Origin: an uncultured Acidobacteriia bacterium
Lineage (GTDB): Bacteria > Acidobacteriota > Terriglobia > Bryobacterales > Bryobacteraceae
Assembly (NCBI GenBank): GCA_903828455.1
Contig: CAIKMJ010000036.1
Span: forward strand, 35,973 to 99,972
Direction: 5' to 3'
DNA: 64,000 bases
The translations under genes and the position numbers were made by a program. This document shows positions 1 through 64,000 of this stretch, piece by piece. Positions within the stretch are counted from its first letter, which is position 1; the number at the start of each line of letters is the position of its first letter. The notes under the pieces were generated by a model. The model ran no database searches and was not told the DNA's origin. It saw only the letters and a program-made list of their open reading frames with translations.

Positions 1-393
1 TGGCTGAATCCGCCGCAGCACGCGCCGCACGCACCACACAAAATCGAGCGGCGCGAAGAAGATGCCGTCCGTCAGATTCGCCAGCCGCTGCCCCGCCGTT
101 TCCCGGCCCGCCAGCGTCGACGTGCTCAGGAAAATCCGCGTGCCCGGCGACCGTTTCCTCACTTCCTGAATCAGCGGCAAAGCCGCAAGCACCTCGCCCA
201 CCGATACGGCATGAAACCAGATGGACGCCGGCGCGGTCTGTTGCCATAACTGCGGCAATTCGCCGAAGCGCTGGCGCAGCGTCGGCAGGTAGCGGCGGTC
301 CCGCTTCACCCGCAGCAGCAGGTAAACTAAGATGGCCGGTGAAGCGAGCGCCAGCAGAACGCGGTAAAGGAGAAAGATCGCTTTGCGTCTCAA
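1..393 (-). CDS. waaA: Kdo transferase (3-deoxy-D-manno-octulosonic acid transferase), N-terminal part; gene runs off the window edge
   Basis: Not in ORF track (truncated by the window). My minus-strand translation reads (M)RRKAIFLLYRVLLALASPAILVYLLLRVKRDRRYLPTLRQRFGELPQLWQQTAPASIWFHAVSVGEVLAALPLIQEVRKRSPGTRIFLSTSTLAGRE. It has an anchor helix plus the WxHAxSVGE motif typical of WaaA/KdtA. The TTG start at 393 is inferred. Confidence 0.75.
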   Translation of the reverse strand, partial: MRRKAIFLLYRVLLALASPAILVYLLLRVKRDRRYLPTLRQRFGELPQLWQQTAPASIWFHAVSVGEVLAALPLIQEVRKRSPGTRIFLSTSTLAGRETAGQRLANLTDGIFFAPLDFVWCVRRVLRRIQP

Positions 394-400
394 TGCTTTG

Positions 401-1021
401 ATGAGGGGAATTCCGACTCGAGCCGCGTGTTGGCCGCTGCTCCTCCTTGTGAGTATAACGGCGGTGCCTGGCGCGGACAACGGCAAGTCCGAGTTCCGGC
501 CGCGGCCCGTCGCCGAGTACGCCCACCGTCAGTCCAGCGAAGCCGTCACCATCGCCGCGCAGGCGTTTGAAACGGACGAAGAAACCAGGGAACCCTTCGG
601 CAAGGTCAACCCCAGCCGCTACGGCGTTCTGCCCGTGTTCATTGTGGTGCAGAACGACGGCCGGGACGCCATCCGGCTCGACCGCATGAAGTTCATCTAC
701 GTTCTGCCGGACCGCACGCGCATCGAATCCACGCCGGCCCAGGACATCAAGTATCTGCAGGGCGCCAAACGGCCCTCCGCCGTGCCCGGACCCGTGATCC
801 CCGGCATCGGCCGCACGCCGAAAAACCCGCTCGCCGAATGGGAGATCGAAGGCCGCGCCTTCGCCGCCAAAATGCTGCCGCCCGGGCAGACTGCCAGCGG
901 CTTCGTCTACTTCCAGGTGCCGCAGACCAGCGCCGCGGCGTCGGTCTACATTTCCGACCTCACCAACGCCGTTACCGGCAAAGACCTTTACTACTTCGAA
1001 ATCCCGATGTCGGGCCGCTAG
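401..1021 (+). CDS. hypothetical secreted protein
   Basis: ORF 383..1021. ATG at 401 gives the signal-like MRGIPTRAACWPLLLLVSITAVPGA. Composition is protein-like, unlike the overlapping Arg/Pro-rich shadow ORFs. No domain recognised. Confidence 0.6.
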   Translation: MRGIPTRAACWPLLLLVSITAVPGADNGKSEFRPRPVAEYAHRQSSEAVTIAAQAFETDEETREPFGKVNPSRYGVLPVFIVVQNDGRDAIRLDRMKFIYVLPDRTRIESTPAQDIKYLQGAKRPSAVPGPVIPGIGRTPKNPLAEWEIEGRAFAAKMLPPGQTASGFVYFQVPQTSAAASVYISDLTNAVTGKDLYYFEIPMSGR

Positions 1022-1025
1022 ACCG

Positions 1026-1763
1026 CTACAGTCCGAGCGCCTTGCGCGTCTCCGCTTTCGCCGCTTCCAGTTCGGCGCGGAAGTCGGGATTGGCCAGCAT
1101 CAGCCCGATCATCGAATAAGCCACCAGCTTGCTCGCCACCGGATCGGCCGGGAAATGCACGCCGCAAACGAGCCGGCTGTGGGCATAATCGTCGGCGCGG
1201 GCGAGCAGCGCATCGCGCTTTTCGGGCACCATCAGCGCCAGCGTCAAAGCCTCCAGATACCCGGTCGTCGAGTGCCCGCTCGGATAGGAATAAGCCGTCG
1301 CGCTTGTCGTCGTTTTGCAAACCGGCTGCAGCGTCGGGTCGAACTGATAAGGACGCGGGCGCCGGAACTGGTTCTTCGCCGGATTCACCACCACGCTCTC
1401 GTTGGCGTGCACGTGATCGCCCAGCAGCGCCGTCAGCGGCAGGTTCTCGCGGGTGAACTTGTCGCCCAGCACGTTGCGGAATACGAAGATGTCTTCTTCG
1501 GCGTCATCGGCCTTCGCATGCGCCACCTCGGCGGACGTGCGCGTCTCCTGCAGGCGATGCAGTTCGGCGAGTTCGATTCGGGTAGCCGCCGAATCGTTGG
1601 CCGGCGGCGTCGGCAAAAAGGAGGCCACGGGCATCTGCTCCGCCGTGACGAAAATCTTCTTCGCCGGGGCCGGCGCCGGGGCCGGCGCGGCTTCCTGCGC
1701 AAAACACAACACACTGGCGACCGCGAGGCCGCCCATCGCTGTTATCATTCTGTGCCCTATCAT
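1026..1763 (-). CDS. class A acid phosphatase (PAP2 family), secreted
   Basis: ORF 1026..1796. Carries the tripartite PAP2 signature KNQFRRPRP (Kx6RP), YPSGHS (PSGH) and SRLVCGVHFPAD (SRx5Hx3D). Signal-like N-terminus. The start among ATG 1763/1748/1736 is uncertain. Confidence 0.85.
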   Translation of the reverse strand: MIGHRMITAMGGLAVASVLCFAQEAAPAPAPAPAKKIFVTAEQMPVASFLPTPPANDSAATRIELAELHRLQETRTSAEVAHAKADDAEEDIFVFRNVLGDKFTRENLPLTALLGDHVHANESVVVNPAKNQFRRPRPYQFDPTLQPVCKTTTSATAYSYPSGHSTTGYLEALTLALMVPEKRDALLARADDYAHSRLVCGVHFPADPVASKLVAYSMIGLMLANPDFRAELEAAKAETRKALGL

Positions 1764-1887
1764 TCCGGGCGCAATCAATCTGGACATAAATACCAAACTA
1801 GCGCCGTTCCGTTACAGTGCTATGACGCACGGCGCCGCGGGACTCCGCTGAGAATTTCCGCCCGATTCGCCACTAACTCTACTCCCG

Positions 1888-3684
1888 ATGCCTCTCGATC
1901 ACTGGATCGCTCAGCTGCTCGCCCCGCTCGCGTTCTGGGTGCTGCTCAACGGCCTCGACGACCTGGTGATCGACATCGCAGCTCTCTGGAGCGCCGTCCG
2001 GCGGCACTTTTCGCGCGATCCGCGCGAGCGCTCCCCCACCGCCGCCGAACTCGACGCCGTCCCGCCGCGCCGCATGGCCATCTTCGTCGCCCTCTGGAAG
2101 GAACACCGCGTCATCCAGAAGATGATCGACAACAACGTGATGCGGCTCCGTTATCCGCTGGTCGATTTCTTCGTCGGCGTTTATCCCAACGACGGACCCA
2201 CCATCGCCGCCGTCGAGCAGGTGGTGAAGCGCTACCCCAACGTCCATCTTTCGATATCGGCGAATCCGGGGCCAACCTCGAAGGCCGACAATCTCAACTG
2301 GATCTTCCAGCGCATGCTGCTCCACGAAGAGCAACACGGCGTGCGCTTCGAGATGATCCTGACGCACGACGCCGAGGACCTCATCGACCCCGACGCGCTG
2401 CGCTGGATCAACTACGACGCGCAGTGGTACGACATGGTGCAGATTCCCGTCCTCGCCCTGCCCACCCCGCTGCATGAGCTGGCCCATGGCGTCTACTGCG
2501 ACGAATTCGCCGAGTTCCAGTTCAAGGACATGCCGGCGCGCCAGTTGCTCGGCGGCTTCATCCCCTCCAACGGCGTCGGCACCGGCTTCTCCCGCCGCGC
2601 GCTGGAACAGCTCGCCGCGGCCCACAGCAACCGCATCTTCGAACCGGCGTGCCTGACCGAAGATTACGAGAACGGCTGGCGCATTCACAATCTGGGGCTG
2701 GCGCAGAAGTTCATTCCGATCCGTTTCCGTGACGGGCGGCCGGTGGCCACGCGCGAATTCTTCCCGCGCAGCTTTCACACCGCGGTCCGGCAGCGCTCCC
2801 GCTGGGTCACCGGCATCGCGCTGCAATCCTGGGAATTTCACACCGTGCGCGAGACCTGGCAACAGCTCTACTGGTTCTGGCGCGACCGCAAGAGCGTCAT
2901 CGGCAACGTGGCCACCGCCGCCACCAACATCCTCTTCGTCCTCGGCGGCGGCACCTGGACGGCGGCCCGCGTCACCCACCAGGACTGGCAACTGGCGCAC
3001 GAACTCTCCCGCTTCTATCCCGTCTACGTGGCCGGGCTTGCGCTGCAACTGCTCCATGCCTCCATCCGCGCTGCCTGTTCGGCGCGCGTCTATGGATGGC
3101 GCTACGCCTGCGGGCTGCCGCTGCGCATCTTCGCCGGCAACTGGATCAACCTTTTCGCCACTCTCATCGCCATCTCCACCTACACCAGAGCGCGCCTCAC
3201 CGGCCGCCCGCTGCGCTGGGTCAAGACCGAACACGCTTACCCGAGCCGCGCCGCGCTGGTGAACGAACGCCGCCTGCTCGGGGCCATTCTCACCGGCTCG
3301 CAGTGGATCACGCCGGCGCAACTGGATGAAGCGCTGGAAGCGAAGCCGCCCGGCGTCCGGCTCGGCGAGTATCTTGTTGCCAGTGGCGCGATCACGGAGC
3401 AGGATCTCTACGCCGCGCTGAGCCTGCAGAACAACCTGCCGCTCGGCCCGCCGGAGCCGGAAGAAGTCTCCGAGGCCACCACCCGCACGCTGCCCGCCGC
3501 CATCGCGAAGAAGTGGCGCGTGTTGCCGTTTCGCGTCGCCGCCGGAGAGCTGTTCGTCGCGGCCTCTGAACTCCCCGGCGACGAAATGCAGCGCGACCTG
3601 CGCCGCTTCAGTTCGCTCGAAATCCGCTTTCACCTCATCACTCCCACCGAATTCCACCAGCTGGTGGAACGCTACCTCGAATAG
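1888..3684 (+). CDS. NfrB-type family-2 glycosyltransferase with C-terminal MshEN (T2SSE_N) c-di-GMP-binding domain
   Basis: 598 aa. N-terminal TM segment, GT2 core with THDAEDLIDP, and further TM segments. The C-terminal RLGEYLVASGAITEQDLYAALSLQ (nt 3358-3429) is a near-perfect match to the 24-residue MshEN motif RLGxxhhxxGhhxxxxLxxxLxxQ. Confidence 0.8.
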   Translation: MPLDHWIAQLLAPLAFWVLLNGLDDLVIDIAALWSAVRRHFSRDPRERSPTAAELDAVPPRRMAIFVALWKEHRVIQKMIDNNVMRLRYPLVDFFVGVYPNDGPTIAAVEQVVKRYPNVHLSISANPGPTSKADNLNWIFQRMLLHEEQHGVRFEMILTHDAEDLIDPDALRWINYDAQWYDMVQIPVLALPTPLHELAHGVYCDEFAEFQFKDMPARQLLGGFIPSNGVGTGFSRRALEQLAAAHSNRIFEPACLTEDYENGWRIHNLGLAQKFIPIRFRDGRPVATREFFPRSFHTAVRQRSRWVTGIALQSWEFHTVRETWQQLYWFWRDRKSVIGNVATAATNILFVLGGGTWTAARVTHQDWQLAHELSRFYPVYVAGLALQLLHASIRAACSARVYGWRYACGLPLRIFAGNWINLFATLIAISTYTRARLTGRPLRWVKTEHAYPSRAALVNERRLLGAILTGSQWITPAQLDEALEAKPPGVRLGEYLVASGAITEQDLYAALSLQNNLPLGPPEPEEVSEATTRTLPAAIAKKWRVLPFRVAAGELFVAASELPGDEMQRDLRRFSSLEIRFHLITPTEFHQLVERYLE

Positions 3685-3742
3685 CGGCGCGGCGGCGCTG
3701 CCGGCAGGCCAGCGTTGGACTCCCGCCCTTCCATCCGCGACA

Positions 3743-4939
3743 ATGTTGCGCATGAACCGTGCGGATCCTTTGTCGTACCTCGGGGCCCGGCTTGCCGAGT
3801 GGAAGTCGGCCGGCACGTACCAGCGGCTGCGCATCCTCGAAGGCCCGTCCGCCGCGGAGTCTCGCTTCGACGGCAAGGACGTCATCAACCTTGCTTCGAA
3901 CAACTACCTCGGCCTCACGACGCACCCGAAGCTCATCGAAGCCGCCATCGCCGCCACGCGGAAATACGGGGCGGGATCGGGCGCGGTCCGCACCATCTCC
4001 GGCACCATGGAGCTGCACATGGAACTGGAGCGGCGCATCGCGCAGTTCAAGAACGTCGAGGCGTGCGTCGTCTTCCAGTCCGGCTTCACCGCCAACGCGG
4101 GCACGGTTTCGGCGGTCCTCACGCCGGAGGATCACATCGTTTCCGATGAGCTGAATCACGCCAGCATCATCGATGGCTGCCGGCTTTCGCGCGCCGGAAT
4201 CCACGTTTTCCCGCACAAAGACCATGCCGCCGCCGAGCGCATCCTCGAAGAGCTTCGCGACGCGCCGGGCCGCAGGCTGCTCATCACGGACGGTGTGTTC
4301 TCCATGGATGGCGACATCGGCCCGCTGCCCGAACTGGTCGCCGCGGCCGAGAAGCACGGCGCGATCATGATGGTCGACGACGCGCACGCCTCGGGCGTGC
4401 TGGGACGCAACGGGCGCGGCACGATCGATCATTTCGGCGTGCATGGCCGCGTCGATATACAGGTCGGCACGCTCTCCAAAGCGATCGGCGTGCTCGGCGG
4501 TTACGTGTGCGGCAGCCGGGATCTGATCGAGTACCTGTATCAGCGAGCCCGCCCGTTTCTGTTTTCCACCTCGCATCCGCCCGCCGTGGCCGCGGCGTGC
4601 ATTGCGGCGTTCGACATTCTGGAGCAGGAGCCGGAGCGCATCGAGCGGCTCTGGAGCAACACACGCTATTTCAAACAGCAGCTCGCCGCCGAGGGCTTCG
4701 ATACCGGCATGAGCGAAACGCCCATCACACCTGTCATGGTGGGCGAAGCCGCCCGGGCGTTCCGGCTCTCGGCCGAGCTGTTCCGCGAGGGCGTGCTCGC
4801 CACCGGCATCGGCTTCCCCACGGTGGCGAAAGACAAGGCCCGCGTCCGCACCATCGTCACCGCCGCCCACACCACCGAGCAACTGGACCGCGCGCTGGAG
4901 AGCTTCCGACGCGCCGGCAGGCTGCTCGGACTCATCTGA
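3743..4939 (+). CDS. kbl: glycine C-acetyltransferase (2-amino-3-ketobutyrate CoA ligase); alpha-oxoamine synthase family
   Basis: 398 aa, collinear with E. coli Kbl as I recall it: NNYLGL, SDELNHASIIDG, DGVFSMDGD, MVDDAHA, and GTLSKA with the PLP lysine. A BioF-like alternative cannot be fully excluded. Confidence 0.8.
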   Translation: MLRMNRADPLSYLGARLAEWKSAGTYQRLRILEGPSAAESRFDGKDVINLASNNYLGLTTHPKLIEAAIAATRKYGAGSGAVRTISGTMELHMELERRIAQFKNVEACVVFQSGFTANAGTVSAVLTPEDHIVSDELNHASIIDGCRLSRAGIHVFPHKDHAAAERILEELRDAPGRRLLITDGVFSMDGDIGPLPELVAAAEKHGAIMMVDDAHASGVLGRNGRGTIDHFGVHGRVDIQVGTLSKAIGVLGGYVCGSRDLIEYLYQRARPFLFSTSHPPAVAAACIAAFDILEQEPERIERLWSNTRYFKQQLAAEGFDTGMSETPITPVMVGEAARAFRLSAELFREGVLATGIGFPTVAKDKARVRTIVTAAHTTEQLDRALESFRRAGRLLGLI

Positions 4940-5056
4940 CTTCCGGGGCGCCGAGCGGCCTCCCTGCCCCGCCGCGCGCCGCCCGTGTGCAGCGGTTACA
5001 ACGGCGTCACGGATTGTGGGAGAATGATTACCGCTGCCGCGAGTCAGCCCTATTCT

Positions 5057-6232
5057 ATGAAACACACCGTCCGTGCCACCATGCTGAAATCCAGCATCGC
5101 CATAGCCGCACTTTTCGTCGCCCCGCTGGCGATGCACGCCCAGAAGGCGCCCCAGTGGAAGGTCGATCCGTTCTGGCCCAAGCCGCTGCCGAACAAGTGG
5201 TCGACGCAGCAGATTGTCGACATCTCGGTCGACAAGAACGACCACATCTGGATGATCAACCGCGACGAGCCGAAGCCGGATGAACTCGGCGCTTCCACCA
5301 CGCCGCCGCGCGCCGAATGCTGCGTGCTCGGACCGGAGATCATTGAGTTCGCGCAGGACGGCACGGTGCTCCGTTCGTGGGGCAAGAAGGAATACGTTCC
5401 CGGCTGGCCCAAGCATCTGCAGAGCATGATCGTGGATCCGGAAGGCAACGTCTGGATCTCCGGCACCGAGCCGGGCGACAGCATTCAGAAGTTCGACGGC
5501 AACGGCAAGCTCCTCTGGGACTTCGGCCATCGCTGGCCGAAGGACACGCCGATCAAGCAGGACAACCAGCGGACCGACCTGCTGATGGGCATTGAAGACT
5601 TCGAACTCGACTACGCCAACAAGGAAATCTACGTCAACGACGGAGCCCGCAACAAGCGCATTCTGGTGTTCGACATGAACACCGGCGCCTTCAAGCGCGG
5701 CTGGGGCGGCCACGGCGTGCCGCTCAGCGAGATCGACAACGACCCGACGCCGACCTACGACATCTCCGGTCCGCCGCCGGATTCCAAACAGTTCGTACAG
5801 GTGCTGCACACCATTCACCTTTCAAAAGACGGCCTGCTCTACATCGGCGAGCGCGGCGCGGATCGCGTTTCGGTCTACACCACACAGGGCAAGTTCGTCA
5901 CCAGCTGGTTCGTGCATCCTTCCACGCAGGCGCGCGGCGCCAACTGCGGCGGCCCGTTCGGCACCACCGCCGGCCCCTGCGGCACCATCTTCAACATGGC
6001 GTTTTCGGCCGACAAGGAACAGAAGTACCTGCTGGTGGCCGACGGCACCAACAACATGGTGTGGGTCTACGAACGCAAGACCGGCAAGCTGGTCAACTCG
6101 TTCGGCGGCAACGGCCGCTACGCCGGCCAGCTGCACTGGATCGACACCATCGCGACGGACTCGAAGGGCAACATCTACACGGGCGAAGTCGAAGACGGCA
6201 AACGCATCCAGAAGTTCGTCCTGCAGAAGTAG
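5057..6232 (+). CDS. secreted NHL-repeat / six-bladed beta-propeller protein (PAL-like)
   Basis: ORF 4985..6232. ATG at 5057 gives the signal peptide MKHTVRATMLKSSIAIAALFVAPLAMHAQ. Repeated D..GN.W/Y..D/E motifs (DPEGNVWISG, DSKGNIYTGE) are typical of NHL blades. Confidence 0.7.
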   Translation: MKHTVRATMLKSSIAIAALFVAPLAMHAQKAPQWKVDPFWPKPLPNKWSTQQIVDISVDKNDHIWMINRDEPKPDELGASTTPPRAECCVLGPEIIEFAQDGTVLRSWGKKEYVPGWPKHLQSMIVDPEGNVWISGTEPGDSIQKFDGNGKLLWDFGHRWPKDTPIKQDNQRTDLLMGIEDFELDYANKEIYVNDGARNKRILVFDMNTGAFKRGWGGHGVPLSEIDNDPTPTYDISGPPPDSKQFVQVLHTIHLSKDGLLYIGERGADRVSVYTTQGKFVTSWFVHPSTQARGANCGGPFGTTAGPCGTIFNMAFSADKEQKYLLVADGTNNMVWVYERKTGKLVNSFGGNGRYAGQLHWIDTIATDSKGNIYTGEVEDGKRIQKFVLQK

Positions 6233-6258
6233 CCCGGTTTTCAAAAGCAGCCCGGTTT
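6223..6258. repeat. 18-bp x2 imperfect tandem duplication of the gene 3' end (gcagaagtagcccggttt / tcaaaagcagcccggttt)
   Basis: Read directly. The first copy contains the last two codons plus the TAG stop (6230-6232) of the NHL gene. The second copy follows immediately, 15/18 identical, with TAG changed to CAG. Confidence 0.7.
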
Positions 6259-6260
6259 GC

Positions 6261-6308
6261 GCTCGCCGCGCGCGCGGTCAGATGATGTTGACCGCGCGCG
6301 CGGCGAGC
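6261..6308. terminator. perfect 20-bp GC-rich inverted repeat (8-nt loop) between convergent genes
   Basis: gctcgccgcgcgcgcggtca (6261-6280), loop gatgatgt, tgaccgcgcgcgcggcgagc (6289-6308). The right arm is the coding 3' end (LLAARAVNII*) of the 6278..6949 gene. There is no U-tract. Confidence 0.6.
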
Positions 6309-6949
6309 AGCGCCACCGTCGCCAGCGAAATCAAAGACTGCACGATCATCATGACCTTGGCCCAGCGTGACAGCACCGGGACGTCGGTCGGCGAAAAGGC
6401 CGTGCTTGTGTTGAAGGCCAGAAACAGGTAGTCGACGAACCCGGGCGACCACTTGTCCTCCCCCATCTGCCGCTGCAACTCGGGCGGCAACACCATCTGC
6501 GGAAACAGGAACGCACCGTCGCGGTGAACCCCGCGGCGGTCGCGTTCGTTCGGCCCGCCGCCATCGAGCCGCCAGTACCACGACGCGAATACCAGAATGT
6601 TGCCGACCCACAGGATCGAGGCGGCGCGCAGCAGGTCTGTCGGCTGCATCCGGTGATCCGGCAGCGAACGCACCAGCAGCAAGACCGACGAGAGCAGCGA
6701 CAGGGTGATTACGCCCAGCGCGCCGTAGGCAAACACTTCGTTCAGTTCGACCTTTCCCAGCCGGTGCGTGAGCGCGGTCGGGACCAGCAGCATGGCGACC
6801 AGGACCAGCGTCAGCCAGGCCGGGCCGACGACGAACGCCGCGGGAAGAACAAAGTGCAGCACGCCGTAGGTCAATACGGCCAGCAGACCGGGCCAGCGCG
6901 GCTCGGGCGGCAGGTTCTCGGGTCGAGGCGCGCTCGGCAGTTCGTTCAT
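6278..6949 (-). CDS. DUF1345-like integral membrane protein
   Basis: 223 aa with about 5 TM helices. The C-terminal pattern FVDYLFLAFNTSTAFSPTDV...ARAVN resembles the DUF1345 family as I remember it. Confidence 0.55.
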   Translation of the reverse strand: MNELPSAPRPENLPPEPRWPGLLAVLTYGVLHFVLPAAFVVGPAWLTLVLVAMLLVPTALTHRLGKVELNEVFAYGALGVITLSLLSSVLLLVRSLPDHRMQPTDLLRAASILWVGNILVFASWYWRLDGGGPNERDRRGVHRDGAFLFPQMVLPPELQRQMGEDKWSPGFVDYLFLAFNTSTAFSPTDVPVLSRWAKVMMIVQSLISLATVALLAARAVNII

Positions 6950-7067
6950 TGCGAACCCCCATCATCTCACCGGGCGGCATCAGGCGCGCTTCTGCCCATG
7001 GTTAGCGTTTCGGCGCTATCCAAATGCAGAATTCCGGCGGACGCCCAAACGCTCTACACTTCCGAAC

Positions 7068-7733
7068 ATGGATGCACAGCGTCTTCTCTTAGCCGGACTC
7101 CTCACGCTCGCCACGGGCGGCGGCCTGCTTCACGGGCAGACGGGTCAGCCACTGACAGGCGAGGCGTTTCTGCGCGACGCCATCAACACGAAAGCGGTCA
7201 CCACCTACTTCGATCCGCCGGCGCGGCACAGCGACACCAAATGGGAACTGGTGAAGCTGGAAGCCTGCCAGGTGGAGCTGAAAGAGACCTGGCACCGCGA
7301 GTCGCCGAACTCGGTCTTCCTTGCCCGCGAGATGCTGAGCCGGGTGGAAGACAGGACCACGACGTACACGTTCGACCTGCGTCTGCTGCGCCGCGACGAG
7401 ATCATGGCGGACACCTCAACGGGTCTGGCGCAAATCAAGATCTTCGCCGACGCCGATCTGTTCCATGTAAAGACAGACACGGTTTCGACGGCGCTGCGGG
7501 CGGATGGCTCGGTTGCGGACAGCACGGCATGGACGATGCCCGGCCACACGCGCAACCTCTGGATCTACTTCGATTCGCCGGAAGCGGATAACAAAGCCCT
7601 GGTGCGGCGCGTTGCGGCCGAACTGCAGGCCGCCGCCGACAAGTGCCTGCCGCCGGTCACGGTACTGCCGAAACGCTCACCAAAGATGGAAGTAGCCGCC
7701 GCGCTGCGTCAGCTCACAGGGAACCCCAAATAG
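7068..7733 (+). CDS. hypothetical secreted protein
   Basis: 221 aa. Signal-like MDAQRLLLAGLLTLATGGGLLHG and balanced composition. The 3' end overlaps the convergent ABC gene by 57 nt. Confidence 0.55.
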   Translation: MDAQRLLLAGLLTLATGGGLLHGQTGQPLTGEAFLRDAINTKAVTTYFDPPARHSDTKWELVKLEACQVELKETWHRESPNSVFLAREMLSRVEDRTTTYTFDLRLLRRDEIMADTSTGLAQIKIFADADLFHVKTDTVSTALRADGSVADSTAWTMPGHTRNLWIYFDSPEADNKALVRRVAAELQAAADKCLPPVTVLPKRSPKMEVAAALRQLTGNPK

Positions 7734-8474
7734 TTCCTGCAGGCGTTCGCCGGTGAGCATTTCGTTTTTCGGACCGTCGGCCACAATCCCGCCGCCGCGC
7801 ATCATAATGACGCGATCGATCTCCGGAATGATGTCGGAGAGCTGATGCGTTACGAGCAGAATCCCAATTCCTGAGTTGGCCAGCTTGCGGACCATTTCGC
7901 GCAGTTCGTGCTGGGCGAAAAGGTCGAGACTGGTGGACGGCTCATCGAGCAGCAGAGCGCGCGGGCCGTGCACGAGGGCGCGGCCGATCATCATGCGGCG
8001 GGCTTCGCCGGACGACATTTCCTCCACCGGTTTTTCGGCCAGATGGTTGGCTTCGAGCAGGGCGATGACCTCGTGGGCCTTCTGCCGCATCTCTTCGGTG
8101 ACCTCATGGTTGGGCCAGATGCCGATGCTGGAGAAGAAGCCGGAGAGCACGATGTCGAAGCCGTTGATTTCGCGCGTACACATGGTCATCAGCTCGTTGG
8201 AGACGATGCCCATCATGGAGCGGAGTTCGACGACGTTCCAGCGGCTGCGGCCGAGGATGGAAATGGAGGCTTCCTTGCGCGCCAGCGGATAGCATTCGCG
8301 GGTGATGGTCTTGATGAGCGTCGATTTGCCGCAGCCGTTGGGGCCGAGGATGGCGACGTGCTCGCCGGCGCCGATGGTGAGGCTGACTTCGCGCAGGGCG
8401 AGCGTGAGGCCGCGCATGACGGAGACGCGGCGCATATCGAGAAGAGGCGTTGAATCGGGAGGAGTTGAGTCCAC
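7677..8474 (-). CDS. ABC transporter ATP-binding protein (stand-alone ATPase, ModF/YlmA-like)
   Basis: C-terminal 265 aa of ORF 7677..8954. Walker A GPNGCGKST, signature MSSGEARR, Walker B LLLDEPS, and H-loop VTHQ. GTG at 8474 is preceded by GGAGA. An alternative ATG lies at 8435. The upstream part of the ORF is repeat DNA. Confidence 0.85.
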   Translation of the reverse strand: MDSTPPDSTPLLDMRRVSVMRGLTLALREVSLTIGAGEHVAILGPNGCGKSTLIKTITRECYPLARKEASISILGRSRWNVVELRSMMGIVSNELMTMCTREINGFDIVLSGFFSSIGIWPNHEVTEEMRQKAHEVIALLEANHLAEKPVEEMSSGEARRMMIGRALVHGPRALLLDEPSTSLDLFAQHELREMVRKLANSGIGILLVTHQLSDIIPEIDRVIMMRGGGIVADGPKNEMLTGERLQELFGVPCELTQRGGYFHLW

Positions 8475-8539
8475 GTGACTATTATCTCCGGAGGGTTGGA
8501 GCGGACGGCCGGGAAGCGGGGCCGGTAGCCGGCGAGGGC

Positions 8540-8780
8540 CGATTTCGAATCGAAAAAACGAACCCACCGCCCGCATCGCGCACGGGGGCTGTTCGGGTTT
8601 GGCGCGGAGCGTGGACGGGCCGCGCTTCGGCACCGCGATTTGAAAAAACGAACCCATGTTTCGGATCGCGCACGGGGGCCGTTCGGGTTTGGCGCGGATC
8701 GTGGACGGCCGCTCGTCGCCACCTCGAATTGAAAAAACGAACCCAAGCTCCCGCAACCTCCGACTCGAATAAACGAAGCC
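8540..8780. repeat. 89-90-bp tandem repeat, about 2.7 copies, each starting gaaaaaacgaaccc
   Basis: The gaaaaaacgaaccc anchors sit at 8552, 8642 and 8731 (periods 90 and 89). Copies 1 and 2 share cgcgcacggggc(t/c)gttcgggtttggcgcgga(g/t)cgtggacgg. A degenerate aaacgaagcc lies at 8771. Confidence 0.85.
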
Positions 8781-9014
8781 AATTCCCTGCCGGCACAGTA
8801 CCGCGACATTCGCGACAGCAGAGACACTGCGGCTGTGCCTGTTGCGCACCGGTCCGCACCGGATGGTACCCAGCCGGACAATAACACGACAAAACGGCGC
8901 CGGGGAGCGGGATCGCGGCAAGTGATTGATTCCGGACGGACGATTATTTAACAAGCACCGAACCGGCGGTCAATGACGGCTCGGCGGAGCGTGAAGGGCT
9001 CCAAAAAGAACGGT

Positions 9015-9045
9015 GGGCACGCTGCGTTCCAGTCGCAGCGTGCCC
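9015..9045 (-). terminator. intrinsic terminator-like hairpin (12-bp perfect stem, 7-nt loop) with U-run on the minus strand
   Basis: gggcacgctgcg (9015-9026) pairs with cgcagcgtgccc (9034-9045). On the minus strand it is followed by ACCGUUCUUUUUGG (9014-9001). Confidence 0.65.
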
Positions 9046-9057
9046 GGGTATGTATAG

Positions 9058-9136
9058 CAAGGACAGAGTAAAAGGACTACGAGGACAACCAATGAGAGGA
9101 CAAGCAACGAATGGACAACCAATGAAAACGGGGAAG
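9058..9136. repeat. periodic GGAC(A/T)A array (5-6 GGA motifs, mostly 13-15 nt apart)
   Basis: GGA at 9061, 9074, 9083, 9098, 9113 and 9132. ggacaaccaatga occurs twice (9083, 9113). The minus-strand reading gives repeated UUGUCC / CCUC motifs immediately upstream of the 9015-9045 hairpin. Confidence 0.7.
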
Positions 9137-9402
9137 CTTTGCGCCAGGCGTCACGCGACGGCCAGGTTCGAGGCGGCGGACCGAACGATTCCGCTTCGAA
9201 TGTTGCCGTTGTTTGTAAGCGTTCGCCTTCACTGAGTTCATTTTTAAACGAACGGCCTGGCGATTCCTAGCTAACGAACGGCATCAGAGACCTGGGGGCG
9301 GATCGGGCCCGGTGATAACTGAAGCCGTTCGTCATATTCGGCGAGGCGTTTGGTTAGCGGCCGGAGTTTTGGGTGGCGATCCGGCCGCGGGGCGGCTGCG
9401 GT

Positions 9403-10434
9403 TCAGTACTTCTTCGTGACCTGCGAGGCGGGGTTGGATACCTCGAAGTGTCCGTTCTTGTGGGCCACCAGTTTGAGATAGTTGCCGGCGTCGCTGCCGC
9501 CCATGAGGTTGGCGGTCAGGCCGGGGTCGGTGTTGCGCTCCTTGCCGCCGGAGGCGATCTGGTGCAACTGCCAGAGGTCGACGAGGCCGGGCGAGGTGTG
9601 GACCACGTCCCAGGCCGGGGCCTGGCCGCCTTTCTTTTCGCCGTTGTTCATGATGGCCACTTTGGGATGCAGGGCGTGGACGAGGGCGGGCGAGCTGCTG
9701 ATCGCCATGCCGTGATGGCTGACGACGAGAAGATCGACGGGGGCGATTTTTGCGTTCGGGCACATGAGGTCGAGTTCCTTGTTCCACGTGAGGTCGCCGA
9801 GATCGACGATGCGGAATTTGCCGTAGGTGATGTAGCTGCCGGTGGATTGGGCGTTTTCGGTGGTATCGACGTCCTGCGGCTTCACGCCGGCGCATATGGC
9901 GTTCGGCTTCCCTGCCCCGGCGAGCGGCTTTTCGATGACCTTGCCGGCGGCGGAGACGATCTGCCAGTCGAGCCCTTTGACGGGGAGCTTGTCGCCCGGC
10001 TTCGCCACGATGTGGTTGCCTTTGGAGGCGACTTCGAGATAGCCGGCGTAGAGTTTTTTCGCGGCGTCGGCGGTTTCGACGGTTTCGCCGTGGTCGACGA
10101 AGTTCTTCACGGGCAGACGGGCGGCAAGCGCCGCGACGCCGCCGACGTGGTCGCCGTGATAGTGGGTGGTGATGAGGTAATCGATCTGCGTGACGCCGGC
10201 GTCTTTGGCGGCGGCGGCGATGCGTTTAGCGTCGCGCTCGGCGTTGCTCTCGCCGGGAAAGCCGGTGTCGATCAGGACGGTTTGGCCGGAGGGGGTGACG
10301 AAGAGAGTCGACTGGCCGCCTTCCACGTCGATGAAGTACGCGGTCAGGTCGCTGGAGGCGGCGAACGAGGGGGAGATAAGAAGCGAGAGCGAAAACAGCA
10401 GAGCCGGGGCGGCGGAAATCTTCATGGACCGCAT
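9403..10434 (-). CDS. secreted MBL-fold metallo-hydrolase
   Basis: ORF 9403..10500. Signal peptide MRSMKISAAPALLFSLSLLISPSFA, then the THYHGDHVGG (HxHxDH) metallo-beta-lactamase motif and a later SHHG. Confidence 0.8.
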   Translation of the reverse strand: MRSMKISAAPALLFSLSLLISPSFAASSDLTAYFIDVEGGQSTLFVTPSGQTVLIDTGFPGESNAERDAKRIAAAAKDAGVTQIDYLITTHYHGDHVGGVAALAARLPVKNFVDHGETVETADAAKKLYAGYLEVASKGNHIVAKPGDKLPVKGLDWQIVSAAGKVIEKPLAGAGKPNAICAGVKPQDVDTTENAQSTGSYITYGKFRIVDLGDLTWNKELDLMCPNAKIAPVDLLVVSHHGMAISSSPALVHALHPKVAIMNNGEKKGGQAPAWDVVHTSPGLVDLWQLHQIASGGKERNTDPGLTANLMGGSDAGNYLKLVAHKNGHFEVSNPASQVTKKY

Positions 10435-10526
10435 GCTATCACGAAGCGCGGAGCAAGGGCGGGAGCGCGGCAGGGGGAACTTGCGTGAACGGGCAGGCAT
10501 GCTGTAACGTACTGTCAGTCAGACAG

Positions 10527-11090
10527 ATGCCTTACTGCACACAATGCGGAAACGCCGCCCGGCCGGAGGACCTTTACTGCAAGTTTTGCGGGGCGCGGCA
10601 GGCGGGGTCAGGGCAGGCGGGGTCAGGGCAGGCAAAGACGGGCGCGGGGTCGGGCGCGGGCGACCGGCAAGGGCAAACGCCACGGCCGCCACGTTCGGGC
10701 GCGTCGCCGTTTGCAGGAGCCGCCGGGGCCGGGCGTTATTCCGACCTGCTGGACCGGATCACGCCGCGGACGGCGGCGATCCTGTGCTATCTGCCGACGG
10801 TGGGCTGGATGCCTTCGGTGACCGTGGTGGCTTCGGGACGCTATAAAAACAATCACATTCTGCGCTTTCATGCGTTCCAGGGGCTTTACCTTTTCGCGTG
10901 CTGGCTGGCGGATAAATGGGTGGTGAGGCCGCTGATTCTGGCGCTGCCCGATCATTCGATCCGGCTGGACAGCGTCATTGAAGCGGTGCTTTTCTGCACG
11001 TGGATTTTCATGATGGTGAAGGCGGCGCGGGACGAGGCCTATGTGTTGCCGATCGTGGGTGAACTAGCCCAGCGCGCGGCGTCGGAGTAA
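10527..11090 (+). CDS. zinc-ribbon domain membrane protein (DUF4870-like C-terminal half)
   Basis: ATG at 10527 gives MPYCTQCGN...YCKFCG (CxxC...CxxC zinc ribbon). A Gly/Ser/Gln-rich linker contains a 15-bp in-frame duplication (AGSGQAGSGQ). Two or three TM helices follow. Confidence 0.65.
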   Translation: MPYCTQCGNAARPEDLYCKFCGARQAGSGQAGSGQAKTGAGSGAGDRQGQTPRPPRSGASPFAGAAGAGRYSDLLDRITPRTAAILCYLPTVGWMPSVTVVASGRYKNNHILRFHAFQGLYLFACWLADKWVVRPLILALPDHSIRLDSVIEAVLFCTWIFMMVKAARDEAYVLPIVGELAQRAASE

Positions 11091-11246
11091 GAATCCTCTT
11101 TCAATCCGCAAAAATCGCGGTACTATTAGGGTACGGCTGTCTGATGCCGCTGTCTGCTACCTTGCCCGCCTTTTGCTCACATTCCCGGCCGAGATTAGCT
11201 TTTGATGACCAAGCCTGCCTTTGGGGCAGTTAGAAGGAGTATTGCG

Positions 11247-11612
11247 TTGAAGAATATTTATGTCGGGAACGTTTCGTTCCGGACCACCGAACAGGACATC
11301 GAGGCTCTTTTCGCCGCGTATGGACAAGTTGAAAGAGTACAGATTGTGAAGGACCGCGAGACCGGGCAGTCGCGCGGGTTTGCCTTCGTGGAAATGCCGG
11401 GCGACGCGGAAGCGGACAAGGCGATTGCAAGTCTCAATGGTGCAGAACTCGGCGGGCGCACGCTGACAGTGAACGAAGCTCGTCCGCGCGAACCGCGCAC
11501 GGGCGGCGGCGGGTTTGGCGGCGGCGGCGGCAACCGTTACGGCGGTGGTGGCGGCGGCGGCCGTGGTGGCTCGGGCGGCGGCGGTGGCCGTTCGCGCGAA
11601 CCGCGCTGGTAA
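11247..11612 (+). CDS. glycine-rich RNA-binding protein (single RRM domain)
   Basis: TTG start 7 nt after GAAGGAG. RNP2 IYVGNV and RNP1 RGFAFVEM are present. The C-terminal tail is rich in Gly and Arg. Confidence 0.9.
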
Positions 11613-11640
11613 CAAACTCCTTTCATTTCAAAGTAATAAG

Positions 11641-11680
11641 CGGCGGCAGGGCTTTCGGGTCCGGCCGCCGTTTTGCTTTT
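11641..11680 (+). terminator. rho-independent terminator after the RRM gene
   Basis: cggcggc (11641-11647) pairs with gccgccg (11664-11670) and is followed by ttttgctttt. Confidence 0.7.
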
Positions 11681-11816
11681 CCGGACAGCGGGAGGGGCCC
11701 AGGGGTACTGGCTTTTGCGGCCCGCGAGGCGGCAGTACCGCGTGGGACTCAAACGCGCCCGGGGCGCTGGACTGTCCGTCGATCTGCCTTCAGGATGTTT
11801 AAGAGGAGGCAAATCC

Positions 11817-13076
11817 ATGCGTTTTGGAATGATCGTCGCCGTCGCGCTCTCAATCGGGACGGCGGCTTACGCGGGGCCATTTACATTAACGGGATCGATT
11901 GCGGCGGTGGAGCAACTGGATACCAATGCGACCGACCCGAGCGGCAGCAACATTCAGACGCTGGAGGGCGAGTTCGCCATCAACGCCAACGCGGGCTCGG
12001 GGTACCTGAACGTGCTCGACGCCAGCGGTAACTGGGTGGTGCAGAATCTGCTGCTGGGCGTGAGCGGCATGTCGGGACAGATCACGGACCGGATGTCTCT
12101 GCTGGCGGGTACGACGAACCTTTCCTCGGAAAACCTGACGGCGGATCTGAGCGCGACGCCGCTGACAAGTTTCAATACATCGATCGCCAGCAGTCTAAGC
12201 GACACGGTTTCGACGCTGGGCGTGACGGAGATGACGCTGGCGATTGGCGGCACGGTGACGAACAGCACGCTGACCGACAGCGAGGACGGGATCTCGCTGA
12301 ATCCGGCCGGCAACGTGGCGTTTGGCGGCGGCGCGAACTCGATCACGTTTCAGACGGGGCACCAGAACGTGGAAGCGGCGGTCAATCAGTGCGCGCCGGC
12401 GGCGGTGGCGAACAGCCTGACGTACCTGGGGGTCAATCCGCTGGGCAACAACCCGGGGTCGTTCGGAAGTCCGCAGATTCCGTATGCGAACTCGCTGGTG
12501 GCGGCTCTGGATGTGGCGATGGGGCGCTCGGCGACGGGTTGCAACGGCGGACCGTGCGGGGTGTGGCCGCTGCTGGGCAAGCTCAACTATATTGGGCAGA
12601 ATCCGTCGCTGGCGGCGAACCTGACGGTGAATTATCAGGACGCGACGACCGGACAGGGGCTGACGGGCAATCAGACGAATAACGGAGTCACGGCGGTTTA
12701 CCAGGGAAGGCCGACGTGGTCCTACATTCAGAGCGAACTCGCCGCCGGGGAAGACGTGGAAATCGACATTCAGTGGAATTGCGGTACGGCGATCAATCCG
12801 CAGACGTGCCGGCACTACGTGGAAGTGACGGGCGCGGGCACGATACTGGGGCAGCAGTGGATCACGACGGTATCCGACCAGTTGCAGGGGCAGGTGGGCG
12901 GCACCAACACGACGCAGTTCGACTGGGTGACGGGCAACAATGGATTGCCGGGCTGGGGAACGGGCGCGATCATCGACCAGGTGATCACGGAATCGACGCC
13001 GGAGCCGGGCACGATTGCGCTGCTTGGCATCGGGCTGGCGGGATTGGCGGGATTCCGGAAGTACCGGCTGGGGTAG
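11817..13076 (+). CDS. PEP-CTERM-sorted secreted protein with putative C39-like (papain-fold) cysteine peptidase domain
   Basis: ATG 11817 follows AGAGGAGG. Signal peptide MRFGMIVAVALSIGTAAYA. C-terminal PEPGTIALLGIGLAGLAGFRKYRLG is the PEP-CTERM motif plus TM plus basic tail. The internal NQCAPAAVANSLTYLG and RHYVEVTG resemble the C39-like Cys/His motifs. Confidence 0.8.
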   Translation: MRFGMIVAVALSIGTAAYAGPFTLTGSIAAVEQLDTNATDPSGSNIQTLEGEFAINANAGSGYLNVLDASGNWVVQNLLLGVSGMSGQITDRMSLLAGTTNLSSENLTADLSATPLTSFNTSIASSLSDTVSTLGVTEMTLAIGGTVTNSTLTDSEDGISLNPAGNVAFGGGANSITFQTGHQNVEAAVNQCAPAAVANSLTYLGVNPLGNNPGSFGSPQIPYANSLVAALDVAMGRSATGCNGGPCGVWPLLGKLNYIGQNPSLAANLTVNYQDATTGQGLTGNQTNNGVTAVYQGRPTWSYIQSELAAGEDVEIDIQWNCGTAINPQTCRHYVEVTGAGTILGQQWITTVSDQLQGQVGGTNTTQFDWVTGNNGLPGWGTGAIIDQVITESTPEPGTIALLGIGLAGLAGFRKYRLG

Positions 13077-13332
13077 AGGTCACTTCCGCAGGAGGTCTCC
13101 GCTGCCGTGCGATTCGTTGTGCGGCGGCGATCCCGCTGGCAATGTCGGGTGCGCGTTTTCCGGTCTGAGAGGATTCGTTCGCAGACAGAAACCAGCGGAT
13201 AAGCACGGCGCACCGGATCTGGAGGGGGCTGCGGCTGGTCAGATTCGGCGTTGTCAGGGGCGAAAATCGCGTGGCGATCCGATGATCCACCAGCGACCGG
13301 GATTGGCGCAGCGCGAGGCGCCGATAGCCCTG

Positions 13333-14730
13333 CTACTGAAAAAGCGCGCTGAAGTGCTTTTCCTTGACCTTGAAAAACTTGATCTGTGTCGATCCGGTCA
13401 CGGTGATGTAGAACTCTCGCTTGCTGTCCTGCCCGCGGAGCCGTTCGACATCGGGCATCAGAAACGAAGCAACACCGGTCGAAAAATTGGCCGACCGCAG
13501 GGCGCTGTTTGTTGTGACCGATCCATTTTCCAACTGAACCGGCTGCACGATGTCCTGGCGCGTGGTGTCGGTGATAACGATCCTATGGACTGACGAGGAA
13601 ATGGCGAAGCCGGAGCCGTTGAGATACTCGGGCGTGCTGGGCATGGCAACGACGTGAAGCATTTTTACGCGCATGTCGGCAGTTACGCTTGCGACGGTAA
13701 ATGGCAACATTTCGCGACTGGCGTTAACGGCCATTTGTTCGATCCACTGCTGGGGCGAGTAGACGAAGATGGTGTATCCGGATACGGCGCTTTGACGAGC
13801 GCAGGCCGCGCAGTGAGAGTTCGAGACTGCGGCAGTGAGCGCCGAGCCCCACACCGTCTCCTGGTCATTCAGCATTAATCCGATGCGGCGGTGCGGGTTC
13901 AGCCGGGCCTTCGCGATAGCGGCGGCGACTTCGGCGTCGGTCAGCATGTCCGGGCCGTATTGGGGGGATGCAGCCGGGTCGAGCGGCGGCGCCGCAGCAA
14001 TCGAGGTCTCAGACGGATACGGCCTCGGCGGTTCCCAGCCTACCGGCGCACTGATACCGGACCCGGTGAACGAGTTGACCGCGGGCCCGACAACAGGTGT
14101 GGGAGAGACAGATTCGGTCCGATGAATCGGCGCAGTGGCAACCGGTGCGACCACGGCAGGTGCGTTTACGGCGGGCGAAATGGCGGTCGGCGCAACTGCG
14201 GTGGGCGCAACTGCGGTGTGCGCAACTGCGGTGTGCGCAATGGCGATGTGCGCAATGGCGGTGGGCGCAATGGCAGCGGGTGCAACTGCGGTGGACGCAA
14301 TGGCAGCGGGTGCAACGGCGGTGGGCGCAATGGCAGCGGGTGCAACTGCGGTGGACGCAATGGCAGCGGGTGCAACGGCGGTGGGTGCAATGGCAGCGGG
14401 TGTCTGGGGCAGGACGGCGGGAACTGAAGCGGCAGACGAGGAGATTGCGGCAGCCGTGGCGATGGGCCCCATGTTGTTGGCACGGTCGCGCATGACATTG
14501 ATAATTTCCTGCGCATCATGCTTCGACGCGCCGGAGATGATCAGTTCATTGAATGTCGCGTCACCAATCGTCAACGATATCAGCGGCGCATTTTTGATGG
14601 CCTGGGCAATCATTTCGACAGGAACCGCACCACGGACCATGGCCCGAATCGTCTGATTGGTCATCATGCCGGACTGGGCCGGCGACAGGGCCGCACCCAT
14701 CAGAATCAAAGCTGCGATAGCACTTTTCAA
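13333..14730 (-). CDS. secreted protein with Ala/Pro/Thr pentapeptide-repeat linker
   Basis: 465 aa. Signal peptide MKSAIAALILMGAALSPAQS. The central section is (A/T)(A/V)(A/I)AP-type repeats, and the C-terminal about 220-aa domain is unrecognised. Confidence 0.7.
   Translation of the reverse strand: MKSAIAALILMGAALSPAQSGMMTNQTIRAMVRGAVPVEMIAQAIKNAPLISLTIGDATFNELIISGASKHDAQEIINVMRDRANNMGPIATAAAISSSAASVPAVLPQTPAAIAPTAVAPAAIASTAVAPAAIAPTAVAPAAIASTAVAPAAIAPTAIAHIAIAHTAVAHTAVAPTAVAPTAISPAVNAPAVVAPVATAPIHRTESVSPTPVVGPAVNSFTGSGISAPVGWEPPRPYPSETSIAAAPPLDPAASPQYGPDMLTDAEVAAAIAKARLNPHRRIGLMLNDQETVWGSALTAAVSNSHCAACARQSAVSGYTIFVYSPQQWIEQMAVNASREMLPFTVASVTADMRVKMLHVVAMPSTPEYLNGSGFAISSSVHRIVITDTTRQDIVQPVQLENGSVTTNSALRSANFSTGVASFLMPDVERLRGQDSKREFYITVTGSTQIKFFKVKEKHFSALFQ
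14176..14402. repeat. intragenic 15-bp tandem repeat (about 15 units) with a 60-bp higher-order repeat
   Basis: Units such as gcaactgcggtgggc / gcaatggcagcgggt are read directly. The block 14266-14325 recurs at +60 nt. It encodes the AIAPTAVAPA repeats of the 13333..14730 protein. Confidence 0.9.
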
Positions 14731-14970
14731 AGGTCACGCTTTCGGGATTTCCCGCCGGGGCTAAACGCCCGGTCGGGGCAAAACCATAACCGTATCGTGA
14801 CCAAATTCCCGCAGTTATACAACCTTGCTTTTCGTTGACTCATCCCATGGCAGCACAGCGACCGGCGAGGTGCCGAGTCAGCGTGACGTGCGGCACGGGC
14901 AGCGCCGAACGGTGCTTCGGACTGACGATCTGCTGCAGTCCGGAGATTGAAAACAACCCGAATTCGTGAC

Positions 14971-16392
14971 TTACTGGCCGGGCAACTTTGCCGGCGTTTT
15001 GCGGGCCAGGGCGTTGATGAGAGCGGTGTCGGGAGTGGTGCCGGCTGCCTGGGCGGCGGTGACTTCGTTGCGCGCTTCGACGTAGTCGCCGCGCAGGTAG
15101 TACATGAGCGCCAGAGTGGAATGCGCGATGCCGAGCTTCGGCTCGATGGCGATGGCGCGGCGCAGAGCGGCGATGGCGGCGTCGGTATTGCCGGCATGGG
15201 CCTCGCCGAGTGCGAGGTTGTAAAACGAAATCGACTGGTCCGGAGCCTTGGCGGCGGCGGCCCGCAACGCATCGATGTCGCGCTGGGCCTTCTCTTTAAA
15301 AGCAAGGGCCCGGGCGAGACCCTTTTTGGCCTGCGGCAGATCGGGCACCAGATCGAGCGCATCGTGGTAGGCCTGCGCGGCCGCGTCGATCTGCCCCATG
15401 CCGCTCGAAAGAACATCGCCGAGCGTTGCCAGCAGAGGCGCGTTTTTCGGTTCCAGCCGGAGAGAGGTCATGAATTCATCGATCGCCTCTTCGCGATCCT
15501 GCCGCAGCACGGCGGCACCGAGCGCGCCGTGCAGACGGGCGCTGTCGGGGTTGAGCTTCACGCCTTCGCGCAGGATGGCGAGCGCCTTGTCATCCTGCGA
15601 GTTGCGTTCGAGCGCGACGGCAAGATCGAAGCGGACCTGCACGTTTTTCGGATCGACGGCCAAACCTTCCTGATAGTGCCGGACGGCGGCAGTGTAGTTG
15701 CCGTCGGCTTCGGCCGCGGCACCGATGATCACGTGCGCCTGCAGGTCGGGCTTGGGAGCCAGATCCTCCAAAGATTCGCGGATCGACTGGAAGGCATTGC
15801 GATCCGCCGAACCATCGAGAGCATCGACGCCGCGCGCAAAATCGTAATGCCGCAGGTGGCCGATGAGGCGGACGGTTCGCGGCGAAAAGTAGCGCGAAAC
15901 CGGCTTATCGGACATGAGGGTGTCGGAGCCGGGATCGTGCGTGGCGCCGAACAGATGGGCGAGTTCGTGGGCGAGGATCAGGGTGTTGTGCGGCTCGGGC
16001 TGAGTGGGATCGTCGACGACGAGCGCGCCGTGGGAGAAGGCGGTGACGCTGCCGGTGCGGTCCGTTCTTCGCTGGCCGGTGATGCCGAGCATGAGATCGG
16101 CCGGGCAGCCGGACTCGTGGGCCAGTTCGGCGCGGCGTTCGTCGGGATCGGTCATGACGCTGGTGGGATCGGTGCGGGTGAGGTCAACGGGCAGCCAGGT
16201 GATGCCGACCTGCTGATAAATGGCGCTGACGGCTTCGAGGCGCGACTTCAGGACTTCCTGCCAGTCCGCGCGGCGGCGGAAGGCGCCGTCGGTAAAAACG
16301 CAAACGGTGATGGTACGAGGGCGCACGTAGTAGCGCCAGCCGGCGAAGCCCGCTCCGGCGAGGAGAACTGCCAATAAAATCCAGCGACGCAT
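14971..16392 (-). CDS. membrane-anchored metzincin-like zinc peptidase domain fused to TPR repeats
   Basis: 473 aa. N-terminal anchor MRRWILLAVLLAGAGFAGW. HELAHLFGATHD (HExxHxxGxxHD, nt 15934-15969). The C-terminal about 270 aa are TPR-like (AxxxYxxAL patterns). Confidence 0.75.
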   Translation of the reverse strand: MRRWILLAVLLAGAGFAGWRYYVRPRTITVCVFTDGAFRRRADWQEVLKSRLEAVSAIYQQVGITWLPVDLTRTDPTSVMTDPDERRAELAHESGCPADLMLGITGQRRTDRTGSVTAFSHGALVVDDPTQPEPHNTLILAHELAHLFGATHDPGSDTLMSDKPVSRYFSPRTVRLIGHLRHYDFARGVDALDGSADRNAFQSIRESLEDLAPKPDLQAHVIIGAAAEADGNYTAAVRHYQEGLAVDPKNVQVRFDLAVALERNSQDDKALAILREGVKLNPDSARLHGALGAAVLRQDREEAIDEFMTSLRLEPKNAPLLATLGDVLSSGMGQIDAAAQAYHDALDLVPDLPQAKKGLARALAFKEKAQRDIDALRAAAAKAPDQSISFYNLALGEAHAGNTDAAIAALRRAIAIEPKLGIAHSTLALMYYLRGDYVEARNEVTAAQAAGTTPDTALINALARKTPAKLPGQ

Positions 16393-16449
16393 TCCTTACC
16401 AGTTTGTCAGATCGGCAAACCGGAGTGCAGGACAAACCGCCGGTGCCGG

Positions 16450-17475
16450 TTACGTTTTGAGGCGCGGGAAGAGGCGCTCGGCGTTGCCGCGGTTGATGGC
16501 CTGCCAGTCGGCGACGGAGAAGCCGCGGTATTGCGACAGCGGGTTGGTGGTGAGTTCGTAGTTGCGGATGGGCACGTCGGAGCCGAACAGGATCTGCGAG
16601 ACGGGGGCGAGGTCCTTCAGTGCGTCGAGGGCGGCGGGTTTGCCGGCGTGGGCGGTTTCGTAATAGAAGCGGCGGAATTCGTACTCGACGCCATGGGGGA
16701 GCTGCGCGAGGTGGTCCTTGGGGTAATCGTCGATCATGCGGTCGGCGAGGGTGGTGATGGCGCCGCCGGAGTGAGAGAAGATGAAGCGGATATTCGGGTA
16801 GCGGGCGGGGGTGCCGTTGTAGAGCAGGCTTTCGGCGGTGCGGGCGGTATCGAGATCGTACTCGATGATGCCGGAGAGGCCGAGGCCGGGCATCAGATCG
16901 CGGCAGCAGGAGCCGGCGGCGGGATGGAAGAACACGACGGCGTTGCGGCGGTTGAGTTCGGCGAAGACGGCGTCGAAGGCGGGGTCGCCGGGCCATTTGT
17001 CGCGATAGCTGGTCCAGAGCGCGATGCCGTCGGCTTTGAGGGTGTCGTAGGCGTACTCGATTTCCCTGAGGCTGCCGTCGCGATCGGGCAGCGGAAGGGC
17101 GGCGAAGAGGCCGAAGCGGTCGGGATGATCGCGCACGACCTGGGCGCCGAAATCGTTATTGAGGCGGGCGAGCATGCGGGCGCGCTCGCTGGTCTCGCTC
17201 ATGGAGTCGAGAACCAGGCGCTGGACGGGAGAGAGGATGGAGGTGGCGATACCGTTCTTATCCATGGTTTCCAGCGAGATGGCGGGCGACCACTGGCGGG
17301 GGGTCCAGTTGGTGCGCTTGAGTTCGTCCTGCATGGCGGTGACGTAGCCGGGCGGGATCATGTGATGGTGGACGTCGATGCGTCCGGCGGGGCGGGCCTG
17401 CTGGCCGCTGGCGGGGAGCATGGCTCCGGCGCCTGCCACGGCCATGGTTCTCAAGAAATCGCGGCGGGAATGCAT
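16450..17475 (-). CDS. Tat-exported amidohydrolase-2 family (ACMSD/LigI-like) metal-dependent hydrolase
   Basis: 341 aa. Twin-arginine signal MHSRRDFLRTMAVAGAGA. IDVHHHMIPPGY is the metal-binding motif characteristic of the amidohydrolase_2 family. Confidence 0.75.
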   Translation of the reverse strand: MHSRRDFLRTMAVAGAGAMLPASGQQARPAGRIDVHHHMIPPGYVTAMQDELKRTNWTPRQWSPAISLETMDKNGIATSILSPVQRLVLDSMSETSERARMLARLNNDFGAQVVRDHPDRFGLFAALPLPDRDGSLREIEYAYDTLKADGIALWTSYRDKWPGDPAFDAVFAELNRRNAVVFFHPAAGSCCRDLMPGLGLSGIIEYDLDTARTAESLLYNGTPARYPNIRFIFSHSGGAITTLADRMIDDYPKDHLAQLPHGVEYEFRRFYYETAHAGKPAALDALKDLAPVSQILFGSDVPIRNYELTTNPLSQYRGFSVADWQAINRGNAERLFPRLKT

Positions 17476-17520
17476 GCTGGTTCTCCGTGGATCGAAATCA
17501 GACTTTCCATTCTATGCCTG

Positions 17521-17735
17521 TTGGGCGGGCAGCGGTTGGGATGCCGGTGGGCGGGCAGCGGGGTCGCGGGGCTCGGGGTTGGGCGGGATCGCGGGGCGGG
17601 TGTGGCGCCACGGTCGGGGCCGCGTGGGAGGGGCGGGTGCGGGTTGCGAGTGCCGCGTGGGCGGGGCGGGTGTGGCGTCGCGAGTGTCGTGTGGGCGGGA
17701 CGGATGCGGGTATTCCGCGGGCTGCTCACGGGAAT
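17521..17735 (+). repeat. extreme G-tract region (more than 25 runs of GGG/GGGG on the + strand) in a divergent promoter region
   Basis: Read directly, for example GGGGTCGCGGGGCTCGGGGTTGGGCGGG and GGGAGGGGCGGGTGCGGG. ggggcgggtgtggcg occurs twice (17593, 17663). Confidence 0.85.
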
Positions 17736-17802
17736 TGCGGCAGGCAGTCGGGCGTGAAATAATAGCGTGAACCTATTCCGTTTTGTCCCGGAAGAGAAAC
17801 GA

Positions 17803-18792
17803 ATGCAGTCGCCATACGCACACAAACAATCGTCCGGATGGACACTGCGGAGCCTGGCTGCGAGGAGCGGGGCGCTGCTGGTTTTTGCCGCCGCAATAGC
17901 CGGGTCTGCGATGGCCGCCACGCTTCCTTTGCAGTTCGCCGCGCCGAAGGACGATGCCGTCCCGGTGGGCCTGAGTGTGAACGACGCATACCGGCTGACC
18001 TTCTTAAACAATGACGACGCGGTGCGGGCGCTGTTCGACTGGAAGTCCGCAGCGGAAGCGGGGACGGTCGAAGCCAGCCGTGTTATCGCGGGGCTGCCGG
18101 ATCCGGGCAGCGTTGGCTCCCTGCCAGCGAAGGGCGGCCGGAGCGTTGCGGTCACGGGCATTTCGCTGACGGCACTGGACCCCACTTACGACACCGACGG
18201 GCTGATGCCGGAGATTTTGCGCGAGTCCCACGCGCAGGCGGTCGCCGTCAGGTCCGAGCTGGATAAAGCGAAAGCGGAAATTGGCGGCGGTCAGGTGGCC
18301 GCGGCGCGGGAGCGGCTCGCCGAACTGGCGAGGAGCAGCGAAAGCGCCGAAGCGCTGATCCTGCTGGCTGAACTGGATGCAAAAAATGGCGCGCCGGCCG
18401 ACGATATGGTGAAGCAGTACATGAAGGCGCTGGCGGCCGATCCGAAGAATGCACTGGCGATGAATAATCTGGCCAATTATCTGCTGCAGTCCAACAGGAT
18501 CAATGACGCGATCTACTGGGGACGCAAGGCGCTGAAGACGGCGCCGGGCAATCCTTACGTGGCCGATACGCTGGGCTGGATTTATTTCCGCCAGGGCAAA
18601 TATAAAGACGCAAGGCCGCTGCTGGAGCTCTCCCTGCGGGCCGCGGCTCGTCCGGTGGCGCATTACCACCTGGCTGGTTTACTGGCGAAGACGGGCGAGA
18701 AGGAACGCGCCCGCGAGGAATACGGACTGGCGCTGAAGCAGGACGCAAAGTCCGAAGCGCGGTCGGATGTCAGCAGCTTGTTTGAACGGTAA
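17803..18792 (+). CDS. secreted TPR-repeat protein
   Basis: ORF 17767..18792 with ATG at 17803. Hydrophobic signal ALLVFAAAIAGSAMA. The C-terminal half has canonical TPR units (ALAMNNLANYLLQSNRINDAIYWGRKALKTAPGNPYVADTLGWIYFRQGKYKDA). Confidence 0.7.
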   Translation: MQSPYAHKQSSGWTLRSLAARSGALLVFAAAIAGSAMAATLPLQFAAPKDDAVPVGLSVNDAYRLTFLNNDDAVRALFDWKSAAEAGTVEASRVIAGLPDPGSVGSLPAKGGRSVAVTGISLTALDPTYDTDGLMPEILRESHAQAVAVRSELDKAKAEIGGGQVAAARERLAELARSSESAEALILLAELDAKNGAPADDMVKQYMKALAADPKNALAMNNLANYLLQSNRINDAIYWGRKALKTAPGNPYVADTLGWIYFRQGKYKDARPLLELSLRAAARPVAHYHLAGLLAKTGEKERAREEYGLALKQDAKSEARSDVSSLFER

Positions 18793-18826
18793 TCCCTGAG
18801 AACCACTTTGAAGCGGAGTCCACAGT

Positions 18827-20143
18827 TTGCGTAAATTATTTTTCTGGTTTCACCTGTGCCTGGGTCTGGCGGCGGGGATTATCGTACTCGAAAAGTGCGT
18901 GACCGGCATTCTGCTGACTTACGAAAAGCAGATCAACACGTGGGCGCGGCACCAGACGGTGCGCTTCACGCCGCCGGCGGAGGCGGCAGCGCGGCTGACG
19001 CCGGAAGCGCTGATGGCGAAGGTGCGGGAACAAGCGGGGATCGAGCCGTACGAGATCACGTTTTATTCGAATCCGGCCGAGCCGGTGGGGGTGCTTTCGG
19101 AGTCGATGTCGGACGACGAGGGGAACCTTTATGTGAATCCGTACACGGGCGCGTCGCTGGGGCGGACGACGATTCCGACGCGGGCGTTTTTCCGCTCGGT
19201 GAATCATCTGCACCGGTGGGCGGGGATCGACGGCGGGCTCAGAAAGGCGACGGAATCGACGATGAATGCCGCTAATGTGGCGTTCTTCTTCATCCTGCTG
19301 AGCGGCATTTACCTGTGGATCCCGCGTAAGATGACGTGGCAGCACTTTAAGCCGGTGGTGCTGTTCCGCAAGGGCGCGAGCGGGAAGGCGCGGGACTTCA
19401 ACTGGCATAACGTGATCGGGGTGTGGGCGTGGCTTCCGCTGGTGGTGATTGTGGGGTCGGCGGTGGAAATGTCGTACGACGGGGTCAAGGACTTTGTCTA
19501 CAGCAGCACGGCGAGCCCGGTGCGCGCACGGGACGGGAAGAAGGGCAAGAAGACGGGCGGCGAGAAGGGTCCGCAGCAGAATGCGGGGAAGAAGGGCGGT
19601 GCACAGCAGGGCGATCGGCCGCAGGGTACACAGCAGGCGGCCAACGGGAGGCAGCCGGAGCCCGCGGTGGCGCGCCGCCGTCACGACGCTCCGCCGCTGA
19701 ACTACGCCGGGCTGGATGCGGCGGTGGCTACGGCCGAGGCGCAGATGCCGGGCTGGAATTACGTGCGCGTGCGCGTGCCGGACGGTCCGCGCGACCCGTT
19801 TGAATTCACGGTAGATAAAGGCAACGGCGCGCAGCCGCAGGACCAGGGCGCGCTGACGGTGGCGCGCGAAGACGGCAGGGTGGTGAAATGGACTCCGTTT
19901 GAGGCGCAGAGCAGCGGCCGGCGCATCGAGTCGATATTGCGGTACACGCACACCGGTGAAATCTGGGGCATTTTCGGAGAGACGCTGGCGCTGCTGTTTA
20001 CGGCTGGCGGCTGCGTGCTGGTGTATACGGGGCTCGCGCTTTCGCTGCGCCGTTTCCTGAACTGGAAGAAGCGGCGGTCGCGTCCGGCACCGGTGGCGAA
20101 GGCCGGGAAGAAGCAGGAAGAGAAGGTCCTGCAGGCGGTCTGA
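18827..20143 (+). CDS. PepSY-associated TM-helix (PiuB-like) membrane protein
   Basis: 438 aa with a TTG start. MRKLFFWFHLCLGLAAGIIVLEKCVTGILLTYEKQI is the typical PepSY_TM N-terminus. A C-terminal TM is preceded by HTGEIWG. Confidence 0.75.
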   Translation: MRKLFFWFHLCLGLAAGIIVLEKCVTGILLTYEKQINTWARHQTVRFTPPAEAAARLTPEALMAKVREQAGIEPYEITFYSNPAEPVGVLSESMSDDEGNLYVNPYTGASLGRTTIPTRAFFRSVNHLHRWAGIDGGLRKATESTMNAANVAFFFILLSGIYLWIPRKMTWQHFKPVVLFRKGASGKARDFNWHNVIGVWAWLPLVVIVGSAVEMSYDGVKDFVYSSTASPVRARDGKKGKKTGGEKGPQQNAGKKGGAQQGDRPQGTQQAANGRQPEPAVARRRHDAPPLNYAGLDAAVATAEAQMPGWNYVRVRVPDGPRDPFEFTVDKGNGAQPQDQGALTVAREDGRVVKWTPFEAQSSGRRIESILRYTHTGEIWGIFGETLALLFTAGGCVLVYTGLALSLRRFLNWKKRRSRPAPVAKAGKKQEEKVLQAV

Positions 20144-20183
20144 CGGGGTTCCGGCGGACCCGGAGGTTCGGCCTCATCTGGTA

Positions 20184-20209
20184 TATTTATTCATATCGGT
20201 GAATAAATA
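20184..20209. promoter_or_regulatory. AT-rich 10-bp inverted repeat abutting the argC start; candidate ArgR (ARG-box pair) operator
   Basis: tatttATTCA (20184-20193), 6-nt spacer, TGAATaaata (20200-20209), ending 3 nt before ATG 20213. ATTCA-N6-TGAAT is what the junction of two adjacent 18-bp ARG boxes (wnTGAATwwwwATTCAnw) looks like. Confidence 0.45.
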
Positions 20210-20212
20210 ACC

Positions 20213-21220
20213 ATGAGCGCTTCGGTCGGAATTGTCGGTTTCAGAGGGTACAGCGGGGCGGAGGCGGCGCGGATTCTGGCGCGGCACCCGCATTGCGAGC
20301 CCGTCCTTTTAGAGCACCGCGCCGATGGCGGCGACGAGGCGAAACTGCTGCGTAAATCCGGCATTCGCCGCGCGCCGGCGTCGGCGGATTCGGTGAAGGC
20401 GGAGGGCCTGAAGGCCGTTCTGTTTGCCACGCCGCCGGAGGTTTCCATGGACCTGGCGCAGAAGTTTCTCGACGCCGGGGCGGTGGTGGTGGACCTCAGC
20501 GGCGCGTTCCGGCTGGGCACGGCCGAGCGTTACAAGCAGTGGTACAAGGAAGAGCACACCGCCGCCGGGCTGCTCGGCGAAGCGGTCTACAGCATCCCGG
20601 AATTTCATCGCGCGGCGGCGCGGGGGGCGCGGCTGATTTCGAATCCCGGCTGTTATCCCACGGCGGCGAATCTGGCGATTCGTCCGCTGGTGGAAGCGGG
20701 CGTGATCGATCGCAAGTGCGGGATAGTGTGCGATGCCAAGAGCGGCGTCAGCGGGGCGGGGCGCAAGGCATCGCTCAAGACCAGCTTCTGCGAGGTGACG
20801 GAAAACTTTTCCGCCTATTCGATGCTGAATCACCGGCACGTGCCGGAAGTGCTGATGACGAGCGGCGTGGAGGAGAGCGAATTCAGCTTCACGGCGCAGC
20901 TGATTCCGATCGATCGCGGCATTCTGGAAACGATTTACTTCCGGCCGGCGATGCCGATGTCGGCGGCGGAAATTCTGGAAGTTTACGACAAGCGGTATCA
21001 CGACGAGCCGTTCGTGCGGCTGTACCAGGCGGGCCATGTGCCGGACCTGCGGGCCGTGCAGCGGACCAACTTCTGCGACATCGGAGTGGCGGCGGATGCG
21101 GCCACGGGGCGCGTGGTGGTGGTGAGCGCCATCGATAACCTGGTGAAAGGCGCGGCCGGACAGGCGATTCAGAACATGAACCTTGCGCTCGGATACGAAG
21201 AAACGGCGGGACTTCTCTAA
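20213..21220 (+). CDS. argC: N-acetyl-gamma-glutamyl-phosphate reductase
   Basis: 335 aa. N-terminal GIVGFRGYSG Rossmann motif and active-site ISNPGCYPTA. Confidence 0.92.
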   Translation: MSASVGIVGFRGYSGAEAARILARHPHCEPVLLEHRADGGDEAKLLRKSGIRRAPASADSVKAEGLKAVLFATPPEVSMDLAQKFLDAGAVVVDLSGAFRLGTAERYKQWYKEEHTAAGLLGEAVYSIPEFHRAAARGARLISNPGCYPTAANLAIRPLVEAGVIDRKCGIVCDAKSGVSGAGRKASLKTSFCEVTENFSAYSMLNHRHVPEVLMTSGVEESEFSFTAQLIPIDRGILETIYFRPAMPMSAAEILEVYDKRYHDEPFVRLYQAGHVPDLRAVQRTNFCDIGVAADAATGRVVVVSAIDNLVKGAAGQAIQNMNLALGYEETAGLL

Positions 21221-21222
21221 CG

Positions 21223-22005
21223 ATGCGGGCACTGATCAAAGTGGGCGGGAGCCTGCTGGACGACCCGGCGTCGCGCACCGATATTGCGAATCAGATTGCG
21301 GCGGTGGCGGCGTCCGGCGTGCATGTGACGGTGGTTCACGGCGGCGGCAAGCAGATGACGCGCTTCCTTGAAGAACGCGGGGTGAAGAGCACGTTTGTGC
21401 GCGGGCTGCGCGTGACGACCGATGAGACGGTGGATGCGGTGCTGAAGGTTTTGGCCGGCTCGGTGAATACGCAGCTGGTGGCGGCGATCTGCGCGGCGGG
21501 TTCGCGGGCGGCGGGACTGACGGGCATCGATTCGGGCGTGGCGATTGCGGAACAGCTGGATCCGGAGCTGGGGTGGGTGGGGCGCGTGGTATCGTCCGAT
21601 CCGCGGCTGCTCGAAACGCTCACCGGAGCGGGCTACGTGCCGGTGGTGGCGTGCGTGGCGGGCGGACGGAACGGCGAAGTGTTCAACGTGAACGGCGATT
21701 CGATGGCGGTGGCGGTGGCTTCGGGCTGGAAGGTGGACCGGTGCGTGTTCCTGACGGACGTTCCCGGCGTGCTGGATGCGGACAAGCAGCGCATTCCGGT
21801 GCTGACGGTTGCGGGCTGCGGCGAGCTGATCGCCGCCGGCGTGGCGACGGGCGGCATGCAGGCCAAGCTGAATGCGGCGACCGACGCGGTGCTGGGCGGG
21901 GTGGCCGAGGTGCGGATCGTGCGCGGATCGGACCCGAACATTGTGCGCCGCGTGTTCGATAATCAGGATGACGGAACCCGCGTGATCGCCGGTTCGTTGA
22001 AGTAG
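21223..22005 (+). CDS. argB: acetylglutamate kinase
   Basis: 260 aa. IKVGGS, VVHGGG, and VNGD/NADxxA-like amino-acid-kinase motifs. It lies 2 nt after argC. Confidence 0.9.
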   Translation: MRALIKVGGSLLDDPASRTDIANQIAAVAASGVHVTVVHGGGKQMTRFLEERGVKSTFVRGLRVTTDETVDAVLKVLAGSVNTQLVAAICAAGSRAAGLTGIDSGVAIAEQLDPELGWVGRVVSSDPRLLETLTGAGYVPVVACVAGGRNGEVFNVNGDSMAVAVASGWKVDRCVFLTDVPGVLDADKQRIPVLTVAGCGELIAAGVATGGMQAKLNAATDAVLGGVAEVRIVRGSDPNIVRRVFDNQDDGTRVIAGSLK

Positions 22006-22011
22006 TTGCAG

Positions 22012-22614
22012 ATGCTCAGCGCTCTCACTCCCGATGTAGTGCCCGATTCCGTGCAGCGGCCGGCGCGCGGCATTGTGGTCCGCAAGGCGACCATGCAGGA
22101 CATACCCGGCCTGCTGGCGCTCATCAACGGCTACGCGGCCAAGGGGATCATGCTGGCGCGGACCGAGTTCGAGCTTTCCGAAGCCATGCGCGATTTCATG
22201 GTGGCCTACGACGGCGACACGCTGGTGGGCTGCGGCGCGCTGCATTTCTATTCGCCGACAATGGGCGAGATCCGGTCGCTGGCGGTGGCGGCGAGCCACA
22301 AGACGCACGGGATCGGACGGCTGATTGTGGATGCGCTGGTGAGCGAGGCCAAGCATTACGGGCTGGATGCGGTGTTTGCGTTCACCTACGTGCCGGGCTT
22401 CTTCGGCAAGCTGCAGTTCCACGAGGTGGAACGGGGCGAGCTGCCGCTGAAGGCGTGGAAGGATTGTCTGCGCTGCCCGAAGTTCCAGTCGTGCGACGAG
22501 ATTGCCGTGGTGCGGGTGCTGCGGCCGGAGCGCTGGGAGCAGCGGACCGAGGTGCCGCCGGTGATCGGGATCGACGACGGGCTGGTGGTGCTGCTGCCGA
22601 CGGTGAAGCGGTAG
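22012..22614 (+). CDS. GNAT N-acetyltransferase, short N-acetylglutamate-synthase-like, with Cys-rich C-terminal extension
   Basis: ORF 22006..22614, immediately after argB. GNAT motif A is RSLAVAASHKTHGIGRLIV. The C-terminal WKDCLRCPKFQSCDE pattern is seen in ArgA-like short GNATs as I recall. Confidence 0.7.
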   Translation: MLSALTPDVVPDSVQRPARGIVVRKATMQDIPGLLALINGYAAKGIMLARTEFELSEAMRDFMVAYDGDTLVGCGALHFYSPTMGEIRSLAVAASHKTHGIGRLIVDALVSEAKHYGLDAVFAFTYVPGFFGKLQFHEVERGELPLKAWKDCLRCPKFQSCDEIAVVRVLRPERWEQRTEVPPVIGIDDGLVVLLPTVKR

Positions 22615-22620
22615 ACGGCG

Positions 22621-23706
22621 TCAGGCGCCGGACGGGGCCGGGTGGAGCGGCAGACGCTCTAACGCCCAACGGGCATGTTCCGCCACCACCGCATCGGGCG
22701 ACGCGGCCAGCTTCGCGAGGGGCTCGCGGAACTTCGCCAGGCCGGAATTGCCCATGGCCACCGCGACATTGCGCAGGAAGCCGGAGTACCTGGCGCGGCT
22801 CACCGGCGTGCGGCGGAACAGCGCACGAAATTCGGACTCGCTGAGAGCCGCCATGCGATCGAGCGGCGGGGCGACTTCGCCGGGCGCGAAGGCGGGTTCG
22901 CGGGTGAGTGCCGCCTTGCGGTTCCATGGGCAGACGTCCTGACAAATGTCGCAGCCGAAGATGTTGTGGCCGATGCCGGTGCGGTGCTCCTCGGGGAGGG
23001 TGCCGCGCAGTTCGATGGTGAAGTAGGAAATGCAGCGGCGGGCATCGAGCTCGAAACGTCCATGGGGCGAGGGAACGATGGCTGCGGTGGGGCAGGCATC
23101 GATGCAGCGGGTGCAGCTCCCACAACGGTCGGGGACGGGGGCGGCGTCGGGTTCCAGTTCGAGCGTGGTGAGCAGTTCGCCGAGGAAGAACCAGGAGCCG
23201 AGCTGCTGGCTGATGAGGCAGGTGTTTTTGCCGATCCAGCCGAGGCCGGCGGCGCGGGCGAGCGAGCGCTCCAAAAGGGGCGCGGTATCGACACAGGCGC
23301 GATACTGCATCGCTTGCTTTTCCAATAGCTTCGATGCCATTGCCTCAAGTTTTTCGCGAAGCACATCGTGATAGTCTTCGCCCCAGGCGTAGCGGGAGAT
23401 CCAGGCGCGTTCGGGCGAGGACAGTTGGGTGGATTTCGGCTCCGGTCCGTTGTAGACGAGCCCGACGCAGATGACGGAGCGGAGGCCGGGCAGAAGTTCT
23501 TCGGGGTGGTGGCGAAGGTCGCCACGCCGGTCGGTGAGGTAGCGCATCTGGCCGGCGAGGCCGCGATCGGCCCAGGAGCGGAAGCGGGCGAAGTCGGCGA
23601 TTTCGGCGGCGGGGACCACGCCGACCAGATCGAACCCGCACTCCCGCGCGGTATTTCGAACGGTGTCGGCGGTTATCGCAGGTGTCAGCATGCTTGCCCC
23701 AGCCAT
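22621..23706 (-). CDS. queG: tRNA epoxyqueuosine(34) reductase
   Basis: 361 aa. Two ferredoxin-type clusters, CGSCTRCIDACP and CDICQDVCPWN, and a C-terminal HEAT-like tail. Confidence 0.88.
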   Translation of the reverse strand: MAGASMLTPAITADTVRNTARECGFDLVGVVPAAEIADFARFRSWADRGLAGQMRYLTDRRGDLRHHPEELLPGLRSVICVGLVYNGPEPKSTQLSSPERAWISRYAWGEDYHDVLREKLEAMASKLLEKQAMQYRACVDTAPLLERSLARAAGLGWIGKNTCLISQQLGSWFFLGELLTTLELEPDAAPVPDRCGSCTRCIDACPTAAIVPSPHGRFELDARRCISYFTIELRGTLPEEHRTGIGHNIFGCDICQDVCPWNRKAALTREPAFAPGEVAPPLDRMAALSESEFRALFRRTPVSRARYSGFLRNVAVAMGNSGLAKFREPLAKLAASPDAVVAEHARWALERLPLHPAPSGA

Positions 23707-23988
23707 GTTAGCCTGAATGGCGCCGCGGAACCGAATTTCCGCCGTGGCCGTGACGATCTAACTTGAAGATCGCACTGCTACTTAGCCCGTTTTTCGCCCG
23801 TTCAGGCGCTGCTGGGTCCCGTTCGATGGCGGATTGCCCCATCCGACCGAAAAACGCGACACTTCACTGCTTTCCAGTCGGTCCGCCGACCGCCCCGTAC
23901 TACCCTGTTAACAATGGTGAATACGGGTTCGGCAGAGGTCTGCCTGAGCTTTCGCCATTGCAGCTAATCCGAAGGGAAGCCTGAACGA

Positions 23989-26109
<2,121 letters not shown>

Positions 26110-26150
26110 CTTCGGGCGACCGGGGACCGGTCAGACAGTTTCAAGTGAGA

Positions 26151-26180
26151 AGGCCGCCGGGCGACTGGCGGCCTTTTTAT
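26151..26180 (+). terminator. rho-independent terminator after the radical SAM gene
   Basis: aggccgcc (26151-26158) pairs with ggcggcct (26167-26174) and is followed by a T-run at 26174-26178. Confidence 0.75.
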
Positions 26181-26244
26181 TGTCTGCCGCAACTGGCGTA
26201 TAATTCAGAAGCTCCGTACGGAGTCAGAGAGGGAACCGCAACTC

Positions 26245-26778
26245 ATGATGTCAAAGAAATTCGCCGCGCTCGTTGTGCCGGCAATGCTGGTGGCGTTTCA
26301 GGCACCGGCCGTTCGCGCCGCCGATCAGGGTCTGATCATCCAGAAGGCTCTTTCGCTCGACATGGCCATTGCCGCCGCCGAGGGCGCGCTGGCGCAGTGC
26401 CGAACCATGAAATACAAGTGCGCCGTGGTGGTGCTCAACGGCAGCGGACGGACGCTGGTCTCGCTCGAAGACGACGGCGCCTTCATGCACCGGATGGACA
26501 TTGCGCACAAAAAGGCTTACACGGCACTGGTTTACCGCAAGCCGTCGAAAGAATCGGTAGAAGGCTGGTCGACGAAGATGGCCGCCGGGAAGCCGCTGGC
26601 GGAGGGCACGCTGCCTTCGCCGCCGGTGGAAGGCACGATCGCGATGGGCGGCGGACTGCCGATCATCGTGGGCGGGGAGACGATTGGCGCGATCGCGGTC
26701 AGCGGCGGCCCGGGCTGGGAGGCCGATGAGGCGATGGGGAAGGCGGGCCTTGCGAAGATTGCCGACAAGCTGAAGTAA
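26245..26778 (+). CDS. secreted GlcG/HbpS-like (DUF336) haem-binding protein
   Basis: 177 aa with a signal peptide. GGGLPIIVGGETIGAIAVSGGPG is the hallmark DUF336/GlcG motif. Confidence 0.8.
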   Translation: MMSKKFAALVVPAMLVAFQAPAVRAADQGLIIQKALSLDMAIAAAEGALAQCRTMKYKCAVVVLNGSGRTLVSLEDDGAFMHRMDIAHKKAYTALVYRKPSKESVEGWSTKMAAGKPLAEGTLPSPPVEGTIAMGGGLPIIVGGETIGAIAVSGGPGWEADEAMGKAGLAKIADKLK

Positions 26779-26794
26779 CAGACGACCGGAAACG

Positions 26795-26838
26795 AAAAGA
26801 GCGGCGTCACCGGTTGCAGCCGGCGGCGCCGCTCTTTT
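26795..26838. terminator. bidirectional terminator between convergent genes
   Basis: aaaagagcggcg (26795-26806) pairs with cgccgctctttt (26827-26838). The A-run/T-run flanks allow function on both strands. Confidence 0.7.
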
Positions 26839-26860
26839 GGTTTCTGGTGGGTGTTTGCGG

Positions 26861-26924
26861 TCTACTTCATCTAGTTTCTACTTCAACTCTTTTCTACTTC
26901 AACTCTTTTCTACTTCAACTCTTT
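26861..26924. repeat. 16-bp x4 tandem repeat (tctacttcaactcttt) copying stop codon plus last four codons of the MBL gene
   Basis: Three perfect copies at 26877-26892, 26893-26908 and 26909-26924, plus a degenerate tctacttcatctagtt at 26861-26876. The last copy holds the real stop (cta, 26910-26912) and the codons for KELK. Confidence 0.95.
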
Positions 26925-27785
26925 CATGAGGCCCTGCAGGCTCCACTGTTCCTGCAACGAGCCTTTCTTCCAGTTGAACTCGGTGGCCATGACCTGGAAC
27001 AATTCGTCGGCGCTCTTGCCGCCGCGCACGAGGCCCTGCGCGCGCGTCCGCAGCTTCTCCACCATGTTGCGGTATTCCTGGAGGCTGGCTTTCGTGGTCA
27101 CGGCGCCGTGACCGGGGATGACGGTATCGAAATCGAGCGAGGAGAGGACCTTGTCGAGCGTCTTCGTCCATTCGATGACGCTGCCGCCGCCGGGATAGTC
27201 GATGAGCGGGGTGTTGCCGGACATGAGATCGCCGGTGTGGACGACCTTCAGCGCGGGGAAATAGATGACCGCGTCCGTATTGGTGTGGCCGCGCCCGTAG
27301 AATTTCGCGCGAACTTCCTTGCCGCCGAGGAAGACGGACATTTCATCGTTGAAGGTAATGGTGGCCGGCTGGACGTCGGGCGCCGCCATGTTGGACTGCA
27401 CCTTGTTCAGGATGTTCAGGCGCGCCTGCTGGGTGGAAATGATCTGCGCGGTGCCGAGGAATTTGCCGTTGCCGCCGCTGTGGTCCTGATGATAGTGCGT
27501 GCTCAGGATGTACTTGACGGGCTGGCTGGTGACGGATTTGATGTTGGCGAGAATCTGGTCGTGGTCGGCATCGAACTTGTCGTCTACCAGAATGACGCCT
27601 TCGCTGGTGATGTAGACGGCCACGTTGCCGCCGTCGCCTTCGATCTCATAGAGATCTTCTTTGACTTTGTTGATTTTGAGCTGCGAGGGCGGGGCCTGCG
27701 TGTAGGCCAGCCATCCGGCAAAAAGGAACGAGACAACGGCGAGGGAGCGCGCAACGGTCTTCCGGGTCATGGAAAAGCGATTCAT
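26910..27785 (-). CDS. secreted MBL-fold metallo-hydrolase
   Basis: 291 aa. Signal or anchor segment, STHYHQDHSGG (HxHxDH), and a later GHG. Confidence 0.85.
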   Translation of the reverse strand: MNRFSMTRKTVARSLAVVSFLFAGWLAYTQAPPSQLKINKVKEDLYEIEGDGGNVAVYITSEGVILVDDKFDADHDQILANIKSVTSQPVKYILSTHYHQDHSGGNGKFLGTAQIISTQQARLNILNKVQSNMAAPDVQPATITFNDEMSVFLGGKEVRAKFYGRGHTNTDAVIYFPALKVVHTGDLMSGNTPLIDYPGGGSVIEWTKTLDKVLSSLDFDTVIPGHGAVTTKASLQEYRNMVEKLRTRAQGLVRGGKSADELFQVMATEFNWKKGSLQEQWSLQGLMKELK

Positions 27786-27964
27786 GGGGATGAGGATATC
27801 AAAAATTCGGCGCCACCCGATAAATACCGCCGTTCCGTTTCGCAGTGTGGCAAAAAAACGTGCGCGCCATCACTGTTCGGAATGCGGCGCACAGTGTAGA
27901 ATCACTGCTTGGCCCGTGTAATTTTTTATCGGGCCCATACGTCTTTTACGGGAACCGAAACCGC

Positions 27965-28477
27965 ATGTCAGAACAGAATCCAGCGCCGCAACAGGCCAAC
28001 GAGGACTATAGTCCCTCCCGGCGAGCCTTTCACCTGGCCGTCATCAATATCTTTGGAGCCCTGATCGGCCTCGCCCTCGCGGTTCCGACCGGCATCTACC
28101 TGCTGACGGCACCGCGCAAGCGCGGCGGGACGAAGTGGATCGACGCCGGCGATGTGGGGCAGATCAATCCGGGCACGCCGGTGGAGCTGAGCTTCCAGGA
28201 GAGCCGGCTCGACGGCTGGCGCCTGGTGACGGAAAAGAAGACGGCGTGGGTGGTGAAGAATACCGACAGCAGTATTGTGGCGTTCGGGCCGCAGTGCACC
28301 CACCTTGGCTGCGCGTATCACGTGGAGAACGGCCAGTTCGTTTGCCCGTGCCACACTTCGATCTTCTCGCTCGACGGTAAGGTGACCGCCGGCCCGGCGC
28401 CGCGCCCGCTCGACCGATACGAAACCAAAATCGAAAACAACCGGCTGCAGATCGGCGATCTGAAGCAGCAGGCGTAA
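27965..28477 (+). CDS. Rieske [2Fe-2S] subunit of a cytochrome bc-type complex
   Basis: ATG at 27965 (MSEQNPAP..) and a TM helix. Cluster boxes are CTHLGC and CPCHTS. It lies 13 nt upstream of the cytochrome b gene. Confidence 0.88.
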   Translation: MSEQNPAPQQANEDYSPSRRAFHLAVINIFGALIGLALAVPTGIYLLTAPRKRGGTKWIDAGDVGQINPGTPVELSFQESRLDGWRLVTEKKTAWVVKNTDSSIVAFGPQCTHLGCAYHVENGQFVCPCHTSIFSLDGKVTAGPAPRPLDRYETKIENNRLQIGDLKQQA

Positions 28478-28490
28478 GGAGCGACTCAAC

Positions 28491-30146
28491 ATGGGCGACA
28501 AACTGAAACAGCTCCTGGACGAAATCGACCACCGGACCGGCATCGTATCCGGTCTGCATCACTTTCTGAACGAAGACATTCCGGCGTCGAGCGGCTGGCA
28601 CCAGATTTTTGGCAGCGTGGCGTTGTTCCTCTTCATGGTTCAGTTCTTCACGGGCATGATGCTGGGCTTCAATTATGCGCCCACGCCGGGCGACGCGTAC
28701 AGCAGCGTGCGGTACATCATGACCGAAGTCACGGGCGGAAGGCTGATTCGCGGGCTGCACCACTGGGGCGCGAGCATGATCATCGTGATCGTGGTGATTC
28801 ATATGCTGCAGGTCTTCATCTGGGGCGCCTACAAGAAGCCGCGCGAGGCGACGTGGATTGTGGGCGTGGTGCTGCTGCTGCTGACGCTCGCATACGGTCT
28901 GACCGGATATCTGCTGCCGTGGGACAACCGGGCGTACTGGGGGACGGTGGTGACGACGCAGATCGGCGCCACGGTGCCGATCATGGGTCCGTATGTCAGC
29001 CGGATTCTGGCGAGCGCCGGAGCGATCGGGGTGCAGACGTTTGCGCGGTTCTACACGATGCACGTGCAGCTGCTGCCGCCGCTGACGATGATCCTGATCT
29101 TCTTCCACGTATTTCTGGTGCGCCGCCACGGCGTGGCTCCGGCCCCGGGCGACGAACTGAAGCCGAAGAAGAAGTTTTTTCCCGAACAGGTTTTCAAAGA
29201 CACGGTGGCGGTCTTTGTGGCGTTCGCCATTCTCTTCACCATGGCAGTGATGGCCAAGGTGCCGCTGGAACGTATGGCGGACCCGACGGACACGGCGTAC
29301 ATCCCGCGGCCGGAATGGTACTTCCTGTTCCTGTTCCAGACGCTGAAGGCGTTTGAGGGACCGCTGGAAGTGGTCGGCACAGTCGTGCTGCCGACACTGG
29401 CGATTGTTGCGCTGATCCTGACGCCGTTCATCGACCGCGGCAAGCTGGTGGCGGTGCGCCAGCGCACGCTCGCGATCGGGATCGTGGTGCTGGCGGGCAT
29501 TGGCTGGGGCGGGCTGACCGGCGCTGCCGTGAAGTCGACGCCGCCGCAGACGGTGGCGTCTTCGATCGATTTCGCCGGCCCGACGCAGTGGATGGAATCG
29601 GCGCCCAATGAACTGGCGGGCATCGGTTACTACCGGCGCGAGAAGTGCGGCGCCTGCCACAACATTGAAGCGGGGACTACCGCGAAATCGGGCCCCAATC
29701 TGGTGAATACGGCGCGGCGGCATGATGCCGACTGGCTGCTCACGCACCTGAAGAATCCGGCCGCGGCTACGCCTGGCAGTTCGATGGCGCCGGCCAATCT
29801 GACCGACGCGGAGATGAAGGACGTACAGGCCTTCCTGCTGAAGCTCACGCCGGATAACGCCGAAGTGGTGGATACTGCGCCGGACTTTGCGGTGCAGGGC
29901 GCGATCCTGTACCAGAAGAATTCGTGCGGCGCGTGCCATGCGGTGAACGGTGTGGGCGGGAAGATCGGCCCGGCGCTCAACGGCATGTCGCAGCGGCGCA
30001 ATGAGGCCTGGGTGATCGAGCACTTCGTCAATCCGAAGAAGGTGTCACCCACCACGCCGATGCCGCCCTACAACTTCAAGCAGCCCGATATGCAGAACAT
30101 GGTGAACTACCTGTTCACGCTGGCTGCACGGGCGCCCGGTCAGTAG
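28491..30146 (+). CDS. cytochrome b fused to a C-terminal dihaem cytochrome c domain
   Basis: 551 aa. Cytochrome b N-domain (RGLHHWGASMIIV...H), PEWYFLFLFQ (PEWY) motif, then two CxxCH sites, CGACHNIE and CGACHAVN. Confidence 0.85.
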   Translation: MGDKLKQLLDEIDHRTGIVSGLHHFLNEDIPASSGWHQIFGSVALFLFMVQFFTGMMLGFNYAPTPGDAYSSVRYIMTEVTGGRLIRGLHHWGASMIIVIVVIHMLQVFIWGAYKKPREATWIVGVVLLLLTLAYGLTGYLLPWDNRAYWGTVVTTQIGATVPIMGPYVSRILASAGAIGVQTFARFYTMHVQLLPPLTMILIFFHVFLVRRHGVAPAPGDELKPKKKFFPEQVFKDTVAVFVAFAILFTMAVMAKVPLERMADPTDTAYIPRPEWYFLFLFQTLKAFEGPLEVVGTVVLPTLAIVALILTPFIDRGKLVAVRQRTLAIGIVVLAGIGWGGLTGAAVKSTPPQTVASSIDFAGPTQWMESAPNELAGIGYYRREKCGACHNIEAGTTAKSGPNLVNTARRHDADWLLTHLKNPAAATPGSSMAPANLTDAEMKDVQAFLLKLTPDNAEVVDTAPDFAVQGAILYQKNSCGACHAVNGVGGKIGPALNGMSQRRNEAWVIEHFVNPKKVSPTTPMPPYNFKQPDMQNMVNYLFTLAARAPGQ

Positions 30147-30468
30147 AGAGCGGACTTCGGAAAAGCGGGCCGGGAAGAAATGACCGGTGCGCGGCTGGCA
30201 CTTTTACTGGCCGCGCGTTCGAGGATTCCGTGCGGATGCTGACGGCGATCGCGGCCCGTTCGCAACCACCCGGCGCGCCGAGGTGCCGCTACCTGAAACA
30301 TTCCATTGCGCCGGAGAAACGCGCTTCGATGCCCGATGCGGCAGACGACGGTTGCCGCTGCAACTTCCATTAACGGAACCTTTAAGATCGAAGCCGTGAA
30401 GCATTTTCGAGGCGTATAATTTCAACATCCGGGAAGGCGAAACGGAAATTTGCAACAGGATTGAATGG

Positions 30469-30942
30469 ATGAAACTACGATTGATTGTTGTCTCCGCGAT
30501 GATGGCCGCCACGATGTTCGCCCAGGGCGGAGGCGCTGGTAAAAAGGGAGGCGGCAAGGATGCACCGCCGGCACCGGTCGACACGGCCGCGGCAGTTGAG
30601 CACGACGTGGCGTTCCTGACCAAGTATTTTGCGCTGGACGCTTCGCAGGTCGCGAGGATCACCGACATTGTGAAGAACGAGCAGCGCTGCCTCGCGCCGG
30701 CCGCCGCCGACATCAAGCGCGAAACCGAAGCCATGCTGAAGGCGATGCGGGATCAGATGAACAGCAACCTGTCCGATGCCATTTCACGGCACGCGAAGGC
30801 GGAAGAATCCGCCACCGTTTGCCGCGGCGAGGCAGTGGGCGCGATTTACAAGCAACTGAACGACGCCCAGATTGCGAAGATCAAGGACGGTCTGGTGCCG
30901 CTGATGAGCGGCACGGACAATCGCTTCGGTCCGCGCCAGTAG
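30469..30942 (+). CDS. hypothetical periplasmic helical protein (Spy/CpxP-like composition)
   Basis: 157 aa. Signal peptide MKLRLIVVSAMMAATMFAQ, then a helical, charged sequence. No firm family call. Confidence 0.5.
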   Translation: MKLRLIVVSAMMAATMFAQGGGAGKKGGGKDAPPAPVDTAAAVEHDVAFLTKYFALDASQVARITDIVKNEQRCLAPAAADIKRETEAMLKAMRDQMNSNLSDAISRHAKAEESATVCRGEAVGAIYKQLNDAQIAKIKDGLVPLMSGTDNRFGPRQ

Positions 30943-30980
30943 GCTGCATTCCCCGCGCCGATTGCGGCGCGGCGCAACAA

Positions 30981-31010
30981 AAAAGGCCCCGACGTTTGCC
31001 GGGGCCTTTT
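30981..31010. terminator. bidirectional terminator between convergent genes
   Basis: aaaaggccccg (30981-30991) pairs with cggggcctttt (31000-31010), with an 8-nt loop. Confidence 0.75.
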
Positions 31011-31030
31011 CATTTGCTCGCGTGCCTGTG

Positions 31031-31141
31031 GATCGCGCGAACTTAGATTCGCGCCGTCTTCGATTCGCGCGAGCTTAGATTCGCGCGAGCTTAGATTCGC
31101 GCGAGCTTCGATTCGCGCGAGTTTAGATTCGCGCGATGAGC
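31031..31141. repeat. 16-bp x7 tandem repeat (gattcgcgcgagctta) copying the pckG stop codon plus last codons
   Basis: Units at 31031, 31046, 31062, 31078, 31094, 31110 and 31126. The last unit is the coding end (LIARI) and the real stop tta is at 31123-31125. Six units contain the 8-bp palindrome TCGCGCGA. Confidence 0.95.
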
Positions 31142-32970
31142 AGTTCCCGCTCGTAGATGATTTCGGGCGGCAGATGATCGTGCAGATCGAGGAACAGCTC
31201 CTCGTGGCCGATGACTTCCTGACGCCACGCCTGCGGGTCGAAGCGCTGGAGTTCGTCAAAAGAAGCCTTATCGAAGCCCATGCCGGTCCACTCGATGTCT
31301 TCGTGGCGCGGCATCCAGCCGATGGGCGTTTCCTTGGCCTTGGCGCGGCCGTGCGCGCGGTCGACGATCCACTTCAGCACGCGCATGTTCTCACGGAAGC
31401 CGGGCCAGATGAACCTGCCGTCCTTATCCTTGCGGAACCAGTTGACGTGGAAGATGCGCGGGGTCTCGCTCAGATTGCGCTGCATCTTGAGCCAGTGGCG
31501 GAAGTAGTCGCCCATGTGATAGCCGCAGAAGGGCAGCATAGCCATCGGGTCGCGGCGTACTTTGCCGACGGTGCCGACGGCGGCGGCGGTCATTTCCGAA
31601 CCCATGGTGGCGCCGATATAGACGCCTGAGCTCCAGTTGAAGGCCTGGAAGACGAGCGGCATGGTGGTGGCGCGGCGTCCGCCGAAGATGATGGCGCTGA
31701 TCGGCACGCCGTCGGGATTTTCCCAGGCCGGGTCGATGGTGGGGCACTGCGAGGCCGGCGCGGTGAAGCGCGCGTTGGGATGAGCGGCCTTGGCGCCGGT
31801 CTCCTTCGCGATTTCGGGAGTCCACTTCTTGCCCTGCCAGTCGAGGCACTCGGCGGGCGGCGCGTTGGTCATGCCTTCCCACCACACGCCGCCTTCGGGC
31901 GTGAGGCCGACGTTGGTGAAGATGGTATTGCGCGCCAGCGAGGCCATGGCGTTGGGATTGGTCTGGTGCGAGGTGCCCGGCGCGACGCCGAAGAAGCCGG
32001 CTTCCGGGTTGATGGCGCGCAACTGGCCGTCTTTGTCGGGCTTGATCCAGGCGATGTCGTCGCCTACCGTCCAGACTTTCCAGCCCTCGAAGCCTTCGGG
32101 CGGCACCAGCATGGCGAAGTTCGTCTTGCCGCAGGCGCTGGGGAAGGCAGCCGCCACGTAGGTCTTTTCGCCGGCGGGATTTTCCACGCCCACGATGAGC
32201 ATGTGCTCGGCCATCCAGCCTTCATCGCGCGCAATATTGGAAGCGATGCGCAGCGCGAAGCACTTCTTGCCGAGCAGCGCGTTGCCGCCGTAACCGGAAC
32301 CGAACGACCAGATCTCGCGCGTCTCCGGGAAGTGAACGATGTATTTTTCCTTGTTGCACGGCCAGACCACATCCTTCTGGCCGTCGGCGAGCGGCATGCC
32401 GACCGAGTGCATGCACGGCACGACGCGTTTGAAGTCCTTGTCGATTTCGGCGAAGACCGGCACGCCGATGCGGGCCATGATCCGCATGTTGACCACGACG
32501 TAGGGCGAATCGGTCAGCTGCACGCCGATCTGCGACATGGGCGAGCCGATGGGTCCCATGCTGAAGGGCAGCACGTACATCGTGCGGCCTTTCATGCAGC
32601 CGTGAAAGAGCCGCTTCAGCGTGCGGCGCATTTCGGCGGGCGGCTCCCAGTTGTTGGTGGGGCCGGCGTTGTCCTTCGCCAGGGAGCAGATGAACGTGCG
32701 GTCTTCCACGCGCGCGACATCGCTCGCGTCCGAGCGGGCGTAAAAGCATCCCGGCCACAAATCCTGGTTCAGGCGAATGAATGTACCGGCCGCGACCATC
32801 TGTTCGCAGAGATCGTCGTATTCTTCGCGCGAACCATCGACCCAGTGGATGGCCGCGGGCTGGGTGAGCTGCGCCATCTTATCGACCCAGCGCTGCAGAT
32901 GCTTGTTGCGGCTCAGAGGAACCGCGGGGTCACGCTTTTCCGATTTGGTTGTGGTTGACATGATGGGCAC
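31123..32970 (-). CDS. pckG: phosphoenolpyruvate carboxykinase (GTP)
   Basis: 615 aa, full-length collinear with GTP-PEPCKs. Motifs seen: FPSACGKTN kinase-1a, WMAEHMLI, and GDDIAWI. Start is GTG 32970 or ATG 32961. Confidence 0.93.
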
Positions 32971-33033
32971 CGGGGACCGGGAGGCGCTGAACGTCGTGGT
33001 TCAGACGCCGCCGGTTACTACGGGATTATGGGA

Positions 33034-34041
33034 CTAGAGTTTCACGCCGGCCTTCACGAACCACGGGGTGGCGCTCGTGATGGCCTGGTTGACGGCTTCG
33101 ATGTTCTTCACGCCTTCGGTCGAGAGGAACTCTTCGAGCGCCGCCAGACCTTTGGTGGCGTAGATCGGCATGCCGTCTTTCCACGTGGCGCGACCGCAGA
33201 GAACGCCGGAGTAATCGGTGCCGCTTTCCGCCGCCATGCTGAGCGATTCGATGAACTGCGCGTTGCTCACGCCGGCCGAGAGATAGATGAACGGCTTCTT
33301 CGCCACCGAAGCGGCGTTGCGGAAATGCTCCAGAGCTTCGGCCCGCGAATAGGCGGCCTGGCCTTTGAACACGCTGCTGCCTTCGACGTAATTGGCGTTG
33401 ATGGGGACTTCGACCTTCAGCACGTCGACGCGGTACTGCGGTTTGGAGAACTCTTCCATGGAGCGCGTGACGACCTCGGGCTTCTTCTTCGCAAATTCGA
33501 GGCCCTTTTCGTCACCGCCGGCCGGATCGTAACCGACGAATTCGAGGAAGAAGGGAATTTCGTAGGTTTCGCACTCGGCGCCGATGCGTTCCACGAAGGC
33601 GTGCTTGATGTCGTTAACCTTCGGATCGTCGAACGGCGTGTAATAGATGAGGATCTTGACGGCGTCGCCGCCCATCTCTTCTTTGATGCGGCGCACGGAA
33701 ACATGCGGCAGCAGATCGGGCAGACGGCCGGGCTGCGTGTTATCGTAGCCGGAATTTTCATAGGCGAGCAGCAGGCCGGCGTTCTTCGAACGTGCCCGCG
33801 ATGCCGGCAGACCCCATTCCGGATCGAGCAGGATGGCGCTGGCGTGAGGCGTCAGGATCCGCGTTACGGCGGTCTTGAACTCCTCCATCTCGTGATCGGT
33901 GATTTCCTTCTGCGAAACACCTTTCGCGGAAGCAAGGGACTTGGCAAGGCTGCCACGCTGGTCCATGGCAGCTGCTGCAATCACGCCTGCCGGATTGGCA
34001 AGCGCTTTCATGTGTGCGATTTTACCGGCGGAAAGACTCAT
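33034..34041 (-). CDS. class I aldolase of the LacD (tagatose-1,6-bisphosphate aldolase) family
   Basis: 335 aa, collinear with LacD as recalled. Motifs seen: AMDQRGS, ILLDPEWG, LLLAYE, DVLKVEVP, YLSAGVS, and GVLCGRATW. Confidence 0.82.
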   Translation of the reverse strand: MSLSAGKIAHMKALANPAGVIAAAAMDQRGSLAKSLASAKGVSQKEITDHEMEEFKTAVTRILTPHASAILLDPEWGLPASRARSKNAGLLLAYENSGYDNTQPGRLPDLLPHVSVRRIKEEMGGDAVKILIYYTPFDDPKVNDIKHAFVERIGAECETYEIPFFLEFVGYDPAGGDEKGLEFAKKKPEVVTRSMEEFSKPQYRVDVLKVEVPINANYVEGSSVFKGQAAYSRAEALEHFRNAASVAKKPFIYLSAGVSNAQFIESLSMAAESGTDYSGVLCGRATWKDGMPIYATKGLAALEEFLSTEGVKNIEAVNQAITSATPWFVKAGVKL

Positions 34042-34096
34042 GGAATTCCCTCCTCAGGGGCCTTAAGATTTCTTAAGCCAAAATTATCCCACGCGG

Positions 34097-35056
34097 CTAC
34101 GCACGAGCCCTGCGCCGCAAGCGGCGATGCAGACGCGCCGCGAGGCCGATATCGCGCATTATCTGCGCTTTGAGAGCCTCGGCGGCGGGGAACTTCTTTT
34201 CGTCGCGGACGAAATAGAGGAAACTGACCTCGATCTTTTCCGGGGTCGCGCCGTCCAGCGGGTCGAGCAGAAAGGTTTCGACGGTGAGTTCGGCGCCGTC
34301 AAAAGTAGGACGCATGCCGACGTTGGTGATGGAGGCCCATTCACGCGCGCCGTTCAGTTCACGGGCTCGCGTTACATAGACGCCCTGCCGCGGCAGGATT
34401 TCATTGAACGGTTTGAGATTGAGAGTCGGGACGGTCTGCTTCGAACCGATTCCATGGCCGCGCACGACTTCGCCTTCAATCGCAAAGGGCGAGCCGAGCA
34501 TGCGGCACGCACGCGAAACCTGGCCTTCGGCGATGAGATTGCGAATCGCGGTGCTGCTGACCCGCGCACCGCGCCGCCCGACGCCGGCGGCGCCGCCGAC
34601 GCCTTCCACCGTGAAACCGAATTTGTCGCCAAGTTCGCGCAGCGTGGCGAAACTGCCCGACTGACCGCAACCGAAACGGAAGTCTTCGCCGACGAGCACG
34701 ACGCGGGCCTGCAGCTTGCGGGACAACACGTCGCGCGCAAACTGTTCCGGAGTGAGTTTGGCGAAATCGGGGGAAAACCGGCACAGCCACACGGCGCCGA
34801 TGCCGGCGGCTTCGATGTTGCGCAGCCGCTGATTGATCGTCATGAGCAGTTTCGGCGCGCGTTGCGGGGCGAGCACCTGCGCCGGATGCGGATCGAAGGT
34901 CATGGCCACCGGCAACAGGCCGCGAGCGCCGGCGATCTCCACCGCGCGCCGCATGATGGCGCGGTGACCGGCATGCACTCCGTCGAAGTTCCCGATGGTG
35001 ACGACGGACGGCCCCAGTCCGGCCGGAATCTCGCCTGCAGCGCGAAAGATCTTCAT
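34097..35056 (-). CDS. ribF: bifunctional riboflavin kinase / FAD synthetase
   Basis: ATG at 35056 (MKIFRAAGE..). GNFDGVHAGH adenylyltransferase motif and a C-terminal riboflavin kinase domain (GFPTxN-like VPTLN, E..L.DF). The start overlaps the upstream stop as ATGA. Confidence 0.9.
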   Translation of the reverse strand: MKIFRAAGEIPAGLGPSVVTIGNFDGVHAGHRAIMRRAVEIAGARGLLPVAMTFDPHPAQVLAPQRAPKLLMTINQRLRNIEAAGIGAVWLCRFSPDFAKLTPEQFARDVLSRKLQARVVLVGEDFRFGCGQSGSFATLRELGDKFGFTVEGVGGAAGVGRRGARVSSTAIRNLIAEGQVSRACRMLGSPFAIEGEVVRGHGIGSKQTVPTLNLKPFNEILPRQGVYVTRARELNGAREWASITNVGMRPTFDGAELTVETFLLDPLDGATPEKIEVSFLYFVRDEKKFPAAEALKAQIMRDIGLAARLHRRLRRRARA

Positions 35057-35859
35057 GCCGGCCGGTTCACTTCGATTTCGAGTCCATCTATTTGAAGCCC
35101 GTCGTAGGCGAGGAACACGCCGGGGGGCAGCGAAGCCTGGGTTTCGGCATGCGGCACGTCGTGGCACATGTGAGTAAACCAGGTCTGTTTGGCGCCGATG
35201 CGCAGGGCGCGTTCGGTGGCGTCCGCCACGGTGGTGTGGGTCGGATGCGGCCGGTGGCGTAGTGCGTCGAGGAAGAGCACGTCGAGCCCCTGCAGCAGAG
35301 GCAGCGACGAATCCGGAATCGCATTGTGATCCGTCAGGTAAGCAACGTTGCCGAAGCGATAGCCGTAGATCGTTTCCCTGCCGTGGATCAGCGGAATCGG
35401 CTGAAAGCTGATGCCGAGGACGTCGAATGCGGCATCGCCAATGATGTTCACCTCGACCTGCGGGATGGCGGTCTTGCCTTCGTGCTGCTCGAACACATAA
35501 GAGAAGACGCGGCGGATGGTGGAAAACGCCTTTTCGGAAGTGTAGATGGGGATGCGGCCGCCCTGGTGGTAGTTGAACGGACGGACGTCGTCGAGTCCCA
35601 GAATATGGTCGGCGTGCGAGTGCGTGTAGAGAATGGCGTCGAGCCGGGTGACCTTGGCGCGCAGCACCTGCGTGCGGAAGTCAGGCGTGGTATCGATCAC
35701 GATATTGCGGTCGCCTTCGGGCATGGGCACCGTGATGAGAATGGACGGGCGCAGGCGGTTATCGCGCGGATCGGAGGAGTGGCAGACCGCGCAGGAACAG
35801 CCAATGGTGGGCACGCCGGAACTGGTTCCGGAACCCAGCACGGTGATTCGGAACTGCAT
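35053..35859 (-). CDS. MBL-fold hydrolase (PhnP-like)
   Basis: 268 aa. VLGSGTSSGVP, a Cys cluster CSCAVC, and THSHADH (HxHxDH). Confidence 0.8.
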   Translation of the reverse strand: MQFRITVLGSGTSSGVPTIGCSCAVCHSSDPRDNRLRPSILITVPMPEGDRNIVIDTTPDFRTQVLRAKVTRLDAILYTHSHADHILGLDDVRPFNYHQGGRIPIYTSEKAFSTIRRVFSYVFEQHEGKTAIPQVEVNIIGDAAFDVLGISFQPIPLIHGRETIYGYRFGNVAYLTDHNAIPDSSLPLLQGLDVLFLDALRHRPHPTHTTVADATERALRIGAKQTWFTHMCHDVPHAETQASLPPGVFLAYDGLQIDGLEIEVNRPA

Positions 35860-36191
35860 CAGACGGCTTTTTCTTTCACCTGAATAAAGCGGAAGCGCAG
35901 TTCGGTGACCGAATTATCCAGCATGCGCTGTTCTTCGAGAGACAGATTGCCGCGCGTTTTTTCCTGCAGCATGGCCAGCAGATCGATGTGATGGCGCGCC
36001 AGTTCGAAATCGGGCTTCTGCCCGTCCTCGCCAAAGGGCAGCAGGCCCAGATTCATTTCGGCCTGCAGGCGCAGAGAATAGACCAGAAAATCGAAGTCCG
36101 CGGGCGGCAGTGCCGGGCGAGGCGCGTCCTGATCGCCGCTTTCGGGGCCGCCGCCGAAAAGCTGCGAAACGTTCTCTTCCATGTCGCTCAT
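35859..36191 (-). CDS. DUF1844 domain protein
   Basis: 110 aa. Acidic N-terminus, then FLVYSLRLQAEMNLG...ARHHIDLLAMLQEKTRGNL, typical of DUF1844. Confidence 0.7.
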   Translation of the reverse strand: MSDMEENVSQLFGGGPESGDQDAPRPALPPADFDFLVYSLRLQAEMNLGLLPFGEDGQKPDFELARHHIDLLAMLQEKTRGNLSLEEQRMLDNSVTELRFRFIQVKEKAV

Positions 36192-36278
36192 GACATCAGT
36201 CTACAACCAGCGGAAACGCCCCGTCAGCAGGTGCTACATTCGGATTTGACCCCCGACCAGCCACAAAACACGCCGCCC

Positions 36279-37070
36279 GTGCCCGCCGGCACCGGCCAGA
36301 AATTCGAACGCCTCGTCCAGATCATGGCGCAGTTGCGCGCGCCCGGCGGATGCCCGTGGGACCGCGAGCAGAGCTTCGATTCCATCAAGCCCTACACGCT
36401 CGAAGAGACGTATGAAGTGCTGGACGCAATCGACCGCAGAGACTGGGACGATCTGCGGGCCGAGCTCGGCGACTTCATGCTGCAGGCCGTCTTCTTTGCC
36501 GAAATGGCCGCCGAGCAGGGGCACTTCAACATCGGCGATTCGCTCGATGCAATCAATGAGAAGCTGGTGCGGCGGCATCCGCATGTATTCGGCGAGGAGT
36601 CCGCCAGCACCGGCACGGAAGTGCTGAAGCGGTGGGACCAGATCAAGGCCGAAGAACGTAAATCGAAGCCGAAGCCGGAGGCGGAAGGGCTGCTCGACCC
36701 GGTGCCGCGCGCGCTGCCGGCGCTGGTGGAGGCGCAACAGATCAGCTCCCGCGCCGCGCGTGCCGGCTTCGACTGGCCGGATATCAACGGCGTTCTGGCC
36801 AAGCTCGATGAAGAGCGGAAGGAATTCGCCGAAGCCCGCGAAATGGGCACGCAGGAACAGATTGCCGATGAGCTGGGCGATCTGCTGTTCGTGCTGGTCA
36901 ACCTGGCGCGCTTCGTCAAGGTGGATCCCGAACAGGCGCTGCGGCGCACCAATGCCAAATTCCGGCAGCGTTTCGGCCACGTGGAGCGGCGGCTGCGCGA
37001 GCAGGGCAGGGCCGTTCCGGGGACGCCGATCGAAGAGCTTGAAGCATTGTGGCAGGAGGCCAAACGGTAA
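36279..37070 (+). CDS. mazG: nucleoside triphosphate pyrophosphohydrolase MazG
   Basis: Part of ORF 35988..37070. FERLVQIMAQLRAPGGCPWDREQSF...YTLEETYEVLDAI aligns with the E. coli MazG N-terminus. The start is uncertain: GTG 36279 is preferred, with GTG 36231 or TTG 36246 possible. Confidence 0.85.
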   Translation: MPAGTGQKFERLVQIMAQLRAPGGCPWDREQSFDSIKPYTLEETYEVLDAIDRRDWDDLRAELGDFMLQAVFFAEMAAEQGHFNIGDSLDAINEKLVRRHPHVFGEESASTGTEVLKRWDQIKAEERKSKPKPEAEGLLDPVPRALPALVEAQQISSRAARAGFDWPDINGVLAKLDEERKEFAEAREMGTQEQIADELGDLLFVLVNLARFVKVDPEQALRRTNAKFRQRFGHVERRLREQGRAVPGTPIEELEALWQEAKR

Positions 37071-37085
37071 CGGACGCCGCGCACC

Positions 37086-38417
37086 ATGAGCGCCTTCACC
37101 AGCCTGCTACGCAATAACCGCAACTACCGGGCGACGTGGGCGGGCCAGTGCGTCAGCGAGATCGGCGATCACTTCAACAACATCGCCGTGCTGAGTCTGG
37201 CGATGGAACATTCGCAGCCGGGACTGGTGGTGACCGGCGTGTTCCTCGCGCGCGCGGTCCCGATGCTGGCGGCCGGGCCCATTGCGGGCGTGCTGCTGGA
37301 CCGGCTGGACCGCAAGCGCGTGATGATCGCGAGCGATCTGGCGCGGGCGGTGATTGCGCTGGGCTTCATCCTCTGCATTCACCGGCAGGACACCGGGCTG
37401 CTGTACGGACTCAGCGCGCTGCTGATGTTCGCCTCGCCGTTCTTTACCAGCGGGCGGTCATCGATCCTGCCCAACATTGCGACGCCCGCGGAACTGCACA
37501 CGGCCAACACGATGACGCAGACGACGTCGTGGGCGGCGATCACGATCGGGGCGTTTCTGGGCGCGGTGGGAACGACGGGGGGCTACGAGTTCGCGTTCCT
37601 GTTCAACGCATTGTCGTTCGTGATTTCGGCATTCTGCATCTCGCGACTGAAGCGCGAGGGCGGCTTCCGGCCGGCGAAGCCGAATGCCGGGGTGACGAGT
37701 GAGACGCCGGCGGTGACCAGTGAGACGCCGGCGAAGGAATCGGGCCTGACGCAGTATCGCGAAGGGCTGCGCTACATGCGGGCCACGCCGCTGGTGGCGG
37801 GCGTTGCGCTGCTGAGCGCGGGCTGGGCGTCGGGCGGCGGCGCGGCGCAGATTCTGTTCAGCCTGTTCGGGGAAAAGGTTTTCAATCGCGGCGCGTGGGG
37901 CATCGGCTTCATCTGGGGATGGGCCGGGATCGGGCTGCTGCTGGGGGCGTCGATCGCGTACCGGCTGGGCAAGCGGCTGTCGTTCGGCGGTTATAAGCGG
38001 ACGGTGGCGATTGTGTATCTGATCCACGGCGGCGCCTACGTTGTGTTCAGCCAGATGCCGCGGCTCTGGCAGGCATGCTTCTTCATTATGATTTCGCGGG
38101 CCGGCATTTCGATCAGCTCGGTGCTGAACTACTCGCAGCTGCTGCATCATGTGGAGGACCGGTATCGCGGCCGGGTATTCGCTACGCTGGAATCGATCAC
38201 CTGGTCGGTCATGATGCTCTCGATGATGGCGGCGGGCGCTGCCAGTACGGTTTACAGTCCGCGAACGATCGGCGCGTGGGCCGGGACGATCAGCGCATCG
38301 ACGGCGATCTTCTGGCTGTGGGCCAACTGGTCCGGCAGGCTGCCGGAACCGGTGCGGCATCCGGTGGCGGCTATGGCGGAAGGTGAAGTGCAGGCGGAAC
38401 CTCCGGTGACATCATGA
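37086..38417 (+). CDS. MFS transporter
   Basis: 443 aa with about 12 TM helices. N-terminal FRxLWxGQxxSxxGD-type motif (YRATWAGQCVSEIGD) of the EntS/DUF894-like MFS group. Confidence 0.8.
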   Translation: MSAFTSLLRNNRNYRATWAGQCVSEIGDHFNNIAVLSLAMEHSQPGLVVTGVFLARAVPMLAAGPIAGVLLDRLDRKRVMIASDLARAVIALGFILCIHRQDTGLLYGLSALLMFASPFFTSGRSSILPNIATPAELHTANTMTQTTSWAAITIGAFLGAVGTTGGYEFAFLFNALSFVISAFCISRLKREGGFRPAKPNAGVTSETPAVTSETPAKESGLTQYREGLRYMRATPLVAGVALLSAGWASGGGAAQILFSLFGEKVFNRGAWGIGFIWGWAGIGLLLGASIAYRLGKRLSFGGYKRTVAIVYLIHGGAYVVFSQMPRLWQACFFIMISRAGISISSVLNYSQLLHHVEDRYRGRVFATLESITWSVMMLSMMAAGAASTVYSPRTIGAWAGTISASTAIFWLWANWSGRLPEPVRHPVAAMAEGEVQAEPPVTS

Positions 38418-39148
38418 GCGAACAACTGGCAGGAAAAGTCGTACTGGTGACCGGCGCGGCGCGGCGCATCGGGCGGTCGATTGCGCTGGCGCTGGCGGCG
38501 GAAGGCGCACGCGTGGCAATCCACTACAGCGCTTCGGAAACAGAGGCGCGCGCGACGGCGGCCGAGTGCGGAAGCGGCGGACACGATGCGCCGGTGTTCC
38601 GGGCGAACCTCGAAAGCGTGGTGGAAATTCGCCGCTTATTCGATGAAGTGGCGGCGCACTTCGGACGGCTCGACGGCCTGGTCAACAATGCCGCGCGCTT
38701 CACGCAGTTCGATCCGCTGGAGATTGAAGAGGCCGACTGGGATTACATTCATTCGGTAAATCTCAAATCTGTATTTTTCTGCTGCCAGGCGGCGGCTCGC
38801 GTCATGATGCCGGCCGGGGGCGGACACATCGTCAACATCAGTTCGCTCGGCGCGCTGCAGCCGTGGGCGCGGCATGCGCACTACTGCGCATCGAAGGCGG
38901 GCGTGGTGATGCTGACGAAATCGCTGGCGAAGGCGTGGGCGCCGAAGATCTCGGTGAACAGCGTGGCGCCGGGCGTGATTCCCTTCGATAAATACGATGC
39001 GCGGATTGAGCGGCTCGTGGCAGCCACGCCGGCCGGACGCGCCGGGCGCGGCGAAGAGGTCGCCGAAGCTGTGCTGATGTTTCTGAAGAGCAGCCGGTTT
39101 ACGACAGGTCAGGTGGTGGCGGTGGACGGCGGCCTGAGTCTGCGATAG
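38414..39148 (+). CDS. SDR-family oxidoreductase (pteridine-reductase-like)
   Basis: 244 aa. VTGAARRIGRSIA cofactor motif, NNAA, and catalytic YCASKAG (YxxxK). The start overlaps the MFS stop by 4 nt. Confidence 0.8.
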   Translation: MSEQLAGKVVLVTGAARRIGRSIALALAAEGARVAIHYSASETEARATAAECGSGGHDAPVFRANLESVVEIRRLFDEVAAHFGRLDGLVNNAARFTQFDPLEIEEADWDYIHSVNLKSVFFCCQAAARVMMPAGGGHIVNISSLGALQPWARHAHYCASKAGVVMLTKSLAKAWAPKISVNSVAPGVIPFDKYDARIERLVAATPAGRAGRGEEVAEAVLMFLKSSRFTTGQVVAVDGGLSLR

Positions 39149-39740
39149 ACAAGGTCGAGAGCAGTTTGTCGACGTGCTTGGCGAGCACATCGCACTCGAT
39201 ATTGACGCGATCGCCGGGGCGGCGGTGGCTCAGATTGGTTGCCGCTTTGGTATGCGGGATGATGGCAACCTTCACCAGACCATCGGTGACCGAAGCGACG
39301 GTGAGGCTGATGCCGTCGATGGCGATGGAGCCTTTGTAAACCAGAAACCGGTCGAGGTCGCGCGGCGCCTGCACGGTGAGTTCCCAGTTGCCGTCGCCGA
39401 GTTCGCGAAGCGATTCGAGTGTGCCGGTGGCGTCGACGTGTCCCTGCACGATGTGGCCGCTCAGGCGGGCGCCGAGGGCGAGCGGGCGTTCGAGATTCAC
39501 GCGGTCGCCGGGCTGGAGATCGCCGAGATTGCTGCGGTTCAGCGTTTCCGGGGCGAGGTCGGCGGAAAAACTTTCGGCGGCGAGTTCGATGGCAGTAAGG
39601 CAGACGCCATTGACGGCGATGCTGCAGCCGGGCACGGCATCGCTCAGGACATGACCGCAGCGGATGCGCAGCCGCGCGCCGACAGCGTGGCGCGTGAACG
39701 ATTCGACCGTGCCGAGTTCTTCGACGATGCCGGTGAACAT
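39099..39740 (-). CDS. ribE: riboflavin synthase (alpha chain)
   Basis: 213 aa. [12 protein letters not shown] start and duplicated lumazine-binding repeats ([12 protein letters not shown]-like [10 protein letters not shown] and [10 protein letters not shown]). Confidence 0.92.
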
Positions 39741-39744
39741 CGGC

Positions 39745-40845
39745 TTATCCTTTTTTCACCCAGGCTTCGGTGGCAAACTCATCCGGAGGGATGGAGTGGA
39801 TGGTGAGGCGTTCGAGCACGATGGCATCGGCGCGGCTGGCGCGCCCCGTGCCGCCGGCGAGAGGCAGCGACTGCAGGCCGCCGAGAATCTTCGGCGCGTA
39901 ATAAAGGAAGATCTTGTCGACCACGCCGCCTTCAAGCGCCACCCAGTTCACCATGCTGCCGGCTTCAATCAGGGCCGAAAGGCATTTGCGCTCGGCGAGC
40001 AGCGAGAGAACATCGCGAAGATCGACGCGGCCGCGCGGGCCATCGAAGAGCTTCACCTCCACGCCGCGGGCTTCGAGCGCCTTGCGGCGTTCCGGGGAGG
40101 CGGCGGAGGTGCCGGCCACGAGCAGATCGCCGTTCGCCGATTTGACGAGTCGCGATTCGAGCGGCAGACGGAGCGTGGAATCGAGGACGACGCGCAGGAG
40201 CGGGCGGACGCGCGGCAGACCGCTGCGGTCGGTGAGCATGGGATCATCGGCAAGCGCGGTGCCGATGCCGGTGACGATGGCATCGTGCGCGTGGCGCACG
40301 GTCTGAACGTGCGCGCGGGCGCGGGCGCTGGTGAGCCAGCCGGTGTTGTCTTCGGGCGCGGAGATTTTGCCGTCGAGCGTGAGCGCGGATTTGAGAGTGA
40401 CGAGCGGCTTACCGGTGCGGACGAAATGGAAGAAGGCTTCGTTGAGCTTTTCGGCATCGGCCTGAGCTTCGGAGTCCATTTCGACGGCGATGCCGGCGGC
40501 GCGGAGGCGGCGGAAGCCTTCGCCCGAGACAAGCGGATTGGGGTCGCCACAAGCGGCAACCACTTTGGCGATGCCGGCGGCGATGAGGGCGTCGGCGCAG
40601 GGGCCGGTGCGGCCGGTGTGCGAGCAGGGCTCGAGCGTGATGTAAAGCGTGGCGCCGCGAGCGCGGTCGCCGGCCTCTTCGAGGGCGAGGATTTCGGCAT
40701 GTCTGACGCCTTCCCACGTGTGGAAGCCGCGCCCGACGATGACGCCGTCGCGCACCAGAACGGCGCCAACAACGGGATTCGGCGTGGCCAGAGCGATGCC
40801 TTGTTTGGCGAGGCGCAGGGCCTCATTCATGTATTGATTGCTCAT
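39745..40845 (-). CDS. ribD: bifunctional riboflavin biosynthesis deaminase/reductase
   Basis: 366 aa. Deaminase zinc motifs HAE and [11 protein letters not shown], plus a C-terminal reductase domain. Confidence 0.92.
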
Positions 40846-41792
40846 TTCGCGAACAGGGACTCGATGAATTTTTCGGGATCGAAAGGCAGCAGGTCGTCGA
40901 CCTTTTCGCCGACGCCGATGAAGCGGATCGGGAGGCCGAGTTCGCGGGCGATGGCGACAACGACGCCGCCTTTAGCCGTGCCATCGAGCTTGGTCAGCAC
41001 AATGCCGGTGACGCCGGAGCTTTCGGTGAATTTGCGGGCCTGTTCGAGGCCGTTCTGGCCGGTGGTGGCGTCGAGCACGAGCAGCACTTCATGGGGCGCA
41101 TCGGGAATGACGCGCGCGGCGGTGCGGCGCATCTTTTCCAGCTCGGCCATGAGGTTGGTCTTGGTCTGGAGGCGGCCGGCGGTGTCGATGATGAGGTAAT
41201 CGACCTTGCGGGATTTGGCGGCCTGCAGGGCGTCGAACATGACGGCGGCGGGGTCGGCGCCGGTGTTCTGGCGGATGACCTGGGTTGCGGTGCGCTCGCC
41301 CCAGACTTCGAGTTGTTCGACGGCGGCGGCGCGAAAGGTGTCGGCGGCGCAGAGCAGCACCGAGTGGCCGTCCGACTTGAGATGCGAGGCGAGCTTGCCG
41401 ATGGTGGTGGTCTTCCCTGCTCCGTTGACGCCGACCATCATGATGACGGCGGGCGGTTCCTCGACGGAGGCGAGCGGGCGGTCGCAGGTCTGGAGGACTT
41501 CGAGCAGATATTCGCGGATCAGGCCGCGCAGTTCATCGGCGTCATTGACGAGCTTGCGGTCGACGCGCTCGCGGATGCGGTCGAGAATTTCGGTGGTGGT
41601 GGTGACGCCGATATCGGCGCTGATGAGGGTGTATTCGAGCTCTTCGAGCAGGTCGGCGTCGATGGTCTTCTTGCCGGAGAGGACATCTTCGATGCGCGAG
41701 ACGAGGCCGGCGCGGGTCTTCTGGACGCCGCTCTTGAGCTTTTCGAGTAGAGTCGGCTCCTGCTCGACGGAGCCGAATAGAGTCTGAATCAT
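40842..41792 (-). CDS. ftsY: signal recognition particle receptor
   Basis: ATG 41792 follows AGAGGAA. NG domain motifs [25 protein letters not shown]. The stop overlaps the ribD start. Confidence 0.92.
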
Positions 41793-41948
41793 GCGTTCCT
41801 CTGATGTTAACGCGACGGGTCGGGGAGGCGGGGGGAGATCATGCGCGGAGATCATGCGCAGAGATCACGCGCGGGCGGGGCGGGCGGCGGCGCCCGGAAT
41901 TTCCAATGCGGCCTTCAATGGGAAGTGCCGGTGCCCGCCATCCGCCGC

Positions 41949-44252
41949 CTACCGCTTCTTCTTGTGACGCGGCTTCCCCTGTTTGGCGCGCTCGCGCTCA
42001 ACGATGGCGAACTGGAGCTTGCGCTCGAGGGGATCGACGCGGTCGAGCAGGACGCGCACTTTGTCGCCAATGGAAAATTCGCGGCGCGTGCGCTGGCCGA
42101 TCACTTTGCGGACGTTCTCGTGGAAGACGTAGCGGTCGCCGGGCAGGCTGTCGATGGGCACGAGGCCTTCCACAAACATTTCGGTGAGTTCCACGAAGAG
42201 TCCGAAGCGCTGGGCGCTGATGATCATGCCGTCGAACTCTTCGCCGACATGCTCCTCCATGAACTTCGCCTTCTTCCACTCGACCAGTTCGCGCTCGGCT
42301 TCGGCGGCGCGGCGTTCGGTGAGCGAGCAATCGTCGGCGATCACTTTGAGGTCGGATTCGCTGAGAAGTTCCCGGTCTTTCGGCCGCTCAAGGCTGGCCG
42401 TCAGCAGACGATGCACGATGAGATCCGGATAGCGGCGAATGGGCGAGGTGAAGTGCGTGTAGTGCGTGGCGGCGAGCGCGAAGTGGCCCTGGTTTTCCTC
42501 CGAGTAGCGAGCCTGACGCAGCGAGCGCAGCATCAGATAACTGAGGATGCGCTCCTCCGGCTTGCCTTCCACACGAGCGACCAGCTCCTGGTAGGCCTTT
42601 GACGTTACCTTGGTCTGCTTCGGCAGAATGACATCCTTATAGACCGGGCGGCCGCCGGCCTTGCGCTCGCGATAACGATGGCGCTCGATGGGAATGGCGC
42701 CGACGCCGAGCGAGTAGCCGAACTGCGCGGCAACATCCTCGAATTCCATGACGCGTTTCGGATCGGGCAGCTCGTGAATGCGGTAGATGGCCGGGTGGCC
42801 GGTCTGCTCCAGATGCGCGGCCACGGCCTCGTTGGCGGCGAGCATGAATTCCTCGATGATGCGGTGGGCGATGTTGCGCGGGCCGCGCGTGACGGCGATC
42901 ATTTCACCGGACTCGTCGAATTCAATGAGCGGTTCGGGCAGGTCGAAGTCGATGGAGCCGCGGCGGAAGCGGCGGTCGCGCAGGATTTCGGCCAGTTCGC
43001 GCATCAGGCGGAAGCGGTCGACAAGCGGTTCGTAGCGGGCGCACTGGGCGGCATCGTTTTCCAGAATCAGATGCACGTTGGTGTAGGTCATGCGCTCGGC
43101 GCTGCGGATGACGCCGCGGCAGAATTCGAAGTGCAGCGGTTCACCGGTGCGGGAGAACTCGATGAGGGCGGAGACGACGAGGCGGTCGGCGTGCGGCACG
43201 AGCGAGCAGATGTTGGTGGAAAGCTCGAAGGGCAACATGGGCACGGCGCGATCGGGAAAGTAGACGCTGGTGCCGCGCAGGCGGGCTTCGGCGTCGATGG
43301 CGCTGCCCGGGCGCACATAGTGACTGACGTCGGCGATGTGGACCTGGAGTTTGTAGTGGCCGTTTTCGAGCTTATCGACGAGGACGGCGTCGTCGAAATC
43401 GCGCGCGGTTTCGCCGTCGATGGTGACGATGGGAAGGTCGCGGAAGTCGCGGCGGCCCTGGAGTTCCTCGCTGGTGATGAATTCGGGGGCGCGCTGGGCT
43501 TCGTCGATGACGTCGGCGGGGAAGCGATTCGGCAGGTGGTGTTTGCGAATCATGATTTCGACGTCGATGCCGAAGTCGCCAGGGTGGCCGAGGACTTCGA
43601 TGACGCGGCCGACGGGGGCGTTGTGCTTGTCGCCGTATTCGAGAACTTCGGCGTTGACGATCATGCCGTCGAGATCGGAAGGGTCTGAGATCGGGACGGC
43701 TTTGGGGCCGATGCGGTCATGCGGGGCGGACTCGGCGGGGATGGCGCAGTCGACGGGGATTTCGATCCAGTCCTTGAGTCGCTCGTCGTGCGGGGCGACC
43801 CACATGCCGCGGCGGTTGATGCGAAATTCGCCGACGACGGTGGGGTGGGCGCGGCGGATGATCTTCCAGATTTCGCCTTCGGCGCGGCCGCCGTGTTCGC
43901 TGCGGAGGCGGGCGAGGGCGCGGTCGCCGTTCATGGCGCCGTGGAGGGCGTCGCGGCTGAGGTAGAGGTCGCCCTGAACGCCTTCGATGGGGCGGTCCGG
44001 CACGAGGAAGCCGTAGCCATCGCGGTGGACGCTGACGCGGCCGGCGATGTATTCCTTGTTACCGTCGGCGACGGCGAAGTGGTTGTTGGGGAGTTCGATG
44101 AGGTCGCCGCGGGCGGCCAGCCGTTCGAGGATGGCGACGATCTTATCCTTTTGCGGGGCGCTTTGGGCGCGGACGATTTTGTAGAGATTGCGGAGGGAGG
44201 TGCGTCCGCGGGGCTGCTTGCGGATGGTGTCGAGCAGCGCGGCTTCGGTCAT
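41949..44252 (-). CDS. rnr: ribonuclease R
   Basis: 767 aa. RNB catalytic domain (TIDGETARDFDDAV), a C-terminal S1 domain and a basic tail KQGKPRHKKKR. Confidence 0.92.
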   Translation of the reverse strand: MTEAALLDTIRKQPRGRTSLRNLYKIVRAQSAPQKDKIVAILERLAARGDLIELPNNHFAVADGNKEYIAGRVSVHRDGYGFLVPDRPIEGVQGDLYLSRDALHGAMNGDRALARLRSEHGGRAEGEIWKIIRRAHPTVVGEFRINRRGMWVAPHDERLKDWIEIPVDCAIPAESAPHDRIGPKAVPISDPSDLDGMIVNAEVLEYGDKHNAPVGRVIEVLGHPGDFGIDVEIMIRKHHLPNRFPADVIDEAQRAPEFITSEELQGRRDFRDLPIVTIDGETARDFDDAVLVDKLENGHYKLQVHIADVSHYVRPGSAIDAEARLRGTSVYFPDRAVPMLPFELSTNICSLVPHADRLVVSALIEFSRTGEPLHFEFCRGVIRSAERMTYTNVHLILENDAAQCARYEPLVDRFRLMRELAEILRDRRFRRGSIDFDLPEPLIEFDESGEMIAVTRGPRNIAHRIIEEFMLAANEAVAAHLEQTGHPAIYRIHELPDPKRVMEFEDVAAQFGYSLGVGAIPIERHRYRERKAGGRPVYKDVILPKQTKVTSKAYQELVARVEGKPEERILSYLMLRSLRQARYSEENQGHFALAATHYTHFTSPIRRYPDLIVHRLLTASLERPKDRELLSESDLKVIADDCSLTERRAAEAERELVEWKKAKFMEEHVGEEFDGMIISAQRFGLFVELTEMFVEGLVPIDSLPGDRYVFHENVRKVIGQRTRREFSIGDKVRVLLDRVDPLERKLQFAIVERERAKQGKPRHKKKR

Positions 44253-44482
44253 ACTTACATCCTGGCAGGTCTGGGCCGGGGAGCGCAGGCGGGGGAGCGC
44301 GGGAGCGGCGTCATGTTGCCGTTTGCCGGTGCCGCCGTCGCCATTGAGTCAGAACAATCAGCGGAAGGCGGAGAAGCCGGATTGAATGGATCTGTTAAGA
44401 CTGTGAGATCAAATTTGCGGGTGTCGATGCTCCCATCCGCAGGCGCAGGTCAAGCCACCGTCCCGCTGCTGATCTCCTTATC

Positions 44483-44554
44483 TTCCCCAATTCCAAGAAC
44501 CTCCCTAATTCCAAGAATCTCCCTGATTCCGATAACCTCGTTTCCCTCGCCGCC
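44483..44554. repeat. 18-bp tandem repeat x3-4 (ctccctaattccaagaat) in a 620-bp non-coding region
   Basis: ttccccaattccaagaac (44483), ctccctaattccaagaat (44501), ctccctgattccgataac (44519), and a degenerate ctcgtttccctcgccgcc (44537). Confidence 0.85.
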
Positions 44555-44872
44555 TGTTTTCCCGCCTCGGCAGTACACAATGAGGGCGCATGCACCGCCC
44601 TGTCCAGTTCAGCCGCCGCGTGCGGACGCAAACCAGGGGGAGTTCCGTCCCTGCGCTCCGGATTCTTTGCGCCGCGCCCTTGCGTCCCGGCAAGCGCCGG
44701 CGCATCCCGCCCAAAGGTAATTTGGCAAAACGAACCCCAGAAGCGATTGCAAACACAAGGGCGTGCGCTTGGGCTCCCACCCGCGCCCGCGCCACGCCGG
44801 GCGTGCATGTCCCGTTCGCGCCCCGCGCTGCTCCGCCAATTCACACCCGGACGCGCTACCTTGAAACAAGCT

Positions 44873-45922
44873 ATGACGCACACCAAAGCCTACGCCGCAC
44901 AGGAAGCCAAAGCGCCGCTCACGCCGTTCTCCTTCGACCGCCGCGACCCCGGCCCGCACGACGTCGCCATCGACATCAAATTCTGCGGCATCTGCCACTC
45001 CGACATCCACCAGGCGCGCGACGAATGGGGCGGCGCCAGCTTCCCCATGGTGCCCGGCCACGAAATTGCCGGCGTCGTCAGCGCCGTGGGCAGCAATGTT
45101 ACGAAGTTCCGGGTCGGCGACCACGTCGGCGTCGGCTGCTTTGTCGATTCCTGCCGCACCTGCCCCGAATGCCAGGCGGGCATCGAGCAGTACTGCGCCA
45201 CCCGCCCCGTCTTCACCTACAATTCGGCCGAAAGTGATGGCACTCCCACCCAGGGCGGCTACTCTGAGCGCATCGTTGTGGATGAAAACTACACGCTGCG
45301 CATTCCCGGCAATCTGCCGCTCGACGCCGCCGCTCCCCTGCTCTGCGCCGGCATCACGCTTTACTCTCCGCTCCGCCACTGGAACGCCGGGCCGGGTAAG
45401 AAGGTCGCCATCATCGGCCTCGGCGGACTCGGCCACATGGGCGTCAAAATCGCCCACGCTATGGGCGCTGAAGTCACCGTCCTCAGCCACTCGGAAAGCA
45501 AGCGCGCCGACGCCGCCCGGCTCGGCGCGGATCATTACTTCAACACGGGCGATCCTGACACTTTCACCAGCCTCGCGCGCAGCTTTGACCTCATCGTCAA
45601 CACGGTTTCGGCCGAACTCGACTGGGACGCTTATATCCGGCTGCTGAAGATCGATGGGGCCATGGTCGTCGTCGGGATTCCCGATAAACAGGTGCCGGTC
45701 GGGGCATTTCCGCTGGTGGGGGGACGCCGCAGCCTTGCGGGCTCCATGATCGGAGGCATCGCGGAAACACAGGAGATGCTGGACTTCTGCGGCCGCCACA
45801 ACATCGTGAGCGACATCGAAACCATCGCCATCCAGCAGGTCAACGAAGCCTATGAGCGGGTTCTGCGCAGCGACGTGCGGTACCGGTTTGTCATCGACCT
45901 CGCCACGCTGAATTCCAAATGA
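44873..45922 (+). CDS. zinc-dependent NAD(P) alcohol dehydrogenase (YahK / cinnamyl-ADH type)
   Basis: ATG 44873 (MTHTKAYAA..). GICHSD, GHEIAG, structural-zinc CxxCxxCxxxxxxxC ([15 protein letters not shown]), and GLGGLGH. Confidence 0.88.
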
Positions 45923-45955
45923 CGTGCCTCGCCCATGAAACCAAACCGGGTGCCC

Positions 45956-45993
45956 GCCAGGTCATAATAATCCAGCCAGGTCATAATAATTAT
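45956..45993. repeat. 19-bp x2 tandem duplication (gccaggtcataataat) abutting the dsbA-like start codon
   Basis: gccaggtcataataat occurs at 45956-45971 and 45975-45990. The second copy ends 1 nt before ATG 45992. Confidence 0.85.
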
Positions 45994-46636
45994 GATGCGT
46001 TTTTCCCTGCTGCTCTGCTCCGCCCTGATGCTGGCGCTCATGCCGTCCGTGCTGCCGGCACAAACCGCCGCGGCCAAAAAGACTGCCGCCCCGGCCGCCG
46101 CCCTGAGTAATTTCAAGGAGTCCGGCTCGCCCGGCGCGCCGCTCACCATCGAGCTGTACACCGATTACGAGTGCCCGGCCTGCCGTGAACTCTACCTGAA
46201 CGTGCTGCCGTCCGTCATTACGGACTTCGTGCAGACCGGCAAAGCGCGGCTGATCCACCGCGATTTCCCCCTGCCGCAGCACCAGTATTCGCGCGTGGCC
46301 GTGCGTTATGCCAACGCTGCCGGCCAGATCGGCAAGTACGACCTGGTGGCGCACCAGCTTTTCCAGACCCAGCAGGAATGGTCGCAAAGCGGAAACGTCG
46401 ACGGCACCGTCGCTAAAGTGCTTACGCCCGCCGAAATGGCCAAGGTGCGGGACGCGGTGAAGAACGATTCGAAGCTCGATGAGAGCGTGGCGAAGGACAC
46501 CGCCCAGGGCGGTCTGGACCGGCTGACGCAGACGCCCACCATGGTCATCGTCTCCGGCGGCAAGCGCGAAACGCTGGCCGGCAGTCTGCCCTACCCGATT
46601 CTGAAGACGTATCTGGAAAAGAAACTGGGAAAGTAG
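45992..46636 (+). CDS. secreted DsbA-family thiol:disulfide oxidoreductase
   Basis: 214 aa. Signal peptide and thioredoxin-fold active site YECPACRE (CPAC). Confidence 0.8.
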   Translation: MMRFSLLLCSALMLALMPSVLPAQTAAAKKTAAPAAALSNFKESGSPGAPLTIELYTDYECPACRELYLNVLPSVITDFVQTGKARLIHRDFPLPQHQYSRVAVRYANAAGQIGKYDLVAHQLFQTQQEWSQSGNVDGTVAKVLTPAEMAKVRDAVKNDSKLDESVAKDTAQGGLDRLTQTPTMVIVSGGKRETLAGSLPYPILKTYLEKKLGK

Positions 46637-46643
46637 CATCGCA

Positions 46644-47165
46644 ATGAACCGCCGGCTCTCTGGCATCGCACTCGTGACGGGCCGCCTGGCGCTCGGCGGA
46701 ATTTTTCTCTACGCCGGTTACGTCAAGGGCATTCAGGAGCCGTGGCCCAATTTCGCCGCCTCGCTCTATACGTGGAAGGTGCTGCCCGATGCCTGGCTGG
46801 AACCGGTGGCGCGCATTCTGCCGTGGGTGGAAATGTCGCTCGGGCTGGCGGCGGTCACCGGCATTCTGGCCCGGTGGTTTTCTTCGATCCTGACGGCGAT
46901 GCTGGCGTTTTTTCTCTGTCTCGGCGTGTGGGGTTTTGCAACGGGACGCAAGCCGGATTGCGGCTGCTTCGGGGCCGGATCGAGCGAAGGCGGACTCGAT
47001 GCCAAGTGGTTTTCCGAACATGCGGCGATGCTGGCGCTCGGGCTCGCCGTGAGCATCGGCTACTGGATGCTGGCTAAGCGCCGTGCGCCCGTATTCGAAT
47101 TGCGGCCGGTTTCCGCCGATGCGCTGCCGGATGCCGAAGTCGGCGACGCAGCGATCGCCGAGTAG
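46644..47165 (+). CDS. MauE/DoxX-family membrane protein
   Basis: 173 aa with 4 TM helices. LGGIFLYAGYVK and the DCGCFG motif are typical of MauE-like proteins. Confidence 0.7.
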   Translation: MNRRLSGIALVTGRLALGGIFLYAGYVKGIQEPWPNFAASLYTWKVLPDAWLEPVARILPWVEMSLGLAAVTGILARWFSSILTAMLAFFLCLGVWGFATGRKPDCGCFGAGSSEGGLDAKWFSEHAAMLALGLAVSIGYWMLAKRRAPVFELRPVSADALPDAEVGDAAIAE

Positions 47166-47233
47166 GCCGCCGCGCGCTGGCCGGGGCTTCGCGTCAGCTC
47201 GTTGGTTCGCGTCAGTTAGAATAGAGGCGATTT

Positions 47234-47803
47234 ATGCGCAGACTCCTGATCCTTTCCTCGCTCCTGGTTTCTTTCTTTGCCGCACAGGCCTTTTCGGCGC
47301 CACAGGTGCCGCGAAAGGCGGCGGAGTTCGTCGTCAATATGATCGACGGCCAGCAGAAGCTGCTCAGTTCGCTGCGCGGCAAGACGGTGGTGGCGGCCTT
47401 CATGTTCACCACCTGCCCGCACTGCAAGAAGACGGCGGGCGTGCTTTCCAAGGTGCAGGACGAATACGGCGCCAAAGGCGTGCAGGTGGTCGGCGTGACC
47501 TTCGACCAGGGGGCGCAGGCGCGCGTAACGGGCTTCATCCAGGAGACGGGCGCGAACTTCCCGGTCGGCTATTCGACCCAGGGGCAGGTGCTGGAATTCC
47601 TGCAGGTGCCGCAGACAGAACCCTACTTCGTGCCGATCCTGGTGTTTATCGATAAAACGGGGATGGTCCGCGGAGAATACGTCGGCGACGAAAAGTTCCT
47701 CGCCCAGCAGGAAGTGAACATCCGGGCCGAGATCGACAAGATGCTGCACGGCTCCGCCGCGCCGGCGCCGGCGGCGAAAGCGGCCGCGCCCGCCAAAAAG
47801 TAG
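47234..47803 (+). CDS. secreted TlpA/redoxin-family thiol-disulfide oxidoreductase
   Basis: 189 aa. Signal peptide and FMFTTCPHCKK (CPHC) in a thioredoxin-like fold. Confidence 0.8.
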   Translation: MRRLLILSSLLVSFFAAQAFSAPQVPRKAAEFVVNMIDGQQKLLSSLRGKTVVAAFMFTTCPHCKKTAGVLSKVQDEYGAKGVQVVGVTFDQGAQARVTGFIQETGANFPVGYSTQGQVLEFLQVPQTEPYFVPILVFIDKTGMVRGEYVGDEKFLAQQEVNIRAEIDKMLHGSAAPAPAAKAAAPAKK

Positions 47804-47834
47804 CCACGCGGCGAGGCAGTCAGGCCATACCAAT

Positions 47835-48320
47835 ATGCTGAACCTTCATGCCGTCCGGGCTGAGATTCCGGAGAACGCCAATATTGTGCTCGGCCAGAGT
47901 CACTTCATCAAGACGGTGGAGGATCTCTACGAAGCGCTGGTGAATTCCGCGCCGCAGATCAAATTCGGCGTGGCTTTCAACGAAGCGTCCGGCCCCTGCC
48001 TGACGCGTGCCGATGGCAATGACGATGGTCTGCGCGATGCCGCGGTCGGGATCGCGAGCGCCGTGGGTGCGGGCCACTTTTTCGCCGTGGTGATGCGGGA
48101 GGCATTTCCGATCAACGCCCTGAAAGCGATCGAGGCCGCGCCGGAAGTCTGCAACATTTTCTGCGCGACGGCCAATCCGGTTGAAGTGATCGTGGCGGAA
48201 ACCGAACAGGGGCGCGGCGTGCTGGGCGTGGTCGACGGCTCCTCGCCGAAGGGCGTGGAATCGGCGCAGCAGGCAGCGGACCGGCACGCGTTCCTGCGCA
48301 AAATCGGCTACAAGCGTTAG
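47835..48320 (+). CDS. adenosine-specific kinase family protein (PF04008-like)
   Basis: 161 aa. GQSHFIKTVEDLYEALV and IFCATANPVEVIVAETEQGRGVLGVVDG match the archaeal/bacterial adenosine-specific-kinase family as I recall it. Confidence 0.75.
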   Translation: MLNLHAVRAEIPENANIVLGQSHFIKTVEDLYEALVNSAPQIKFGVAFNEASGPCLTRADGNDDGLRDAAVGIASAVGAGHFFAVVMREAFPINALKAIEAAPEVCNIFCATANPVEVIVAETEQGRGVLGVVDGSSPKGVESAQQAADRHAFLRKIGYKR

Positions 48321-48323
48321 TCG

Positions 48324-49010
48324 TTACCGGACGCCGCGCAGGTCGTCTTCGCTGAAGCGCAGTTCACGATCCAGCACCATTTCGAGCGTGCTGCCGGCGG
48401 GCAGAACCACGTCCGGGCCGCGCGACGTGAGCACCCGCGCCAGTCCGCCGACAGCGCCCGCCGCGGCTCCGATGCCCGCGCCCATTCCGAGGTGGCCGGC
48501 GGCGCCTCCGGCTATTGCGCCAATGCCGGTACCGGCGGCGGTGGTCTGCGCCACCGTGCGCGCATCGTTGCCGGCATTGCTGTCACCGGTGATGCGGCCT
48601 TCATTGCGATCGAGGTTCCCGCGAGTGTCCGCGCTGCCCGCTCGGGAACGAACGTCGCGCACCACGCCATTGGGCAGCGTCAGCGATTCGAACCGCAGAT
48701 TGAGCGATGCCTTGCCCTTCACACGCCGGGCGCGGTCCGACTCGGTCACCGTGCCGGTGACATAACTGCCGACGGGAATCACCAGACGGCCGCCGAGGAA
48801 GACCGGCGCCGCGGTCTGCAGATACACGCGATCGCCGACGACGGCCGATTTCGTATTCACCGCGTTCGTGAGCCGCAGCAGCAGGTGCGTTCCCGAAGCG
48901 ATCGCGTAACTCGCTTCCGGCGGGCCGTTGACGTCAGCTTGCGCCCGGACGGCCGCGGCCGCCGCCACCAGCAGCGCCGCACGTGCCAGAAAACGCGCGC
49001 CCTTAGTCAT
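48324..49010 (-). CDS. secreted protein with glycine-zipper segment (TrbI-like beta region possible)
   Basis: 228 aa. Signal peptide, GTGIGAIAGGAAGHLGMGAGIGAAAGAVGG glycine zipper. The ATG overlaps the upstream udg stop as ATGACTAA. Confidence 0.6.
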   Translation of the reverse strand: MTKGARFLARAALLVAAAAAVRAQADVNGPPEASYAIASGTHLLLRLTNAVNTKSAVVGDRVYLQTAAPVFLGGRLVIPVGSYVTGTVTESDRARRVKGKASLNLRFESLTLPNGVVRDVRSRAGSADTRGNLDRNEGRITGDSNAGNDARTVAQTTAAGTGIGAIAGGAAGHLGMGAGIGAAAGAVGGLARVLTSRGPDVVLPAGSTLEMVLDRELRFSEDDLRGVR

Positions 49011-49797
49011 AGACGAAGTGCAGAACCTTTTTCAGATCTTCCCACGCCTCGCGCTTGGCATCCTGATTGTAGGGGCGCAGCAGATACGACGGATGGTAGG
49101 TCACCATCAGCGGAATGTCGCGCCACGTGTGCCACTTGCCGCGCAGTTTCGTCACACCGTCTTTGCCGCCCAGCAGCGCCTTGGCCGCCGTGGAGCCGAG
49201 CGCGCAAACGGCTTTGGGTTTGATGGCCGAAATCTGGCGGAAGAGGAACTGGCCGCAGATGGCCATTTCATCCGGCTCCGGCGTGCGATTCTCCGGCGGC
49301 CGGCATTTCACCACGTTGCAGATGTAAACGTCGGCGCGCTTGACCGGGATGCCTTCTTTGGCCGACGTGCCTTCGATCATCTGCGTCAGCAACTGCCCGG
49401 CGCGGCCCACGAAGGGGATGCCCTGCTCGTCCTCATCGGCGCCCGGACCTTCGCCGACAAAAACCAGCTTTGTCGCCGGATTGCCGACGCCGAATACGAG
49501 CTGATTGCGCCCCTTATGCAGCTTGCAGCGAGTGCAGTCGCCGATGTCCTCGCGGATGCGTTCCAGCGTGTCGTCTTCAGGCGCCATGCCCGGGATCGCG
49601 ATATCGATGTTGATGGGTTTCATTTCGGCAGGTAGCTCGGCGACGGCAACGGGAGCCGTCACGGCGATGGGCGATTGCTCGGCCGCATCGGCAACAACAG
49701 CACTCCGGCTGACGGGAGGAGCGGAGCGGCGGTAAAGATCTTTTACTCCGAGATCACGGAAGTATTCGAGCCGTTGCCGGAGTTCGTGCGGCGACAT
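49003..49797 (-). CDS. uracil-DNA glycosylase, family 4
   Basis: 264 aa. CTRCKL Fe-S cysteine motif, [11 protein letters not shown] and GIPFVGRAG signatures of family-4 UDG. Confidence 0.88.
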
Positions 49798-49799
49798 GG

Positions 49800-51017
49800 C
49801 TAACGGGCGGAGACCGCGGCGCGGCGCAGCTTGAGGAACTGATTCAGAATCTGCTCGGCGATCTCTCGTTTCGCCGCGCGACCCACGTGGACGGTCTCAC
49901 CTGTCCGAAGCGCGAGCACGACTTCGTTGGAATCGGACTCGAAACCGCTGCCGGAGCCGCCCACCAGATTGCCGACGATCATGTCGCAGTTCTTGGCTTC
50001 CAGCTTGCGGCGGGCTTCGGCTTCCAGATTTTCCGTCTCGGCGGCGAAGCCCACCAGCAGACGGTCGCCGCGCTTTTTGCCGAGTTCGGCGAGGATATCG
50101 ACGGTCGGATCGAGTTCGAGCGAAAGGCGAGCCGCCGTCTTCTTGATCTTCTGGCGGGCTTCGGCGGAAGGCCGGAAGTCGGCCACGGCGGCGCATTTGA
50201 CGATCGCCGTCGCCGGCTGCAGATTGGCGAAGACGGCCTCGCGCATTTCGGCGGCCGTGCGGACGTGGATCACTTCCGCGCCGGCGGGCGGGTTCAGATT
50301 GACCGGGCCGGAGACGAGAATCACGCGGGCACCGCGATCGAGCGCGGCCTGCGCCAGCGCGTAACCCATCTTGCCGCTCGAACGGTTCGAAAGGTAGCGC
50401 ACGGGATCGATCGGCTCCTGCGTGGGACCGGCCGTGATGAGAATCGTTTCGCTGTCGAGATCGCGCAACCGAACGGCAGCGGCGCGTTCCACGGCGTCCA
50501 CGATCTGCGGCAACTCCGCCAGACGGCCGGGCCCGAAGGTTCCGCAGGCCAGCATGCCTTCGCCGGGTTCAACAATGGTGTGGCCGCGGCGGCGCAAAAT
50601 ATCGAGATTCGCCCGCGTCGCCTCGTGTTCCCACATGTTGTTGTTCATGGCGGGAGCAAGCACCACCGGGCCGCGAAACGCGAGGTAGGTAGTGGAAAGG
50701 AAATCGTCGGCGAGACCGTGGGCGAACTTGGCCAGCGCGTTGGCCGTGGCGGGCGCAACCAGCAGCAGATCGCTCTCCTGCGCCACGCCGATGTGCTCCA
50801 CCGAGCTGGCGAGAGTGGCTTCGGGGCTGGCCGAATCGAACAGGCCGGAGATCGCCTTCCGGCCCGTCAGAGTGGCAAATGTCAGGGGGGTGATGAACTC
50901 TTCGGCCGCGCGCGTGAGCACAGCCTGCACCTCATGGCCGTTCTGCATGAGGAGCCGGGCGAGTTCGGCGGCCTTGTACGCCGCGATACCGCCGGTCACA
51001 CCCAGAACGATGCGCAT
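49800..51017 (-). CDS. coaBC: bifunctional phosphopantothenoylcysteine decarboxylase / phosphopantothenate-cysteine ligase
   Basis: ATG 51017 (MRIVLGVTGGIAAYKA..). Flavoprotein domain plus PAMNxxM, and a C-terminal CoaB domain (ITAGPTQEPIDPVRYLSNRSSGKMG). Confidence 0.92.
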   Translation of the reverse strand: MRIVLGVTGGIAAYKAAELARLLMQNGHEVQAVLTRAAEEFITPLTFATLTGRKAISGLFDSASPEATLASSVEHIGVAQESDLLLVAPATANALAKFAHGLADDFLSTTYLAFRGPVVLAPAMNNNMWEHEATRANLDILRRRGHTIVEPGEGMLACGTFGPGRLAELPQIVDAVERAAAVRLRDLDSETILITAGPTQEPIDPVRYLSNRSSGKMGYALAQAALDRGARVILVSGPVNLNPPAGAEVIHVRTAAEMREAVFANLQPATAIVKCAAVADFRPSAEARQKIKKTAARLSLELDPTVDILAELGKKRGDRLLVGFAAETENLEAEARRKLEAKNCDMIVGNLVGGSGSGFESDSNEVVLALRTGETVHVGRAAKREIAEQILNQFLKLRRAAVSAR

Positions 51018-51043
51018 GGGCTTTTCCGATCCGACCTGTTTGT

Positions 51044-51289
51044 TTATGCTTCGTCGACGGCCGGAATGAGTTCCATGACCGCTTCGCCGTTGCTTTCGTA
51101 CTTCACCAGACCGCGGCGCGCCTCTTCCATGGCGATCACGGTCGGCTTCTTCGAAGAGGTTGGCAGAACCGGCCGCTGGCCACCCTGCAGCTGCCGGGCG
51201 CGCTTGGCGGCAACGATGATGAAGCGATAGGTGCTCTGATCCGGATCGTCCGGGATCGAGCAATGCGCGTTGTTACGAGGTGCTGTCAT
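51044..51289 (-). CDS. rpoZ: DNA-directed RNA polymerase subunit omega
   Basis: 81 aa. YRFIIVAAKRARQL core motif, and the conserved gmk-rpoZ-coaBC context. Confidence 0.85.
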   Translation of the reverse strand: MTAPRNNAHCSIPDDPDQSTYRFIIVAAKRARQLQGGQRPVLPTSSKKPTVIAMEEARRGLVKYESNGEAVMELIPAVDEA

Positions 51290-51297
51290 AAATACCT

Positions 51298-51924
51298 TTA
51301 AACTCCCGCTGCCGGCGTGCCGGCAAAGCTGGCCAGAATTGGCCGAATCCTGTCTTCCACCCGCTCACGTTTGGCGCGCTGGGCCCGGACGATCGACTTG
51401 AGCGTTTCCGCCGCCTCATCCAGATGGTCATTCACCAGCACGTAATCGTACAGGTCGTAATTGCTGATCTCCTTCGCCGCATCCGCCAGCCTGCGGCGGA
51501 TCACCTCTTCTTTGTCCTGGCCCCGCGCCCGCAACCTCTGTTCGAGGCTTTCGCGCGAAGGCGCCAGAATGAAAATGGTGACGGCGTCCGGAATCCGCTT
51601 TCTTAATTGTGCCGCACCCTGTACGTCAATGTCGAGCACCAGGTCTTTTCCCTCCGAACGCGCCCGCTCCAGAACGCCGCAGTGCGTGCCGTAATAATTG
51701 CCGAAAACCTCGGCGTATTCGAGGAATTCGTCGGCCGCGATGCGCTGCTCGAACTCTTCGCGCCCGATGAAATGATAGGCCGAACCATCCTCTTCGAGGC
51801 CGCGCGGCTTCCGGGTGGTGTAGGAAACGGAAAACGTGACGCCGGGGACTTCATTCAGCAGACGCGACACCAGCGTCGATTTGCCGGATCCGGAGGGCGC
51901 GGAGATGATGAAGACGGTATTCAT
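51298..51924 (-). CDS. gmk: guanylate kinase
   Basis: 208 aa. P-loop SAPSGSGKST, TTRKPR, and YYGT. Confidence 0.93.
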   Translation of the reverse strand: MNTVFIISAPSGSGKSTLVSRLLNEVPGVTFSVSYTTRKPRGLEEDGSAYHFIGREEFEQRIAADEFLEYAEVFGNYYGTHCGVLERARSEGKDLVLDIDVQGAAQLRKRIPDAVTIFILAPSRESLEQRLRARGQDKEEVIRRRLADAAKEISNYDLYDYVLVNDHLDEAAETLKSIVRAQRAKRERVEDRIRPILASFAGTPAAGV

Positions 51925-52832
51925 TCGACGTTGAGCGATTGTTCGCGAATGCGGTCGATTTCGGCCTTGGCGGCGAGGCCAAGGTCGGTCAGAGTGAGGC
52001 CGGTTTCACCGAGGCCGCCGGTTTTGGAAAGAATCGTATTGGTTTCGCGGTTCATTTCCTGGAGCAGGAAGTCGAGCTTTTTGCCGGTTTCGCCCTCGGC
52101 GGCGAGCAGCGCATCGGTCTGGTCGGCGTGAGTTTTCAGCCGCACAAGTTCTTCGCTGATGTCGCTGCGTTCGGCGAGCACGGCGGCCTCCTGGGCAAGG
52201 CGGGCCGGATCGAGCTGCGCGCCGCCGAGCAGTTCCCCGAGCCGATCGCGCAGGCGCTGGTGGAAGTAGGGCAGCGCGCGGCTGCGAATCTCTTCCATCC
52301 GGCGCACGATGCCGCGCAGCGTTTCCACGCGCCCGCGGATTTCGACTTCAATGGCGGAACCTTCGTGGACCCGGAAGGCGTCGAGGTGTTCAATCGCCTC
52401 TTCGGCGGCCGACAGAACTTCCGGTTCGAGCGACGCCTCGTCAATCCGTTCCGCCGCGCGCGATTCCAGCATGCCGGGCATGCGCAGCGCCTGGTTGAGA
52501 TCGGGCGCGCCTTCGAGGTTGTATTTGCGGGCGGCGTCGCGATACGCCTGCAGCCAGGCCGACAGCATCGCTTCGTTGACACTGCTTTCGCCGGCTTCCC
52601 CGCCCTGCGCGGCGGTCGCGCGTTTAAACGAAATCTGCACCTGCACGTGGCCGCGGGCGACGCGCTTGCGGACGGCGGCGCGGAGCGCGGGTTCCACGGG
52701 ATCGAAATCCGACGGGGCGTGGAAGTGCATGTCCAGTCCGCGGTGATTTACGGTCTTAATCGAAAGTGTGAGTTCGCCGGATGGCGTGGATCGGGAGACA
52801 CGGGCAAAGCCGGTCATGCTGCGGATCGGCAT
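51921..52832 (-). CDS. yicC: YicC-family stress-induced protein
   Basis: ATG 52832 (MPIRSMTGFA..), the canonical YicC N-terminus MTGFAR. C-terminal DUF1732 with EMNRETNTILSK. Confidence 0.88.
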   Translation of the reverse strand: MPIRSMTGFARVSRSTPSGELTLSIKTVNHRGLDMHFHAPSDFDPVEPALRAAVRKRVARGHVQVQISFKRATAAQGGEAGESSVNEAMLSAWLQAYRDAARKYNLEGAPDLNQALRMPGMLESRAAERIDEASLEPEVLSAAEEAIEHLDAFRVHEGSAIEVEIRGRVETLRGIVRRMEEIRSRALPYFHQRLRDRLGELLGGAQLDPARLAQEAAVLAERSDISEELVRLKTHADQTDALLAAEGETGKKLDFLLQEMNRETNTILSKTGGLGETGLTLTDLGLAAKAEIDRIREQSLNVE

Positions 52833-52920
52833 GGATAAGGTTGAATTTTCGATTATGACACCGCGCCGGCTATGTAAAACACCGCCAACGTTGCGTGCGG
52901 TTCGGAAATGATCGCTCCGC

Positions 52921-54561
52921 TCATTTGTGAGGCCGCTTTTTCGCGGCCGCCTTGGGAGTCGGGGAAGCGTCGGCAGTGGAAGCTGCCGGGGACGCGGAGG
53001 CCGCGGATGCCGCCGGGCTGGCCGGGGAAGCTGCAACCGCCGGGGCCGTGCCGCCGGACGGGGACGCTGCATTGTTGGCCGGAGCTGAGGCGCCCGGTGC
53101 AGTCGGGGCGCCGGCTGCGGCGGGCGTCGCAGACGGGTCGGGAAGCGCACCGATCGGCTCCAGCTGGTAGCCGGTTCGTCCGCGAACGGCCCCCAGATCG
53201 AGCGTAACGGTCACTCGTTCCGACTTTCGCTTGTACTGATAGGCGCCGGCCAGAAGCTTCGTCGAATCGAGCGTGATGGTGTTCAGTTCCCCGCCATCGT
53301 TGATCAGCAACTCGCCGCGGTCGATACCACGGGTGGCCTGCGAGTTCCAGCGAATCTCCATGTCGCCGTTCGAATCGGTCGAAGTCATGGCCAGCGGCGG
53401 GCGCGGCATCCACATATCGCGCGTCAGAAAAATTCCGCCGCCACCCAGCAGGATAACGATCAGCGCAATCGCCGCCCACAGCGCACGCCGTTTGCCGGCT
53501 TGCGCCGCGGGCATCCGGGGTGCCGGAGAAGAAGCCGCACGAGCACCGGCCGGCGCAGAGGAGGGTCGAGGGTTGGTAACCAGGTTCGGATGCGCCGTCT
53601 GGGGACGCGCGGCAGCGGGCTCCTCGTCCAGTTGCGCGAAAAGGCCGGCCGTGATAAACGACGGCCGGGCCGCGGGCTTCGTCGACGCCGGTTGGGGGGC
53701 CACGGGTTGCGGGGACACGGGTTTGGGAACAGCGGGCGGCGGGGAGTCGCGCTGGACCGCACTTCGCGGTTCGAGCCGGGGCATTTCGGTCACTGGCGGA
53801 GGCGCGAAACTGAAGTCTTCCTCTTCAACCGCGGGCCGGTACGCAGCGGGCGGCGGGGGCGTGGCCTGCGCCGGAGCATGGTGTGACTGTATGGGTTGTG
53901 ACTGTATGGGTTGTGAATGTATGGGTTGTGAATGTATGGGGTGCGACTGTATCTGGCCCGACTGCGGCATCGGCATGACACCGGCCGGAGGATTTGCCAG
54001 CACCTTTGAGATCGCATCGAGCCGCGCAGCGACATCCCGCTGAGTCTTTTCGAGATCCGGCGGATTCCAGTCCCAGAGATCCTGCGACGTGCCCGCCTGC
54101 AAGGTGCCATTCTGACGAAAAAAGAAGGCCGCCTTGGCCACTTCGCCGGGGGCCGGCCGCACGACGAAGGCCACCTGCCAGGGCTCGGGACACAACAGGT
54201 CGAAGAGTTCACGTTCCGGGCCGCCGAGCGCGACCGGACCCCGCGTCCGCGTGCAGTAAAGACCGACGACGCCGCGATGCGATCCGGCATCCTTCAGCGC
54301 CTGCATGCTCTGGCGGATTTCGTCGGGAGTGAGCTGAAACGTCGGCCCGAGCGAATGCGAGCAAGGCAGTTCGATGGCACCGGTGATGCGAATGCCGGCG
54401 GCGGTTCTTTCACCGACCAGCAGCCCGCCGACGCCCATCCCGACGCGCGGCAGCGCAATGAGCCCGTCAGCTGCCCGCTGCCGGACGCGCTCAAGAGCGG
54501 CACACAGGTAGTCCACCGTAAACGGTAACGCCGGGTCCAGCCATACGGCCATCTCTGTCAT
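52921..54561 (-). CDS. single-pass membrane protein with N-terminal MPN/JAB-like (non-catalytic) domain, Pro-rich linker and extracytoplasmic domain
   Basis: 546 aa. N-terminus resembles the MPN fold (GLLVGE..; VVGLYCTRTRG where JAMM enzymes have HSHP). QPIHS repeats, TM LWAAIALIVILLGGGGIFL, and an Ala/Pro/Ser-rich basic tail. Confidence 0.6.
   Translation of the reverse strand: MTEMAVWLDPALPFTVDYLCAALERVRQRAADGLIALPRVGMGVGGLLVGERTAAGIRITGAIELPCSHSLGPTFQLTPDEIRQSMQALKDAGSHRGVVGLYCTRTRGPVALGGPERELFDLLCPEPWQVAFVVRPAPGEVAKAAFFFRQNGTLQAGTSQDLWDWNPPDLEKTQRDVAARLDAISKVLANPPAGVMPMPQSGQIQSHPIHSQPIHSQPIQSQPIQSHHAPAQATPPPPAAYRPAVEEEDFSFAPPPVTEMPRLEPRSAVQRDSPPPAVPKPVSPQPVAPQPASTKPAARPSFITAGLFAQLDEEPAAARPQTAHPNLVTNPRPSSAPAGARAASSPAPRMPAAQAGKRRALWAAIALIVILLGGGGIFLTRDMWMPRPPLAMTSTDSNGDMEIRWNSQATRGIDRGELLINDGGELNTITLDSTKLLAGAYQYKRKSERVTVTLDLGAVRGRTGYQLEPIGALPDPSATPAAAGAPTAPGASAPANNAASPSGGTAPAVAASPASPAASAASASPAASTADASPTPKAAAKKRPHK
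53881..53955. repeat. intragenic 15-bp x5 tandem repeat (ttgtgactgtatggg)
   Basis: Units at 53881, 53896, 53911, 53926 and 53941. They encode QSHPIHSQPIHSQPIQSQPIQSH on the minus strand. Confidence 0.9.
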
Positions 54562-54639
54562 ATCGGTTCGTTCGCCGGATGATTCGACCCGCGAATTGCC
54601 TGGATCGAAAATATCCGGTTCCTACACTATAATAGAGGG

Positions 54640-55233
54640 GTGCCGAAGCCAAAGGAACTGGAATCCCGCCTGCAGCGGATTGAACAGCAGCTCCGGCTCT
54701 TCCAGAAAGTCAGCCGTTTCATGGTGCGCGACATGTCGCTGCAGCAGATTCTGCAGGGCATTGTGTCGCTCGTGGTGGAATTTACACAGTGCGATTCCTG
54801 CCTCGTGTACCTTTGCGATGGCGACGATCTGGTGCTGTGCGCCTCCAACTCGCATCACGAAGCGCAGATGGGCCGGGTGCGGCTGAAGCTGAATGAAGGC
54901 CTGACGGGCTGGGTCGCGCGGGAGCGGACGCTGCTGGCGATTTCGCGCGAAGCTTATCGCGATCCGCGGTTTAAGTATTTCGGCGAACTGCCGGAAGATA
55001 CGTTCGAAGCCTTCCTTTCTTCGCCGGTGATTGCGCGCAACCGCGTGGTGGGCGTCATCAACGTGCAGCACCGGGCGGCGCATCAGCATTCGGGCGGAGA
55101 GATGGAAGTGCTGACCACGCTCGGCGAACAGGTCGGGTGCGCGCTGGCGCTGGCACGCATGGCTCCGGCTCTGGTGGAAACGGTCAATCATGCCGAACTC
55201 GCGGTGCCCGGTTTGATGCGCCGTCCGGCGTGA
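54640..55233 (+). CDS. GAF domain protein
   Basis: 197 aa with a GTG start. An N-terminal coiled segment, then a GAF-like core (LTGWVARERTLLAI...SSPVIARNRVVGVINVQH). Confidence 0.7.
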   Translation: MPKPKELESRLQRIEQQLRLFQKVSRFMVRDMSLQQILQGIVSLVVEFTQCDSCLVYLCDGDDLVLCASNSHHEAQMGRVRLKLNEGLTGWVARERTLLAISREAYRDPRFKYFGELPEDTFEAFLSSPVIARNRVVGVINVQHRAAHQHSGGEMEVLTTLGEQVGCALALARMAPALVETVNHAELAVPGLMRRPA

Positions 55234-55252
55234 CTGGCGCGTCTGTCTGTTC

Positions 55253-56407
55253 ATGACGCGACGCTTTATCCTTTTTCTGTTTGCGGCCACGCTGGCGGCG
55301 CAGGCCGATCCGCACTGGGACGTCCAGTTCGAATACAAACAGGACGATGCGGTTCTGACCATCAACGACTTCGCCATGCTGCCCTCGGCGAACGGCGTGG
55401 CGCAGCGCGGCATTGCGTGCGGCTACGCCACCGACCATCGCAATAAGCAGCGGCCGCTGGTGCTGCTTACGATCGATGGCGGCGCGCACTGGACCGAAAC
55501 TGCCGTACACGAAACGGGCCTGTCGCTTTTCTTTCTCGACGACACAACGGGCTGGATGGTGACGGCGACCGGCGTGTGGCAGACCAGCGAAGCCGGCCGC
55601 AACTGGACCAGAAAAGTGAAAGCGCCGGGCGGTCTGACGCGGGTCTGGTTCCTCGACCGCAGACGCGGCTACGGCATCGGCAGCGAGCGCCGCATTTTCG
55701 AAACGATTGACGGCGGCGATTCGTGGATTCTGCTGCCCGGCGTGAAAGAGGTGGAGAGCGACCAGCGGACGACGACGTTCGGCGAGATTGCCTTCACCGG
55801 CAAGGCGGGCATCATTGCGGGCTGGAGCACGCCCGTGCGCTCGACGCCGCCAGTGACGGCGGCGACGGGGAGCGGCGGGACGAAGAGCGAACCGCCGCGC
55901 CAGACTCCGGCTTATTCGGTGATGCTGCAGACCGTGGACGCAGGGCAGACGTGGAAGAAATCCGACGCATCGCTGTTCGGGCAGATCACGCGAATCAGCA
56001 TGGCGCCGCAGGGCACGGCGCTGGGGCTGATCGAGTTCCGCGACAGGTTCGATTATCCGAGCGAGGTGTACAGCATCGATCTGCATACCGGCAAAAGCGA
56101 GCGGGCCTTCCGCGCGATGGACCGTGCGATTACCGACGTGCGGCTCTTCCGCGGACTTTCCACGGGCGTCATCGCCGGATATGAGACGCCGGGCGCGGCA
56201 GACCGGACGGGCGGCGCGGGCGGCCTGAGCCGGGTTCTCGTGCCGGGGAAACTGAAGGTGCTGATCAGCGAGGATCTGGCGCACTGGGACGAGATGTCGG
56301 TGGACGCGCACGCGGTGGCGCGTCGCGCGATGATCTCCGGGCCGGATCCGGATCATTTATGGATCGCGACGGATACGGGGATGATCTTGAGGCTGGTGCT
56401 GGAATAG
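55253..56407 (+). CDS. secreted Ycf48/BNR-like beta-propeller protein
   Basis: 384 aa with a signal peptide. Repeated S/T-x-D-G-G-x-x-W motifs (TIDGGAHWTE, TSEAGRNWT, TIDGGDSWIL, TVDAGQTWKK). Confidence 0.75.
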   Translation: MTRRFILFLFAATLAAQADPHWDVQFEYKQDDAVLTINDFAMLPSANGVAQRGIACGYATDHRNKQRPLVLLTIDGGAHWTETAVHETGLSLFFLDDTTGWMVTATGVWQTSEAGRNWTRKVKAPGGLTRVWFLDRRRGYGIGSERRIFETIDGGDSWILLPGVKEVESDQRTTTFGEIAFTGKAGIIAGWSTPVRSTPPVTAATGSGGTKSEPPRQTPAYSVMLQTVDAGQTWKKSDASLFGQITRISMAPQGTALGLIEFRDRFDYPSEVYSIDLHTGKSERAFRAMDRAITDVRLFRGLSTGVIAGYETPGAADRTGGAGGLSRVLVPGKLKVLISEDLAHWDEMSVDAHAVARRAMISGPDPDHLWIATDTGMILRLVLE

Positions 56408-56437
56408 CAGGTTCTGGAATAGCAGGTGCTGGAATAG
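56393..56437. repeat. 15-bp x3 tandem repeat (c(t/a)ggtgctggaatag) copying last four codons plus TAG stop
   Basis: ctggtgctggaatag (56393-56407, includes the real TAG at 56405-56407), caggttctggaatag (56408-56422), caggtgctggaatag (56423-56437). Confidence 0.95.
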
Positions 56438-56501
56438 CTGGCACCGATTGAGCAAGCGGGCGGCAGTGGGTTAGACTGAAAGCAGTTCGCCCGCCTGCAA
56501 T

Positions 56502-56575
56502 TCCCCGGTCGTCTAATGGTAGGACAGCGGCCTTTGACGCCGTGAATCGAGGTTCGAATCCTTGCCGGGGAGCCA
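56502..56575 (+). tRNA. tRNA-Gln (anticodon TTG), CCA encoded
   Basis: Hand-folded. Acceptor TCCCCGG/CCGGGGA, D arm GTCT-AATGGTA-GGAC, anticodon arm GCGGC-CTTTGAC-GCCGT (anticodon TTG). T arm CGAGG-TTCGAAT-CCTTG, then discriminator G and CCA. Confidence 0.93.
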
Positions 56576-56576
56576 T

Positions 56577-56830
56577 ACGTTTTGTGGTGGAAATGTTTTA
56601 TTGCAATTCGGTTGACCGCAGCACTTTTCCCCTCCCCCTGTAACCCCAACATTCCAAAGACTTCCGCATTTTCGGGTTCTCTCCGGTTTGAAACTCTGCT
56701 TCTCGATTTACGAGCTAAACCCCGGGGGTTGAGTTCGGCCCCCCATGTTTTCGGCATCAAACTCTCAGTTTTCTCTGTTGACAGGAAGCCTTTGTTGACG
56801 GCCCCGTCCAACGCGGGGTAACCGTCGTTA
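56577..56830 (+). repeat. direct repeat copy A (about 250 bp, block-wise conserved with copy B)
   Basis: Blocks shared in the same order with copy B: ggtggaaat, tcggttgac(c/a)gcagc, acattcc, g(t/c)ttgaaactc, aaccccgg, gttcggcccccc. Also ttttctctgttgacagg, tttgttgacggccccgtc, and taacc. Confidence 0.8.
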
Positions 56831-56850
56831 CATTTTTCAAACCGATGATT

Positions 56851-58074
56851 TCATTGCGTTTCTTCGGACGGTTCTGGCTGCTGCTTGAGCAGCACCTTGA
56901 TCATTTTCGTTCGATGATCGTAGCTGAGCCTTTCGACGAATTCCGGAATCTCCCTCAAATTGATATGATCTCGCCCGTCAACTGGTTTCCGAAGCCGTAT
57001 TTGTCGACAAACGGCCGCTTCAATCTGACCTGCCGAAACCTGGCCCCGACACGGCTTCCTGCCCCCAGCGGTGGACCGGCACCGGTAGTAGCAATAGGTG
57101 ATGCGACCATGGCGAACGGTGTGGGGCGTCATGGGTCGATCGCAGACCGCGCACAGGATCAGGCCTTTCAGCGGCCAGATGTCTCCATACGAAACCGCGT
57201 CCGATGCCCGCGTCCTGCGCGAATCAAGCTGCTGACCAACCGCGTCGAAAACCTCTCGGGTGATCAGGGGTTCATGGCAGCCGGGGCGGGTACCGGATCC
57301 CGACCGAAACCCGCCGGTATAGACAGGATTCCGGAGTGTCGCCAAAACCTGTCGCGCCGTCCAGGGGTTGCCACCGAATTTCGGGATGTAACGCCCTTCG
57401 GTTTTCACTTTGGTCCTGGATCCTTTGTCGTTGGCTTGTTCAGCGATATCCGCCGGCACCTTTCCGACGGCCGCCTGCGAGAACATCCACTTCACGATCT
57501 CCGCCTCATCCTGCAGCGGAACCAGCTGTTTGGTGTACACATCGGTCGTGTAGCCGAAAGGCACAGCGCCGGCGATTCGTTGTCCCCGGGCTTTCAGTCT
57601 TGTGCGGGACTCAGCGATTCTCGAGGCAATCATCTCCCGTTCGAACTCGGCGAAGGAAGCCAGGATGTTGAGCATCAGGTTATCCCCCGCAGCATCCCCG
57701 AGTTCCGGTGCCGTCACGATGACCAACCGGACACCGTGGCTGCGAAGTTCTTCGAGCAAGGTGGCGGACTTGATCAGGCTGCGAGCCAGTCGGTCCATCC
57801 GATAAATCACGACTGCGTTTACAGCGCGGCGAGCAACCAGCTCTCTGAGTCGAGTGAGCGCAGGGCGGTCGAGCGTAGCGCCTGAATAACCGTCATCGTC
57901 GAAACGATCCGCGACGAGAAGCCACCCCAACTCACGCATCGAGTGAACGTATGCCGCGCAAGACTGGTACTGGATTTCGCAGGAAGAGATGTCATCGTCC
58001 GACGAGGCTGACTGCCTGGTGTAAATGGCACAGACCGTGAACTGCCGCGTCGTCGGTCCGGTTTTCCGCTGCAT
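56851..58074 (-). CDS. large serine recombinase (resolvase catalytic domain plus recombinase domain plus zinc ribbon)
   Basis: 407 aa. N-terminal AIYTRQSAS (catalytic Ser region), YRMDRLARS, recombinase domain, and Cys-rich CAVCDRPM...YYRCRS...KPC zinc-ribbon. Confidence 0.85.
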
Positions 58075-58154
58075 CCGTTCCCATCATCTTCCATGTGAGG
58101 GCTTGCTCCCCTTTCGCGGGCCGGACAAAGCTATCCTGCAATAGGAACGTCTCA

Positions 58155-59204
58155 GTGCCGCTGCAGCCTAAATTTCGGATCACCAACGCCATCGCGGGGA
58201 ACCTGACCCGGATTGAACGCGCGCGAGGTTTTCTGGATGCCGCGAGGCTCTCCGAGGACTGGATCGCCGGGATGCAGCAGCGGGCTTTGGTACTCGAGGC
58301 GCATCACACGACGCACATCGAAGGCACCCACCTGACGCTCGACCAGTCCGAACGTCTGCTCGCGGGCGAGAAGCCCGACGGCGTGAAGGCCGACGACGCC
58401 AAAGAAGTTACGAATTACCGGAAAGCAGTTGACCTGGTCGCGGACTATCTGGGCAGTGGTGATCCGGTCACCGAAGGTCTGATTCGCGAAATCCATAAGC
58501 GGCTGGTCCGCGGCGTGCGAGGGAATGCGGCCGCGCCCGGTGAGTATCGCAAGATTCAGAACTACGTGGCGAATTCGCTCACGAAAGAGGTCATATACAC
58601 GCCGCCTGCACCGCAGGAAGTTCCGCCGCTGATGGCGGAGTTCGTCTTATGGCTGAATGCGGAGCAGGATGTGCATCCGATCCTCGTAGCCGGAATAGCG
58701 CAGTTTCAGCTCGTCCACATTCATCCGTTTCTGGACGGCAACGGCAGGACGGCGCGGTTACTGTCGATGCTCTGCCTGTATCGCAAAGGCTACGATTTCA
58801 AGCGGCTGTTCACGCTGAGCGAATACTACGATCGCGACCGCCCCAGCTACTACCGGGCTATTCAGAGTGTGCGAAAACGCGATCTTGATCTGACCGAATG
58901 GCTGGAGTACTTCACTTTCGGCTTGCAGTGGCAACTGGCCGAAGTGCAGGAGAAGGGCGAGACGCTCATCCGCATGGATGTTCTCGCAAAAAAACATAAG
59001 CTGTCGGCCCGGCAAATAGTGGCGCTCGAACTGGCCCAGCAGGGCGCTACATTCCAGATGCAGGATTTCGAAGCCCGATGCCCGGGAGTGCACCGGCGCT
59101 CACTGCAGCGTGATCTCCGGGAACTTGTCGATGCCGGCCTGCTCGAAGTAACGGGTGCCACGAACCGTCTGGTTTACATGGCCCCGGGCAGTCGCCAAAA
59201 CTAG
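58155..59204 (+). CDS. Fic-family protein (AMPylase-type) with N-terminal inhibitory motif and C-terminal winged-helix domain
   Basis: ORF 58095..59204. GTG 58155 follows AGGAA, with an alternative GTG at 58095. Fic motif [16 protein letters not shown], inhibitory (S/T)xxxE(G/N) as TTHIEG, and a C-terminal wHTH-like [14 protein letters not shown]. Confidence 0.85.
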
Positions 59205-59268
59205 CGACAAGCTTGCGACACAACTAGCGACACACTTGCGACACAACTAGCGACAAACTTGCGACAGG
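59191..59268. repeat. 23-bp x3 (11-12-bp sub-unit x6) tandem repeat starting in the last codons and stop of the Fic gene
   Basis: gtcgccaaaactag (real TAG at 59202-59204), cgacaagcttgcgacacaactag (59205-59227), cgacacacttgcgacacaactag (59228-59250), cgacaaacttgcgacagg (59251-59268). Confidence 0.9.
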
Positions 59269-59337
59269 CATGCGTCATCCCCCGCAGAATTCATTGATTG
59301 TTCGAAAAAACAAGAATCGGGGTCCGAGATGGATGAA

Positions 59338-59354
59338 AACTGTGATTCACAGTT
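59338..59354. promoter_or_regulatory. perfect 17-bp palindrome AACTGTGA-T-TCACAGTT in the non-coding part of the islet
   Basis: Read directly: 8-bp arms around a single central base. It looks like a dimeric HTH operator (a TGTGA/TCACA half-site pair, but with 1-nt rather than 6-nt spacing). Confidence 0.4.
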
Positions 59355-59389
59355 GTGTTTTCATGCACTTAGACGCCCATTGCTGTCAA

Positions 59390-59665
59390 TCGTTGTGTCA
59401 GGTGGAAATTGAGCCATATGTTTTTCTTCCTAACTCCAACACCCTGCTTCGGTTGACAGCAGCGGCTCCCCGCTCCCGCCCGTATCCCCCACATTCCGCA
59501 GTTCTTGCCCGATTCCGCCCCTCTCTGGCTTGAAACTCGGTGGCTCGTAGGTGCGCGATCAACCCCGGCGTTGCGTTCGGCCCCCCGCAACTTATCCTGC
59601 GAACTCTCCCTTTTCTCTGTTGACAGGTCGCGTTTGTTGACGGCCCCGTCTAACACGGTAACCAT
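59390..59665 (+). repeat. direct repeat copy B (see copy A)
   Basis: Same ordered conserved blocks as copy A, roughly two-thirds identical by eye. The longest identical blocks are ttttctctgttgacagg (17 bp) and tttgttgacggccccgtc (18 bp). Confidence 0.8.
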
Positions 59666-59878
59666 GAGAATAAGTTTCAAAACAGACAGACGGGGCGTGC
59701 TGAGCCACACCCCGCGCTTTCGTCTCTCTCAACTCACGCGGCCGCCAATGAGGCTATCGCGAGTTGATGCAGCCTATAGCCGCTCTCCCCGAGGATATCC
59801 GATCAGGCGGCCGACGGCTCCGGTGTGGCGCTGACGGCGGGCCCCGCCCCAAACCGCCATAGCTTACGCTCAAACTAA

Positions 59879-60775
59879 ATGCTCAACCGGGGCTACGCCT
59901 ACACCACCGTCATCAGCAGCCAATACCACGGGCAAACCCTGCTCTCCCACCTGGCGGACCTTTACCCCCACTCAACCCCGCAAGCCTGGCAACAAAAACT
60001 AAACAACGGAGAAGTCACCCTCAACGGCGTCACCGCCACCGGAAGCGAATCGGTAGTGCTGGGTCAAACCCTTGTCTGGAACCGTCCGCCCTGGGTCGAG
60101 CCCGACGCCCCGCGGCACTTCGAAGTCCTGTTTGAAGACACCCATCTGTTGGCCGTCAACAAGCCCGGCGGCTTGCCCACGCTCCCCGGCGGCGGCTTCA
60201 TGGAGAACACCCTCCTGCGCCTCGTGCAAGCGCGAACGCCCGGCGCGAACCCCGTCCACCGGTTGGGCCGGGCCACCACCGGCGTCGTGCTCTTCGCCAA
60301 AACGCCGCAGGCAGCCTCGAACCTTTTCGCCAACTGGAACACGCCGAAGATTCAAAAAATCTACCGGGCTCTGGCGCAAAACGTAGCGCCGCAAGACTTC
60401 TACGAAATCCTCACTCCCATCGGCCTCGTGCCGCACCCGCTCATCGGTTCCGTGTGGGCCGCTCACCCGGGCGGCAAACCGTCAAAGTCACTGGCAACGG
60501 TGATCTCGCGCGGCCGCGGCACCACCACCTTCGAAGTATGCCTGCACTCGGGCCGCCCGCATCAAATCAGAATCCATCTGGCCTCCATCGGCCATCCTCT
60601 GGTCGGCGATCCTCTCTACGGCACAACCGGCATGCCTCTGGAAAATCTCCCCGGCCTGCCTGGCGATGGCGGTTATCTCCTGCACGCCCACTATCTGAGG
60701 TTCCAGCACCCCGTCACCGGCGAACTCATCCACCTTGAGGCAGCCTTGCCGCCCGCATTCTCATCGCACCGGTAA
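59879..60775 (+). CDS. RluA-family pseudouridine synthase
   Basis: 298 aa. S4-like N-terminus, catalytic [16 protein letters not shown] (HRLD-type motif with G in place of D), and KxYxAL (KIYRALA). Confidence 0.8.
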
Positions 60776-61052
60776 GTTCACGGCGCAAATTCAATCCGCG
60801 CGACCGTTGAAGCCCGCGCGCCGCCGCCACCTGAAAGCCCGGCCTTCATTCGAGTTCACGATTCCGGCGCTCGCCCTCGCCCGGCTCCTGACCCGTCCGC
60901 CTCAGCGCCGGATCCCGCCTGACTCAAGCATCCGACTCAACCAAGAGAATCAATGCTTTGCCGCGCGATTCAGCGGGTTGCGCGTGTTATCCTACGCATT
61001 CAGTTTGAGACCGCTTTTGCGACCGCGTTCTCGCTGCACTCACTACAAATAT

Positions 61053-63272
61053 ATGAAGCTCACGTGGACCAAGACCGACGAGGCACCTGCCCTCGCGTCA
61101 TATGCCCTGCTGCCCATCCTGCAGGCGTTTTTCAAAGCAGCCGGAGTCGAGATCGAAACCGCCGACATCTCGCTGGCCGGGCGTATCGTCGCCAACTTCC
61201 CGGACCGTCTTCGTGACGACCAGAAGATTCCCGACGAACTGACCCGCCTCGGTCAGCTCGCAAAAACACCGGACGCCAACATCATTAAACTTCCCAACAT
61301 CAGCGCCTCCATCCCGCAGCTCCGGGAAGCGATCGCCGAACTGCAGGGCAAGGGCTACGACATTCCCGACTACCCCGAAGCGCCCTCTACCGACGAAGCG
61401 CGTGCCGTGCAGGCGCGCTATGCCGTCGTCCTCGGCTCGGCCGTGAACCCCGTGCTGCGCGAAGGCAATTCGGACCGCCGTGCCGCCGCTTCCGTGAAGT
61501 CGTTCGCGCAGAAGCATCCGCACAAAATGATGAAGAACTGGCCCGAGTCCGGTTCGGTGACGCGCGTCGCGCACATGAGCGACAAGGACTTCTATGGCAC
61601 CGAGAAATCCTTCACCGCTGCCGCCGCAACCGAAGTTCGCATCGAATTCGTCGATGCCTCCGGCGCCGTGAAAGTGCTGAAGCCGAAAGTGTCGCTGCTC
61701 GCGGGCGAAGTGATGGACTGCGCGGTGATGAATGTCGCGGCGCTGCGGAAGTTTTATGCCGAACAGATCGCCGCGGCAAAGGCCGACAACGCGCTCTTCT
61801 CGCTGCATCTGAAGTGCACCATGATGAAGGTCTCCGATCCCATCATGTTCGGGCACTGCGTGTCGGAATTCTTCGCCGATGCTCTGCGGAAGCATGCCGA
61901 TGCCCTCGCCGGGATCGGTGCCAGCGTCAACAATGGCCTCGCCGACGTGCTCAGTAAACTCGACAAACTGCCGGCGGAGAAGAAGGCCGAGATCGAAGCC
62001 GACATCGCGGCCTGCTATGCAACCCGTCCCGGCCTTGCCATGGTCGATTCGCGCGCCGGCAAGACCAACCTGCATGTCCCGAGCGACGTGATTGTCGACG
62101 CTTCCATGCCGGTCGTGATCCGCGATGGCGGCAAAATGTGGAACAAAGCCGACGAACTGCAGGACACCGTTGCCGTGATCCCCGACCGCTGCTACGCCAC
62201 CATGTATCAGGCCGCGATCGAGGACTGCAAAAAGAACGGACAGTTCGATCCGGCAACCATGGGCAGCGTCTCCAACGTGGGCCTCATGGCGCAGAAGGCG
62301 GAAGAGTACGGTTCGCACGATAAGACGTTTGCCGCGTCCGACAACGGCACCATCCGCATTGTGGATGCCGGCGGCGTCACGCTGCTCGAACAGAGCGTCG
62401 AACGCGGTGACATCTTCCGCGCCTGCCAGACGAAAGACGAAGCCATCCGCGACTGGGTCAAACTGGCCGTGACCCGCGCCAGGGCCGCCGGCACGCCCGC
62501 CGTGTTCTGGCTCGACCCCAACCGCGGCCACGATGCTCAGATCATCCTGAAGGTGAAGGCCTGCCTCGCCGAATACGATCTCTCGGGCCTCGAAATCAGC
62601 ATCATGACTCCGGTCGAGGCGATGAATTTCTCGCTCGCGCGCATCCGCCGCGGCGAAGACACCATCTCCGTTACCGGCAACGTGCTGCGCGACTATCTCA
62701 CGGACCTGTTCCCGATTCTCGAACTCGGCACCAGCGCCCGCATGCTCTCCATCGTGCCGCTGCTGCAGGGCGGCGCCATGCTCGAAACCGGCGCCGGCGG
62801 CTCGGCCCCCAAGCACGTGCAGCAGTTTGTGAAGGAAGGCCATCTGCGCTGGGATTCGCTCGGCGAGTACTGCGCCGTGGTCCCCTCGCTCGAACTGCTC
62901 GCGGCCAAAGGCGGCAGCCCGCGTGCGGCCCTCCTTGCGAAAACGCTCGATCAGGCCATAGGACAGTACCTCGAAGACGCCCGCTACCCCTCGGCGAAAG
63001 TGAATGAGATCGACAACCGCGGTTCGTCGTTCTATCTCGCAGTCGCATGGGCGGCGGCTCTCGCCGCGCAGAACGAAGACGCGGATCTGAAGCAGCGCTT
63101 CACTCCGGTGGCCGATGCGCTGAAGGCAGCCGAAGGCACAATCGCGCAGGAGTTGCTGGCCGCGCAGGGCAAACCGGTGGACATCGGGGGCTACTATTTC
63201 CCCGACGAAGCGAAATGCGCCGCGGCCATGCGGCCCAGCGCGACGCTGAACGCCATCATCGATCGCATCTAG
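61053..63272 (+). CDS. icd: isocitrate dehydrogenase (NADP), monomeric type
   Basis: ATG 61053 ([22 protein letters not shown]..), about 739 aa. Collinear with monomeric IDHs ([33 protein letters not shown]). The 106-aa N-terminal extension in the ORF track is rejected. Confidence 0.92.
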
Positions 63273-63294
63273 CCGTCATTCACGGTGCAAGGCA

Positions 63295-63328
63295 AAACGG
63301 TCACGGTCCGGCGCGGACGTGACCGTTT
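63295..63328. terminator. long hairpin after icd, between convergent genes
   Basis: aaacggtcacggtccg (63295-63310), loop gcg, cggacgtgaccgttt (63314-63328): 15 bp with one bulge. A T-rich stretch (gcttttctt) lies 15 nt downstream. Confidence 0.5.
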
Positions 63329-63423
63329 CGCGCGTCCGGGTGCTTTTCTTCCGAAACAGGCGCATACAGCGGCGGTGCCTGAAACAACCTCTCAACCTCT
63401 CACCGCACCCGCAGTAATCTGCG

Positions 63424-64000
63424 TTACTGACCGGACGAGGCGCCGCCGTTGCGCTGCCGTTCCTCGGCAGGCAGGCTGGCGAAATGGCCGCTGCCTTCCA
63501 CCACATTTAGTTTTTGCTGGATATCCAGCACCGAACTGAGGCTCTCGTGCGCCACCAGATACGTGGGTCGGTTTCCGCTCTGCTGCGCCAGAATGTAGAT
63601 GTATTCCGACAGCATTCCCAAAATCAGCGAAACGAAAAAGAACATCACGGCCATGGGCAGCGCCAGCGTGATCCAGCCTTCCACCACCCGCCGCTTAAAC
63701 AACGCCACGGCCACAACGTAGACGGCGAACAGCAGGCTGCCCGAACTCGCCAGAAACGCCGTCAGCGTAAGCAGCCGCAGCGGGCGAATGGAACTGCCCA
63801 GCAGAATCGTAACGCCGCGCGTAATGTTGCCCCACGCATTGCGCCGGCCGAATCCGGAGCTGCCGCGAAGCGCGCTGTACTCCACCGTCGCCACGCGGTT
63901 GGAAATAAAAAACGGCAGAATCTTCAGCAGCAGATGCCGGTCGCGGTTCTGCGTAATGTAGCTGACCACCCGCCGGCTGTACAAACACGCTCCGGACGTG
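63424..64000 (-). CDS. family-2 glycosyltransferase (GtrB/DPM1-like), C-terminal part; gene continues beyond window end
   Basis: ORF 63424..63984 and beyond. The C-terminal region has two TM helices (LLTLTAFLASSGSLLFAVYVVAVALF, WITLALPMAVMFFFVSLILGMLSEYI), typical of membrane-anchored GT2 enzymes. The catalytic domain lies outside the window. Confidence 0.6.
   Translation of the reverse strand, partial: TSGACLYSRRVVSYITQNRDRHLLLKILPFFISNRVATVEYSALRGSSGFGRRNAWGNITRGVTILLGSSIRPLRLLTLTAFLASSGSLLFAVYVVAVALFKRRVVEGWITLALPMAVMFFFVSLILGMLSEYIYILAQQSGNRPTYLVAHESLSSVLDIQQKLNVVEGSGHFASLPAEERQRNGGASSGQ

Follow-up and report, generated by a model that had tools for sequence, protein, structure and literature searches.

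In the Mycobacterium tuberculosis complex the MIRU-VNTR arrays, among them the one in the rnc-fpg1 spacer, are bacterial VNTR or minisatellite loci in which head-to-tail repeats of 10-100 nt lie in spacers against gene boundaries, are lineage-specific and vary in copy number among close strains, with slippage as their accepted origin (PMC2734929). Borg elements of Methanoperedens combine a genome-specific high repeat density with rapid turnover between close variants; their in-gene repeats have periods that are always divisible by 3, those of their spacer repeats mostly are not, and the authors of that work describe arrays with a first unit that falls wholly or partly inside the end of a gene (PMC9879509). 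A third comparison is offered by the marine Beggiatoaceae, whose intergenic TAACTGA direct repeats are one heptamer used genome-wide and proposed to be regulatory (PMC4679880). The arrays described here, from a member of the Bryobacterales (Bryobacteraceae, Acidobacteriota) found in freshwater lake metagenomes, share the listed properties of the first two systems and, with the third, the presence of stop triplets in short spacer direct repeats. They also depart from all three. The many MIRU loci carry related units and form a dispersed family (PMC2734929), whereas here each unit is made of the last codons and stop of its own gene and the units are unrelated. Borg repeats are nearly all perfect, A-biased and carried on a giant archaeal linear element (PMC9879509), whereas these arrays are partly decayed (75-93% matches by Tandem Repeats Finder, TRF) and sit on a bacterial Bryobacterales chromosome segment among housekeeping neighbours such as pckG, ftsY and rnr. 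Unlike the heptamer of the Beggiatoaceae (PMC4679880), the units here are locus-specific. A literature search found no direct precedent for recurrent stop-spanning tandem repeats in prokaryotes or Acidobacteria; such arrays are without found precedent in bacteria, yet the mechanism is ordinary.

The array at the end of a metallo-beta-lactamase-fold (MBL) gene, in the 64-kb window (the whole stretch of DNA that was analysed), involves the following features.

26910 to 27785, minus strand: metallo-beta-lactamase-fold hydrolase gene, a 291-codon ORF with a Lactamase_B domain and a signal-like N-terminal segment, whose 3' end seeds the array
26909 to 26924, minus strand: proximal unit u1, in which the true KELK codons and stop TAG (26910-26912) of the MBL-fold gene are followed by 1 nt
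26877 to 26908, minus strand: units u2 and u3, non-coding and identical to u1, with TAGs in frames +1 and +2
26861 to 26876, minus strand: distal degenerate unit u4, AACTAGATGAAGTAGA, with 3 mismatches; another strain has a 13-nt unit at the same position
26795 to 26838, no strand assigned: bidirectional intrinsic terminator hairpin, 22 nt past the distal end of the array

TRF reports a period of 16 at 26861-26924, with 4.0 copies, 93% matches and a score of 107. Read on the minus strand the unit is AAAGAGTTGAAGTAGA, or AAA GAG TTG AAG TAG A in codons, which encodes K-E-L-K-stop and adds an A; in plus-strand order TCTACTTCATCTAGTT is followed by 3 copies of TCTACTTCAACTCTTT. A pattern search places units with 0 mismatches at 26877-26892, 26893-26908 and 26909-26924 and one with 3 mismatches at 26861-26876, and the initial annotation's description of three perfect copies and a degenerate fourth stands. 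The four 16-nt units are contiguous, and a CRISPR array was rejected because they abut directly with no unique spacers between them; the array comprises exactly 4.0 copies, with no visible homology at its border. Outside its own array the unit has no match in the window by pattern search, while 0.10 matches are expected in shuffled sequence and 4 matches occurred in 0 of 100 shuffles. In 100 windows simulated under a first-order Markov model tandem repeats scored 69 at best and arrays averaged 0.5 per window, against 18 TRF rows observed.

The 26795-26838 hairpin combines a 12-bp outer stem with an inner stem, with A-runs and T-runs at its flanks and a fold z of -4.7; its long loop caused a simple terminator scan to overlook it, and it was confirmed by folding, which finds the array proper unstructured. 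It serves both the MBL gene and the convergent HbpS-like gene (26245-26778, plus strand), and the array lies between it and the MBL stop, as had been proposed from the sequence. The convergent gene, the second of a pair at 23989-26778, encodes a secreted HbpS-like haem-binding or haem-degrading protein; the gene before it codes for a 706-residue radical-SAM protein that has an N-terminal zinc ribbon of the HMPTM type. The pair may have a link with haem or cofactor metabolism. A search for proteins identical to the MBL product returned no match, probably on account of a differing start call.

Stop-spanning arrays are present in at least six genes: the MBL gene, pckG, three further genes of the window and one gene about 3 kb upstream of it. 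The remaining ones, with the hairpins or palindromes beside them, are these.

31033 to 31136, minus strand: stop-spanning array of pckG, 16 nt x 6.5, with the real stop TAA (31123-31125) in the proximal copy
30979 to 31010, no strand assigned: bidirectional terminator hairpin at pckG, 22 nt past the distal end of the array
56395 to 56438, plus strand: array of the BNR/Ycf48-like gene 55253-56407, 15 nt x 2.9, spanning the stop at 56405-56407; VLE-stop occurs three times, all in frame
59198 to 59266, plus strand: array of the Fic gene, 23 nt x 3 or six half-units of 11-12 nt, with the stop (59202-59204) in the first unit
6225 to 6260, plus strand: decayed two-copy 18-nt duplication of the beta-propeller gene 4940-6232, spanning the stop at 6230-6232
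6258 to 6309, no strand assigned: near-perfect GC-rich palindrome of about 24 bp, probably a bidirectional terminator, which abuts the 6225-6260 duplication and encloses the stop of the convergent gene 6278-6961 (minus strand)
L100:854-908, about 3 kb upstream of the window start: array of an NHL-repeat gene, 15 nt x 3.7, in the 41-nt gap between convergent genes

At pckG, where the same phenomenon had been reported with the same unit length, both points were confirmed. The unit, TCGCGCGAATCTAAGC, contains an 8-nt palindrome, the array border carries an 8-nt partial copy, and the PEPCK C-terminus aligns with the ends of solved PEPCK structures. Copied stops decay at three of these loci: TAA has become GAA in distal copies 2 and 5 at pckG, the second copy at 6225-6260 has CAG in place of TAG, and one copy on L100 reads TAC for TAA. 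The NHL-repeat protein encoded there ends KKY-ALKK-stop, as if the first-copy stop had been lost by this change and one 5-residue unit added to the frame. No motif is common to the six units, and six arrays with six unrelated units point to local events and not to a mobile or dispersed sequence. A dispersed family of the REP/BIME, MIRU or TAACTGA kind was rejected on the same ground, the MBL unit moreover occurring only in its own array, and an Rfam search of the window at the families' gathering scores found no family at any array, its sole match being a tRNA (56502-56572). That tRNA-Gln gene (56502-56575) is followed by a gene for a large serine recombinase (56851-58074, minus strand) and by the Fic-domain gene (58155-59204). 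The 2016 runs X2 and X3 lack the interval 56600-58077, and in them the Fic region is only about 95% identical; window positions 56502-59266 are probably a strain-variable integrated islet. The Fic array region is about 25 nt shorter in the 2016 populations, roughly one 23-nt unit.

Perfect repeats can be miscounted by short-read assemblers, and the Logan contigs, which together with unitigs supplied the alleles of the runs, break inside the MBL array, which speaks for an assembly artefact, a refuting condition named in the initial annotation. The array is, against this, shorter than one read. Runs X1 and X4 both yield a 46-nt cyclic unitig (k 31 + 16 - 1), which requires real periodicity and implies at least 46 nt of it without mismatch, matching the array of the window. 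A distinct allele with linked SNPs occurs in an independent JGI contig, L080, which is 99.2-99.4% identical to window positions 17693-37818, and in three other runs. In L080 it consists of two perfect units and a 13-nt unit and measures 45 nt, 19 nt less than the 64 nt of the window; the 64-nt allele is found in the window, X1 and X4, and the 45-nt allele in L080, X3, X5 and X6. ENA scaffold L099 (99.98% identical) exactly reproduces the BNR and Fic arrays. An assembly origin is on these grounds scarcely credible and is refuted as to the existence of the array, while the exact copy number in each strain rests on assemblies.

The strain comparison proposed in the initial annotation thus reveals a polymorphic locus, and pckG behaves alike, with 6.5 units in the window and X1 and 3.5, three fewer, in L080, X2 and X5, again with linked SNPs. 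Over the roughly 20 kb shared by the window and L080, every indel is a change of tandem units in a 3' flank. L080 alone has a newborn 15-nt duplication, AAGCGGGCCGGGAA[G/C], which starts 17 nt past a cytochrome b/c stop, is absent from the window and shows GGAA microhomology at its bounds. Flap-endonuclease mutants (yeast rad27 or bacterial Pol I 5'-nuclease) accumulate short duplications bounded by direct repeats. The L080 event resembles them as a de novo duplication of tens of bases with microhomology; the window itself contains no repair genes.

The orthologues of the MBL gene indicate which state came first. At 23 orthologous loci in genome bins, where the gene is 52-71% identical, intact gene ends read ...PGM(M/F/I)xEL(K/R)-stop, for example ...PGMMKELK-stop, and are followed by unrelated sequence; a single KELK-TAG also ends the gene in the two nearest relatives from metagenomes (77% and 74% identity). 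An array like that of the MBL gene is absent from all 23 and from both relatives. Since the orthologues end in a single KELK-stop, the array is the derived state, a recent lineage-specific reiteration of the gene's own end. Its unit is the conserved KELK-stop end of the orthologues and stems from local sequence, not from an imported element, and the reading of the proximal copy as the real gene end is borne out both by the ORF stop at 26910-26912 and by the orthologue C-termini. With head-to-tail units, a strain-variable copy number and a local origin, the MBL locus belongs with VNTRs and minisatellites. A repeat stands at the stop of an MBL orthologue at L088:789-814, a 7-nt unit, TGAAGCT, x 3.6; the match there covers residues 4-214 only, and this orthologue may have been truncated by a frameshifting repeat.

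Could the copies be footprints of a mobile element instead? Cuts with a 15-16 nt stagger near stops would leave target-site duplications, and repeated rounds of insertion and excision would add copies. The mode of the unit lengths at 15-16 nt fits such a stagger, and one locus has the expected look. In L013, another Bryobacteraceae bin (9675-9790), the 16-mer at the MBL stop, GAAGGAACTGAAGTAG, recurs 92 nt downstream with one mismatch, and the two 16-nt copies of the KELK-stop end flank a 77-nt insert carrying a GC-rich hairpin, whose 38-nt core recurs 8 kb away on the contig at 1728-1765. This structure suggests either the 16-bp target-site duplication of a REP- or MITE-like element or a two-step history in which a duplication was later split by an insertion. 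The second hairpin copy, however, has no flanking repeat, unit lengths range from 13 to 34 nt, and no repeat-insert-repeat structure of the L013 type exists at any stop of the window. Precise excision with retention of the duplications is not a known route in bacteria. The mobile-element reading was rejected for the window because no insert lies between its direct repeats, such a structure being seen only in L013, and it is very improbable as a general account of the arrays.

A different possibility is that the copied stops are useful. The TAGs copied in the MBL array lie 16, 32 and 48 nt downstream, in frames 1, 2 and 0, and stops appear in all three frames because 16 mod 3 = 1. The initial annotation had these positions and frames right; the significance it implied for them did not survive, the pattern being a matter of arithmetic and four results opposing a selected function. 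The 'ambush' hypothesis and tandem back-up stops predict single conserved codons under selection. The arrays resemble such systems in placing extra in-frame and off-frame stops shortly downstream of the real one, but here the stops are passengers of a duplicated unit, decay, and are absent from orthologues. An adaptive function could take the form of three-frame back-up stops against readthrough or frameshift, to which the 16-nt arrays do lend themselves, or of a contingency-locus-like tuning of the distance from stop to terminator, with effects on termination or mRNA stability. That distance has grown from about 23 to 71 nt at the MBL gene and from about 32 to 112 nt at pckG, populations differ in copy number, and, as judged from sequence, the longer distance could affect termination. 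Yet in the 15-nt and 18-nt arrays every copied stop falls in a single frame, each MBL unit already holds TGA and TAG in two frames, orthologues do without any array, near-identical strains differ in copy number, and neither the decay of copied stops nor the lack of a common motif among the six units fits a shared function. The combination expected of back-up stops, extra stops conserved among orthologues and intact within the array, was not found. An adaptive role is accordingly improbable.

A census of tandem direct repeats (13-mers, at most 1 mismatch, periods 8-40) found periods divisible by 3 at 10/10 coding loci and at 5/12 non-coding loci, as would be expected of duplications that arise everywhere but persist only when they are non-disruptive. 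The window holds 0.34 loci/kb against 0.11/kb in 889 kb of related Bryobacterales, and the excess over relatives runs from about 3-fold in the 13-mer census to about 5-fold for TRF arrays. Relatives with one third of the density suggest that the lineage itself is unusually prone to short duplications. TRF arrays span a stop in 4 of the roughly 54 genes of the window (5 with the decayed 6225-6260) and in at most 1 of the roughly 800 genes of the relatives, whose stop-anchored repeats (about 890 kb of Bryobacterales) are not commoner than repeats at a control anchor.

Two repeats that might be mistaken for gene-end arrays were rejected as such, both being in-frame coding repeats. At 14169-14402 a 30-nt unit x 7.8 lies in a 465-codon ORF (13333-14730, minus strand), and at 53882-53952 a 15-nt unit x 4.7 forms QPIHS repeats in a proline-rich 546-codon ORF (52921-54561, minus strand); neither ORF has a Pfam match. 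The array at 41834-41874, 13 nt x 3.2 between rnr and ftsY with an ATG in each unit, spans a start only if the longest ORF is taken, and the FtsY domain layout and a ribosome-binding site put the start at 41795, which leaves it a spacer array.

These observations are most readily explained by slipped-strand duplication in a duplication-prone lineage, filtered afterwards by selection, so that the arrays would be of VNTR type and a neutral by-product; this reading can be given a probability of about 70%. The ancestral MBL gene would have ended in ...KELK-TAG about 23 nt ahead of the terminator hairpin, and a slipped-strand or template-switch event would have duplicated a 16-nt segment that by chance held the stop codon. 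Once two copies were present, further slippage could expand and contract the array. The first copy would always terminate the protein correctly and each copy would bring its own stop, making the expansion invisible to selection on the protein, whereas the same event a few bases further into the gene would shift the frame and be lost. A duplication that spans the stop leaves the protein unchanged and is non-disruptive by construction. If the lineage produces short duplications (typically 13-23 nt) unusually often, the survivors should lie in spacers, across stops, and within genes only at periods divisible by three. The additional copies would be transcribed in the 3' UTR upstream of the terminator, the longer distance from stop to terminator being their only likely effect. 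The perfect head-to-tail copies and single decayed distal copy at the MBL gene speak for this reading, as does the decay of copied stops at pckG, 6225-6260 and L100. What is observed are the arrays, their derived state, their polymorphism, the rule on periods and the loss of distal stops; slippage as the source, a contribution from pausing at nearby hairpins, and neutrality are inferred from them.

Four observations sit less well with slippage followed by a selection filter. Unit lengths cluster at 15-16 nt; the L013 lineage duplicated almost the identical 16 nt at the same gene end; no array in the window clearly spans a start codon, though the model predicts about as many there as at stops; and stop-spanning arrays are more numerous than uniform neutrality predicts. 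If tolerated duplications fall uniformly on the gene map of the window, an event of 16 nt takes in a stop in 7% of cases. Among 14 non-coding arrays in about 68 kb of genome, 1.1 are expected to span a stop and 6 do (P = 4e-4). When the two arrays from which the finding started are set aside, the count is 4/12 (P = 0.013). The enrichment at stops that the initial annotation asked for genome-wide, approximated here on about 68 kb, is present as an excess and is suggestive, not decisive. It would disappear if duplication is tolerated at only about 10-35% of spacer positions, which is plausible because promoters, ribosome-binding sites and terminators fill spacers. A duplication near a start is found at 45956-45994, where a two-copy 19-nt tandem duplication (GCCAGGTCATAATAAT plus 3 nt) copies the translation-initiation region of a thioredoxin-like signal-peptide gene and ends 1 nt before its ATG.

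The excess at stops leads to the question of whether the mutational process itself favours gene 3' ends. The short spacer that separates stop from terminator could be a preferred site for the seeding of duplications, possibly through polymerase pausing at the GC-rich terminator hairpin or through transcription-replication or ribosome-linked stalling at gene ends, and the association with stops would then be a property of the process and not of selection alone. Besides the enrichment over the uniform model, the position of the arrays speaks for such a bias: those of the MBL gene, pckG and 6225, and the duplication found only in L080, each sit between a stop codon and a hairpin resembling a terminator, and both 16-nt arrays end 22 nt from theirs. 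The palindrome in the pckG unit can form slipped hairpins. Hairpin-induced polymerase pausing is an established trigger of slippage (Viguera et al. 2001, as cited in PMC9879509). On the other hand no canonical terminator adjoins the BNR, Fic or L100 array, relatives with the same terminators lack arrays, the sample is small, and such a bias is compatible with slippage plus a selection filter and does not exclude it. As an addition to the filter it is live but unproven, and as the explanation of the association with stops it is unlikely.

A bolder variant would see here a Borg-like, genome-specific process in a free-living acidobacterial lineage, which seeds 15-16-nt tandem duplications preferentially at the junction of translation stop and terminator and has left about 9% of genes with a reiterated stop plus C-terminus. 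This is unlikely. If it held, in-frame arrays would be ready-made C-terminal extensions, released when the first stop mutates, at which the KKY-ALKK-stop end on L100 may hint, and events at gene ends (terminator hairpins, termination of transcription and translation) would be coupled to replication slippage and repair in a way not yet described. Should the excess at stops hold genome-wide, gene 3' ends would be mutational hot spots for short duplications in some bacteria, and the repeat proliferation of Borg elements, itself unexplained, would have a counterpart in bacteria.

On slippage with a selection filter, the arrays offer a natural illustration of how selection shapes where mutations survive, as slippage that spans a stop would go unseen while the same event a few bases upstream would be lethal. 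The arrays can serve as strain markers for this lake population. They also call for caution from annotators and assemblers, as contigs break or collapse at them.

Further repeats of the window lie outside the stop-spanning class. At 8546-8745, upstream of an ABC ATPase gene, a 90-nt unit occurs 2.2 times with 85% matches and has internal hairpin potential; the independent contig L100 ends exactly at this repeat. The spacer array at 9081-9125 (15 nt x 3) has a unit, GAGGACAACCAATGA, that resembles a ribosome-binding site and start codon, with no convincing gene after it. In the divergent promoter region between the genes 16450-17511 (minus strand) and 17758-18792 (plus strand), positions 17520-17711 hold G-rich repeats with periods of 25-37 nt, including one of 34 nt x 2.8.

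Follow-up and report, generated by a model that had tools for sequence, protein, structure and literature searches.

Strain-variable short tandem repeats overlapping stop codons in an uncultured, Acidobacteriota-like bacterium

Introduction

The MIRU minisatellites of Mycobacterium tuberculosis, reportedly described in 1997 by Supply and colleagues, are said to be intergenic repeats of variable number whose ends overlap the flanking stop and start codons. They reportedly form one dispersed family, with units of 40-100 bp located inside operons. REP and BIME elements also belong to dispersed conserved families; these are imperfectly palindromic, lie in 3' intergenic DNA, often between convergent genes, and can form hairpins in 3'-UTRs.

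Two other systems involve repeats that take in the end of a gene. The genome of Yersinia pestis has 88 VNTRs, including 24 in ORFs, all with units divisible by three, and 16 that overlap ORF boundaries (Li et al. 2013, PLoS One, PMC3689786). Ten of these 16 hold the stop codon, with units mostly of 16-19 bp, and the authors considered that a change of copy number at stop-containing VNTRs matters little for the ORF (PMC3689786). The repeats of Borg elements are pervasive, evolve fast, arise independently of each other, and in some cases have their first unit in a gene end (Schoelmerich et al., bioRxiv 10.1101/2022.05.18.492195; PLoS Biol 2023, PMC9879509). Within ORFs their units are invariably multiples of three, and Borg repeats are enriched in A and have no common secondary structure (PMC9879509). 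At a broader scale, tandem repeats were generally enriched in intergenic DNA across the 5374 prokaryotic genomes of one survey (PMC12418385).

In the literature, we found no dedicated description of stop-overlapping arrays for Acidobacteria. Here, we analyze a stretch of 64 kb, hereafter the window, in which a first-pass annotation had pointed to arrays of short repeats at the ends of several genes and had stated that it was aware of no described mechanism for them. Given the stop-containing VNTRs of Y. pestis and the gene-end repeats of Borg elements, this statement is outdated. The sections below describe the arrays, their variation between strains and their placement, and compare them with these systems.

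Sequences and definitions

Arrays were counted when TRF gave a score of at least 50, a period of 10-40 and at least 2.5 copies. We compared two strains that are about 99% identical. Strain A is represented by the window together with ENA ERZ18668442 and Logan ERR4194719, and strain B by JGI 3300021142 and ENA ERZ27271897. The genomic context is bacterial, with housekeeping genes such as pckG, cytochrome b/Rieske, rnr, ftsY and IDH, and the nearest relatives are MAGs of Acidobacteriota. In our scans of genome and metagenome contigs, the relatives among the matches listed were at 84% identity or less.

The array at the end of pckG

The gene pckG (31123-32961, minus strand) encodes a GTP-dependent PEP carboxykinase of 612 aa, as indicated by its translation and by Pfam matches (PEPCK_N, PEPCK_GTP) of the identical protein in other assemblies. 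Its homologs reach up to 90% identity. The ORF terminates in ...LLIARI*, the coding strand ending in ...CTC ATC GCG CGA ATC TAA, and this terminus is part of a 16-bp tandem array at 31033-31136 on the minus strand (TRF, sequence and unit positions). TRF reports a period of 16, 6.5 copies, 87% matches and a score of 159. The array first described as seven copies is thus real, and its count is six full units plus a half unit.

The periodicity begins 11 nt 5' of the stop. Unit 1 (TCGCGCGAATCTAAAC; 31121-31136, minus strand) is the true gene end, in line with the first-pass annotation: it contains the last 11 bases of sense codons (three codons and two bases), then the genuine stop (TAA, 31123-31125) and 2 further nt. 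The following units, 2-6, extend from 31105 down to 31041 on the same strand (sequence, unit positions). Read on the coding strand, unit 2 ends in ...ATCGAAGC (...CGAAGC), units 3 and 4 both end in ...ATCTAAGC (...CTAAGC), unit 5 ends in ...ATCGAAGA (...CGAAGA), and unit 6 is CGGCGCGAATCTAAGT. A partial unit of 8 bp, TCGCGCGA, occupies 31033-31040 on the minus strand. The copied triplet had been read as TAA at +32, +48 and +80 and as GAA at +16 and +64, and this is what the sequence contains.

The six occurrences of the octamer TCGCGCGA within the array were also found as described. This palindrome is encoded by the pckG codons Ile-Ala-Arg, and outside the array it occurs as single copies at 7 scattered sites. 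Folds of both RNA and ssDNA predict the pairing of adjacent units, as had been proposed, and MFE folds recover the proposed terminator hairpin at 30981-31010. The latter is a predicted bidirectional intrinsic terminator, GGCCCCG...CGGGGCC between an A run and a T run. The units of the array lack a U tract and are therefore not themselves an intrinsic terminator; the real one is the separate hairpin at 30981-31010. It is common to pckG and to the neighboring gene 30469-30942 (plus strand, 157 aa, no Pfam match; gene calls on L082/L083 and Pfam search), is conserved in strain B, and has a homologous hairpin in sister species. Since this neighbor is convergent with pckG, the array lies in a 3'-3' junction.

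Other stop-overlapping arrays

The duplication of gene ends is recurrent in the window, with the stop lying within unit 1 at pckG and at the MBL, Ycf48-like and Fic genes (TRF, sequence), and the genes neighboring the arrays were confirmed by Pfam. These four arrays, from the five listed by the first-pass annotation, are solid, whereas the fifth, at an NHL gene, consists of two imperfect copies only. The MBL array (26861-26924, minus strand; TRF, sequence, Pfam) has four copies of a 16-bp unit, AAAGAGTTGAAGTAGA on the coding strand, and spans the stop TAG (26910-26912) of a metallo-beta-lactamase-fold gene at 26910-27770. A bidirectional terminator lies near it, at about 26795-26843. The Ycf48-like array (56395-56438, plus strand; TRF, sequence, Pfam) has 2.9 copies of the 15-bp unit GGTGCTGGAATAGCA and spans the stop TAG (56405-56407) of the gene 55253-56407, after which comes a tRNA-Gln at 56502-56575. 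The Fic array (59199-59266, plus strand; TRF, sequence, Pfam) has three copies of a 23-bp unit, AACTAGCGACAAACTTGCGACAC, which is itself made of two sub-repeats of 11/12 bp, and it spans the stop TAG (59202-59204) of the gene 58155-59204. The TRF match levels of the units are 87-93% in the four stop-overlapping arrays and 80-93% across the noncoding arrays of the window.

The weak NHL case (6224-6259, plus strand; sequence) is made of two 18-bp copies, CAGAAGTAGCCCGGTTTT and CAAAAGCAGCCCGGTTTG, identical at 15/18 positions. They span the stop TAG (6230-6232) of an NHL/SGL propeller gene at 5024-6232, in a convergent junction of 45 bp. TRF does not detect this case even at a score of 30, and taken alone it is near chance level; the sequence is unchanged in the L086 assembly. 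A sixth case was found in that assembly, about 3 kb to the left of the window, at a second NHL-repeat gene (L086 11702-11753, 15 bp x 3.5). Unit 1 has AAG TAC inside the ORF and unit 2 has AAG TAA, which ends the ORF. This gene may have lost its original stop, with the protein lengthened by five residues (YALKK) into unit 2.

Regarding stop codons in general, the 56 gene calls use TAG 24 times, TAA 17 times and TGA 15 times, TGA being the rarest, which is unusual at 63% GC. All six stop-overlapping repeats use TAG or TAA, a bias that is not significant (p about 0.15).

Variation between strains

The exact pckG protein is present in independent assemblies, and the arrays of strain A are identical and gap-free among them. 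A comparison of copy numbers had been proposed as a check of the arrays, and all four solid ones turn out to differ by whole units between the two strains. More precisely, the pckG array has 6 full units in strain A and 3 in strain B (-48 bp, exactly units 4-6 being missing), the MBL array has 4 and 3 units (a 19-bp difference), the Ycf48-like array 3 and 4 (15 bp), and the Fic array 3 and 2 (23 bp). Slippage, as initially suggested, is the likely engine. Over about 41 kb, strains A and B differ by 8 whole-unit repeat indels, 3 other small indels and about 294 SNPs. Hence, the gain and loss of repeats is the dominant indel process.

Assemblers are known to make errors at tandem repeats and the DNA is metagenomic, so we considered that short-read assembly might have made or inflated the repeats, or that an array might have overwritten the true C-terminus of a gene. 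However, the arrays are only 44-104 bp long, below the typical read length, and carry substitutions specific to individual units. Independent samples and assemblers give identical alleles, and the alternative alleles differ by exact multiples of the unit. An assembly artefact was rejected because independent assemblies reproduce the arrays, and overwriting was rejected for pckG and Ycf48 because their homologs share the same C-termini; for the C-termini of the MBL, NHL and Fic genes, no homologs occurred among the loci compared. We regard an artefact of assembly or annotation as extremely improbable.

The four newest unit changes or perfect duplications between strains all lie off stops, at about 30179, at 63385, at L169 13296 and at L169 14456. 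The event at 63385 is an 8-bp duplication, and those of L169 are two perfect two-copy duplications within a strain-B insertion. At about 30165-30185 (L083 7744, L176 12735), strain B has an additional 15-bp unit, GCGGGCCGGGAA[G/C]AA on the plus strand. This unit is 33 nt past the stop of cytochrome b and abuts an ATG (ATGACCGGTGCG...), in a spacer of 322 bp without gene call, which may contain an unannotated small ORF with a duplicated ribosome-binding region.

Larger differences between the strains were also observed. The tRNA-Gln(TTG) at 56502-56575 is followed by a segment of 1.5 kb (56576-58076) that encodes, on the minus strand, a large serine recombinase (56851-58074). The segment is missing from strain B, where the alignment breaks exactly at the 3' end of the tRNA, and it has the appearance of an integrative element specific to one strain. 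The Fic region is 94% identical between strains A and B, against about 99% elsewhere, and strain B has an insertion of 2 kb after Fic (L169 12859-14952) with a Sel1/aspartyl-protease gene and a 76-aa ORF.

Age of the arrays and their distribution in relatives

The arrays are young. Two sister species, whose pckG is 89-90% identical, share the C-terminus (LLIARI* / LLISRI*) but lack any repeat, the gene ends being ...ATCGCGCGAATCTAA|GAGACGCAC... and ...ATCTCGCGCATATAA|GAGAAGCAG.... Homologs of the Ycf48-like protein all stop at the same residue, down to 54% identity. It follows from these ends that the arrays are downstream copies of an older gene end and were born within the species. The units diverge by 7-13%, which makes the arrays older than the split between strains A and B.

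The end of pckG could be located in 155 loci; of these, L115 is the only other contig where a repeat touches the stop, a weak one of 2.3 copies, and a few loci have unrelated heptamer repeats after the gene end. Noncoding arrays of 11-16 bp that abut gene starts or stops were observed at two other Acidobacteriaceae/Terracidiphilus MAG loci (L070 1155-1199 and 15457-15495; L012 223-260 and 6524-6574), and one of them is perfect (11-bp x 4.1). The repeat-prone trait may thus recur in other lineages of Acidobacteriota.

Arrays away from stops and within genes

Some noncoding arrays of the window have no contact with a stop. They are located at 9081, 10588, 17619, 41834 and 44484, to which a 90-bp repeat at 8546 can be added. 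Neither these nor the in-frame coding arrays were in the list of the first-pass annotation. The array at 9081-9125 (15 bp x 3, GAGGACAACCAATGA; TRF, sequence) is in a co-directional spacer of 967 bp. That at 41834-41874 (13 bp x 3.2; TRF, sequence) lies between the stop of rnr (41949) and the start of ftsY (41792), and has the same copy number in strains A and B. The array at 44484-44539 (18 bp x 3.1; TRF, sequence) is in a divergent spacer of 620 bp between rnr and an alcohol dehydrogenase gene.

Within genes, an in-frame array of 15 bp x 4.7 (53882-53952, minus strand; TRF) in the hypothetical protein gene 52921-54561 is polymorphic between strains, which shows the same process at work inside genes under a filter for divisibility by three. 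The robust coding arrays have TRF periods of 15, 21, 27 and 30, all divisible by three; the periods of the noncoding arrays are 13, 15, 15, 16, 16, 18, 23 and 34.

Two hypothetical proteins without Pfam match, encoded on the minus strand at 13333-14730 and 52921-54561, have in-frame repeats of 15/30 bp and 15/27 bp, respectively. The arrays of these two genes are at 14169-14402, 52960-53017, 53690-53723 and 53882-53952, two of which are one unit longer or shorter in strain B than in strain A, and they likely correspond to variable low-complexity or disordered regions. The 90-bp tandem repeat (8546-8745, 2.2 copies) is in a long leader upstream of the ABC-ATPase gene 7677-8435 (minus strand), and its unit has a GC-rich stem and then a T/A run (GAACCCAC...GTTCGGGTT). 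L086 has 2.6 copies of 89 bp at 1-232, at the edge of the locus, and this number is hence not comparable with the 2.2 copies of the window. Finally, the divergent spacer 17476-17766 has G-rich imperfect repeats at 17558-17711, of the GGGGCGGG type with periods of 8 and 34 bp, and a GGC-rich tract occurs at 11502-11592 inside a doubtful ORF (11157-11627). Both tracts are possible G-quadruplex-prone regulatory regions.

Density and placement of the arrays

The window of 64 kb has 12 arrays, of which 8 are noncoding: 4 overlap a stop, 1 overlaps a start, and 3 are in other intergenic positions. In comparison, 2.4 Mb of other loci of Acidobacteriota and Verrucomicrobiota have 39 arrays, 15 of them noncoding (1 stop overlap, 5 start overlaps, 9 other intergenic). 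The density of noncoding arrays is about 20-fold higher in the window than in these loci, and the arrays are certainly more than chance; the enrichment figures given in this section rest on about 68-70 kb of the species, i.e. the window and its flanks.

A uniform model of protein-neutral duplication predicts that 6-11% of the arrays include a stop and sense codons. The observed fraction is 4/10 to 5/9, the latter including L086, which departs from this model with p=0.007 to 0.0004. Stop overlap is also more frequent than in the other loci (1/15, Fisher p=0.015), and the Y. pestis baseline of 10/64 is below the 5/9 found here. Every array that overlaps a stop lies in a convergent 3'-3' junction or immediately precedes a tRNA; such arrays occur at 5/24 of the stops in convergent junctions, against 0/33 of the co-directional ones (p=0.01). 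Folds of the junctions predict strong terminators that leave about 14-32 nt free after the stop, and when a unit of 15-23 bp has to fit such a spacer, the stop is necessarily part of roughly 35-80% of the duplications. Under this null, which was built post hoc from terminators and short free spacers, the excess has a p of about 0.03-0.1. The excess of arrays at stops is thus significant relative to simple nulls (p 0.0004-0.015) and becomes marginal once terminators and free spacers are counted.

Since arrays at stops are more frequent than under the uniform neutral model and than in other genomes, there could be a mutational hot spot, with duplications arising preferentially where translation stops or at convergent 3' ends. 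Possible causes include R-loops on RNA left untranslated once the ribosomes have been released, stalled replication at terminator hairpins or at supercoiled convergent junctions, and easier slippage at the A/T-rich gene ends of a genome with 63% GC. Such a hot spot would be in line with the location of all cases in convergent junctions beside strong terminators. It would also fit base composition: on the coding strand, A makes up 35% of the units vs 18% genome-wide, the gene ends bearing arrays have 34% A vs 25% in other gene ends, and Borg repeats are A-rich too. However, the copies in stop-overlapping arrays start 3-12 nt 5' of the stop and not at the stop itself, short free spacers account for most of the bias, and the same process also acts in genes and in 5' spacers. 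The four newest events, which are unlinked to old arrays, lie off stops, and this argues against a hot spot of birth. The seeding of slippage at termination sites, one of the origins initially put forward, is not needed. We therefore consider it unlikely that duplications are preferentially born at these ends.

Sequence families, RNA structure and copied stops

Within the 64-kb window and allowing up to 2 mismatches, the units of the stop-overlapping arrays, as well as those at 9081 and 44484, match only within their own array; each unit is specific to its locus. The 13-bp unit at 41834 also has scattered single matches. A dispersed repeat family was rejected since units are unique to their own arrays and there is no similarity between arrays. 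A search of the window with Rfam gave only the tRNA-Gln above the gathering score, and no array matches a known RNA family.

The arrays might have been selected for a function in the 3'-UTR, as stabilising stacks of hairpins, spacers between stop and terminator, arrays of sites for proteins or sRNAs, or backup stops. The predicted unit-to-unit hairpins of pckG, which precede its terminator, fold with z=-5.4 when the terminator is included, the arrays have outlived the strain split, and the L086 case at 11702-11753 looks like a stop loss rescued by unit 2. However, the fold of the pckG array alone has a z-score of -1.6 relative to shuffles, and the arrays of MBL (+1.5), Fic (-0.35) and both NHL genes (+2.7 for NHL1, +0.4 for NHL2) fold no better than shuffles; the score of the Ycf48-like array is -2.0. 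A general hairpin stabiliser was rejected on the ground that 4/6 arrays are unstructured. The suggestion of selected 3'-UTR stabilisers made in the first-pass annotation does not fit these folds, nor the presence of a palindrome in the pckG unit only, and the arrays have no structure or motif in common.

The idea of backup stops fares no better. In the downstream units, the copied stop triplets are mutated at 4/42 positions vs 20/195 elsewhere. Copied stops are not conserved, then, and decay at the background rate, and units of 16 and 23 bp put most of them out of frame. Furthermore, copy number has drifted freely between two strains that are 99% identical, and the sister species are without array. 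A selected function in the 3'-UTR is, in our opinion, very unlikely.

Origin and maintenance of the arrays

The reading we favor, with a probability of about 0.7, is that of a lineage with a high rate of slippage-type duplication in which selection determines what survives, such that stop-spanning copies persist at gene ends as protein-neutral insertions fitting the sole harmless space. In this view the arrays are hypermutable minisatellites: short tandem duplications of 8-34 bp would arise and change size very often in the lineage, RecA-independent slippage during replication being the most likely mechanism. Work based on E. coli provides candidates for such proneness to repeats, namely deficiencies in ssDNA exonucleases or in polymerase processivity. 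Selection would then explain placement. Inside genes, only units divisible by three would survive, and in spacers that bear promoters arrays would be kept rare or small. At 3'-3' junctions, the DNA between stop and terminator would be harmlessly extendable and yet short, at about 15-30 nt. The arrays observed in promoter-bearing spacers are indeed few and small, and those that grow are located between stop and terminator, where promoters are absent. Because this free spacer is short, a duplication of 15-23 bp that fits it usually must take in the stop and the last codons. Such a duplication would be protein-neutral because the first copy still provides an intact gene end and stop, and the later copies would be additional 3'-UTR ahead of the terminator. 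At pckG, the palindrome TCGCGCGA could stabilise slipped hairpins, and it may account for this array being the longest.

Two observations fit less well with this slippage-and-selection reading. The share of stop overlaps (5/9) exceeds that of the uniform model, of the other loci and of Y. pestis, and becomes unremarkable only after a restriction introduced post hoc. In addition, the units of the stop-overlapping arrays are 87-93% identical and outlived the strain split, something pure neutrality allows but does not predict. A more far-reaching interpretation is that duplications are nucleated at the end of translation in convergent junctions, by slippage associated with R-loops, terminators or supercoiling, or that arrays are kept as tuners of the spacing between stop and terminator. 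Gene ends would then be a hot spot of 3'-UTR and C-terminal evolution. The second NHL gene of L086, whose ORF now extends into unit 2, is a hint in this direction, and we find this interpretation quite unlikely.

The arrays show that short tandem repeats which change fast can reach Borg-like densities in a free-living, uncultured bacterium, and the placement of repeats would be a readout of the sites at which insertions are tolerated in a compact genome. The arrays can readily serve as high-resolution strain markers for the population in lake metagenomes, and they may occasionally remodel C-termini. A true genome-wide excess at stops, if confirmed, would point to an unrecognised link between the termination of translation or transcription and replication slippage.

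Comparison with known systems

The arrays have the features of VNTRs, or bacterial minisatellites: head-to-tail units of at least about 10 bp, variation between strains by whole units, and a unit specific to each locus. MIRUs differ in two respects. They form one family, whereas here the unit differs from array to array and comes from the local gene end, and they are located between co-directional genes of operons, whereas the arrays described here are at 3'-3' junctions or before a tRNA. Unlike in REP and BIME elements, a palindrome is present in the pckG unit only, where it derives from the gene's own codons, and no unit recurs elsewhere.

The arrays resemble Borg repeats in their fast evolution, their independent origins, their enrichment in A, the lack of a common secondary structure, and the periods, which are divisible by three within ORFs but not always in intergenic regions. 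However, Borg repeats are perfect (100%), whereas identity is 80-93% in the noncoding arrays and 87-93% in the stop-overlapping ones described here. Borg repeats are carried by giant archaeal linear elements and are largely absent from the host genome, whereas these arrays are in a bacterial chromosome. The placement in convergent junctions was not analyzed for Borgs.

The stop-overlapping VNTRs of Y. pestis are similar in having locus-specific units, the stop within the repeat, copy numbers that vary between strains, and units divisible by three in ORFs. As expected for arrays of this type, the stop is in unit 1 and the ORFs are intact, with C-termini that are ancestral for pckG and Ycf48. 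The differences concern frequency, with 10 loci in 4.65 Mb (10/64 of the non-ORF VNTRs) in Y. pestis vs 5-6 in about 68 kb here, about half of the noncoding arrays, as well as the link with convergent junctions, which was not reported in Y. pestis, and the host, which is here Acidobacteriota-like. Hence, the kind of array is already known, and what is new is the host, a density of stop-overlapping arrays roughly 40-fold that of Y. pestis, and the link with convergent junctions.
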